A DNA stretch of 63,808 bases, the filler included, from Reticulomyxa filosa (Eukaryota > Protista > Foraminifera), in NCBI GenBank assembly GCA_000512085.1. It is 18 parts of 18 records of this genome, joined end to end, with 100 filler letters (N's around TTAATTAATTAA, not from the genome) between each part and the next. Parts side by side here need not be neighbours in the genome. Positions count along the whole stretch, not along the records: positions 4,808 to 9,206 come from ASPP01011824.1; 17 more parts are not named here. One strand, 5' to 3'. Position numbers and translations under genes: made by a program. This document shows positions 1 to 63,808 of this stretch, piece after piece. A model generated the notes under the pieces. That model saw nothing but the letters and a program-made list of their open reading frames with translations. It did no database searches and was not told where the DNA came from. The stretch's first letter is position 1; every line of letters begins with the position of its first letter.

Positions 1-2791
1 CAATGATGACCCAATGAGTGTGCTAAGTATAAGTAGCGAATTTTTAAACGAAGTTTGCCAAGACCTCGCCTCAAGAAAAGCAATGTGACGACCGCGGTTA
101 CGCCCGTGTCCACTTTTTTGAAGTTGTTTGAAAATATACTCGGTGGAAAACACAAGAAATTGCAACACAAGACAATGGATTACTTTGCGATATTGATGTT
201 AGTTTGGATGATTCGACAAGCTGAAACCTCACACATTGTGTGTCCGGAGGAATACTATCATTTCGAAAAGTCTTTGCCATCTCAGTTGGTCATTGACGCA
301 CATTTGTCCAAGGACGCTGCCAAAGAATTGAAAACCACCATTGACGTGAGTAAAATAAAGCAAGACACGGACAAGCCGAAAGCACACGCAACAAAGAAAC
401 ACAAATTGAAGGAAGGGTTCGGGCAAGAAGATACTTCACCGTCCATTTTAAATCGATGGGGAAGAAAGTTGGGGTTCAAAGGGAGCCGACCCACGAACAA
501 AAAGCGCAAATGGTCGACAGATGCTGATACCGGCATCAGTGCCGAGCCGGCCTTTCCAAAATTTAAGCAAGACAAGTCTTTGACAAACAAGAACGGAGGC
601 CATGTCAAAGGCGATTATGTCAGTATTGCCCAAGAGGTCAGACAAAGTGACGTTTTGACAACAAGTTTGCAGCGAACATCGTCCAATCGTCGCTATTTCG
701 TAGAGGGCGATTTTCGAGCCCATTCCATTCGAAAAGAGCAGACGATTGGAAAATTCGAAAACAGTGACAATTTGAACCATAAGCACATTTTGATCAAAGT
801 ATTGACGTTGCTGTATTCTTATGTTTTCGAATGTTTCCGCGTTCGATGTTAAGTTTCTTTGTTTTGTTTTGTTTTGTTTTTTTTTAAAACAGAGACATAG
901 AGTTTTTTTTTTTTTTTACTATTTTTGTACTTTCATGTGTGTGTGTGTGTGTGTACGTGCTCATTAGCGAAACAACTGCTGTCAAATGTACTGATACATG
1001 GAGATGAAAAACAACAGCTGCAACATAACCGGATTGCCACCATCTATTTTTTGGCAAACAAATTGGAAGACCCCTATGAAGTGCGGTACAGCTTGGTGAC
1101 GCAAGCACTAAGTTTGTTGCAATCGCGATCAATGTCATTTGACAGCAAACGAGAAATAATGATGTTTTTGAAGGAAAACAATTGGGTGGGCAATGTTGAG
1201 TGTCAATTTGTTTCTTTTCGAAATAATACAAGAAAAAAAAAATTAAAACAACTCATTAGCACATTTCAAATGAAACACTGAAAACAGTTGAACGAAGAAA
1301 GTCGTGGGATCATTGAAGACGGACTGGGAGGGTGCCTCGTTCGAGAGCTACGTCGCATTGATACCGATTGTGACATGCAATACTATCATCTTTTGACGGA
1401 GGAAATGAAGCAAAATGACCTGGAAGAAAAGTGCAAACAGAAACTAAAAATTCCAACTTATTCCATCGTTCGAATTCAATCCGATCGAGAAGTACTAGGA
1501 ACTTGCGACTTTATTAAATACAACCATCGGACCAAAAAAAATGAATTTGATTTGCAATTGTACAAACAGCAATGCCATGATCACGGCATTTCCCTTTTTG
1601 ATGGATGCAGGCATTTTACTACCACCATTTATCATCATCACACCCTCGACTTGCAGCATTTGTACTTTGATTTCGTTCTCAAACATTCCACTCTTTTGTA
1701 TTCCCATTTTTGCCACCTCATTCAATGTCAATTGAATCGTTTCTCTCAACAATCTTTTTTGTTCCGGCCCGGTCGTTTGAGTTATTATCTTTGTATACAT
1801 ATACACATATATACACATGTACATATATATATATATATATAACGCGAATTTGCGTGGATGTGACAAATCTTTTTTTTTTTCACGTAAAAATATACACAAA
1901 CCGAACAAAGCATTGGTAAAGAGATGGTCGATTACTTGGAGAGTGTAATGCCGTCAACACCGGCAGTAAATCAAATCTTTCAAGCTGCTCGCCTATTGGA
2001 CTATTTGCGATGTTATGTGGTAGTAGACTCAATGGAAACACTGCTGGGTGTATTTGATCATTTATATGCCATAAGCAATGAGTCTAGCACATCCGATGCG
2101 AGAAAAACAGATACAAATAAAAATCCTTCGTCGTTGCCTCAATGTAGAATTTGTCATGTTGAAAATAATCTGCTTTCGTATAAACCTGTATATAAACCTC
2201 CCGCCAAATTGTTGACAAAAGAGGAACTACAACGAAAAGCTCAAGAAGAGGAAGCGCTAAATGAAACGACCGGAGAGAGAAAACAAAGCGCTGGGGCTTT
2301 CATCAGTGATGATGAGAATGACAATAGACTCAAGAAGCGATACAGCAAAGAAGGAAAAAAAAAAAAAAAAAAAAAAAAGTGAAAAGATTCGAGTCAAACG
2401 AAAAAAAGATATCATTCGCGAACAATTGGAAAAAGAATTACCTCCAAATTCCAATGCTTGTCATGGTGATCACTACAATAGTCGGGTTATCCGACCTGAT
2501 TTTGCTACTAATTTGCGTTATGTGTCGGTTTATGTTATCGTGTCATCTCCTTCACCTACCCTTGCCAAACATGTAAGGCTCATTGCTGAAGTGCGTTTAG
2601 TACTGAAAAATTTAAATGACCATTTTGAACGATACGTCCGATGTGTCGAATGTTTTAACAATGTCCTCAACGAAAAAAAATTATTTAATGCCTTCAAAGC
2701 CTTTGAACGACAAAAAAGATCTAATTTGACTAATAAACACTTAGAATGGTTTTGGAGAGAAGAAATTTTGCCCAGAACATCCATTGCATGA
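1..2791 (+). CDS. Multi-exon eukaryotic protein of unknown function, 5'-partial
   Basis: Chain of same-strand coding-like ORFs (55-852, ~965-1190, 1288-1770, ~1920-2350, ~2390-2791) separated by T/A-run or (AT)n stretches consistent with introns. Probable 1-nt homopolymer frameshift near 75-80. No family recognised. Confidence 0.7.
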
Positions 2792-3298
2792 TTTGCATCT
2801 CTAAATTGTAGGATCGATAAGAGTTTTGTGGTGTATTTGAACCGTGCGAGTTTTTTTGTGTGTCTTTTGTGATTATTTTGTTGTTTTCTTTCTTTTTTTT
2901 TTCCCGTTCATTTCTTTGTTTTTGTGATCGAATTAGTGGCGGTTTGTGAAAAAAAACGACAGTCTTTGTCTATATTTACAATATGATCCTTAAAAAAATA
3001 TGCTAACTTGGATGATTGGTTTCTCTTTCAAAAATTACTTTTTAACCTTTTGAATAAAGTTATTTTATACTAGAACTTTCCTGCTTTCTTTCTAAATGAC
3101 CACTTCATTGTTTTGACTACGAGCCAGGATAGTTATTAAAAAATTTAAGTAATTGCTGGTACAATTGCTTATCATTATGCTTTTGTGTATATCTTTTCCA
3201 CACGAATAAAAAGTATACTGATTTTGTGATTTATATTTTTTGTTTTGTGATTTTTTCGGTTTTTATTGTTTTGAAAGCTATACTTACATTTTTTAATG

Positions 3299-3398
3299 NN
3301 NNNNNNNNNNNNNNNNNNNNNNNNNNNNNNNNNNNNNNNNNNTTAATTAATTAANNNNNNNNNNNNNNNNNNNNNNNNNNNNNNNNNNNNNNNNNNNN
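3299..3398. other. Artificial contig spacer (N44-TTAATTAATTAA-N44); first of 17
   Basis: Identical 100-nt spacers start at 3299, 4708, 9207, 10419, 11717, 18276, 21607, 23133, 24660, 31423, 33315, 38540, 39820, 42880, 56839, 57968 and 62319. TTAATTAATTAA gives stops in all six frames, and composition changes abruptly across several spacers. Confidence 0.99.
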
Positions 3399-3455
3399 TT
3401 TTTTTTTTTTTTTTAAATTTAAGTTTTGGAAACAATTGGACTAACAATATACACA

Positions 3456-4535
3456 TCATGCCATATATACATATAGGATACATTCTTTATTGTCTTTATC
3501 TCTGAGAATTTTAAACATATTCCCCATTTTGCCATTAATATCAAATTCTTTTTCTTTTTCTTTTTCCTTTTCTTTCTCTTTTTCTTTTTCTTTTTCTTTG
3601 TCTGTTGAATCTTCTTCAGTGAACACTTCTCCGACTGACCGAGCATACATCAGTAGTTTTTTTCCAACCAAAGATGACATTTGTGATAAGTCATGTGGGA
3701 TGCGCTCATTGTGGGATTCTGTATTTTCACTGGAATTTTTGTGTCCTCGATTCTGTCGACTTTTTTTTTTTTTTTTTTTTTTTTCCAAAAAATAAGAAAA
3801 AACAAATACCCCTTTTTTTAAAAAAAAATTAGGATATATGTGTCCATGCACGTGTTATGTGCATATTTCACATGTCGATTGGCTAAGTGCAAAAAAAAAA
3901 AAAAAAAAAAAAAATCTTTTTGCTGTTGAATCTTGTTTTCAACAAAGGGAGGGAAAATGCGAAAGGGGACGCTTTCAAAACTTTTGGTTCAGGTTCTATG
4001 TTGTGATGAGTGTTGTGAACAAAACTTGTCTAATAGTGGTTGGGTGTGGTGTACTTCGTCATTAATCTCTTGTGATTGTTGATGAAGTAGCTCATGATTA
4101 TCGTCTAATGCAGTACTGACGCTTCGACGTGTAGATTGATCCGTTGCTGATGCATTGCCTGGCAGTGCGTCCGTATCGCTTTCATTCTTTTCGGATTTGT
4201 TACTATTCGCAACAGAAAGACGAATACTTTGTGCTGACTTTGTAAGAAGTGCTATCGCTGAAGCATGTTGCTCCAATCTATTGCCCTCAGCCGAATTCTC
4301 ATTGTCTCCGTGTTCTGGAATTAGCCCCAAATTCGATACGGCTGGGTTGCTCGGTAACACTGCAGCATTATTTGCCAACAACAATGCAGATTCCTGGGGC
4401 TCGCCTCTCGAGTGTGAGCGAGAATGAGAAGGCGTCCCTGATGATTTGGAACCTTCAGATGCGATTTTTTGGAAAAATTGCATGTGTAATGCTTCTGGGG
4501 GCTTTACATTCTTCGAACAAAACTTTTCGACGACT
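3456..4535 (-). CDS. Fragment of a low-complexity Ser-rich/(KE)n protein; at least 2 exons
   Basis: ORFs 3989-4483 and 3456-3851 on the same strand, flanked by AT-run intron-like sequence; DKEKEKEKE tract. Confidence 0.5.
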
Positions 4536-4807
4536 ATTTTTAAAAAATACGGAGCCTGTTTACTACTTTCTCTTTGTTTTTTGCAGTTTATAGTTTTTTA
4601 AAAAATCGACCGTTCCTAAAAAAGAAATTGATAAATTTCATATAGATTTTTGTCGATATTCAAGAATGAACAATACTAAATGTCGATATGTGCTAGCAAT
4701 TTACGCTNNNNNNNNNNNNNNNNNNNNNNNNNNNNNNNNNNNNNNNNNNNNTTAATTAATTAANNNNNNNNNNNNNNNNNNNNNNNNNNNNNNNNNNNNN
4801 NNNNNNN

Positions 4808-4847
<40 letters not shown>

Positions 4848-4854
4848 AGGAGAG

Positions 4855-7800
4855 CTACTTCTTAATATCTTGCACATACATATTGGGCATATATTTGGAT
4901 TGTCTTTTCTTTTTTAGTTTGGAATGACTGACGAACAACTCGTCTTCCTTCTTTCGAGAGGGCTCTTTTTCACTGCCCAATTCTTGATGTCTTTCCCGTA
5001 GCAAGGCCAGATTGCGATCGTAGCTTTTGGATAAAAGCTGATCGATATACTTTTTCGCTTGGTTGTGAAGCTGTTGTCTTTGAGCATGAAGCATTTGTTC
5101 GTAGATGACGTCGCGCAGAAAGCCATATGAGAATTCGTAGACATGACAATCGGAATAGTCCCCTTCGCTGTCGCTGTGTTCATTTTCGACTGACTCCAAA
5201 AGATCGCTTCCGCTGGTCGTAAAGTCTATTTTGGCAGAGTGGTCCATGATGCTATTGGCATTTGCGTTTGGACTGTTGAGCGTCTCTTTGTCGCCTTTCA
5301 ATGCTTTTTTGAACAGTTCATACCACTCGTTCATATCCTTTGACTTTTCGGCGCGCAGCACATAGTTTTTGCGTGAGGTCTGCACCTTCAGCTGGTTTTC
5401 GTCTTCACGTCTCAGCTTAATGCCAAGGCCAGGACCGAACTTGATTCGATTGACTGGATACTGTTCTTTTCCGGGGTCTTTGAACCAATACAGTGTGTGG
5501 TGTTTGAACACAAAGTAGCGTTCCTTCTCGGAAAAGTTGAACGTGGCCACACTTCGTTTGAACATGCGACCTTTTTTGTAAGGGACATCGATGGCGGGGA
5601 CTTGCAGTAATGATAGAGTGGATGGCATTGGATCGTTGTTGTTATCTCCTCCTCCTACTCCCATGGGAGAGTCCAGATGATTATTAGTACTCAATTTCTT
5701 GCTGAAGCTGACTAAGCTGTCCTCGCCTCCCTCCGTCGTAGTGGTGTCCGGACCATCTTCATTACTCGTCGCTTGGATATTGATCGTCACGTCTAGTTGT
5801 TTGTGTTCGTTGTCTTCATCGTGGTCGTCATCACGCTCATGGTCATGCTCGTGAGTAGTGTCTACCGTGTCGTCTCGTTCGGTAACTGCGTTGCGTAGAT
5901 TGACGACAAACATATCAGTATCCTTGGGTGTGTTCTTATTGTCGATGTCCACTGTCGTCGTCGTTGCGTCTTGCTTTTTCGTAAAAGCCAACGATATATT
6001 AGTCAGACTGGTGACATTTTCAATCGATCTAGGCGTCGATGTGTCGTGGTCGTTGCTCCTGTTGTGCGTGCCGTCTTCGTTCATGCTGGGCGCTCGAAGC
6101 GATGTCGCGTGTGCGAGGCCACGACTGGTACTGTCGATAAACACTATGAAGCCCATGTTGCGCAGCTCCGACAACGACTTGCGTAGCTTGTGCTTCTCTG
6201 CCATGCCTTCGACCGGGTGCGTACCTCGCAGCATCTCTTCTTCAAACTGTCGACTGCGATTGCCCTTTGCTTTGCAAATCACTGCCGCCGTCTTCATACA
6301 CATTACCAGCTCCGTACCGATGCAATCCAAGTGTGCTGCTGTGATGCTTTGGATATACGGAGGGATGGGAAACGGTACGTCCACGCCCACCTTTAGCTTC
6401 TCTTCGATCGTTTCGTTGAATGTTATTATTTTGTCGCTTTGGTCGCTTTTGTTCACCAGCACTTGCACCCATGGTTCTTTCGCGTCTTTCAATGCCCGTA
6501 AAAACTCGGTACTTTTTTTTATTAATGAAAAGCAATAACATACATGTACATTTCATATACATAAATATATATATATGTATATATGTATATATGTATATAT
6601 GTATATAATTAAATTAATACCAGAAACCAGGTCTGCCACCACATTCGAAATAAACAGTGTCCACTAAATGCTTGGAACAATCCTTGACGTCAGACGAATT
6701 GATGATCCACTCTTTGGTTTGATGCCACGTCCATAACTGCGGTGACACAAATGTTTGTGCCATGCTACGTAGGTCGCAGTACTCAAAAATGCGCTTAGGC
6801 TGTGTAAAGTGCGGGACGTATCGACGGTTGTCCATTGGCATCCCGCCCAACAACAGCACGACATTTTTCACCACTTTTTTATGGATCAGCATCGACAGTC
6901 TTCGTGTCAGCTGCCAATCGCGACTGTCCAAGTATTGGATTTCGTCGAGGACAATGGCCAACAGTCGCTTTCGAGACACCCACTCCAACAAGCAGATCAG
7001 CAAATCGTGGCGATATTGGAATAGCGTTTCTTTGCTCACGTGCGGACTGATCGCATTTATATTTTTTTTGAAAGGCACTTCCAACTCTGTTCCCATTTCT
7101 TTTTTAAGTTTATTCCGACACACAATAATTTTATTTTTTCAAGGATTCAAGCATTTGTTTTTAAAAAAAAAAAAAAAAAAAAAATAGCTAACCCAAAATA
7201 TCAGTTAGCAAATATAAATACTTTTCCAAGTCGGGTCTTCTTTGCTTGACCCAGGTCTGCAACTGAAAGCGGTTTCTACGCAATGACAGCGAGTACTTTT
7301 GCGAAAACTCGAGCATGACCTGCCTCCAAACGACGTAATTGAGCTTAGACAAGGAGTGAAAGCAGTCGGCGTGTCCCCATAAAAACCACGCTTTGTGTTG
7401 ATTGGAGGCTTTAATTTGGGCCAAGAGCGTGGATTTCCCGACAGCGATTTCCCCTTCGACAAATATAATTTGCGCTTCGCGCGACTGCAAGGCCTTATCG
7501 ATGCACAAGCTAGCCTTGTTGATGGAATCGTAATCACTCGTTTTCAAATTTTTCGCATAGCCCGGTTTGAATGGCACGATTTCGTAATTGGCCAACATTG
7601 GTCGAAATATTTCCACCGGTTCCTCTAAGCCTTTCAACAAGCTCGTTCCCAACTCCGACCACGCGATTCGAATTTCTTTTTGTGCTTTTTCGTATACGGA
7701 TCGATCACATATTACGTCTATTATTATTAATATTTATTATCATTTATTTCAAAGTATATACAATACATGCATAGAAGCAACAACACATGCGTATATGAAA

Positions 7801-8591
7801 TCTATGCGAATGCGAAAGTGTACGTACACATGCACGCAAATTAAAGTATACAAAGTAGTATGCAAAAAAAAAACGAAACGGCCAAGATGAGCATTTTTTT
7901 TTGCTAAGCCCATGAGACGCGCGGCCAAATTGACCTGGCTTCCCAAGACGGTATATTCTCTGCGGGTGCCAAAAGTCCCTCCAATGAGGCCGGAAAATAC
8001 AATGCCACTGGCCAAGCCCAATGCTGCGTACGAGTGTTTGGACAAACGGGAAAAGCGTTTGTTCAACTCCAATGCCGCCAAAACGGCGCGCACTGGGTCG
8101 TTGCTATGGGCAACTGGCGGTAAGCCAAAGACGGCCATGACGGTAGACCCTTTGTCGTCCACCAGAAATTTGTTCAACGATCCTTGGTATTTGTAAATGA
8201 CATTTTGCAGTACTTTGATATTCTTTTGGACCGTGTACAGCACATTCGATTGTCGATTTTTGACCAAGTCTTCCAAAATCTCCGCCTCAAAGGGGAGACT
8301 GATGAACAGCACTGTTACCTCACGCAGCTCTCCGGTCCACAACGTGGAGGGCATGTCTAAGTGGGGTCGCACCGCGGATGGGATGTACCCTTTCATTTTG
8401 TTCGCCAACTCCGGCGTCACGTTCAGCTTTTCAAAGTGCTCTCGACGGATCGGCTTCGCCGACGTCACCAATACATTCCCATATTTGCTCGTGGGGATGC
8501 CTTTGTGTTGGCACAAGTCGCCCAACACATCACGAGCTTCCTTGCTGATCACCACTTGTTCCGGTAGACAGTCCGTCTATTCCAAGTATTA

Positions 8592-8627
<36 letters not shown>

Positions 8628-9206
8628 GTACATATATGAATATATGTATAGCCTCCGAAACTTCACACTTAAAGGCTTGCATTAACGCATCTCCACAAAC
8701 CAAGTATTCACATCGTCCTAACTTGCCACCGACAATCAACAATGAACACTTGCCTGCGCCAATGCCCAATTTAACTCGCAGTTCGGGGTCTTCTGCTCCA
8801 TTTTTTTTTTGTTGTTTTCGGTTATCCTTGCACCTGCCAATCGCATCACGTTGTATTCCGTCTGGATATCCAGCGCGCATCGCGTGGCCAAATGAGTCAG
8901 TTGTTCCAAATCCTTTTGTTGTTTTTCCAAGTCATCAAACAGTGTTGGATCCGGGGGCCAAACGCACAGTAATGCATCCCCTGCAAATTTCACCACGTCT
9001 CCTCCAAAGGCTATTATCTTACGTACTTTTTTTTTTTAAACATACACACACGCATACATACGCACACGCGCAGCAACACAAATATTATACATGTACATAT
9101 ATTATATTTTTTAAAAATATGCAAAAAAAAAAAAAAAAAAAAGATGCACAACATGGACTTTTTTTTTTTTTTTGAAATCACTCATCAGGGTGTACATGGT
9201 CAGTTG
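4855..9206 (-). CDS. Soluble adenylyl cyclase-like (ADCY10-type) protein: tandem class III cyclase domains, STAND NTPase and inserted PH domain; 5'-partial, multi-exon
   Basis: C1 KFAGDALLCVWP (~8960-8995). C2 GELREVTVLFISL, NKFLVDDKG, FGLPPVAHSNDPVRAV, REYTVLGSQVNLAARLM (7900-8340). Walker A GEIAVGKS (~7430-7455), Walker B IVLDEIQYLD, CGGRPGF, and STAND-type F..GFLRDVIYEQML..QRQQLH. Exons approx. 8996-8660, 8576-7890, 7665-7190, 7123-6620, 6510-4855. Confidence 0.9.
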
Positions 9207-9306
9207 NNNNNNNNNNNNNNNNNNNNNNNNNNNNNNNNNNNNNNNNNNNNTTAATTAATTAANNNNNNNNNNNNNNNNNNNNNNNNNNNNNNNNNNNNNN
9301 NNNNNN

Positions 9307-9401
9307 TCTCGCTACAGGAGGCGCTCGACCTCCAGAACCTCACCGCCTACGCCAAGCGCGCGACCGGCGAGAAGTTCCTGATCAATCCGAACAAGGCGTA
9401 A
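9307..9401 (+). CDS. Bacterial; C-terminal end of a probable zinc-binding dehydrogenase/NADH oxidoreductase
   Basis: Reads SLQEALDLQNLTAYAKRATGEKFLINPNKA*. The KRATGEK(F/Y)LINP ending resembles this MDR subfamily. Stop lies 3 nt before the next ATG. Confidence 0.6.
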
Positions 9402-9404
9402 GGC

Positions 9405-10301
9405 ATGGCGCGCGAAACCGGAGACAGCGTCCGCGGCCGCGCGCCGTACCTGCCGATCCACAAGCGGCCGAAGCTCACCCTGCCGGGCGACGCGCGCGTC
9501 GCCGTCTGGACGATCGTGAACGTCGAGAACTGGAGTCCGGCCGGGGCGATGCCGCGCACCGTCCTGCCGCCGCCAATGGGCGTGCCGCTGCTGCCCGACG
9601 TACCCAACTGGGCATGGCACGAGTACGGCATGCGTGTGGGATTCTGGCGCTTCCTGGAGACGCTGAACGCCCGCAAGCTCAAGGCGAGCTTCGCGGTGAA
9701 CGGCACGGCCTGCGAGCTCTACCGCGAGGCCTGCGAGGCGGCGCACGAGGCCGGCTGGGACTTCATGGGTCATGGCTGGGTGCAGAAGCCGATGCACAAG
9801 GTCGAGGACCAGAAGAGTGCGATCGCCGACACGATCCGCGCCATCAGGGACTTCACCGGCAAGCCGCCGCGCGGCTGGGAGAGCCCCGGCCTCACCGAGA
9901 CCGACGAGACGCTCGACCTGCTGGCGGAGGCCGGCATCGAATATGTCGCCGACTGGGTGATGGACGAGCAGCCGCTGCCCTTGAAGACCGCGCACGGGGA
10001 GATCGTCTCGGTGCCCTACACGGTCGAGATCAACGACGTCGTCATGAGCGCCGTGCAGCAGCAGCCGTCCGACGAGATCTTCCGGCGCGGCCGCGACCAG
10101 TTCGACCGCCTCTACCTCGACGGCAGGACCGCGCCGCGCGTGATGGCGATCTCCATCCATCCCTATCTCACGGGCGTGCCGCACCGGATCAAATATCTCG
10201 AAATGCTCTACGACTACATCCTCGGTCACGAGGGCGTCGTCATGTGGACCGGCGCGGAGATCCTCGACTGGTACCGCACGCAGGTGTCGGCGACGCGGTA
10301 G
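9405..10301 (+). CDS. Bacterial polysaccharide deacetylase family protein (CE4, PuuE/allantoinase-like)
   Basis: Complete 298-aa GC-rich ORF with VAVWTIVNVENW, WHEYGMRVGFWR, FMGHGW, PRGWESPG, PYTVEINDV and MAISIHPYLTGVPHR motifs. Confidence 0.92.
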   Translation: MARETGDSVRGRAPYLPIHKRPKLTLPGDARVAVWTIVNVENWSPAGAMPRTVLPPPMGVPLLPDVPNWAWHEYGMRVGFWRFLETLNARKLKASFAVNGTACELYREACEAAHEAGWDFMGHGWVQKPMHKVEDQKSAIADTIRAIRDFTGKPPRGWESPGLTETDETLDLLAEAGIEYVADWVMDEQPLPLKTAHGEIVSVPYTVEINDVVMSAVQQQPSDEIFRRGRDQFDRLYLDGRTAPRVMAISIHPYLTGVPHRIKYLEMLYDYILGHEGVVMWTGAEILDWYRTQVSATR

Positions 10302-10306
10302 CCGGC

Positions 10307-10330
10307 CGAAGCGCGCTCAGGCGCGCTTCG
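10307..10330. terminator. GC-rich hairpin between convergent bacterial genes
   Basis: CGAAGCGCGC-TCAG-GCGCGCTTCG is a perfect 10-bp stem just after the deacetylase stop, overlapping the opposite gene's stop. No U-tract follows. Confidence 0.35.
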
Positions 10331-10418
10331 CGGCGGCTTCCTTCTCGGCCATCTTCTGCTTCAGCTGCTCGGGCGTGAGGCGGACGATGTGTTCGTTCTG
10401 GTGGCTGAAGATGTCGTA
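10317..10418 (-). CDS. Bacterial; C-terminal fragment of a convergent gene
   Basis: Reads YDIFSHQNEHIVRLTPEQLKQKMAEKEAAAKRA* with strong GC3 bias. Confidence 0.6.
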   Translation of the reverse strand, partial: YDIFSHQNEHIVRLTPEQLKQKMAEKEAAAKRA

Positions 10419-12031
10419 NNNNNNNNNNNNNNNNNNNNNNNNNNNNNNNNNNNNNNNNNNNNTTAATTAATTAANNNNNNNNNNNNNNNNNNNNNNNNNN
10501 NNNNNNNNNNNNNNNNNNCTTTTTTAACATTATTATTGTATGCATTCTTTTAAAATTAGTTGACTTAAAAAATATATCAACTCTTAAAAATGTGTATTAA
10601 ATGTTCATCTTTTTGAACTTGTGCTTATTTATTTAAAATAAATATATTATATACATATATTTAAATGGTGATTTTATATCATATTTATATTTACACTCGA
10701 ACAATTTCATCGAAGAAAGACAAGTTTATTCAAATAAACAATATTGTCAGCATAATATAAATACTGTTGTATTGATATATCAATTAGATGCCATAACTCT
10801 TCTTCTGTTATTTAAGTATAAATTGACTTCGCACTTATTTAAATTGTGCAAAAATTTTTATTAAGTACAAGGGTAATACTTTCGAAAATAAGTGCGTGAA
10901 TAACACTTTTTTTACGAAAGTAAAAATCTATTAAATATGTAAACAACATATTGAAGACGTTCATGATAGAATATGTTAAATAAGGAGTTTATTTATCAAG
11001 ACATATATAATTCACCAAAGTTATTGCTCTTTAAACACACGATTGTTATAATTTTGATACAACAATTGACAAATCAAATGTGATGAAAATATTGAATCGA
11101 GTATTTTGTAAGTGTGAAATATTGTTTACAAAAAATTGGATATGAAGAATACAATGATAAAAAATATAGTATAATCAAAATTCTGAAAATCTTATAAAAA
11201 GTAAATAATGAACAAATCAAGCTCTTGAACCTGCATTTCACAATGTTTGGGTTCCATCTGCTTAGTAGTGGTGGTGACAAAATGATTGAAAAATAATACA
11301 ATAAATAACATTTTAATTGATTTTTGAGATTCTATTGTGTTTGTTTAAATTTATGTTTGAAATAAATCAATTATTTCAAATTTCAATCAGTAATTGAAAT
11401 AAATGATTTTGATCACTTTTTCAATTGGAAGTTTATTTATTATAGATGTATGTGCATTTGTATGCTTGCGTTAATGTGTTATTTTTTTGTTTGTTTCAAC
11501 ATTGGGATAACACGTACAGATACGTAATTATATATACTCCAAAGTTTTTTTCACAAATTATCAAAGCCCAGTTTTACTAATAGATCAACAAGTTGATTTG
11601 AACTACAGATTCTACGTCCATTGACTTTATTTTTTAAAAAATATCCTAACAGATGTCTCGCAATACAGCATACCAAGCAATTTGTTTTGATAGTAAAATT
11701 ATTGTCATTATATTACNNNNNNNNNNNNNNNNNNNNNNNNNNNNNNNNNNNNNNNNNNNNTTAATTAATTAANNNNNNNNNNNNNNNNNNNNNNNNNNNN
11801 NNNNNNNNNNNNNNNNTTTTTTTAAAAAAAAAAACGTACACCCATTACACAAACACAAAAAAACAAACTTTTTTTAATGAAAAAGCGCAACATTAAACAT
11901 TTTAGACATTACAACAGGTACGTAATTGTATGTAATTGTTGAGCGCGAAAAAACAATTGCAATACAAAACAATACAATTACGTATAAACTATACACCATT
12001 TTTCTTCCTCACATACAACACCACATCATAC

Positions 12032-12342
12032 CTTCATATATTTCGCCAAACGACCTGAAAACACCAACAACACAACAGGAATCATGCTTTTTTTTTTTTT
12101 TTTTGTGTTTTTTTTTTTTTATAAAAATTTTGTTTTGTTTTGTTTGTTCTTGTTGTTGCTGTTTTTTTGCCTATTCTTCTCATCTCTCAAACCCCTTTTC
12201 TCCCCCTTTCCAGTACAGGAACGAAGAATAACAAACAAGCATAAAACACATTAACAGAAGTACGTAACCCATTGCCTAATTTTCGAACAATTTTGTAACA
12301 ATCACCCAATTTCACTTCCTTCCCTGACACTGCTAAAGACAT
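12032..12342 (-). CDS. Casein kinase 1 family (CK1/TTBK-like) kinase, first two exons; 3'-truncated by contig end
   Basis: Exon 1 (12342-12269) joined to a 23-nt exon 2 (12054-12032) via GT..AG gives MSLAVSGKEVKLGDCYKIVRKLGNGSFGEIYE(G), the CK1 glycine loop (K[IL]GxGSFGEIY). Confidence 0.8.
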
Positions 12343-13353
12343 TTTTTTCACCCAATGTGCACAACTTCTCACGGTTGATGATGTTCTTTCCCACGAGCCT
12401 CGTTTCCTTTTTGAATCGACTTTCTTTTGTGCGGAAACTCGTCACTTTTGGAATATTTTTCCCTTGATAAAAACGCTTTTCGGGTAGAATTATTGGATTG
12501 CCAATATAATTCCGAATAACAACAAAGTTTGTATGTGTTTGCACGCGCACGAGATGGCATAAAAAATCAATCCTCCCCTTCAAGAGGGGAAAACACCTGT
12601 GTTTTTTTTACTTCCCCTCTTCTTTGTCGATTGTCTGGTCAGCAGAAAAAAAAAGAAATTCAATTTGTAGAATCGAAAACTATTGCAATTTCTTGATTTC
12701 TTAAACTTTTTTGAGCAGAAATAAAGATTCACATTGGACGTGGATTATCCCATATTGTATTTTGTTTTTCTTTTAAATGTTTCCATGGTTTTGTTCACCT
12801 TTTTGTTATTAAGAGAGTTTTTGCTCTCAAAAAAACTTCTCTTTCCGTGGTTTGTAAAACTAAAAAAATGTCACTTGAGAACTTGAAAGTTCCAGAAATA
12901 ATAAAGGAGATCAGATAATTAAACTAGCCGGTAAAAGGGTAAAGTACAAAAAAATATACGTTTTATAATGCATAGACACTTTTTTGGAAATGAACACGAA
13001 AAACATTGAAAGGTAGTTACTTCAGCGGTTAAAAATGTAACATATTTTTAATTTTTAGAAAATATGTAATGTTTGGAAGCTGCGCGATTGTAGGATGTTA
13101 TTTTCTTAAAACGCTTTAATAGATATTTCTTAGTTATAAACAAAAGAAATCAAACTAATAAACAAAACAAGACAACTTCATAATTTTTCTATTTAACTAT
13201 ATCTGTAACTGAGCAAAAAGAAAAAGGCCATTTTTAAACTTTTTATCTTTTCACTTCTTCATATATGTTTCTTTTTTATGTGTACATGTCTCTTTTCCTT
13301 GTCTTTTTCAAACAAGACATTTTTTTTTTTTTTTAAAACTGACCCAATTAATT

Positions 13354-14741
13354 TTATTTTCCCTCGCCCTCTCCTTCACCTTCGTTTTGTGGTTTTTCAT
13401 CTGCATTATATTTTTCGTTTAGCGCCTGTACTTTCTTAGTGGTCCATCCCAAAGCAGCTTTACCAGCCCTGCTGCTCCATTGGGCTGCCTTACTGGCCGC
13501 TGTAGTGGCCGCTGTGGTATCATTAGCATCGCCTTGCGAAGGTGTAGCGTCAGTTGTTCCAGAGGCGGGAGCAGAGTCGTTAGTATCAGAAGAAGAAGAA
13601 GAAGAAGAAGTAGTAACAGGATACTGATCGTCTGCTTTTGCGACTCCCTCATTTTCGCTTTTCATCTTCTCAGTCCAATTTTCCAGTTTCCCTGTAGTCC
13701 ACTGCAACACTTGTTGGCCAATTCCTTGTCCATTTTCATTTTCGCGGGTTTTTTCTTCAATATTCTTTTTTTTGTTTTGGTTTATTTTTTGGAATTTTCT
13801 TTTTCTTTTTATACGTAAAAAACAGTCGGCAAAAAAAAAAAAAAACAAAACCCACCCATTTTTCGCAACAAATAAAATTTTTAAAAAAAAAAACAAAAAC
13901 AAAACAGCATTTTGTGCGGTGTTGTTGTCGACAACAGCAATACCAGGCGCAGAAGGGGGTGGATTGGAGTAGTACACAAGAGGCTGCTGATCTTGAGACA
14001 AAGTTTGGAATTGATATTGAGGCTGAGGCTGATACTGAGGTTGAGGTTGAGGTTGAGGTTGATACTGAGGTTGAGGTTGAGGTTGATACTGAGGTTGAGG
14101 TTGAGGTTGAGGTTGATATTGGGGTTGAAGTTGGTATTGAGGTTGATATTGGGGTTGTGGTATGGCGACAGGAGCAGCAGGATTTATATTTTGGTTATAC
14201 GTACCAGCGATAAGTGGTACGGCCACTACGATGTTGTTGTTGATAGTAGTGTTATTAACATTCACATTGTCGACATTGTTTCTGTTAGCCTCATCGTACG
14301 CAATGGTGGCTTTATCAATGACATCCACAACAGCCCAAGCGGTGGAGCCTGAATTGTAATGATCAATGGCGGTAGAACACCAGCACCAAATGAACGCAAA
14401 ATAGCAAGCGAAGCAGACCCAGCAGCAAGGAATGCACCAAAGGCTAACTCCGCAACAAGTAAAGTTTTCCGTGTCGACACATCTGGAAAACCAGAAAAGG
14501 AGGAAAAGGGTGACACCAACACTGAAGTAAACAATCAACATAATGCCAAGCAATGTCAAACCAGCTCGGTTGCACTCCTTTCCATACGAAATTGCATACG
14601 ATCCGCTTATCCCTATCACTATCAGCACAAACAAGTATACCGTAAATACGATGTCTTTCATACAAAGTTCTTGCACTTGCGAATTTTGGTTCATTGGTTT
14701 TTGAGGATTTGTGTTATTGTTATCATTGTTAATAATAATCA

Positions 14742-14787
<46 letters not shown>

Positions 14788-15198
14788 GGGAATGCCATTG
14801 TTTGCATTACTTGTGGCATTATTTTGGGAATTGATGCCAAGGGCCCGGATTACGTATACAGCAAAAGCAATGTTAAGTAGTGCGGCAATAATAGCGCAAA
14901 TTTCCACGAGTTCAACTTCACTTGCATCTTTATTGCACGTCGATGATGGCTCTCCTTGTATCAGGTCCACTATGCCAGATCCAATTCCCACGATATTCAG
15001 TATCATGCCCAACAAGAGAAATGTGCCCAAAGGTCTTCCGCTTTGACATTCTTGACACATGAAACCAGACAACGTGCAACCGCAGTACCTTGCCGCCAGG
15101 GGGCCGTCACAACAGCAAATGCAGAACACAACATTAAAGAAAGCTTCAATGCATAAGCAACATTCACATAAGGACCTCAAACATGATTTTTCCTGCAT
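13354..15198 (-). CDS. Cys-rich multi-pass membrane protein with poly-N, QPQY repeats and low-complexity tail
   Basis: 614-aa ORF with 4-5 hydrophobic segments and Cys clusters. Probably contains an in-frame 141-nt intron at 13765-13905. Confidence 0.8.
14015..14160 (-). repeat. Coding tandem repeat (CAACCT)n/CAGTAT encoding QPQPQY
   Basis: TTGAGG and GATACTGAGG units on the + strand. Confidence 0.9.
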
Positions 15199-15885
15199 GA
15201 CAGTGTTCCTGTTTTTTTTCTTGTATTTGATTTACCGAGCTTTTTTCTTCTCTCCCCTCTGACCTACCAGAGTTTGGCACCACTAACTGTAACATCAACA
15301 ATTCCTGGAAGAGTTGTAATTCTTGACAACTTTTATTACCACCTTCTTTCTTATCTCAGTGTACAATCGCTTCATGGCGTGGAACAATCATTCAATTAGA
15401 GATAATAAGAGTTGTCTGAGTTATTTTTTCAAACTTTTTTCAAAAACATTGTTTCAAACGTCAGTATTTATTTCCTTGTTTATTTTGAACATTTCCCCCA
15501 ATGCATAGTTTTCGAAAAAAACCCAGTTTCAGTTTTGGCCAAGGTAAATTTTTAACAATTGTTTATTCTCTGCAGTTCTCTCGCAAGTGTGGTTAACATC
15601 ATTGTCGTTTGCTTTATTTTCTCAAAGAAAATTCCATTGTCTGGTAGCTCAAAAAAAATTTTTGCAAAGCAAATGAGAAGAATTATGAAACTTCACCCCA
15701 ACCTTTGAACGGCGAATTATTTTTCACCTTTTTCTTGAAAGCGACTTTGTGCAAAGCTACGAACGCTTTGTTTCATATTTTTGTTTAAATTTATAACGTT
15801 TAAAACGACATTTTTGAAGAGAGCTGCTCATTTACTTTTGCGTGAAAGAGTTAGCAAAGAGGAAAAGAAAAAAACAATCGGAATT

Positions 15886-18273
<2,388 letters not shown>

Positions 18274-18375
18274 TANNNNNNNNNNNNNNNNNNNNNNNNN
18301 NNNNNNNNNNNNNNNNNNNTTAATTAATTAANNNNNNNNNNNNNNNNNNNNNNNNNNNNNNNNNNNNNNNNNNNN

Positions 18376-20640
18376 ACAACTATTTATTTCAGAAATGTCA
18401 TACATTATGTGCAGATTTGGAAAAAATATTCGAAGATGTGGAAAAAAATTTAGAAATATTTGGATTCAAAAAAGGATATGATGGTAATTGGTATTGTCAA
18501 TATAATCATATTCAGTTATTACATCAATGGAAATGTTATCAAGCATGGATCAATCAACAGCCCAGGTATGTGTTTATTTTGTTGTTAATAAAACAAATTA
18601 TATAAATATAGTCAACCATTTTAAATAGATATAAAACAAAATATGGTATTCCAAGAAGAGTGTGTATGTTATCGAATGGAAAATGGAAAGATTATGAAAG
18701 TGCATTTGATTATGAACATCGAACAATAATGTTATTTGATCAAAAAAAATTAAAAATAAAATCATTACAACTTGGAAATCCAAACAAATCGTCATTGGAA
18801 TTCAATGTGAGTATTCAATATTATAATGACATTGATATTCATCAAACACATACCAAATGGGCTTGTTTCATTCTCAATCATACTTGGCACTTCCGCACAA
18901 TTGATTGGCAAGATGGAGATGGTTTAGCAAATTTTGTATCAGTTAATAAAAAGCAAAAACATATATATATCTTTATCAATTGTTAATTATTTGTTAATTA
19001 TCAAGTTGTTAAATTGTTATACTTACATTTCAAACACACAGGAGTTCAACTCTTTCCATGTCATTTGGAAAGATCGCTCAAATTATACACATAAAGAACC
19101 ATTGAATCCATATTCAATCACTTTCAAACAAGGAATACAACATATAAAACATAATTTACAAATTAGAAGTCATTTTATTTCTGGAAAAGATGAATTAATA
19201 CTATTTGAATGTAAATTTGACAAATGGAAGCCAGCAATATCGTCAAAAATGAATAACTCTGATGTATTATTACACGATATTTACAAACATCTTCCTCATT
19301 ATCCAATTATCCAAGTGCATTGGGAAATATTTGCAATATTCATGGTATCATACAAGTGCACAACTGATACAAAGAGAAGCAATTTACCAAAAAATAAGGA
19401 CTTAGGTATTGAACTTATCCTATCAAATCAAAAAATTAAATTCAATCCATTATTGTATGAATGCGATTTGCATAAAATGAAAATTATTAAGGATACAGTA
19501 GATGTAAAATTGACAAGAAACAACGAGTTGCAGAAATTGTTCCATGAAATAATAAGAAATGGTTATTTGTGTGATTTAATCACATCTCAATATACAAATA
19601 AAATTAAAAAACAACTTTATAATAAGTTCAAAAAACAAATTAATTATAATGAAAACAATCCAAATGAATTGATATTAAATGATAAAATATTAACAATATT
19701 AAATGAATTGAAGATATTGTTTCATGACGATATTCATAAACACATGGGATATCCACTTCAATTATGGCATATTTGTGCAATTTTATTGTATTGTAGTAAA
19801 TCATGTAATGTTCAATTCAGTTATGATCAAATACAATTTAGACACCAGAAATGGCCTTATTTAGATTCGTATTTGAGAGAAGCTATAGATATTTTACATT
19901 TCCATGAAAGAAGAGAAGAAAGTGAAATGGAATTCTATTGTGGATTGAAAAATGTGAGATTGGAGAATATTAAAGAAATAAAAGAAGGATTTTTCATAAG
20001 TCACGTAAGTACTTCTGATGATATTCAAATTGCACAAATGTATAGAAGTGATCAAGGATGTATTTTACATTTTCATTCCTCTATGAGAAGATCACCTCGT
20101 ATTAGTAGTTGTGATGTGTCCTGGATATCTATATTTAAACATGAACGTGAAATTTTGTTTGCAAGACCAACGATAGCTTCTGCGTTAGATGAGAAAATAC
20201 ATAAAGAACAGTACGCATGGAATGCAAAAATAGAGAGCGAAGATGAATATACACAAACGATATTATTGACATGGGTTTTATATGATCAGTATATCCAACA
20301 AATTATGGCAATAAGTGCAATGTGGAGGTGGAGTCATTCTATTGATTTAAATCTAATCTATGTTGCGCTTGCGTATAATTGTGAAGGCGATATCAATCAA
20401 ACCTTTGAATTATTATTTGAATTTGAACAATGGAAATTCCAAGATAAAAATAAACAAAAATACAAAAAAAAGATAAATAAGTTTGTTAAAAAACGTTGTT
20501 GCAATCATAATATTAATTTATTTTGCATGTATCTTTCAGAAAAATACAAAGGACGAACTGCTGTTGGACATGCAAAAACATGTACTGTTTACAATGGCTT
20601 GCCATTTGTTAAAAAGGACCAAAAAAAATTAATAAAATAA
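18376..20640 (+). CDS. Protein with an ADP-ribosyltransferase (ARTC, R-S-E type)-like domain and a C-terminal UBA-like helical segment; 5'-partial, 3 exons
   Basis: Exons approx. 18376-18565, 18629-18935 and 19042-20640. Motifs YCG (19936), STS (20008-20016) and HEREILF (20140-20160), followed by LIYVALAYNCEGDINQTFELL. Confidence 0.72.
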
Positions 20641-22407
20641 ATTGTTTTATTAATGGTAATATTAATTGCGTTCACTTATCACCTGATGATTCAAAATTAG
20701 ATAAAACAATTCGATTATGGGTAGTGATAATGGTAAAATTATCGATGTAGTTGAAATTAGTGTGGTGGATTATGTTTGAAAAGTAGGCCACTCAAAGTGG
20801 TTTATCAATGAAAGTAAGTATTTGGAAAAACTTAAAGGGTTTGGAAGATGAACAAAAAATGCTTGTGAAATAACGTAGTGGAATATTTGTTTTTTTTTTA
20901 CTTGTGTGAGTAGAATTTATTTTTTAACTATTATCTATTTCTTATTGTTTTTGCATAGTATCAAACACGATCACACACCATCTTTACTTATTGAGGCAGA
21001 CAACAAATTGGGGTAGTTCTTTTGAAATAAAAACACTTTTGTCAATACTTTCACTTAAAAAAAAGGTGCTAATCTCAAGCATGAATTGAACTTCTGGTTG
21101 AACCATAACATAAATTTAGCTTTTGTTCACTGTTATTCACTTTCTTTTTCAATTTTATAAATTTAAGATATGTTACTACATTCATTATACAGAGAATGCA
21201 AAAGCAAGTTGATACCTAAAACGGCCCTTATATGGACGATTGATTTTCTTCATAAAAAAACGACATACAGACTTAATTTTTAAAAAATTATATCTGAATA
21301 TTGTTTTTTCATGAAGAAAATCAATCATCTCTAAAAGGTGCCGTTTTAGTTGTCAACTTTACTTTGCATTCTACTGTAATTTGTTTACATAGACCAAGTA
21401 GTTACAATTGCATTCGTGAAATGAAAATTTGCAACAAATTGCATATATACCTAAAAAATATGAAAAAAAAGATTAGACATGAAAGTTTACTTTTTTATGT
21501 TCAAAAAAATGCGTATAAAAACATTGTTTAATGATTTTTCCAAGTGCAAAAGTATGCTATCGAACAAAGTGAGCTGTTTTTTTGTTAAAATTAAAACAAA
21601 GAAATTNNNNNNNNNNNNNNNNNNNNNNNNNNNNNNNNNNNNNNNNNNNNTTAATTAATTAANNNNNNNNNNNNNNNNNNNNNNNNNNNNNNNNNNNNNN
21701 NNNNNNGAATGATTTATACATAGAGTTATCTCAAATCACTTGCAAACCAAAACCAGGAAAGTAACTTTCGAAAATGCTCTACTGTCAAATTTGTTTTTTC
21801 CTTTTTTTTTTTTCTTTGTTTGTGGTGACAAACTTGTTTGAGGGCTAGGCTTTTTTTTTTTGTGCATCGCGATGTGTAATTTTCCTCCCACACACATAAT
21901 CGTACAATTGGCGACAACCAATATTAAAAACTTTTGTTTTGTTTTGTTTTTTCCGAGACTTTGTTCAAAAATTTTTCGACCATTCTCAATCAACATATAC
22001 TATTAATTCCACTGTGTGAATTATTTTAAAAATCATTAAGGACAATATTTCGTGTTATGTAAATTATTTTTATTTTGAATAGGGCGTGACTATGGTCTAA
22101 TTTTATGACTCAAGAAAGACATCCCGACGTAACCATGCACCCCATCATTTTAAATCCGAGAGCTGACAATAAAGCACACGTTGTGATACTATTTGCTCAT
22201 AGAAATAAGTTCTTTTGACTATAAAATTAAAAGGTTTTTTTCTTTGGCAGATTCATTAGGATTAAAATCAGAACTTTATTTGTTCATTCAAAAATTTACG
22301 CGAAAAACCGTTTGTAATGTTTTCGGAACACTTTAAATGGTTTGTTTTTGTTTTTGTTTTTTTTTTGACTTATTTAATAAAACACGCACACATTAACAAA
22401 ACAATGG

Positions 22408-23132
22408 CTATGCCTTCACCAAACACGCCCCAAACAGGCGGCACAAACTAGTACCATCAACCTTGAAATCTTTTTTCATAAGGTCCAAAACTGGACGAGA
22501 ATTTTTTATACCATATTGGCACTCGCTAACATAGCTTTGCATTGTGTTCAAATTGATATTCGCAGATTTCGCACCACGAGCAATGTGTTCATCATTAATT
22601 TTGTCTCGCCATGCAGCGTCAGTGCTATTGTGCAAGTGTTTATAATAATCGGCAAACGCAGCCGACAGACCAATCAAGGGTTTATTTTTTTTAATTTGAC
22701 CAGCGACATTTGGCCTAATAAATCGATACGGTGCCATGATATACTCTTCTTTTGTTTTCATCATTTGGTCAAACCAACTTTTGTCGCCCTCGGCTGGTGC
22801 TTTCAAAGTAAGGCCCACTCTTGGGGACACATAAAACCCCTGTGTGTTGCTTTCTTCATTTGCTTCCGATCCTGCTTTGGCCTTGTCCTTTCCTCTCACT
22901 TTTTTGGGAGAGACATCTTGGATTGGATAGTTTCTGGCCAATTCCAAGCGAATAAACTCATTCTTCGGATCAAAGCAATCCATGCTAAAGTTACGTGCAT
23001 TTACCAAATCATTGATACTCTCCTTCTTTGTTACTTGCAGAATGCGGTCAACACATTTGCAAGGACCTTCGATTAACTCTTCCGGAACATAAGGGACAGT
23101 ACTTTTATCTTTATTCGGACTTTTTCCCCCCC
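22408..23132 (-). CDS. 3-methyladenine DNA glycosylase (MPG/AAG)-like protein; 5'-partial
   Basis: Frame is open to the contig end. IEGPCKCVDRIL (compare AAG GPGKLC), SPRVGL and PYRF match the AAG C-terminal motif order. Confidence 0.55.
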
Positions 23133-23232
23133 NNNNNNNNNNNNNNNNNNNNNNNNNNNNNNNNNNNNNNNNNNNNTTAATTAATTAANNNNNNNNNNNN
23201 NNNNNNNNNNNNNNNNNNNNNNNNNNNNNNNN

Positions 23233-24659
<1,427 letters not shown>

Positions 24660-24759
24660 NNNNNNNNNNNNNNNNNNNNNNNNNNNNNNNNNNNNNNNNN
24701 NNNTTAATTAATTAANNNNNNNNNNNNNNNNNNNNNNNNNNNNNNNNNNNNNNNNNNNN

Positions 24760-24794
<35 letters not shown>

Positions 24795-24873
24795 AAAAGA
24801 AAATGTAATTTGTGATATTTTCTTCTCTTCCCCTCCCCTCCTTTTTTTTTTTTTTGAAAAAAAATTTTTATAC

Positions 24874-26896
24874 TCAATTTTTGCCCAACTTAAGAAAGTT
24901 CGTCATAGAAAAAGAAGAAGATTCTTTGGTGGTTTGTGGTCGCTGTTGGGAAGACTTTTGTTTATTGGAACGAGTGTCATTGTCCGGAGTGACTTGAGTC
25001 AATGAGTACGTAGTCTGCGAATGCGGTCTGACAGAGGAGGCGAGCTCTTCGGAATGGGGCGGAGGGGTGGTAGGTCTTCGTGGGTCCGAGGATTCCATCG
25101 GCAGATATTTTTTACTTTGTCCAGCATCAAACGTGGCAACACTGTTGGACGCATGGAAACGGGGATGAGAATAAGGTTGAGACTGAGGTTGAGGCTGAGG
25201 TTGAGGTTGAGGTTGAGGATAAGGATAAGGATTTCTTCTCTGTTGTTGTTGTGCCATGTTGTTGGCAATATCCTGACTGTCGATTGGATCGTTCCATTGA
25301 TGAAGCCGTTCTGTAGCGCCAGTGGCGGCGTCATCATCGTCATCTTCCCCCAATCCCGTCCACATGTGACGATGATCGGCGGCGGGAGATTGGTCCTCCT
25401 TGACATTGGCCTCATCAGAATAGTGATAAGAGCGGTTGGATGATGGGGTATTGGCATACCACAGATCGTTTGGCAGCGACTGTTCCCGGAATATCATGGA
25501 TTGGTGATGACGTATGGGATCTTTTTTCGAATGTGCGAGATTGCGGCCATTCGTGCCGGGTGCACCTGCGCTAGTCATTACATTGGTATTGGTATTGGTA
25601 TTAATATTAGTATTAGTATTAGTATTAGTATTAGTATTAGTATTAGTATTAGTATTGACATTGGTGTTGGTTGAAGGAATACCAGCAGCATAATTACCAG
25701 GAGTAATCGAAGATCCAATATCCAACACATTCTTCATCGTCGCGGCACGCTTGACGTGCTGCATATGGACAGCTCGATGTTTGTCCGAAGAGGAGGACGA
25801 GGAGACAGGAGCGTTTGTCGAGACAAGTGCGTTGATATTGACAAGAGAGGAGTGATGTCGATGGAAGGTCGAGTTGGGAAGGGGCGTATTGAAGTGCAGC
25901 TTTTCAAACTTTTTGCTGGCGTCGGATGGAAACAGCTCTTTATCCAAGTGGTGAAGAGCGGCGAACATGACATGTTTCAACATTTTTTCCTGTTGCAAAA
26001 AGCCGAACAGACGCAAGCAACACTCGCTAATGTGCTGCTTGCCCATCACCCACAAACTGGCCTCTGGCAAAAGCACGTGCAGCGAGGCCATCAGAGATCT
26101 CGCCTCTTCACGTGCTCGCAACTTCTCTTGGATGGAAATGGGTTGCGTTTGCGACTTGAACAGCTCGCCATTGGGCCACACGCAAGTCAAAATCCAGTTG
26201 AGCACGCTCGCAATGCTGTCGTCGCGCTCCCAGTTGCTCATTTGCTGATGGATCATTTTGGTAATGTAGCCATCGAAAAACCAACGCACTAAAAAGTTGG
26301 CCACGATTTGGACACTGGTGCCTGCCCAACTACGCTGCTTCAAGTTCAGAAAGATTTCGATCATGTGAATCACCTCTTCCGCCAATTGCGCGTACCTTTC
26401 CATAAAAACGAGTTGCGCATATCCGTCTCGGCGGCATCGTTTTTCAAATATTCGCTGGACAATTTTTTCGATTTGCCCTTTCCTTTGCCTTTGCCTTTGT
26501 CTTTGTCCTTGTCTTTATCTTTGCTTTTTTCCTTGTCTTTGTCTTTGTCCTTGTCTTTATCTTTGTCTTTCCCTCTTTTTTCCTTTTCCTCTTCCATGTC
26601 CAATGAAAGATCATTTTCATTGTGACGTACTCTTCTCTTATTCTTAGTGGCTAGCGCCGGCACGCTCAAAAACGAACACAAAGGCATCACCGGAGCCATC
26701 AGCACCTCATCGTCTTCGACTTGCGAAGTCATCCAAATCGAGTCGTCCGACGCGAGCCCTTTCGACAAGTGCGGCGATAGGTCATAGCGATGGATCGGTT
26801 CGCAACTTGGAAATGAGTACCGTCTTGGTCGCCATCGTTGTCCTTTTTCATCCTTTGCTGGTTTGAGTTTTTTTTGGGTTTGGGGACTGATTTTTG

Positions 26897-26962
<66 letters not shown>

Positions 26963-27618
26963 GTTATTATTATTATTGGTAGTCTGCTTTTGATTCAATG
27001 AGTTCGAGTTGAATCCATCACTGAACCGATGAGACAACAACAAGCTCAAGCCACTTGGATTTTGATGTGCCCCTGTGGTGTCATCGTCCCCTTTTTGATT
27101 GGGGACAATCTTCCGAACGTCAGCAGCATCGTCCGTGTCGCTTTGACTGATGTCACTTTCGCTGTCATTATGATGATCGTCATCACCTCCACTGCCACTG
27201 CCACTGCCACTGCCAGCTCCACCTCCTGCACTTTGCGCTTGTGCGTGATGGTCCGTGTCGTCGCCCGTCGAATGGGTGATGGCAATTTTCTCCTCGCCTT
27301 CCAGTTCATGAGGAGGACGTAGTCCTTGTCGTGTATGTGCGGATGGACATCCAAGCTGGCGCTGGGCGGGAGGAAGGAGGCTTTTTCGGCGGCGGCGGCG
27401 GCGGCGGCGGCGTCCATGTCGATGCTGGAGGGTTCATCTTTTTCTTTTTTCCTCGGTCGCACGCCCTCTTTGCTCTCTTCGTTGGCATCCACCTCGCCGT
27501 CGTAGTCATCCTCTGTCTGCGTTGCTCCGTCGTCGTCGTCACTGTTAGCAATCACATCACTGCCATCGCCTCGATTGCTATCGCTGGCATTAGCATGTTC
27601 ATAATCTCCTTCCACATT

Positions 27619-27650
<32 letters not shown>

Positions 27651-27696
27651 CATCACTATCATCGTCGTCGTCTTCGTCGTCGTTGTCATCATCGTT

Positions 27697-27731
<35 letters not shown>

Positions 27732-30700
27732 TGTCATTGTCATCATCGTTATCATCACCGTCATCGTAATCTTCATTGTCGTCGCTACGATCGTGACGAT
27801 CTTCGTCGGATGCGTGCTCTTGCTTGTGATCGGCGTCGTCGATGAAGAGCGACTTTGGCAAGGCATATCTCTCCACGATTTCAGGGGGGATAAGCAGGTC
27901 TCGAAACAAAGATGTCTCCACTACGTTTTTGATCATGCACAGCGTTTCCAAATATTTCTGCAGCTGCTCCCGCCGTTTCGCAACAAACTCGGCCGACATG
28001 GTATCTCCAAACATATCTTTTTTCGGAAACACGAGCAGCGACACCTGTCTGCTGTCTTTCAATTGCTTATGATTCCGTAAAGCCTGATGGAAGTCGCGCA
28101 GCTTGCTATACCTGGTTGTCATTGTCCACTCCAAGAATTTGGTGGAAGGTTCTTGACGAAGCGTAGGAGTGTTGATGCCAAGATTGGTGTCTGAAATGCG
28201 CAAGTGGTACGCATAAAACGGCCGCGGATCCGCATTAAGGAATGCATTTATGATGGTGATCTTGCAATCATGTGTGAACTGATGATGTGCCAACTCCTCC
28301 AAAGTCCCGCGAATTACCTGAATGTTTTCTTTGCTATGATGAAACTTTTCTTTCTTTTTCGTTCGAAATGGTAGCAATCGTAACTTTTGAGGAACGGTTT
28401 TCAACAAGTTACCAGTTCCTCCGTCAATACTGTTGCTGTTACCACTTCCCAACAGTGGTGTGGCATTTGCTGTTGCACTTGTGCCCATAGTCGGTGTCGT
28501 ACTCGTAGTCGTCAGCATTGCTGCAGCAGACGACGATGCTCCTGAGGCTGGGGTCGCCGCCAATGCCACTTTGGCATCGCTTCTTTGCTCACTCAACTCC
28601 TCCTCTGACAACGACGGCTTTCGATTTCCAATGATCCGTCCAAGGATGCTCGATGGCTTTTTTCGCAGTTTGCTTGGGTTCACAATTTGCGTGTTTGAAC
28701 GACCTTTTTCCACAATTTTCGTTTTCATTTTTATGTTTGTGTTTTCTCGTTCATTGCTGGCGTCCTTTTTCTTCAGTGTATTGCTCTTGTCTCCCTTTGT
28801 GGTGACTGGACGTTTGTTGTCGTGTTTGTTCTTTGGTGTCTTCTTGCTCTTGCTCTTGCTCTTATTCTTGTCCTTGCTCTTCTTACCCTTCTTCTTGTCC
28901 TTACTCTTCTTATTCTTATTCTTATTTTTATTTTTATTCTTATTCTTATTCTTCTGCTTCTTCTTCTTACCTTTTCGGAAATATCGACTTTGTTGAGGCT
29001 CGAAGCATAAATGCACCAATGGCATGTCCATCGGAATGAACATGTCCATGTCACTTTGCGACAACACGCCCAGTTGCAAATACAATGTGCCTTCTCGACT
29101 CGATTCGTCGCTCCATACGTACAACCAGTCGTAGTTGTTGTACTCTTCCATATCCAATGCTTTGATTGGGGATACGTATCCACTTCTAATTCATTTCATT
29201 TTTTTTTTTAAATATATGTATATTTGATGTTCATTTTGTTAAATAAAAGAATTAATAAAAAAAAAAAAAAATAAGAAATAACTTGTATATGTAACGACCA
29301 CACAATTTGAAGAAACGCTTCCCAATCCATTTCAATTGGAAATCGATTTGAATAGGAATGTGAAGAATCTGGTTCATCGCCATATAGGACTCCAATGCGA
29401 TTCTCGGAGTCGTGTGGTTGATGCCGAACCATGATTCCTCTTCCTCGTACTTGTTTTCTTCATTGGCTTCAATCTCCGTTGTTGCAGCTGGCGTTGTTGC
29501 TGTTGTTGTTGTTGTTGTTGTTGTTGGTTGTTGTTGTGGGCGCTGCTGCTGCTGTTGTTGCTGTTGTGTTTGTATTTGCGCTTGGGTTTGTATTTGCCGT
29601 GGCAGTAGCAGTCATGGTGGTTGAGGCACTATGTGTTTTACGACTCCACTTTTCCCAGAGTTTTTTGGGGTTAATCTTCGCAATGTTGCTGCGATGGGTC
29701 GTGGTGCTTACTTGCGCATCCTCTTGGTCCTCTTGGTCCTCTTCCTTCAGCTGGTCGGGCACTCGCTTCGTTTGATGGAAGTCAAACTGTTGCGTAAACG
29801 TCCCGTAGCGCAACTTCAACGAGGGGATTATCTTCGTAAAGTTAACACCGCTGTAGTGAATAAGTATCTGTTCATCCACACTCTTTCTTCTTTTTCTGCC
29901 ATCTCTTTTTTTTATGTTTTTGCTTTTGCTTTTGTTTTTGTCTTTTTTCTGTTCGTCATGATGCTGATTATTATTATTATTATTATTATTAGTATGTGAC
30001 ATTGGGATCATATTGTAATGACTTTGACGCACAAACATCCATCTCAAAAAAATGCGCAATTGCTGCTTGTCATGCACATGAAGGAAGAATTTGAGCCATT
30101 TGTAGAACTTGATGACTTCTTTGTCAAAGACATCGGCCTTCATTGGCGAGGTCGCTGGCAAAGAGTGGGGCGAAGTGCGAGATACCAACTCTTTTTCCTC
30201 ATGGGCGGGTCCCTCCTCTTTTTCGTCATTGCCGACCTTGGAGGTCTGAGCAGGAGACAATGGATTGGAGGCCGAAGCCAAAGAGGTCGCAGCCATATTA
30301 TTGTTATTGTTATTGTTATTGTTATTGCTATTGTCATCAAAGGCCATTGGAGGAACCGCACTTGCAGCTTCTTTTTTTTCCCTTTTTCTTGCGATTGCAT
30401 CAACTTTGCTGCATTTTTGGCCGACTCTTCATTGTTCGTTGTCGCTAATGCTTTTGTGATCAAAGGTTTCAATGCACCGATAATGCCGCAGTTGATGTAA
30501 TAAGGCTCCAAAAAGCCCACGTTTGGGTTGACCACACAGTTGCACAAAATGTCGCGACACAAGAAGCGCAGCATGTGACATTGGTAGTTTCGATCTTCCA
30601 ATATCTCTTCCAACAGACCATCGCTCCATTCGCGAAGAAATGCAATTTGATTTTTTTCGGATTTGCATGCGTCATGAAATTGATAACTTTCATCTAATTG

Positions 30701-31400
30701 TTTGGCTATTTCTGTATCTCTGCCAATTCATTCATTCATTGATGTTATAATTACCACATACACATACACATACATACATAAAATAACAAATTGTATGTAA
30801 TAAAAATTGAACATTTTTTTCAGAAATTTCGAATCCACAAATTGTTAGATACACACACATACAAAAAAAAAAAAAAAAAACTGTGCAATTGGGTCCATAG
30901 TCGAAAAAGCGGGATTGGTTTCAATCAAATGATCCAAAACTTGCTTATATTTTTAAAAGGAAGTCTTCAAAGGGCAACAGCAAACGATGCATCAAATAAT
31001 GGTTCCAATTGACATGACACACTCGCTTGATCAAAATATGAAAGACGCCATCCAAAGCGAGCTTGACTCGAGCGAGGAACTCTTCTTCCACACTTGTCAC
31101 AAAGGGCTTGTACCAATACTCCAAAAAGTCTCGCACAATCCAGTCTCGCATCACTTGCAGGATTTTGAAGCTCTTTGGGTTCTGTTTTCTCAACATTTTG
31201 CTTTCAGTCGAACTCGGCTTCAAGTACTTGTCACGGTCGTACTTGCCTGCATTTTTCGTGCTCATGTTCACGATCCCATTTGCATTCACATCCGTCAGTC
31301 GTTCGACTTCGTTGCTATCTAATCCATTGTCGTTTCCTTTGTCTTCTATTTTGGCTAGTTTGTCACCAATTATTTTGCTTTCCACGGCATTGCTGATCTT
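24874..31400 (-). CDS. Sorting nexin of the PXA-PX-Nexin_C class (SNX13/14/19/25/Mdm1-like); 5'-partial, multi-exon
   Basis: PXA: IVRDFLEYWY..EFL..(31160-30950) and LRFLCRDILCNCVVNP..EPYYIN (~30570-30490). PX: TRYSKLRDFHQAL..FPKKD..FVAKRREQLQKYL (28120-27900). Nexin_C: EIFLNLKQRSW..VWPNG..LKHVMF (26380-25940). Long low-complexity inserts and several frame breaks. Confidence 0.88.
26897..26978. repeat. (AAT)n microsatellite encoding poly-Asn; similar tracts at 14740-14787, 61543-61620 and 62236-62318
   Basis: Direct TTA/AAT tandem runs. Confidence 0.95.
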
Positions 31401-31522
31401 GGCTTTTTTTTTTTTTTTTTTTNNNNNNNNNNNNNNNNNNNNNNNNNNNNNNNNNNNNNNNNNNNNTTAATTAATTAANNNNNNNNNNNNNNNNNNNNNN
31501 NNNNNNNNNNNNNNNNNNNNNN

Positions 31523-31974
31523 AAACGTCTGCTACTTGCTGACAATTCATATCAACAACGTATTCGCGGCACTAACAAGGGAGACGACGATGAGTGGGTT
31601 AGCATGAAAGAGCAATCCATTCAAAAATTGACAGATTATGTATTTCAACAAATTAATAATTCATTCCCTGATTTATTAACAAAACATGTAAACGAAGCAT
31701 TAGAAATCTGGAGCCGCAAAAATCCTAGAGGAAACCGATATTGTGGATCACACATATTTCTAATTTTAATAATTGCTTTATGTACTGGCTTCACTTGGTT
31801 CTCACTGGTAAGAAAAACAACAAAACAATATTTTCCTTGGAAGGCAAAAAAAATTTCCAAATGTGATTCCTTTTTTCTAACATCTGTTTGTTTTTGTTTC
31901 TCTTTTTTTGTATTCCTTGTTATAGGCAAAAGTGGATGTTAACACAAGAATAAGAGTGATGGAAGGGCGTGATT
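31523..31974 (+). CDS. 3' end of a gene encoding a protein with a C-terminal TM helix
   Basis: Open frame from the contig start (KRLLLADNSYQQ..HIFLILIIALCTGFTWFSL), a GTAAGA..ATAG intron (~31808-31925) and a short last exon. Confidence 0.55.
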
Positions 31975-32498
31975 GATTATCCAGCAATTACACTTTCTTT
32001 TCAAATTGGATCATTGTTATTTTGTTGTTGTTGGACAGTATTTTGTTTCAAAACAGTGATACCATTTTGCATAAGCTTCTTTTTTTTTGTCTACGATGGT
32101 TGCGCAAACACATTCAATTTAATTTTTTCTTTTTGAATTTCATGCACTTTAACTTAATCAGGCAAACTTCAATTGGTACAACATTTAAAAATTTGGATTT
32201 TCTCGAGTAAATGAGTAAAATTAAAAAAAATAATTGTTATGTAAGTAGATGTAATATATCGAAGATTGAAAAAATGTACACAATTAAAGTATTGATAAAG
32301 ACATTTTAATTAAGTAGATCATTGGCAGTAAAACTATGAAATATTGATGGAAATAATCCATTGAAGTGAACATTTTAAAAAAGGAATTCAATTAAGCAAA
32401 TATTGAATCCAAGAGCATCTTTCGTTACACTAAAGGAAACAATTGCTGAAGTATTAATAACTAAAAAAAAATGAAACTTATTTCCCAAACTAGTGATG

Positions 32499-33314
32499 TC
32501 AGTCTTTCCCATCTTTATTCCAATAAGCTTTCATTTCTCCTCGAATGACATGTTCGGGAACCATATATTTAAGAACTTCAGAATCTCTTCCTTGATTGCT
32601 CATTAAACGTTCAACCAATTTACTGAATCTTGAATGATATAATAATACCTGACTTAACATTCGCTTTAAGACGTCTTTAGAAATCTTGAACAATTCTTCA
32701 TTTCCAACTTCTTGTGCCAGCGAAGCAGCAATATTGGGAGTGAAATTTTCTTGAACATTTCTCACAGCATTATTTAGTGCTCGTTGCCAAGTTTCATTAA
32801 AGTTTTTAACAATAGAAAGGATTTGAGACATGTCGACTTTGGTTTTTGGTTCACTGTGCAGCTTAGTTTCTGTTGTGGACATAAATCCTATCCATCGAGT
32901 AAAGTGTTCTTTTAGTTCCATTTCAATATACTCATCTTCCATGCGTGCTAAATTGTCCGAAAATTCTTTACACATTTTGCTTTTGTCCAAAGCTTGTGTA
33001 TTCATGGCACTAACAACAACAGAATAATTAGTAATCAAAAATACAATACGACTTTTTTCTTCTTCGATTTTATCCGCAAAGCGTGATAACAATCTTTCAA
33101 AGGCGCTACGTAATTGGCGAATGCATTCATTGAGAATGGCATGTTGTTTTTCTTCATTCAAAACCAAAATACCACTCACATACGTGGCAAATCGGACTGT
33201 CACAAAATGAGGAGGACTGCTGCCTTTGGAGACACTCTGTTTGCGTGGTGGCTCAAGTATTTCTATCGATTGAACGTTTTCTTCAAACACAATTTTAAAA
33301 CGAGCCCAAAGATT
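32499..33314 (-). CDS. VPS52: GARP complex subunit Vps52, C-terminal part
   Basis: PHFVTVRFATYVSGILVLN, VFLITNYSVV, F..TWQRAL..V..NF and LSQVLLYHSRF match Vps52 C-terminal motifs. Confidence 0.85.
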   Translation of the reverse strand, partial: NLWARFKIVFEENVQSIEILEPPRKQSVSKGSSPPHFVTVRFATYVSGILVLNEEKQHAILNECIRQLRSAFERLLSRFADKIEEEKSRIVFLITNYSVVVSAMNTQALDKSKMCKEFSDNLARMEDEYIEMELKEHFTRWIGFMSTTETKLHSEPKTKVDMSQILSIVKNFNETWQRALNNAVRNVQENFTPNIAASLAQEVGNEELFKISKDVLKRMLSQVLLYHSRFSKLVERLMSNQGRDSEVLKYMVPEHVIRGEMKAYWNKDGKD

Positions 33315-33414
33315 NNNNNNNNNNNNNNNNNNNNNNNNNNNNNNNNNNNNNNNNNNNNTTAATTAATTAANNNNNNNNNNNNNNNNNNNNNNNNNNNNNN
33401 NNNNNNNNNNNNNN

Positions 33415-33449
<35 letters not shown>

Positions 33450-33561
33450 GTTTTTTTAAAATTGTATTCGTTTCTATAAAATGCGCAGTGTTATAAAAAA
33501 AAATATTTGTAATGTCATCATAGAGAAGTATATGAACATGAAAAAGTGCGCATGTTACACA

Positions 33562-35612
33562 TTAAACTGTTCCAATGATAGGATGTCGAGTTGGTTTCCT
33601 TGTTGTTGGGTTTTTGGTCGGAATAGAGGTCGGCGACTGTGTTGGTAATCTTGTGGGTGATCCCGTTGGCTGTTTGGTAGGCGCTTTCGTTGGGGGTAAT
33701 GACGTCGGACGTTTCGTTGGTTGCTTAGTGGGTTGTTTTGTTGGTGGCTTCGTGGGATGTATGGTTGGTGCAGGAGTAGGTGACGCAGAAGGCTTTAATG
33801 TCGTAACTTGAGAGGTTGCACCTTATATGTTTTATTTGATCATTTATTTGTGTTGTTGTTGTTGTTGTTTTTTTTTGTTTTTTTTTTAAGTTAGAAAAAG
33901 GAAGAAATCAAGAGAAAAGGAGGGATCCACAAAAAAAAACAAAACTCTTGCATTCCACGTAAAACGGACGATAACTATCGGCAGAGATAGCCCCAACATC
34001 ACACCAGTGTTTCTGGCCAGTGCCACTCTTAGCGCACCAGTCCAAGTTTGTACAATTTCTTAAGTTGTGTGCTGTGCCAGAACAAGTGACTTTCACATTG
34101 CTAGAATAGAGGAAGGCCACAGGTGGATAAAACACTGGAGGACTGCATTGCTGAGTAACGCCAGTGTCATAACATCTCTTCGAAGAATTCGACGCACGTT
34201 GTACTTGCAAGCCTTGGCCAATGACGCCATTGCACGCAGTTATGCCAACATTTTGCATTTTGTTCGTTGTATTGTCGTTCGTATATCCGACTGACATTAC
34301 ACTTCCCCACGTTGTGAAGAAACCTACAGTTTTGTTATATGACAAACTCGTGTTCACAAGCCAATGTTCAATGAACCCACGATCAATGTCTGTGAATCGA
34401 TTTTTGCCTATTCCAAATAATAATAACAACAATTGAAATACAAATGCAAGGGTCACAACAACAACAACAACAACACAAATTTTTTTTTTTTTTTTTTTTT
34501 TGAAAGATAAGAAAATTGAATATCAAACCGGCTGGATAAGGATCAACATCTCTTCTCAAGAACAAGGGATTAATGATGAAATATGGATAAGTAGAATTGG
34601 CAGGCGATGCTGTATCTTGTGAAAACGAACTGGAATCAGACAAGTCCGCATACCAATATTGCCAGTTTTGAAGTGAGGAAGTGCTGTTACCGAATGTAAG
34701 GGTGAAATACTTACCTGGTTTTTTGCTGAAGACTGCCATGATCGACTACTGAAGCCGGAGTAATCTCCAAGCCCAACTCGAATCAGTCCAAAAGGCTTGG
34801 TCGCATTGATCAGGACATATTGGTCATATGGCTTCCAGCATTTGTCCGGAATGGTGGCAGTACTTGCTGCAGGTTTCCAGGAATTATGAAGCTGGTTGTT
34901 CAGCACAGTGCTTCCACCTGTTGGGTTTGTATCGATCACTGCATTGTTCACACATTGCAGTCTAGTGCCTTGTGCTGCAGATTCTGCGCATACCGACCAC
35001 ATCTTGTAACACTCGATATACACTTGAAAATTACGATTTGCTAACTTTAAAAAGGTACCACCTTTTTTTTTTTTTTTTTTCACCCAATCAAAAATGTGGT
35101 TCTATTTTTTGTAAAACGAAAAAATATATTAATGTGTGTAATATATACACATATTATACATTACGTAGTTACAATGTCTAACTGAAAGTATGGTAAATAT
35201 CAAAAGTAATTGTTCCCGTAACACGATTCAACGCTTTATTCGTATACGCATGAAATACTGATGTTTGATTGAACGGAAAAGATACGAGCAATGATCCCTG
35301 ACTTTCATCTCCATTGATTGCCATTGTCAATTGGATTGCATGTTGCGGACGCCATGTCACTGTTGTCAGGCTGTCGGTTTTGAAGGTCCAGCAATAAGCG
35401 CTATCACTCGAAAAACTTATTGACGATGAACTATATGTCTTTCTTGACGTGTTTAATTGCGTGGTTTTGTCGTTGTCTCGCCACATCGCTACGTATACGC
35501 TGGATTTCCCTTTGTTTTGAAGGTTAGTCACTGTTTTCACTTTCACACATGATTGCACCAATAGGGTCGACTGCAGACCCATGCATATTAACGGCCACCA
35601 TAATAATGCCAC
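33562..35612 (-). CDS. Secreted multi-exon protein with an SRCR-like Cys domain and C-terminal PT (TxxP) repeats
   Basis: Hydrophobic N-terminus, start uncertain. Exons approx. 35610-35180, 35050-34550, 34410-33946 and 33821-33562. Last exon reads ATSQVTTLKPSASPTPAPTIHPTKPPTKQPTKQPT..*. Confidence 0.75.
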
Positions 35613-36231
35613 TTTCGTTGTTTATTTTTTATTTGTATCGTTTGTATGTTGTATGTTTTCTTTTTTTTTTGCTTGCTGTTGCACCCCTTGTTTTATTTGG
35701 CTGTTTTTTAAGACAAGGTGTTTGTTGTCTCTTCAATTCTCAAACCGAGTAAAAAAATGGAAACATTTCTCCGAAAGACGCCCATTTCTTTCAATCAATA
35801 TGAATATTGGATATCTATGAATGTCTATCTGCGGCAATTGTTGGAGACTTTTTTTTACAAAAACAAATCCTAGCTTTGTTTTGATACGTGCATAGTAGCA
35901 AATAACTGAATACAGAGTGTAAACCGTTGATGAATTATCTTTTTATTTATTATGTAAGACGAGATATAAGTTTTTCTAGCGAACGAGGGTTCATTGTCTT
36001 TACACTTTGATGATATGACAACAAAAAAAGTTGAAATAACAATATACGCACAAATTTAAAAAAATCGTGAAAGAACCAAATGTTGAAATTAAATTGAAAA
36101 ATCAACAACCAAAAAATTAATTTTTTTTATTTTGCGTCGTTAAGCGCAATTACTCTTCATAAAACTGCTCATGATTACTTACAAATAAGGTGTTTCTAGC
36201 AGATAGTATACGTGTTCTATATCATGATGGG

Positions 36232-36657
36232 CTATTCTTCGTTCTCTTTGCTTTCTTCTTCGTTTTTATTTTCGTTCTTGTTTTGTTGAATGCCATTGAG
36301 GCCTGGGACTTCATTTTCGCTTCCGGCATCATCTTCACCACTCCCTGGACCTTTGATTTCTCCATCTCCTTCTACTTCTCCAAATATTTCGTGATTATTA
36401 CGAACTTCATTAAATTTTTGGCGACATTCCTCTAACTTTCGGTTGAAAAGACTACCACCAAATATTTTTATACTTTTGTGATCAGAATTGTCTGGATAGA
36501 ACATTACCTCGCAGTAACCTCCCCAAACCATTCCCTCGTCAAATATAAGCCAACCACTTTCATTTGCCCAATTAATACGGCAAGAATCGTGCACTTGACA
36601 CATTATTCCCTCTCTACCAAATAGAAAATTCCAGCCTGGAAATTGAGCTGTAGCCAT
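36232..36657 (-). CDS. Small single-exon hypothetical protein with acidic tail
   Basis: 141-aa ATG-initiated ORF, more GC-rich than its flanks, with a Trp/Gly-rich globular N-half. Confidence 0.55.
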   Translation of the reverse strand: MATAQFPGWNFLFGREGIMCQVHDSCRINWANESGWLIFDEGMVWGGYCEVMFYPDNSDHKSIKIFGGSLFNRKLEECRQKFNEVRNNHEIFGEVEGDGEIKGPGSGEDDAGSENEVPGLNGIQQNKNENKNEEESKENEE

Positions 36658-38639
36658 CTTACTGTGCTTTTTTTAACAACCCACTTTGTTAAAATGAAGA
36701 ATCACTATTTCATTTGAATCCAAAACAAAAAAAAAAGCAGTCAACTGGTCTTGTTAACACACAAAAAACAAGTGATGTCTACAATCAAAGTTTTTCAGAA
36801 CACACATCCTCGAACTTGTTTCAATTTTATAAACTTTTTGAAAGACTTGGGTAACTCAGCAATTGACAACTGCTAGTTTTTATTTGCCCTTCTTAAAAAA
36901 GGTGTCGTTTGACGGAACGGGTGAACAAAGTCTGAAAAAAAAATAATATGACTTGATAACCTTTTTCCAGTCAAACTCAAACGAACAGTTGTTTTTCAAC
37001 GAATAATAAAGTATTATTAATATTGAACTTTTGAAAATCAAGAGAAAAGTAATAAAATATTGGAAAACTTGTGATGGAAGAAATTTGTTCGTTCTAAAAA
37101 AAAAAGAGACGTTCACTGGAGAAAAATGCTTGAATTGATGTCGCTAAGCTGAAAGACAGAAAGAACGAACCAAGTGACCAGCATAACAAAAGAAAGAGGA
37201 CAATATTGAAATATATGACGTATAAGGAAAAAGAGATAAAAAACGCCTTATTTGAACGAGTTCACTGTCAACGGAAATCACAATCGAACGACAAACTATT
37301 GATGAAAAGGATATATTCGAGAATGCAAGCTCAACTGAGAAAAAAAGATAGACTCAAGTAAAGTGGCAATTTGATTGGGGTATAAAATAGAAATAACAAA
37401 AAACTTTTAAATCAATTAAAACATGCAACTATCGTATCGACTAAGTAACGAGGTGTCAATCAATGAACATAATGACACTAGCGTTCAATGATTAAATCAA
37501 AAAGAATCGATTGCGAACAAAATTACAAATTAATTCATTCCAAAATGCGAAAATAGAAAAAGATTGGCAAAAAAAAAAATTTAAAACAATTTGAATAAAT
37601 AACTAAACTATTTCAAACAGAATTAACTTGGCTTATTATTTCAAACAAAAATCAACATTACGATTAATCTGAGAATTAAAAAGTGAGTGATAAAAAAAAG
37701 TGACTACGTAAATCATTGAACGAACGTCAAGTGGTTATTACAACAAACGTGCATTGCATATATATTAGAATAGCTATACGAACATGGACTTTTTTCTTTT
37801 CAATCACGTGTAAATCACAAAGATGAAAAAGAAAATTAACAGCAACTACAAAATAATTTTAAACATAAATGAATCAAAAATACAGAATTGTGAACACAGA
37901 TTTGCATTGCACAATGAAATGAAAAAGATATATGAAAGAATATGTGTGACAATAAGTGATAAGTTAGAAGTGAAGTTTTGAATGACTTATAAATAGTATC
38001 ACTTTTAAGATCAACTAATCAAACAAAAATTTCATAGAAAAGAGAAAGTGGAACAATGAATACTAAGTCCCAGCCAAAGCAACAACAAAGTTTAAACGGA
38101 GATCATTCCTTTTTTTTATTTGAAATATAAGTCTTTTTTTACATTCATCAATTCGTTTTGCATATTAGAAAAAAAAATGATATCACCACACCTGATGCAA
38201 AAGAAAATTTTTTTAAAAAAAAACAGTTTGTCAAAAAAAAAATATATATAAGCTATTTCAAAAAGTTCAGTTTGCTTTGGTGTGTGACGATTTTGAAACT
38301 AGAATACTGTCATTAGAAGCTTAAATGCAGTTGAATTGAGTGGAAGTATCACAACAAGCACAGAACTGGCTTTACATACAGTATGTTGCAAAGAAAACTG
38401 AACGCCTAAAACATATCTTATGATGATAATTGATTTTCTCAATGAAAAATCAACATTTATACCTAATTTTTTTTTAAAAAATATCTACAAGTCATGTAGT
38501 TTTTAAATATGATATTGATTTTTTAATAACTTTTTTTTTNNNNNNNNNNNNNNNNNNNNNNNNNNNNNNNNNNNNNNNNNNNNTTAATTAATTAANNNNN
38601 NNNNNNNNNNNNNNNNNNNNNNNNNNNNNNNNNNNNNNN

Positions 38640-39560
38640 TTGAGAAGGAAATTGCAATTAGAAAAGCATCAATATATGGTAAATAGCATAAATTCGCTGC
38701 AAGAAGGGAACACAAGTAATTTATTTACACCATTGAACACCAATACAATATGCATTATCCCAGCATTGATGAACAAGGACAAGTCATTCGATTGCAATTC
38801 ATTGACTTATGCAGTGTTATTGGATATATCTGCAGCGTATGATAGTGTTTGGAGATATAAAATGAGTTTAAATTAGATGGAAGATTATATTGGTGGATTG
38901 AGAGTTTCTTGTCAGATCGACTTGGAAGAGTTGTGTTGAATGGAACAAATTCAGATTGGATGGAATTCAATACTGGAGTTCCCCAAGGATCTGCTTTATC
39001 CCTAATATTGTTTTTATTGTATATTAATGATTTACCAACAGTTATTCATCAACCTATTCAATGTGAAATGTTTGCTGATGACGTGGCACTTTGGACATCA
39101 ATATTTAGTGATAGCAAAGTCTGGATGAGGTATTCATTTGGTCGAATAAATGGAAAATGTTAACTGCAGCTGATAAGACGCAGTGCATCACATTCAGACA
39201 TCAAAATAAGATGAAATTCCCAAAGATGCAATTGACATTGCAGCACTCAAACCTGAAAGAATGCGATCATGTAAAGTATCTTGGATTGTTTCTTGATTCT
39301 CAAATGACTTATTCCAAGCATGTTAATACATCTATGGCAAATCAGCAAGGAAACTTGGATATTTGACATACTTATGTTCATACAAAGGTATCAGACCAAG
39401 TTTATCCATATATAGTCTATTATACAAGACCATCATTCGTCCGAGCTCGAGTATGCATCAGCATTTTGGAATGGTGCAGCGGACACACATAAAAGACAAT
39501 TTGAAAGGATACAAAGAATTTCAATGTGTAGAATTCTTGGTGTAATGAATCAACTGCTTA
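38640..39560 (+). mobile_element. Decayed non-LTR retrotransposon (LINE) reverse transcriptase
   Basis: LLDISAAYDSVW, GVPQGSALSLILFLLYINDL, FADD, VKYLGLFLDSQMT and LYKTIIRPS spread over four frames with deletions and frameshifts. Confidence 0.92.
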
Positions 39561-42149
39561 TGATTTTTGTGATATTGTTAGTATTGTGTGGTTTTTAACC
39601 TTTTTCACCATTTGGCAACGTTTTTGTTGCAATTCATTTTCGGGGGGCTATTTTAGTCGGTTCTGCATCTTAAGTGTTGTGTGATGTGAGAGGTGGAAGT
39701 CTTTAAAACATACAGCGTATATTGACCTCAGTTGCTTTAAGTGAAACTCCTGTTAATTGAGATAGTAACTCCTTTACTTGTGTGAGAGGGTATCGATCCT
39801 AGCTTAGCCTTAAGGGTGTNNNNNNNNNNNNNNNNNNNNNNNNNNNNNNNNNNNNNNNNNNNNTTAATTAATTAANNNNNNNNNNNNNNNNNNNNNNNNN
39901 NNNNNNNNNNNNNNNNNNNGGGCCACTAATACTATTGATCGACATGCTTGCTTTTTTTCTTTTTCTTTTTTCCTTCTCTTAATCTACTATTATTCTTTTT
40001 CTTCTTCCTATTCTTCGTTTCGCTCCAAACCTAAAGTACATAACTCTACAATGAAAAGGTATGTTCACATTATTTTGATTAAGACATTATTACAATAACT
40101 GAAAATATATACAAATAATATATACCTTCAAATAGGCAGTGTAATTTTAAATTGATTCTCAAATTCCAATTGACCAATTTGTGGAGCCTGTCCCAAGATT
40201 GCTGAACCTGGTTCCGATTCATTTGTCTGCAGGCCGTGTTAATAAGTTCAACATTGAATGCCTGTAGCAGCACAATTTGGAGAGGAAGTAATATGAGCAG
40301 CGGATGAGTTCAGATGAGCCATAAACAGTACCAGTACCATCTGCTTCCCATTCAGTCAAGATATAATCAGCAATAGGATACATATTATGTGCCGACTCTG
40401 ATTTGGACAGACTATTAATTCATTTGAATAAAGTTTTTGTTTTAAATTTACATATATAAATAATACATCAATTGTAAATTATTGAAGAAGGAAAAATGCA
40501 ATTACTTTCTCCGAATGTAATTCAACCGGTTGGCTTTTTTCTCCTTTTGATGGCGAAATTTGGGCACGCAGGATTTGGCACTGTATTGTCTTGAGTGTAA
40601 TATTCAGCTCGTAAGCATACAAATATTAATAATATGGGGCATATCTTCGAGTTGAAGACAAGCTATGAATGCTTTGTAATACTATCTGAGCTCTCACAAA
40701 TCTGCCTAAGATTCGAGAATAAAGCTGAACTGGTACGATTGGTAGTCAGCAATTCACTCGGATATCTTCATTAAAACTTCACATAAAAAAACGAATCTTA
40801 AATTGAAATATTAGACCATTGTTCGAGTTATTCTCCAAAGACTGATTTCACCCATTTGAGTTATTCCATTTTCTAATTGCATTTCATCTTGCTTATTTGT
40901 ATTATCAAATACTCTTTGTTCTCGTTGTTTGCAAAATTGATTGTTCTGTTTTATTCATTTGCTCTTGACATTGCCTTTGTGTTCATCGATATTATCGCCA
41001 TCATTGTCGTTGCGATTTGCGTATGATAAGCAGTTCGATTTCTATAATGATATACGTATGTCTTATATTTAACAAACACATGACAAAAAGGATATAAACT
41101 TAACTGATGTTGTTATCTTCTCGCATGATAACAATTATTTTTTTCCAATTAAAAAACTAAAAAACTAAAATTTCAAATATAATTTTTTTCAACTTTTTAT
41201 TCTTTTTTTCAATTTATTTATTTTCTTTTTTTTCTCCTTCATTTATTTATTTTCTTTCTTATTTTTTTCTAACAGTTTTTCTTTTCTTTATAATTTTTTT
41301 GCTTTTTTCTATCACTTTTTTTTTACAATATTTTATTCTAACTTTTTTTTATTTCATATTATGTCCTTTTTTTTATTACTGCATTTTTTTTCTTTCATCC
41401 TCTTATCTTATTTTTTCCCTTTTTTCACCACACAATCACCCAATTTTTTTCTATTTTTCACAAATACAATTTTAAGAAAAAATACAACATATTTTTGTCC
41501 TGGATATCTGTGTACACACAAAAACAAAGCATATTTTATAATATTTTAAAGAACAAATAAAAAACATATTTAATTTTGATAAATGTGGCACGATCCAATT
41601 TCTTTTTCTTTTTCCTGTGTAAACACTTTACATAAGTTTGTTTTTTGGGAGGAGGAATAACAAATACATAATAAATAAATATATACATATATATCATTTT
41701 TTCTTTGAAGGGGGAATTCCTATTTATCACAAGGACAATCAAGTTAAATAAGAAAACAATATATAAATAAATAAATAAAAACATACAAACCTTTCTTTTT
41801 TTTTTCTGACACTGGGTAGATTTCAACCCCAGTTTTTTTTCTGTGTGTGCGTATATAGGAAGTGGGACATAATCTGTACATCTTTGCGGGCGGGGGAATC
41901 TATATTATAAATAATACAACATTTGAAGATATTCAGAAAAAAAGGATCAATCGAACAAACCTATATTTTTCCTTGCGGAGACGGGGGTGGTTTCTACCCC
42001 ATGTTCTTCTTCTTGAATTGGTGGATGTTCTATAGTAAATAAACACACAAGCTATAGTTATAAATTGAACATATGAAAAACAAAAGACTTTACCTTCTCT
42101 TGGTGCTTCATATTGCAATGCACCGCTCGCATGCAAGCCACAACAATAT

Positions 42150-42780
42150 GTGGTATTCATTTATTATTTGCTGCTCTTCCAATTCCAACAATTATTTGTT
42201 CCTATTGTGTGCCATTGACCAACCCCACAAGTATTTCCTATGCACAAGTAATAAACAAAAGAATGATGTCTATAATCGCAACAACAAAAAAAAAAAAACA
42301 AAAATAACTTGGCAACATCCAGTGATATCGTCAATATTTTTGATTGAACCATTGAGACATAGTGTTCACATCATTGTTATCCTCGAAAGATTTGCGCTGT
42401 TGAGTGTAAATGATTTGGTGTGACTAGTGGCATTGTGTGGAAGAAGCGATTATTTGCAATGCGAGTCTGTTTGTATATTGCGTGCAGTATCCTGTGCTGA
42501 CGGCTAAGTGCCATTAGAAGCCACGCCTTTAAGAATTGAGTGCTTGTTTGCATAAAAGAGGATGGGCACCACGACCGACTTGATCGTCGGATGTGTTGTC
42601 TCCCAGTCTCCTCATTTGCGCTAACAGCGCCTCTATCACTAAAGGCAATGCCTTTTGGACGATGGAATGGCAACAACAAATTTTTCGTCATAGTTTGTAC
42701 CAGCAATTGCAGCTGGCTGGACAATGTGTCAAAGTCTGTGTTGTCCGTCCATTTTCCATTCAATAACGGCACCACGTAGT
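42150..42780 (-). pseudogene. Possible decayed DNA transposase (Mutator/MULE-like)
   Basis: Fragments VPLL..IAFSDRGA..RSWCPSSFMQ, WFNQKY and GTNNC follow the order of MULE motifs (SD, CxxH, TNN). Interrupted by stops and frame changes. Confidence 0.3.
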
Positions 42781-42979
42781 CACACTATCAATTTTTGTTT
42801 ATTATCAAACAAAAAAAGTAAGATTAAAAAAAAAAAGAACTTAACATTGCAGCATTGTACAATATTTTCAAAATAACCGNNNNNNNNNNNNNNNNNNNNN
42901 NNNNNNNNNNNNNNNNNNNNNNNTTAATTAATTAANNNNNNNNNNNNNNNNNNNNNNNNNNNNNNNNNNNNNNNNNNNN

Positions 42980-45900
42980 ACAACGTATGTCATACGATTC
43001 ATGCCCGTCACGCAGTAGCAGTTACATGGAAGAGTGCGTGAAAAGCAGTAATAAGATGGCGGTGCGGTGTTGCCTGAATAAGAATGTGGGATGTATTGGT
43101 AACGACACATTGATGACATTGACAGCAAGCGAGAACTGGTGCAAAAAGAACCACGCCCACTTGTGTACCATAGCAGAATTGAACAGTGGCATGTGTTGTC
43201 ATCAAACAAATGGACAAGTGTGGTCCAATGATACCTGTCAAGGTATTTGTATATGTACAATATATAAATATATATGTATATATACATTTATAAACATATG
43301 CATGTATGTGAAAAAGAAAAGGGTATGAAGCGGTCATTAAAAAAAAAAAAAAAAAAAAAATGTGTTTTGAAACAGCGAAAACAGTGTATTGTTCGGAGAC
43401 GAGAAGCGAAGGCAAAGGACAAACAGCAAACGAGATAACAATCGGACAGTACGCGAATGACTATCGATTGAAAGAAGTGAGGGTGTATGTGTACTTAGAG
43501 ACCGACGACAAAGGGGAGAAGTCGATCTACTTAAAGAAAGGAGGTCAGACGGTGATATTAGCGCAGGACTATACGGACACGGACGAAGTGACATATGGCC
43601 TTGAGTTTGCTGACGACAGTAAGTACACGCAAGTAGTTTCAAATATATCGGGCGATAGCAACTTTGAGTACATGCCAGTGCAGTCGTTGTCGCAATTGAA
43701 CAATGGCTCCACCTCTGGCCATTATCAACTGTCGGTAGTGTCCACCGATTCGTTGTCGTCCATCGTCGTGAATCAATGGTGTGTGGAGGTCGTCTATCAG
43801 CGTCTTTTGCACATGATCACGACGTATTTCATTGACATGCCCAACACAGCCTCGCCAGAGCCGCCCCTTGATCCCACGCTCCATCAATGCTCGCCTTACA
43901 GCAATGTCGTGTACAACGCTACCAGTCAGGACATTGTCAACTCTACACATGTGTCTGCAGATTCGTTAGAGCGGGTCGCGTGTACCCACTGGTTCGATCA
44001 AGGCGGGGCTTTACAAGCGTGCATTGCACATATCAGTTTTGCACTTTTTTTTTTTAAATTTAGACCCTTTCATACTATATATACATATATAAAAATATAC
44101 ATATATATATGTATATATATATATATATATATAATGTTAATGTGGTTTATACAGATGCGTCCGAATATAATTCGGGCACACAAGAGTATTATCATATTTG
44201 CCAGTTTGTGATAATTGGGTCCAATGCGAGTGACATTGATGGATGTGTTAATTGGAACGACAAAACCACCACTGTCGTCAACATGTCGCAAATGACGAAC
44301 GGTGAGACGCGCTTGGTGCCCGGCGAGATTCGATGGACGTCGTCGTTTTATATGCAAATGCCACAGTTTTGTCCGTCTTCGGTTTGCGCGAATCAAAGCC
44401 AGTTCATTTGCATCGACTACATCATGCAGGATACACTCTTGTGGGCACTCGACTCGGCGTCTTTGTCCGTTTATGGTATTGAGTGGAACGCTCAGGTGAG
44501 GTTGCTTACAAATATTTGTATTTTTTGCATGTCTATTAAAAAAAAAAAAAAGGGGGAACACATTGAAACATTATGCAATGGTGAACAACATAGATAAATC
44601 AAACCTTTTGGGCTTTGGAGAGCAGTGGAGATGGCTTTGCTCAAATGTCGATGTTGGGTGACACCTGGATGTTGCTTGAACGTGGACAGGAAGTACTTCA
44701 CTTTGTCGAGAGGTCTTCAGATGTACCTGTGATCAACATTAGTCTAACGTTAAGCAAAGGGGGGGGGGGGAAGGAGGGAGAAACAAAAAAAAAGGGAGGG
44801 GGGGAAGAAAACAAAACAAAAACAAAAAAAAACATTGATTTACAACATTTAAATTTTTTTTTTTTTTTTAAAAAAAAAAAAAAGAGATGTGACAATAGCC
44901 GGAGTGATATCAAATGGTGTCAATCAAACGATGCTTCGAATGGAAGCGTCGTCGATCGAGAATGTGTTACTGAGACGATTGGCGGTGGAAGGGTATGGAG
45001 GACGCGTATTGTTTGGGAAGTCGATCCCGGTGTTTGAGGTCGATAATTGTGAGGTGAATTTGATTACTACTTCGCAATTGACCTCAGCGGTGCTGTTTGA
45101 AGCACACGGCGTCAGATCTCTTTCTATTGCCAACTCCTCGTTCGAAGATATCCAAAATACCCAAGGCAGCTGCAACATCTTCTCCGTCTCCATGGCACGA
45201 CCGCTGTTCATCCATGTTCGAAATACTACCTTTGACACCATCCGCGGAGACATCTTCACCATTGTTGTCGATCTGTTGCCACAATACGTTACCGTCCAAG
45301 ACGTGTCTTTTACAAATATCCAAGGTTAAATTGTACACTAATTTATTCTTTTTTTAAAAAATATGACGATTAATCTATTTATATACATATTACATGTATA
45401 TGTATATACTTTTTTTTTTGACAAAGTATGATTTTTTTTTTTAAAATTGTTTGTTGTTGTTGTTGTTGTAAACGGAGGAGGACAGGCGCGACGATGCAAT
45501 TGACGACGAACCACTCTTTGGCTGGACTCAACGACGTGTCCAACTCATTCAAGATGTCCATCGCCAATTGCTTGTTCGAACGATTATCCGAGTCAGTGCT
45601 AAGCATTGCCATTCCCTCGCAAATGTCGATCGTCGACACCTCGTTTCGACACTGCACAAACGTGACGCTCTTGTGCGCTCATTGCGTGCAATTCAAAGCG
45701 CAGTCCGTCGTTTTCGCTGACATTAGCCAACCCAAAGATTTGCTTGTCCTCAATTCTAATCTTCTACTTCATAACCTCACTACTGGTTTGTCTTCTTCCA
45801 TCTTTTTGTTTTTTTTTTTTGTTGTTTTTGGTATGATAGAGCAAAAAGGATAAGGAGGGAGAGGAGAGAGGGGGAAAAAAAAAAATTTTGTATATTGAAA

Positions 45901-47867
45901 TGGATTTGCATATATATAGAACTCACAAATGTAACATTTTCAAACGTCGAATGCACATGGCATTATTTGATCTCAAGCCAAAATTCTTCGATGTTCATAT
46001 TGAACGATATCTATTTAATTGGAACAATCAACCCCCTTTTCACGATTTCTTCCAAGTTCTCTTCGATTCGCTCCCTCACTTTGATTAACAACACTTTCGA
46101 CTCAATGCTGTACGCATCCCCAAATTATGCACCTGTTTTTAATGTTTACGTCGCCAATTTTTCTTCTTCTCAAGGTACATCATTCTTAATACAAAATAAT
46201 GTTTTTTTATGTACGTTTTTATATACGTATATTCATTCCCTCCCTGACAACTGCCAAGGGGAAATCTTTACAAAACAAGTAATAAATAATAAACACTAAA
46301 TAATAAAGGGGCAAAAAATGGATTAGAAATTGATGGTGTGGTAATAAGCAGTTCGACAAGAGATATTTCGGTGGAATTGATCCACATTGACTACAATAGC
46401 GAGGGACCAACATCAATATCGAATGTTCAAGTCAATGGATGGAATGGACCACTCTTTCACATTTTCACCAGCGCCAAAGTTCCGGGACAAATAGTTCTTC
46501 ACAATGTTAATGTTCGTAATCATCACAACTCGGATATTAACCACAGTTCTGTATATACATGTACATACATATGTATACGTATATGTATACGTATATGTAC
46601 ATGTACTAGTATTGGGAAAATTGCAAAAGCTATGAATATTTGTGTTGTGGGATTCGTGTTTAGGTTGTGTGTTATGTTTGGATGGTCAAGAATATTATGG
46701 CGCCATCACGCCAACGGTGAAGATCTCCAACTGCGTGTTTGCCCAACTCTCCGATAGTATCGCGATTAACATTGCACTACCTAGCGCTTATTCGACCGTG
46801 TGGATCCAAGATTTTTCTCTCCAGCATTCAATCAACACTGTGGTATTTATTCAGGCAAGGTATATTAATGTGCAGTCTGCCATGTTTGCCCACAGTCAGC
46901 AATCCGACGACACCCTGGCATTGGCATTACTCGATCTATCCATCGTTTTGGATTTGTATGATCAAAGCAACCACTTAGGTATGGAATATATACATATACA
47001 TATACATACATATATATGTACATATATATGTATATAAATGTTTATGTCCAATATATATATGATGTGCATCGGCAAGAATACAAATAAATACACCACAATG
47101 ATGACGACAGAGGGAGTGATAATGCACAATGTGACTATTTACAATAATACATATCATTCGGGCGTATTGCAGTCCAAAGGCGAGTTTGACCGAGGTACTT
47201 GGAATTTGTCTCGGTGCAATTTTGAAAACAATTACGGGGGAATGTTTATCAGTGATGGCACTCGCGCATCGATTGAGCACTCCAAAATCATTGGTTTTAA
47301 TCCATTGTTTAGTTCCATCTTATCTTTTGTTTGTTTTTATATACACATATATATATGTATATGTATATGTATACTATAAAAGATAATAATTAATAATAAT
47401 AAACAAAAAAAAAAAAAAGATCCGATTCATTGGGCTTCAATGTGTTAATCGACGAAGTAGCGACTGTTGTGTTCGACAGCTGTGTGTTTGAAAACAACAA
47501 CGGCGACCATTATGGTGGAGGTGCATTGCGTGTAGATAACGTGAAGCACTCGTTGACGATAACCCAAACCGTATTTATGAACAACAATGCGTACATGGGA
47601 GGTGCGATTATGAGCATCCACACACCGGTGGTGGCGTTGTCGAGCTGCATCTTCTACAACAATAGTGCGTCGCAAGACGGCGGTGCTGTCTATTTTGACT
47701 ACCCACCTCTGTCCTCCAGCGACTCCGCTGACGTTCACGTGTCCGCTTTCAACACGTCCTTTATTCTCAATGTCGCTGGTTTCAAAGGTGGAGCTATTCA
47801 TTCCAGTCTGGGCGTATTACAGCTCGAAAAATGTCTATTATCTGATAATAGTGGAGAATTTGGTATG

Positions 47868-47901
<34 letters not shown>

Positions 47902-50028
47902 GATATTGTCCACCATCTTCCATGCTCATTACTTTTATTATTATTATTTTTTTTGTCTTGTGTGTTGTTTGTTGACGAACAAAAATGCCGACTGCAGGCG
48001 GGGCCGTTAGTTTGAACGGAGAAAATGCAATTGAAATGAAAAATTGCCAAGTGATGAGAAATCTTGCACTACTGGGAGGCGCTATTGCGGAATCCGAGGG
48101 CAACAGTCATTTCAAATATTTAAACAACACACAATTCTTGCAAAACGCCGCCGTATTAGATGGTGGGGTCCTGTTCCTCACATCTCCCAATTGGGTCATT
48201 TTCAACTCGACTTTTTACAATAACACTGCCTACGATAGCGGAGGTTGCCAATACACACACACATAATATATACATATATGTATATATGTGTGTATATGTT
48301 TACATTGTATCTTCATTTTCAATTCTTTCGATTCTTTGACATCAGTCAGTAGATACATTTAAAATAAAATAAAAAAAAAAAACATATACATATATGTATA
48401 CAAATACAGGCGTGCTGTACACTGAAACCTCACCTTCCATTTCTTTGCAGTCATCCACGTTCGAACACAACACTGCCTTTGTAGATGGTGGGTGTTTCGC
48501 TCTTCGAGGGTTAGCTTTTTGTGTTGATGTTTTTTGTGTGTATGTGGTGTTAGCTACGTTCATTCAAATATATATATATATATATATGGAGTGTGTGTGT
48601 GTAAATGTATGTATTGATATGGAATGCTCTGCAAATGGAAAAACAAGGGTCGCGGAGCGTGGCAACTTGGTTGCAACCATTGACAGTTTGTTTTTTTTGT
48701 TGTTGTTGTTTATTTGTTTGTTTATTTTGTTTCAGGTTATTTACAAAAAACACAAAAAACACAAAAAAAGATTGCAATTTTTCAAGGAATAGCGCAGCAG
48801 AATATGGAGGCACAGGGGCAGTGGTATGTTATTTTTCCTTTTTTTTTGAATATATGATGTATTATTATTAGACGTATACGTACTATTTTTTTTTATTTAT
48901 TTTTATTTTTTTTTTTAAAAAGACGGATTTTACAGTATTGATAAGCAAGTCAATGTTTGATGGAGATTGCGAAGAAGACATGAATAAGAAGAGTGTATTG
49001 TGTGCTCAACAAGGCGGTCTGTTGGCAATAGACACGGCAGACATGCAGAGCGTGAGCAAAGTGTCATTGGCGACAGTGCACATGCGAAGAGGGACGAGTG
49101 AGGTTGGCGGAGCGTTCCTGATTCGACACAATGTGAATAGCACGTTGGAGTTGTATTTGAAAGAGGTGACATTTGAGAAAAACAATGCAACGCAGTTGAC
49201 ACAAAGTTCGGACATGGGTTTATTCCAAAGTTTCGAAGGTGGGTTGAATGTGATATTCAGTAACTTGAGTGACGACATTAAAGCGATATCTTGGCCAACG
49301 CGCGTCCAATTCGAAGTGGCCGACACAACCACTTGTCCTAATTGTCCCATGTTTGCTCGGCTCCAAGCCTTTGACTATTTCAATCACTCATACACTCCGA
49401 TTGAGTACTGCGACGTTAGCGGGGCCTGCTCCTTCATACAACTGCAGTTGAAATGCGTTACCAACTACACTGATACCGCGTGTCCCACCGATCAGCAATT
49501 CCCTCGCGGTCACTTTATCAATGGCGCTGGCAATATCTCCTTTGTCGCAACACCAGTTTTTATTTTTATTTTTGTTTGCATATCGATTCTGTCTCAGTAC
49601 AATATATATATACACATATACATATATAAATAAAAGGGGAAATTAGGAGAGAGTGTGACGGTGTCATTGGAATGCATGAATAATTTAGTCGGATCGATAT
49701 GTCCATTGTCCGAGTCATTACACTCGACGGAGAACAATCTGCAAGTGCCATTCGTGGATTGCTCCAGCGACCTCCGCAGCAAAGAGTACGTGAGTAGCAT
49801 GAGCAAGTGGTTCACTTGCGACCAACCCAACTTCCCCAACTACGACGTCACCAAGACCATTGGCAACAATCCCCCCATCATTTCCGCCATTGTTCTTATC
49901 GTCGTCGCCTTGTTTTTGGTTTTGGTCTTGGGAATATTGCACAACTCGGGACAGCTCGTTTACTGCGAGTTTTGTCGAATGCGTAAAGTGGAAGGAACTT
50001 ATGTACGTTGGATGTTTTTTTTTAAAAA

Positions 50029-50059
<31 letters not shown>

Positions 50060-51601
50060 AAGTAATAATAATGATCACCATCACAGCACATTATATGATA
50101 CCATACAATACGATATAATAATAGCCTGCGGCGTTGTTGCACTATTTCATACGAATGACAAATTTATTGACAGGTACATAACTCTTAAACAAACAAGTAG
50201 TTCAGTTTGTAGCAAAAGAACATATAATTGTGTGCCTGTTTGTATTGTTGTTATTATTGTTGGGGGGGGGGGGGGGAATTGGGACTTTAAAAGATATAAA
50301 TTTGTGCCAAACGTTTTGGCGTTGCTACTCGTATTTAAAAGACGGAGGCATTGGTGGATCGAAAGAGGTATGGCTGGCGTTGTCGATATTGGTCACCGTG
50401 TTTATTGTACTGCCGTGGACAGCCAATGTGTTTTATGCACTCCGCATCAAGCGACATACGCATGCATTTATGCCCTACAACAAACACAGCCGAACCATGT
50501 ATCAATCCAAAGGCTCCCTCTTTATGCTGCTGGTCGCTTGCTGTGGGGATTTGTACGTGACATTGTCGACCATGAACTGCCGTCTGTTCGGACTGCATGC
50601 ATTTTATTTGGGATTGACGTTGCCCGAGTTGCGAGAATTTGCCTGGTTCAAAGTGATTACCACGACTGTACTTGAGAACATGATGCAAGTAGTATTGCAA
50701 TTGGTTGCGCTTTTTTACACGGAACAAAACACAGCGACGGATGTGGATGGGAGCATCTACCTGGCCATGATTTTAAGTTTGATGTCCATGCTCGCCATGA
50801 TTCTCACTTTTTGGCTTCGAAAGAACGACTTGGTGGTCAAATACTCGTTCGAATTAACTCTGGATCTAAACATGGCCTCCATCACCAATTCAAAGAAACG
50901 ACAATTGTTGGTGGATCACATCCGCAGGTACTCTGGCAGATTCGAAACAATCGCGGAGACATTGGCCAATGGCTTTGAACATTTGCACCGAAAGCAAATT
51001 TTAATTGGAAACATTATCGTCACTCAACATGTCCTTCATGTCTATGGAAACATTCTACTCCCTGATCAACATCCACAATGGGCTCCCGGCGGAGGGTCTG
51101 CCATTGACTCTTATGTTCTTGTTCCTGATCAAGAAAATGACTCTAACATCCCTAATTTACGTGGCAACAGGTTTGGTTTTGTTTGAGTGAGAGAGAGAGA
51201 GAGAGAGACAAAGGGGGAGGGAGGGGGGAAGTGGAAATAAAAACCAAAAAAAAAAAAAAAAAAAACCGAAAATAAATAAAAATAAAAATAGTTCATATAA
51301 AAGCGTTAATGTAAGTGCCATGTGCAAGGAGCTTCTCATGCACGGATTTGAGTTGAATGCAAGATATGGAGCTCTTTTGAACTCCAACAAACTCTTGTTC
51401 AATGCTGAGTTCAAAATCTTTGAGTCCAACTACAGTGTGCGTTCTCCTCCAATTTCTGGTGGGTTCTTAACTGCTATAACTGGTGGTAAGGATCCATCTG
51501 TTTCGGTGGAGTTGTCTGATGTTCCGGAACAGGAGGCAAGTGTGACCGCCTCTGGTTTGGAAGTTTTCTATGATGAATTGAAGAACATATACAGAAGATA
51601 A
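42980..51601 (+). CDS. Very large multi-exon surface protein: Cys-rich module, P (proprotein-convertase) domain, pectin-lyase-like beta-helix with GGA(I)/FxxN repeats, and multi-TM C-terminus; 5'-partial
   Basis: VRCC..C..LCTIAELNSGMCC..VW (42990-43240); SLSQLNNGSTSGHYQLSV..VNQWCVEV (43680-43800); repeated FENN..GGGAL, FMNN..GGAI, FYNN..GGAV, FLQN..GGVL (47430-48830); at least 5 TM segments at 49860-50820. About 18 GT-AG introns. Confidence 0.85.
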
Positions 51602-52559
51602 GGAACATTTCCTGATATGTTCAAAATAATGATTAACAATATATTCACAAACACATACCAAAAAAAATACAAAAAGAAGTCTATTTCTAAAGGGGATGGA
51701 GAACGTCAATTCGTTCTTTTGTGTCGCCGTTTGAATTGAGAATTTCTTTTCACTTTTTTTTAATATTACAATTTCTTACTAAACGGCACGGTTTTTTCGT
51801 CAATCCTCTTATAATCTTAGATTTTGAGGGTAATCATTTTTTTTGTTTTTTAATCTTTGCTGCGCTACTTCATTGTTTGCTTTTTATATTATAGGAGTGT
51901 ATTGCAAATAAAAAAAATCAAAGCTATCCCATTATTGGTACACTTGTAAGGTGTTGAACGGTACAATAATGTTCATAAAAGTTTTCTACGACTCAATATG
52001 CACTCTGTTTTAATAAAATTGCTCTTTGCAACTGTAAATGTTGTTAAAATCTGTTGATGTGTTTTTTGAAGTGGTTAAACTTTGCGAGATGCAGAATTTC
52101 AAAGTTGTTGAATTGAGACCTTAAAAAAAAGAGTAGTTTTGGGTGAATTATTTATGATTCTTATACAATTCTTCAAAAGGTTAAAGCAAATCAAAACAAA
52201 CAAATAATAACTGCAAAATATTTTCTAATAAAAATATATTGCTATAATCAAATAAAACAAAAAGATAATTAAAGTGAAGATATTCAGTTGGAATAATTTG
52301 GAAAAATGCAATAAAAAAACAAAACTTCCTATTACTTCTTCAATATGTTTTTTTGTTAATAGAAATTTCAAATAAGTGTTTTACAACCTCTAAAATGTAA
52401 ATTAAATATTTTTTAACATTAACTGCTTTTGCTTTTCTGGCATGGTGTAAACAAATCGAAAGTTTTAGAAAAGGTACATCAAAATTCTCAAAAGATTATT
52501 GGGAGAATTGAATACGATCCACATTTTCATCAATTATCAACTACGACCTCATCATAGTG

Positions 52560-53890
52560 ATGGAAGAGCAAGGCAGTGAAGCCGGGAACGTCTCAAAGAA
52601 TTTGAAGCGTCCTTTGTCTGAAATCGAGACTGACGACGAAGAAGGTTTGTCACCCGAAAAGAAAAAGCGAAAAGTCGAAAAAAGTGAGCCGTCCCAAGCT
52701 ACCACAGAAAGTGTACACGCTGATGTGGCTGGTGAGGTATTGTCAACAATTGAAGCAAATTCATCAAGCCTCAAACATGTAAAATCAAGTGATGATCTCC
52801 AAGACACAAATTTGTGAGTTTATCTGTAATATTTTTTGTATTATCTTCTCAAAAGCAAAACAGTTAAAAAAAAAAAAGAGCTGGATCTGCACCTGGAGCG
52901 GAGGCATCATCGTCCAGGCCATCTCAGCAGCAAGATCGTTCAAAGACAAAACGAACACAGGTATCACAGTACACAACACAAGAGGAATGGCAAATACCGT
53001 TATGGCAACCAGTATATTCACAAGCTTATGTGCCCCCTGCCTTTGTGATACAGCCACCAATTCAACCCCTGTTTGGTAATCCTCCGTTTCTCTCTCAACT
53101 GCCATTACAACCTCAAGTTCCCTTTCCAACGGCAACAGTTCTACCGCAACAATATTCTCAGCGCTATTCGCAGCAATACCCTCAACAATATCCTCAACTC
53201 TATCATCAATACCTTCAGCAAATCCCTCAGCAGATCCCTCAGCCGGTCCCTCAGCAAATCCCTCAACAGGTCCCCCAACAAATCTTTCAACAGGTCCCTC
53301 AGCAAATCCTTCAACAGGTCCCTCAGCAAATCCCTCAACAAGTGCAATACTCTCAGCCTATTCCTGTTGCGCATGTTCCTCCACAATCCCATGTCGAGCA
53401 AGAACGACCAAAAAAACCTGTTTCCAGACATACTATCATCATGCAAGAACTTCGACGTCAGACAAGCTGTTGCTGTTGCTGTAGCTACCTCACTGTGCTC
53501 AGTTTCTCGATCAGAAAATTTTTTTGTTTTTGTCCGAGTCAGACAAACACATACTTTGGATGCCTCTTTTTTGTTTTGTTTGTGACTGGACTTTTAGGAC
53601 TGCTGCTAGTATTGGAAATATTCATTCATCTTGTGGCTTTATCCACCTGTTTGTTCTTTGAACAGTACTGGCATTTTATACTGTGGCTCGCTTCATTTTA
53701 CTACGGCTTTAAAGCTGCATATTGGTTGGAAGAAAAATATTTGGTCACGTATTCCACGTTTATGATGGGATGGTCAATTTTTTATATGCTATTGGCAAGG
53801 CAAATGCCTTCACTTTTTTTGGTTGTCATCAAACAGCGATACATTTATTCTGTCTTGCAAAATATAATTGGTGTTGTTCAAAAGGGTTAA
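52560..53890 (+). CDS. Protein with a basic NLS-like N-terminus, QQ(I/V)P repeats, Cys cluster and about 4 TM helices
   Basis: Exon 52560-52813, intron 52814-52878 (GTGAGT..AAAAG) and exon 52879-53890, which joins in frame into the 53030-53890 ORF. Confidence 0.78.
53150..53345 (+). repeat. Coding 12-nt tandem repeat (CAGCAAATCCCT-like) encoding QQIP/QQVP
   Basis: Visible degenerate 12-mer tandem array. Confidence 0.85.
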
Positions 53891-54146
53891 TGAGGCAGGA
53901 TCCAAACGTTGAAAAAGCAGAGTAAAATTTTTTTTAAAAAAGACGGAAATTTTCATTGTCATTAATTATTCGCATTTTTGAAGGAATATACATTTCAAAA
54001 GCTATTATTTTTTAAAAAATTTGTTTGCTTTCAATCAGTGCACTTCTTGTTCTCGTTGTTTGGGTTTATCTCGTTAGAAATTGTATTTCAAGTCAAAAAA
54101 AAAACAGTTGGCCCATAAATTTGAAAAATCACTCAAAAAGGTAATG

Positions 54147-56777
54147 TTAAAACCAATTGCTTTCGTAATGTGGGCCACTTCTCATTTGACACACTTTGTT
54201 TGGAATTCCCTCATCTGCTACTAATTTTTGCAATTCATGCACTCTCATGTCACTCAAAGATAATAGGTTGCCTCTCTTCAGCCCATTGTCTTCTTCTCCG
54301 TGGTTATCCAAATACGGACTGTTGAATATCGCAGCTGCATGTTCGTACATTAATACTACACTGGACATTTGTAACCACAAAAACATTCCTTTTCCTCGGC
54401 CACAAGATTTGGAATGAACGGTTAGTCCTCCTTTCCCACTTACACGACAGCAATCAATGCACAGGAACTCTCCGCAGAAAAGGCATATCGCACTTCGGAC
54501 TGGAGTTTTTCCGCCTGAGCATTTCTCTTTGTAAGCTCTCTATTAACAAGCAAAGTAAAGTAAAGTAAAGCAAAACAAGCAATATATACATACATATGTA
54601 TATATACTATGTATCACCGAACTTTAAAGATGGGATCAAACAAACGAGGCAAAGTTGCCAAAGATACAGGACGAATGGAATCAATACCGTGTATCCTTAG
54701 GATGTATTTGCGCTCATTTGGAGTGAAATGTTCGAAATAGTTTTTCGTCCAAAACTTTGAGATTGGTAAAAACCTTTGATTTCCGCCGGTCAATTCTTGT
54801 GGAGATTTTTCATTTTCACTGAAAACGTGGCCAACATATTCTTCAAGTGTTGGCAAGCATAATCTCGCGCAAATATCATCGCACTCAATCAGGACATCTT
54901 CCGGCTCGTACATAGTGTCAGTTTTTGTATCCGACGAAGACGATTGGACATTTTCCGAAAGAGTGCAGGTCCACAACAATTTGGAATCCAATTCCGTTAG
55001 TCCACAGGAATACAATAAGATATAACATTTTCGCAAGAATGGCAATACATGGAAGGATAAATGTTGAACCACTTCTTGCAGTTTGTTTCCATTGCCACTT
55101 TCTAATATCTTTTGCATCATGACAAGCCATTCCGATGGTGTCTGCTTTGCACATTGCTCAAGGTCAATCTTTTCAGTGACCGCGACATGTGAAATGGTCA
55201 CTTGCAAGATTTTCCACACATAGCAACTCAGCAACAAGTGATAAATGTCATTAACGACGAACAAGTTTTGTTCCAACGGAGGGATATCCACTTCCATCGA
55301 CTGCACCGACGACTGTTCTACCACGTCACTGCTGGTAGAGCGTATGGAAGACAAGCTGGTCGAAGTCAGTTCCGCTTTCTTTTTTTCGGTCATTGAAAAC
55401 GCGTGTGGATGCGTCAATAGCCCTCTTACCACTACATTGAATGGTTCTTGGGTATGCACAATGTTTTTATAATTGGTGATATCGGTTTTCTTTTTCCCAT
55501 TACATATATACACACATACATATATGTATACACAAATAAATATATGTGCAGAGTTAAACATATAATATTTTGGTTGTTTCTCTCAATTAAAGCAATAAAG
55601 AAACGATATATAAACAGAAAGACGTATACATATATGTATATATAAAAGTAATTGGAGAACTGTTTCTTTCATTTCTTCCGATTCACGTGCTTGAGAGATG
55701 ACTTCACTCTAAAGTAGGAAACAAAAAGCAAGAACAATGGAGATACAACATCCTCCCTCTCTCCCTCCCTCCCCCCCCCCTTCAAGTAAAAATTTGTTTT
55801 TATAAGTAGACATACCACCCTCGATTTGATCCCTCCCAAAGACCAAGAAGACCATCTGTTGGCATCTATTGGTTGGCTTTCTGATGCTTCGTTACTGGCG
55901 GCTTGGACCGACGAGGGACCAAACAGTGCTTCCAAAACAGTCCAGCTATTCTGATACAGATCATCCATTCCAGGATTGGAAAATAAGACTTGTTTCGTGT
56001 GCGCCTGCTTTTGCAGGGAATACACCGCAAACAACCGCCAGATATTGGAAATGATGGTATTGTTCAATTGCAGCGTCCTCGGCAGTTTGTCTTGGATTTC
56101 TTTGCGACTGTAGTTGCGGAAACGTGTTTCCAAAGAGCTGATATTGTAAGCCAGTATATTGCATAACAGCGACGGCAACAGGCGATCTTGCACTTGTTGC
56201 GGAGTACTTTTCAATTCTTTCCATCCAAAGTGCTGTGCGTCTATGTTCTTTTCGTTCGTATAAAATGATATATTCTTGATACGGGAAAAGCATTCTTTTA
56301 TTACGGCTTCGTGTCTTTGCGTTATGTATTTCGACAACTGTGCCATTACTTGTTTGTTTTCTTTTTTATCGACCATGTGCACTTCATTTATTAATTATTT
56401 AATCATTTTTATTTTTTTTTATTTTTTATTTTTTTATTTTTTTTTTTTTGGGGGGGGGGGTAATAAGTTTAATGAAACAAGTTTTAGTTTTGGTAAAATG
56501 TTTTGAATATTCACAACACAGAATAAAGAAATTGTATACATATTTTCTTCCACCAACCGTCTTGAGAGCCATCTTTATTGCCGTCATTGATGGCTTCAGT
56601 CACGAGTTGGTGCTGACTTCTAATTGTTTCTGGAACACTGAAGAATGAAGACTTTGCTGGTAATAGCATTCCCATTTGCCCATACACGTGCAATGGCTTG
56701 TCGGACAGTCGCGAGTTGCGATGAACCGATTCCATTGGGATTAACAAGTTCGACAATGTCTGGTCGATTCGATTCAA
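54147..56777 (-). CDS. UBR1/2/3-family E3 ubiquitin ligase (N-degron pathway), C-terminal part
   Basis: C-terminal AICLFCGEFLC..HSKSCG..FL and SPYLDNHGEEDNGLKRGNLLSL, LPFLRK..L, and SNLLIP just after the RING. At least 4 exons. Confidence 0.88.
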
Positions 56778-56794
56778 TTCAATTCAATTCAATC

Positions 56795-56833
<39 letters not shown>

Positions 56834-56938
56834 AAAAANNNNNNNNNNNNNNNNNNNNNNNNNNNNNNNNNNNNNNNNNNNNTTAATTAATTAANNNNNN
56901 NNNNNNNNNNNNNNNNNNNNNNNNNNNNNNNNNNNNNN

Positions 56939-57967
56939 CAGCTGGTTGGCGAGGCCAAAGAATTTGCCCTCGTGGATCCCCACGCCGAACTCCACCGCCT
57001 TGGGCACCAGCGCGTAGTCCTTGAAGCGGATGTCGGCCAGCACCTTGCCGCTGTACTGGTCGATGTGCAGCGTGGCCTCGTTGCGCGGGTCGTCGGGGAA
57101 TACCGACACGGTAAACACGCCTTCGTCGCCGTCCGGCAGCGCGATGTTATAGCCGGGCACCACGCCACGGGCGTTGGCGGTGTCCACCACCTGCTGCAGC
57201 GCAATCTGCGGCGTAGCCGCTTGCGGTACGGCGCCTTTGTGCGCGGCGTGCGGGTCGGTGGATTTGGGCAGCGGGCTGGGCTCTACCGCCCACGGCACGA
57301 TTTTTTCGGCGGTGCTGTTCAGGCTGATGGCCTTTTTGTCGGACTTGGGCACGTCGTCCCACATCTGCGCCGGGAACTGGCTCCACACCGCGGCAAACTT
57401 CTCGCCCCAGTAGCCGGTCCAGGTCAGGCCGGACAGCAGCATGAACAGCAGGAAGATGGCGCTCCAGAAACCGGTAACGGCGTGGATGTCACGCCAGAAG
57501 GCGCGGCCGCCGGCGCTGAAGCGCGGCCAGAATACCGCCAGCTTGCCGCGCCCGCGCGGCCACCACAGGTACAGACCGGACACCAGCAGCACCAGCGCCC
57601 AGCTGGTGGCCAGCTCCACCAGCAAGTCGCCCTGCTTGCCGATCAACAGCTCACCGTGCAGTTTCAGCATGATGGCTTGCAGGTTGTTGTTCTCGTCCAG
57701 CGCGCCCAGCACGGTGCCCTGATATGGATCGACGTACACACCGAGCTTGGCCTCGGCGGTCTTGATGATCACCTTGGCACTGGCGTCGGCTTCGGCCGGC
57801 GGCTGATAACGCAGCACGCTGGCGCCCGGGTACTGCGCCTTCACCGCCGCCACCAGGTGGTCGGCCGGGTGCGCCGGGGTGCTGGCGGCCGGTACCGTCA
57901 GCAGGCTGCCGTACATCAGCTGGTCCAGCTGCGGCTTGAACAGGTACACCATGCCGGTGATGGCCAG
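56939..57967 (-). CDS. Bacterial PepSY-associated TM-helix (iron-regulated membrane) protein, internal fragment
   Basis: VYVDPYQGTVLG, LHGELL, SGLYLWWPR, RDIHAVTG, IDQYSGKVL and GIHEG..FG motifs; GC-rich. Confidence 0.93.
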
Positions 57968-58858
57968 NNNNNNNNNNNNNNNNNNNNNNNNNNNNNNNNN
58001 NNNNNNNNNNNTTAATTAATTAANNNNNNNNNNNNNNNNNNNNNNNNNNNNNNNNNNNNNNNNNNNNCCCCCCCCACCAAAAAAAAAAAAAAATTATATA
58101 CATTTTAACGTAACACGTATGTATTGGTTACAAATCTCAAACTTTACCCCCCCCTTTTTTTTTTTTTTTTTTTGCTTTGGGCACCGTTTTGTGCGAGCAA
58201 ATTTTTCCTTGTACCCCCCCCCCTTTTTCTTTTTTTGTTCATTATTATTCCTTTTTTTTTGTTACTCTTTTAAAAGAAAAAAGGGATGAAATCGATTTTT
58301 GATGTATTTTTCAATGTCATTTGTGAACTTTTTTTAACAGACTGCACGCAGGAGGAGCGGTTTGGGTGGGCTAAAAAAAAAAATAACAAATTGACAGGAA
58401 AAAAACTATTTCTCCTACTACTTTAATTTTTTTACTCCTTTATTTGATTCTTTTTATGATCAACTTACATTCTTTGCTGCGAATGGACGTTGCACGCCGT
58501 TCTATTGTTTTGAAAATTTCTGACCTCTCCTTAAGTATGGCACAAACAAAAATTATGTGAACAGTTTTTAACATATTCTCTAGATTAAATATAGACCAAT
58601 GTCGTTTTGACATTTGAATAAATCTTGTTGATGTTTTGTTGTTTCTTAGAGAACAGAATCCTACAAGCAATTTGACAAGCCATTAAAAAAATCAATCCAT
58701 TGAGCCAAAAAAGATCTAGAATAAGTGCGAGGGTCGTTTCAAAAGGTCAGAATTCTCAATTTGTAATCGTAAGAAAACGCGTCTTTGAAAAAGTACTGAC
58801 GTCAAACAAACAAGGTTAGTAAGACTTAATCAATCATCTTCATCCAAACAGGGCAACA

Positions 58859-61542
58859 ATGGCTTCTAATCTTCGTATTTGGTTGAAGGAACACAAACTG
58901 GAATGGAACGAAGAGAAAAATTTAGAAGACGTATTTTCTAACGGGTACTTGCTGGGGCAACTCTTAACGAACCTTGAGTTTGGAGGACTAAACCAAAGTG
59001 CTTTTAGCAATAGTTTCTGTAACACGGACGACATTGAGGTACATTCCCATTAAATAAAACAATAAAATTTCACTTTAAAACTTTTAGATCATTGACTACA
59101 CAAAAATCTTCGACAAAATAGAAAGTGACACATAATTTTGAGACGGTATTTTTTTATTTGGGCAAAGGCGGCCTTGTAGTTAAAACAAAACAAATTCAAG
59201 ATATTGCTAAAGCGCTTCCAGGAGCAATTCAAAAACTTAATTTGTTTAAAAAATTTTTGTGGTATGTATCATCCCCACCAATTGGATTCGGACAATTCAA
59301 TAATATTTAAGTTTGAAAATGTGTAAAACATCATCTGTGATTTATTGAATCATAGCAACTTCTAACGCTCAACGCACCGAAATGAGTTCTTTTCCGGCAA
59401 TCTCTCAACAGTTATATTGTTAACTTTAACTTTGTAAACGTACCTAAATTTATTTTTAAAAATTTACAAGTTTTATCCATGTCAACCTTTGTAGGCTGCC
59501 TGCCTCGCGAAATAGAAGAATTGAAATGCATTTGAAAAAATTTTACGTGCATGGAACAAAATTGGAAAAACAACTCAGACAAAAAGAGCAATTTGAAGAA
59601 GAATTACAAGTTAGAGCATAACTTTTGATAAACATGTTCTCAGTTTTTGAAATAAACAATTTTTTAAAATAGAAAGAACGGAAAGCACAAAAGCGTGTAT
59701 TGCTTCAAAAAGCGGTTAAAAAAAAGCAACAAGAACGCGAGCTTGCCGATAAAATGAGTCGTCAAAATTGGCAGTCCAATCTAGTATCTAAAAAATGTTC
59801 ATACATTTTTTTCTACATTAAATAAAATTTAAATTTTGTTTTGTAACCTAATGATTTTAAACATAGGATAAAGCAAAAGAAAGAGCACAATACGACTTAA
59901 GATGTCAATTAGCGCAAAGAAATGCAAAAACGACAAACTGCCAAGCAAAGAAAACGACGTTAACACAAGAAACAAATAAAGAATTAGATGAATTTGAAAA
60001 TATGTTAGCAACCAAAGATTCGGAGGGTTCACCCCAAAACAACGATGAAAACTTTGTGAAAAAGGTTGGTGTGTTTGTCTTTCTATGCTCATCATCAATT
60101 CAAGAGAGATTACATAACTAAAATAGGAAGACAAGCAAGATATAGTGCAGTCAGATGAAGTGTTGCAATCTCAAAATGAGTTATTGGCAAACAATTATAA
60201 TTTTGTCGATGATTTTTTGTTTTAAAAACCCCTTTCACAACTACAGAAGCTTACAAAAAAAGATGGAATTGGAGAATTTTGCAGAAGAATACAAACAAAA
60301 TATTTCTTCAAAAATTGCAAGTGGCAAGGAAGAACGAAAAGAGGTAAAGTTTTGATAGAATATACCGTGCATATTTTACCGATTACACGTTAGCGAGCTT
60401 TAACATAAAAAACTGAAAAATACACATAATCTAATTTTGAGCTATCTTAACAATTATGTTTACTTTAAAACAGTATGCCGAGCGCAGACAAAAATTGTTA
60501 GAAGATGAAGCGAGCGCTCAGCAAACAATTCAAAACCAAAAAACACATGAGATAATAAATACCATGATGTCGGAACCTCCCAAACCTGTGCAAGAGTTTA
60601 ATAATAAACTAGCACAGTTGAGACAACTTTGTTGCAAGCTTTAATTTACTTCTGATCCATATTTAAAATGCTAACTAAAATTGAATTTGTAGAATAGAAA
60701 AACATAAAGAAATATTTGCAAGAAATATTGAGTTGCAGAAAGACATGGAAAAGGAAAGAGAGAGAACAGATTCCATTGTCAAATTACGACGAGATCAAAC
60801 AATTTTCCAACAAGTGCAGGTTGTTAATGACTTAGTCGCTACCCTTTGTTTGGGAAAAAAAAAAACTGAAGAGAGGGAAAAGGGGAAAACAATAATAACA
60901 TTTAAAAAAAAAATTTTAGAAACGTCACCAAGCAAAGAAGGCCCAATTACTTGAAAGGATTGAGGAGAAGATTATAAAAAAAAAGCAGTATATTCATGCA
61001 CAAAATGAAAAGCATTGCCGTCAACTGGTACTGTCTTTGGTGGACCTGACATACAAGTGTATCTTGTATCGTCAATTGTCAGACGAAAAAGAAGTGCCAA
61101 GGCAGTTATGGAAAGAGTGGACATTGCAATTACAAAAGCACTTGCCCTTGCTCCCTCCGAAAAAAGAGGTACAAAATCTGGAACAATTGCAAAATGGTTA
61201 CTTTGACAGTACTTCGTCGGGAGAAGATGAAAATGTGCAAGATCCACAGCAACAGGTGGCTCACTATTGCAAATTACATATACGTATATATAAAATTTTT
61301 TTTTTTTTTTTTTTTGCAAATAAACAGTAAAGTAAGGAGGGGGGGGGGGGAAAAAAAAGGATTGAAGATCCAATGGAATTGACACGTATAATTGACGAGA
61401 AAAAAAATGCCACACCGAAATTAGCAAGATTGAATATGAATTAACAAACTCGTTCGATATAGCAATGAACGCAAATCGAAAGTTGATAGACGAAGCCGAG
61501 CTTAATGACTATTTGCGCGCACAAGGCGAGTGGTGCTATTGC

Positions 61543-61622
<80 letters not shown>

Positions 61623-62160
61623 CGAAGTAATTCCTCCATCAAATTCAAACCTTGGCCAAGGATTGACTAGTAAAACCGAGGAAACCAATGGCAAAAATGT
61701 AATGACACCCCTGAAATCAATATCGTCACCTCAATGCATTTTCGACAATGGCAATGAGCCGTCCATGAACGACTTGGGAAAAGTAGTCCAAGAAATCATC
61801 CAAGTGGCAGAAGGTCCCGATCCCAAGTTTGCCAGGATTGTGCCGCTGGTTCCCATTGTCATTGCTTTGATGGGGAAACCTTTTGCTGGCAAAACCACTC
61901 AGGCACAACTACTCGCAAATAAATACGCCTTGCAAATCTTGCATCCACAACACGCTATCCAACAATTGATTCAACCTCCTGATACTGTTTCGGTGTGACT
62001 TTATCTTTCCATTTGCACATGTTGTTTTTTCTTTTTTGCATAAAAAAAAAAAAAGTAATGGTAATGTGAACATTCTCCAGGACAATGTCGTAGACAGTAA
62101 CAACAGCGAACAAGTCAAAAGTGGAGACTCTGAACTTGCATCCAAAATTAAAGCAATTAA
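58859..62160 (+). CDS. SPEF2: SPEF2/CPC1-like axonemal central-pair protein (N-terminal CH domain, coiled coil, adenylate-kinase-like domain); 3'-partial, many small exons
   Basis: N-terminus LRIWL..VFSNGYLLGQLL..NF (SPEF2-type CH), charged coiled-coil exons, ELNDYL..QGEW and IALMGKPFAGKTTQAQLLANKY (ADK P-loop). Confidence 0.78.
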
Positions 62161-62235
62161 CTAAAAAAACAAAACGTTTACTTTTTTTTTTGGTATCTTT
62201 TTTGTATACGTTGCGCAGTTGTCTTTTTTCACAAT

Positions 62236-62318
<83 letters not shown>

Positions 62319-62509
62319 NNNNNNNNNNNNNNNNNNNNNNNNNNNNNNNNNNNNNNNNNNNNTTAATTAATTAANNNNNNNNNNNNNNNNNNNNNNNNNN
62401 NNNNNNNNNNNNNNNNNNAAAACATGTTTTTTTGTGTATCCCATTCAATGCTCATGTTGTCCTTGCTCTATATTTTCCCCCCTCCTTTCCCTCCCTCTAC
62501 TTTACTTAC

Positions 62510-62948
62510 TTTAGCATTTTCAGAGTAGGTTACCAAATGAACAATATCGTCATTCCTCAAATTTTGGATTATTTGAATTATACCTTCTTTTGCTGTTTCT
62601 AATGGAGCGCCTATTTAATTTTCATTTTTTTGTTTTGTTTTCAAGAAAGATGTTCATTTTATTGTTTGTGAAAGGGGAAAGGTGATTGCACTAACCATGC
62701 ATTGAGCCACTGGTGTCTAACACAATGGCGAGTTCCAAAGGAAGCATTTCCTTCAAAGTCGTATCTTGGGCCTCTGGAACAGCAATTTCAAATGACACCG
62801 GTAATCTCATTTGTTGGTTGTTTGTTATGTATGACGTCATCGGGGTTGCTGTTACAAGCGGGTCAACAGTAGCTGCCATTGGAGCCATTGTCCAACTTAT
62901 TATGAATATTGTTAGCAAGATTGCTACAATTTTCTTCAAAATCTTCAT
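62510..62948 (-). CDS. Secreted VWA-domain protein; 3'-partial
   Basis: Signal-like MKILKKIVAILLTIFIISW and MIDAS LAIVLDTSGSM. Next exon (62610-62510) reads GAPLETAKEGIIQIIQNLRNDDIVHLVTYS. Confidence 0.88.
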
Positions 62949-63808
62949 TATTCTTCTAATTCAAACAAATAAACAAAGAAAAGAAAGACGTTTCGTTTTT
63001 AACAGATTGAGTTTTTTACTTCTTTTGAGTTTCCTTAATTTTGCTCAATTGTTCAAGCAACTCAGGTTTAAAGGTCAAGCACAGCACAAATTTGCTACGA
63101 ATAGTTTTTATATTATATTTCAATCAGAAATTTCAATACTTGAGAGATTTGTTGATAGTTTGACAATGCATAAGTTTTCCAATTTAATGGCATTTGAACT
63201 CAAACTAAATGTAAAATTGGTAGTTATTTCTTTAATCTTATTGTATCCCTTTCAAATTAAAATTAAGACAAAAACAATTTACTTCTATTGAAAAAAAAAT
63301 CACTTTTCTTTGTTCGAAATTATTTCTTAAACAGGAGAAAATACAAAGCATTCCGTACTATTTCGATTTAATGTAGCATTCTTTGTGACATTGTTATGTC
63401 TGGCAATTTGTGGGGGCTTGGTAGGGATATCAAATTCATCGGGTTTGCAAATCCATCCAATACATCGCTTCTATAACAGTAGCAAAAGCATTTAATTTGT
63501 TGGGTTTTGGCCTTTGAATGATGATAAGATAAAAAAGAAAAGCAATAAATGCACAACCCAAGAAAAGTGTATGTCGAGAAAATCTCGTGTACAATAAATT
63601 AACCTTTTCAATAATGAAATTTGCAAATCATTATTATATTTGACATTATTTTTTTGGAACCAGTGTAATATTTCTGACAATGCAAGCAACACTTTTATAT
63701 TATTGCTAAATTGTCTAGTAATTCGTAAATCAAATTTTCGTCAGAAATAATGATTCTTTTTGACTTATGATTGAATTTTATCGTTGTAATTACAAATTAA
63801 TAATAATA

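Follow-up and report, generated by a model that had tools for sequence, protein, structure and literature searches.

The winged-helix domain of RFI_15964 (= P0078), an ADCY10-type cyclase of the foraminiferan Reticulomyxa filosa, is split by a 332-residue in-frame insert in which two disordered linkers flank a PH domain. We propose that this predicted cAMP-producing enzyme uses the PH domain in its STAND wing as a tether to anionic or phosphoinositide-rich membranes, the STAND module serving as a damping scaffold. We hold this proposal with about even confidence, and among the readings considered we prefer a membrane tether over a lipid-gated ATP switch. The domain order itself (cyclase, STAND, PH) is common in protists; the position of the PH domain within the wing is the only special feature and, judging from sequence, what is new. 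Our literature search found no description of a cyclase with a PH domain inside the STAND wing.

Gene structure and cyclase halves

RFI_15964 occupies 4855..9025 (minus strand) of the window, the whole stretch of 63,808 nucleotides that was analysed, on a contig spanning 4808-9206, and its exons match P0078 at about 100% (Table 1). The contig end at 9206 cuts the 5' end of the gene and with it the first cyclase domain, so that the Asp47 equivalent lies outside the window. The last exon is a single open frame of 551 aa (6511-4855, minus strand). GC content is 14-28% in the four long introns and 37% in a proposed 41-nt intron near 8800, a region that the public gene model splices differently. 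We prefer the 41-nt intron because it restores a DIQ-KLG motif spacing equal to that in P0025 and P0207; on this comparison a homopolymer frameshift or the short intron of the public model appears less favourable. Because a GT lies just 5' of the stop and leads into a T-run, there may be one more splice donor here, which makes the last few residues of the protein uncertain.

Table 1. Features of RFI_15964, in window positions.
Feature	Position	Strand	Basis or remark
Exon, part of C1 cyclase	8834..9025	-	ADCY10 residues 83-108 aligned, E 3e-5
K95 equivalent (in exon 8834..9025)	8988-8990	-	
D99 equivalent (in exon 8834..9025)	8976-8978	-	
Proposed 41-nt GT..AG intron	8793..8833	-	GT/AG seen; proposed from sequence
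Exon, end of C1, K144 equivalent; R176 position = Phe	8662..8792	-	ADCY10 138-172 aligned
Exon, C1-C2 linker and C2 cyclase domain	7880..8576	-	PF00211 E 2.3e-6; ADCY10 E 1.5e-19
Exon, end of C2 and start of STAND NTPase	7193..7717	-	AAA_16 E 4.7e-6, NB-ARC 0.002
Walker A GEIAVGKST	7428-7454	-	fits GxxxxGK[ST]
Exon, Walker B, sensor-1 position, GxP motif	6621..7098	-	AAA_16 E 0.008; motif columns
Walker B AIVLDE	6941-6958	-	
Winged helix, N-terminal part, ending in first wing strand IVFI (6136-6147)	6136..6393	-	
Linker 1, 157 aa, acidic, Ser/Thr-rich, predicted disordered	5644..6114	-	pLDDT <50
Conserved segment PMPSTLSLLQ preceding PH, short predicted helix	5587..5643	-	pLDDT 86-90
PH domain, net charge +13	5296..5586	-	PF00169, AlphaFold fold
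PH beta1 Lys	5557-5559	-	
PH beta2 Arg	5518-5520	-	
Linker 2, acidic, predicted disordered	5161..5280	-	pLDDT <50; 8 D/E vs 1 K/R
Second wing strand VYEF, winged-helix end and following helices	4975..5142	-	
Basic C-terminal tail and stop, net charge +7	4855..4974	-	KKKRQS
PKA-type motif KRQS	4897-4908	-	in basic tail

Tandem complementary class III cyclase domains are present, the 5' end missing. ADCY10 is the best match of both halves (C1 and C2 exons), PF00211 is found twice in P0078, and Pfam matches, the sole criterion applied, reveal no membrane anchor. The first-pass annotation of an ADCY10-like cyclase-cyclase-STAND protein is thus borne out by the ADCY10 and AAA_16 matches. The C2 exon holds the equivalents of K334, D339, T405, N412 and R416, and D99 is likewise present. 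Within the clade sharing the in-wing PH domain, the K95, D99, K144, K334, N412 and R416 positions are invariant in all 11 members, and the D47 motif is kept in 9 of them, the exceptions being P0078 and P0077, both N-terminally truncated fragments. Judging from these residues, the product is likely cAMP: C1 and C2 would fold into one active site converting ATP to cAMP, with K334 and T405 pointing to adenine. Bicarbonate responsiveness, for which the first annotation proposed an assay, fares less well. K95 is kept, but the R176 position is Phe in 11/11 clade members (read in RFI_15964 by ungapped extension), which makes mammalian-type bicarbonate control unlikely. This loss argues against bicarbonate control and not against membership of the sAC family, since most non-mammalian sACs also lack one residue of the K95 and R176 pair, according to the part of PMC12867704 available to us.

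The insert and its PH domain

RFI_15964 has 332 residues between the two halves of the winged-helix profile; of 118 proteins, 91 lack an internal PH domain, and their median is 7. The insert is coding, as it contains no in-frame stop (the alternative frames have 13 and 20) and has exon-like GC (46-50%, every 40-nt window at least 33%). It is placed by AlphaFold between predicted wing strands 122-125 and 457-460 of the last exon, a pairing that rests on secondary structure and profile order. The motifs quoted in the first annotation are all present (IPPYIQSITAAHLD, MKTAAVIC, NMGFI and YKKGRMFKR..KERYFVF..LYWFK..YVLRAE..MNEWYELFKKAL), and the winged-helix motif YEFSYGFLRDVIYEQML resumes at 5139 after the insert.

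The PF00169 match to 5281-5610 reaches 30.2 bits (E 6.7e-7) and clears the cut-off of 25.1, whereas the match to the whole exon, at 24.5 bits, falls slightly short of it. AlphaFold predicts seven strands and a helix at last-exon residues 311-405 (pLDDT blocks 85-98), forming the seven-strand sandwich with a Trp-bearing C-terminal helix of PH domains, and the Foldseek PDB rows shown are all PH domains or PH-containing chains, the best being ARAP2/ARAP3 (TM by target 0.69-0.81). Both the annotated insert of about 330 residues with a PH domain in the winged helix and the Pfam and structure check proposed for it are thereby confirmed. The PH domain is 67-76% identical among four paralogues and the linkers 12-35%; linker 1 reaches 13-20% (33 D/E vs 13 K/R), and both linkers are acidic and Ser/Thr-rich. 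The PMPSTLSLLQ segment, 68-79% identical among paralogues, is aligned in all PH domains of the clade. Model pTM values of 0.63 and 0.79 might hint at a docked PH domain and were given no weight. Complex prediction of the PH domain with the STAND core and second winged-helix half scored 0.00 twice, the alignment not having been used, and is counted neither way.

The same layout is common to five further R. filosa paralogues and to Nonionella and Bolivina proteins, and is thus lineage-wide across foraminifera. An artefactual or dead insert, whether removed by splicing, created by mis-assembly or carried neutrally in a pseudo-enzyme, is a very improbable explanation. The draft assembly is indeed fragmented (17 spacers in the window) and the gene truncated, but this explanation has to contend with the open frame and exon-like GC, with the recurrence of the insert, with a transcript ORF (P0008) spanning the first wing strand, the PH domain and the second winged-helix half, and with a PH domain much better conserved than its linkers.

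Phosphoinositide-binding PH domains carry a Lys ending beta1 and (K/R)xR in beta2. K318 and K329-E-R331 of RFI_15964 (last-exon numbering) fit this motif, and among the PH domains of relatives the beta1 Lys and the beta2 Arg are each kept in 24/26, at net charges of +5 to +17. Membrane recruitment, one part of the earlier proposal, is plausible because the PH domain keeps this pair. Held by flexible linkers of 40-160 aa, it would bind acidic lipids through this pair, the basic tail assisting, and would thereby direct cAMP synthesis to certain membranes of a very large cell. Different sites may be served by paralogues whose linkers differ or that have gained a Ras-binding domain. Even more speculatively, PKA phosphorylation of the KRQS tail could release the enzyme and provide negative feedback; 12 of the 24 tails contain the pattern [RK][RK]x[ST], where shuffled sequences predict 3.6, although the relatives are not independent. 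The insert varies from 225 to 528 residues in the clade, a spread more in keeping with a tether than with a rigid lever. A tether is further supported by the conservation of the PH domain among paralogues whose linkers diverge, by catalytic positions that stay invariant while the sensor-1 Arg and Walker motifs erode, and by a TPR-less family that repeatedly carries PH, C2 and FYVE domains, as well as by Dictyostelium sGC, described in the available text of PMC8684759 as regulated by membrane and actin localisation.

Against a tether, the full beta2 KxR is found in only 8/26 PH domains and both basic residues are lost in 2/26 (P0026/P0083 group), while the portions available to us report that most PH domains lack strong lipid specificity, many binding acidic protein regions (bioRxiv 10.64898/2026.09.21.753330), and that sequence motifs predict lipid binding poorly (PMC4704004). 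It is rather unlikely that the domain is chiefly a protein-binding module, with lipid secondary, for a small GTPase, a G-protein subunit or acidic or phosphorylated segments, possibly its own linkers. The lipid site of PH domains does bind acidic or phosphorylated protein regions (same preprint, in part), the linkers have the matching composition, and a subgroup (P0024, P0026, P0045, P0083, P0199), part of which lost the basic PH residues, has added a PI3K-type Ras-binding domain within the insert; Ras moreover activates Dictyostelium sGC (PMC8684759, available part). Yet the linkers are poorly conserved, the canonical lipid-pocket pair persists in most relatives, and candidate partners can be named by class only.

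The STAND module and the C-terminus

RFI_15964 has a P-loop NBD with Walker A and B motifs, a helical domain with GxP and a winged helix (AAA_16/NB-ARC matches), as in STAND proteins. The P0006 model matches ORC/Cdc6, CED-4, Apaf-1 and NB-ARC chains (E about 1e-5 to 1e-6), and an Atlas structure match to a bacterial AAA_16 cluster reaches TM 0.71 by row; Atlas feature searches returned leads below 0.9 only (AAA_16, WHD_MalT). In the last exon, AlphaFold places helices 66-82, 91-97 and 106-119 and strand 122-125 before the insert (pLDDT >90; 81-85% identity among paralogues), and strand 457-460 with helices 463-512 after it (84-88% identical).

The sensor-1 Arg and other STAND motifs take part in nucleotide switching. 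The Walker motifs had been called intact, and both are present, but the middle Gly of Walker A, found in 10/11 clade members, is Ala here. With the Walker A Lys-Ser and Walker B Asp-Glu kept, RFI_15964 may have retained ATP binding and turnover. The residues of a working switch are nevertheless absent, the sensor-1 position being Met and the winged-helix His position Tyr. Across the clade, the sensor-1 Arg is retained in 1/11 members (18/20 in proteins with PH after the winged helix, 15/15 in TPR-type relatives) and the His in 2/14 (37/50 in short-gap, long-tail relatives), and Walker A or B is degraded in 4/11 (P0079, P0080, P0082, P0083). The STAND module thus likely serves as a damping scaffold and not as an ATP switch that still works, and the nucleotide 'switch', or gating, of the first-pass annotation becomes doubtful.

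In a lipid-gated switch, the PH ligand would pull the wing hairpin and open the STAND latch, leading to nucleotide exchange or oligomerisation and relief of cyclase inhibition. The insert sits between the predicted wing strands and adjoins the motif with the His position; according to PMC10427625 (available part), the beta-phosphate of ADP is bound by a winged-helix His when STANDs are at rest, and we infer that the two positions are equivalent. The insert would then directly precede the ADP-contacting helix, which suits allosteric control and, together with the Walker residues kept in RFI_15964, speaks against a tether; the conserved ordered segment before the PH domain and the very short linkers of some relatives (P0014, P0081) also fit gating. 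We nonetheless consider such a switch unlikely, given the residue losses above, the long, predicted disordered linkers of RFI_15964 and the behaviour of full-length mammalian sAC. In the available part of PMC12802110, the latter has an activity only about 3-fold below that of the truncated form, no tested nucleotide regulated its activity and no specific regulator was found for the purified protein, which is in line with the preferred reading of a tether and scaffold.

No repeat sensor (TPR, LRR, WD40) was matched by Pfam in RFI_15964, which ends, as annotated at about 90 aa, some 94 residues after the insert and 92 aa past the F..G.RD motif. As close relatives end equally soon past this motif (mostly 82-105 residues, some 53-60), a TPR exon hidden beyond the contig end is ruled out.

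The in-wing PH proteins are short and TPR-less, have a ligand domain whose type is known and vary in the STAND residues that they keep; they thus offer a compact system to test whether the STAND region of ADCY10 acts on the cyclase as a switch or as a scaffold. One R. filosa genome has at least six such paralogues (counted in protein databases only), suggesting that cAMP is controlled locally, at membranes, in the very large cells of foraminifera; high sAC expression during foraminiferal calcification has been reported (PMC10284544, available part).

Distribution and comparison with known systems

Full-length members of the in-wing group form one clade (100/99) and belong to a TPR-less eukaryotic clade (47 rows, FastTree 100); the orthologue P0070 is complete. 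A first alignment search for proteins of 1288-3675 aa gave 0 of 6858 candidates, a sensitivity miss, since later searches found such proteins. PF00169 occurs in 20/120 homologues among the matches listed, so the cyc-cyc-AAA-PH order, unrecognised in the first annotation, is not rare. Outside the clade, PH follows the winged helix in 16/19, the second half not being located in the other 3. Relocation of a downstream PH domain into the wing is argued against by profile scores: PH-after domains reach a median of 9.8 bits with the in-wing profile, unrelated PH domains 45 bits, although the latter were chosen as matches to RFI_15964 and are biased; an AU test does not reject a common origin (p 0.44). 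Replacement of the TPR sensor by PH in one event, as had been supposed, is not supported either: the closest relatives without the insert (P0207, P0025, P0049, P0084) also lack TPR and end in a phosphodiesterase, so TPR loss predates the insert. We tentatively suggest, as a rather doubtful extension, that foraminifera rebuilt the sAC STAND by dropping the repeat sensor and nucleotide latch and turning the wing into a socket for PH, PH plus Ras-binding, possibly EF-hands (P0066) and, in a neighbouring clade, a second PH-like insert, with lipid, Ras and calcium inputs acting inside the NOD module and PKA feedback via the basic tail. If true, a STAND protein would sense through an internal, swappable wing insert.

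ADCY10 (core PDB 4clf, 4oya), the best PDB match, shares tandem C1-C2 domains followed by a P-loop STAND, and its residues K95, D99, K144, K334, N412 and R416 are kept (function table, PMC12867704); for paralogue P0002 the top Atlas structure row is an ADCY10 cluster (TM 0.41). RFI_15964 differs in its PH-bearing winged helix, early end and Phe at R176; the C-terminus of human sAC is long, comprising a haem domain and TPR motifs that are speculative (PMC3475452, available part). Bacterial cyclase-cyclase-AAA_16-TPR proteins ('class 3 adenylate cyclase/TPR', e.g., P0124 of Anaerolineales) share the core through the winged helix (about 25% identity over the query region) but differ from RFI_15964 in a wing gap of about 7 residues, a TPR-containing tail of 500-650 aa, the sensor-1 Arg and, mostly, the winged-helix His.

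Protist proteins of the same TPR-less clade and Pfam order (Lagenidium P0089, Triparma P0105, Paraphysomonas P0137, Paulinella P0113) carry PH past the winged helix, often with C2, FYVE, GYF, GNAT or PDE, and mostly keep the sensor-1 Arg, unlike the in-wing clade. The cyclase-STAND-phosphodiesterases share with RFI_15964 the lack of TPR and a GF[LV]RD-type motif, but have a PH-less wing gap of 17-50 residues and a C-terminal PDE; among groups that have a named member, theirs, represented by Plasmodiophora brassicae P0207, is closest (32% identity across 807 columns). A last comparison is offered by Dictyostelium sGC, which we take to be a relative of sAC. Its product is cGMP, a long N-terminal segment directs its cytoskeletal localisation, and the available text of PMC8684759 mentions no PH domain; like RFI_15964 it combines a soluble cyclase with a C-terminal AAA-ATPase region, and it is regulated by membrane binding and Ras.

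Gene structure and the PH domain in the wing

RFI_15964 (P0078 among the collected homologues) of R. filosa matches the exons on the studied contig at about 100%, so the gene is RFI_15964, with a 5' end truncated by the contig edge; 17 N-spacers separate the joined contigs of the window. For the first intron, the public gene model has other splicing than the 41-nt intron proposed here, which yields a motif spacing equal to that of the homologues P0025 and P0207. The last exon is an open frame of 551 aa. Its insert contains no in-frame stops, versus 13 and 20 in the other two frames, and has an exon-like GC content, while the transcript ORF P0008 carries the insert in frame; that the insert is an artefact is very unlikely. 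A GT overlapping the stop codon, together with a T-run, resembles the intron donors of this gene and, if used, may lengthen the C-terminus by a few residues, as in the paralogue P0002.

Coordinates of the gene and of other features in the window
Feature	Position	Strand	Remark
Contig of RFI_15964	4808-9206	-	
Intron GT..AG	8833-8793	-	proposed, 41 nt
Intron GT..AG	8661-8577	-	
Intron GT..AG	7879-7718	-	
Intron GT..AG	7192-7099	-	
Intron GT..AG	6620-6512	-	
PH domain (PF00169)	5281-5610		30.2 bits, cut-off 25.1
GT at stop codon, T-run	4855-4862		
GC-rich contig	9307-10418	-	intron-free
ORF on GC-rich contig	9402-10301	-	299 aa; 0 Pfam matches at E 0.01
Long ORF	13354-15231	-	0 Pfam matches
cNMP-binding gene start	15739-16257	+	PF00027, E 6e-9

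The PH domain reported by the first-pass annotation is borne out by Pfam (24.5 bits when scored over the whole last exon), by a confident AlphaFold PH and by Foldseek, where the last-exon model retrieves PH domains; Guanylate_cyc and AAA_16 are matched by Pfam upstream. In this model, built with a 50-sequence alignment, the helical and winged-helix part (pLDDT >90 for most of residues 50-125 and 460-510) and the PH domain (residues 311-405) are confident, and the linkers (133-289 and 411-441) are predicted to be disordered. A short strand (122-125) closes the first winged-helix half and another (457-460) opens the second; from these predicted positions we interpret the two as the hairpin of the wing. 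For the longer relative P0006, the model (pTM 0.79) matches ORC/Cdc6, CED-4, Apaf-1, plant NB-ARC and Avs3 chains in addition to PH domains.

Elsewhere in the window, the GC-rich contig lies among AT-rich foraminiferan contigs and looks bacterial, from a contaminant or symbiont; we presume that its ORF resembles polysaccharide-deacetylase/PuuE proteins. The long ORF combines hydrophobic segments rich in Cys with runs of Asn and a QPQYQP repeat. The cNMP-binding gene is on a separate contig without physical linkage to the cyclase.

Distribution and origin of the insertion

A first search returned three R. filosa paralogues (54-58% identity), labelled 'PH domain-containing protein' in UniRef, in which identity amounts to 81-88% in the winged-helix halves, 67-76% in the PH domain and 12-35% in the linkers. 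HMMER against 1.84 billion representatives gave 67 matches; a search with the Nonionella protein P0070 gave 240, of which the 120 listed underlie the PH tally given below. Among the 118 collected proteins with both winged-helix halves located, 27 have a PH domain between them (gap 225-528 residues), near-duplicates and P0085, P0086 and P0202 with a divergent PH-like insert included; the median gap of the remaining 91 is 7. Once 16 near-duplicate ids are removed from the whole set and P0085 is put to one side, 14 in-wing proteins are left. All in-wing members bearing a species name are from foraminifera: six from R. filosa (P0078, P0002, P0003, P0004, P0012, P0019), P0070 and P0079 from Nonionella and P0010/P0071 from Bolivina, the latter two sequence sets being, we assume, transcriptomes. 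P0014 and P0081-P0083, outside that set, may or may not be foraminiferan. P0006 (Bolivina label) matches the end of P0070 (Nonionella label) residue for residue, possibly by cross-contamination between data sets, and was tallied once.

The cyclase-cyclase-AAA-PH order as such is not rare: precomputed annotation places PH in 20 of the 120 homologues listed. One of these is in-wing, and among these listed matches 16 of the 19 others (Lagenidium, Triparma, Paulinella and further rows) carry it after the winged helix; in three, Paraphysomonas among them, the search for the second half came up empty.

In a FastTree phylogeny of 69 rows, rooted on bacterial-type rows, the 47 rows without a Pfam TPR match form one branch (100). 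IQ-TREE on 27 rows unites all nine in-wing rows and P0087, which has a 110-aa insert without PH, in one clade (100/99). Adjoining this clade, in a fork that the tree does not resolve (81/90), are four cyclase-STAND-PDE proteins lacking an insert, one of them Plasmodiophora P0207, and the pair P0085/P0043, with a PH-like insert in the wing. As TPR-less neighbours lack the insert, TPR loss predates the insertion, and the earlier proposal that PH replaces the TPR sensor is not supported as a single event for RFI_15964; proteins with PH after the winged helix fit it better. All 26 in-wing PH domains group together (SH-aLRT 91, 97 columns) and downstream PH domains score poorly on their profile; a common origin of both was not rejected by an AU test (p 0.44). 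The divergent PH-like inserts of the neighbouring clade (P0085/P0086/P0202, ~1160-1260; P0043, ~796-884) may descend from one shared, old insertion or from a second event.

Further modules occur. A PI3K-type Ras-binding domain follows PH in the wing of P0024, P0026, P0045, P0083 and P0199 (E 1e-5 to 2e-3); P0082 groups with them, Pfam detecting no such domain there. Walker motifs are broken in P0082 and P0083, and the basic PH residues are absent from P0026 and P0083. In the fragment P0066, an EF-hand pair (residues 27-87) stands immediately before the second winged-helix half and may be a calcium sensor inserted at this wing site. Cyclase and class I phosphodiesterase share one chain in P0207, P0025, P0049, P0084, P0093, P0110 and P0137, with PH and C2 variably present.

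Conserved residues and possible modes of control

Judged against the ADCY10 function table (accessible text of PMC12867704), K95, D99, K144, K334, N412 and R416 are invariant in all 11 clade members and T405 is kept in RFI_15964. The D47 motif is found in 9/11, its position in RFI_15964 being beyond the contig edge, and the R176 position is Phe in 11/11. The STAND module of RFI_15964 retains Walker A Lys-Ser, Walker B Asp-Glu and GxP; Walker motifs have decayed in four of the 11. The sensor-1 Arg is present in 1/11 clade members, against 18/20 PH-after, 15/15 TPR-type and 3/4 no-insert proteins. The winged-helix His occurs in 2/14 in-wing proteins versus 37/50 short-gap long-tail relatives, and is scarce too in PH-after proteins (3/18) and mostly absent from the no-insert group. 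Such a His binds the ADP beta-phosphate in resting STANDs (accessible text of PMC10427625), and we infer that our column corresponds to it.

The simplest account, which we consider about evenly balanced, is that PH on its flexible linkers would hold the adenylyl cyclase at acidic membranes, aided by a basic tail, and that the STAND module, with parts of its nucleotide latch lost, probably damps or scaffolds the cyclase. The beta1 Lys and the beta2 Arg are each kept in 24/26 in-wing PH domains, and a K/R upstream of the latter in 8/26. C-terminal tails are mostly basic; 12 of 24, from sequences related to each other, carry a PKA-type motif (3.6 expected from shuffles). Allosteric gating of the cyclase through the insert would suit its place within the wing, but is unlikely given the lost STAND residues and the long linkers. 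Binding of a protein ligand by this PH is likewise judged unlikely; in its favour stand the subgroup with a Ras-binding domain, the acidity of the linkers and the frequent binding of acidic proteins by PH domains (accessible text of bioRxiv 10.64898/2026.09.21.753330 and PMC4704004).

Comparison with known cyclases

The placement of PH within the winged helix of the STAND module in an ADCY10-like cyclase is real and lineage-wide, and apparently undescribed. Among literature listings and abstract openings, no article described a sAC-like STAND cyclase with PH from foraminifera or other protists; the R. filosa genome paper, the 2004 STAND classification and subscription journals could bear on novelty. 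In their accessible texts, varied cyclase architectures are mentioned for Physarum (PMC4758236), foraminiferal sAC expression is reported without an architecture (PMC10284544) and the TPR motifs of human sAC are termed speculative (PMC3475452). The protist family of RFI_15964 often acquires lipid-binding domains, and in-wing PH is a new variant there. Tethering with damping agrees with mammalian full-length sAC, whose activity lies ~3-fold below that of the truncated protein and for which the accessible text of PMC12802110 reports no nucleotide regulator found; tethering likewise agrees with the control of Dictyostelium sGC by localisation (accessible text of PMC8684759).
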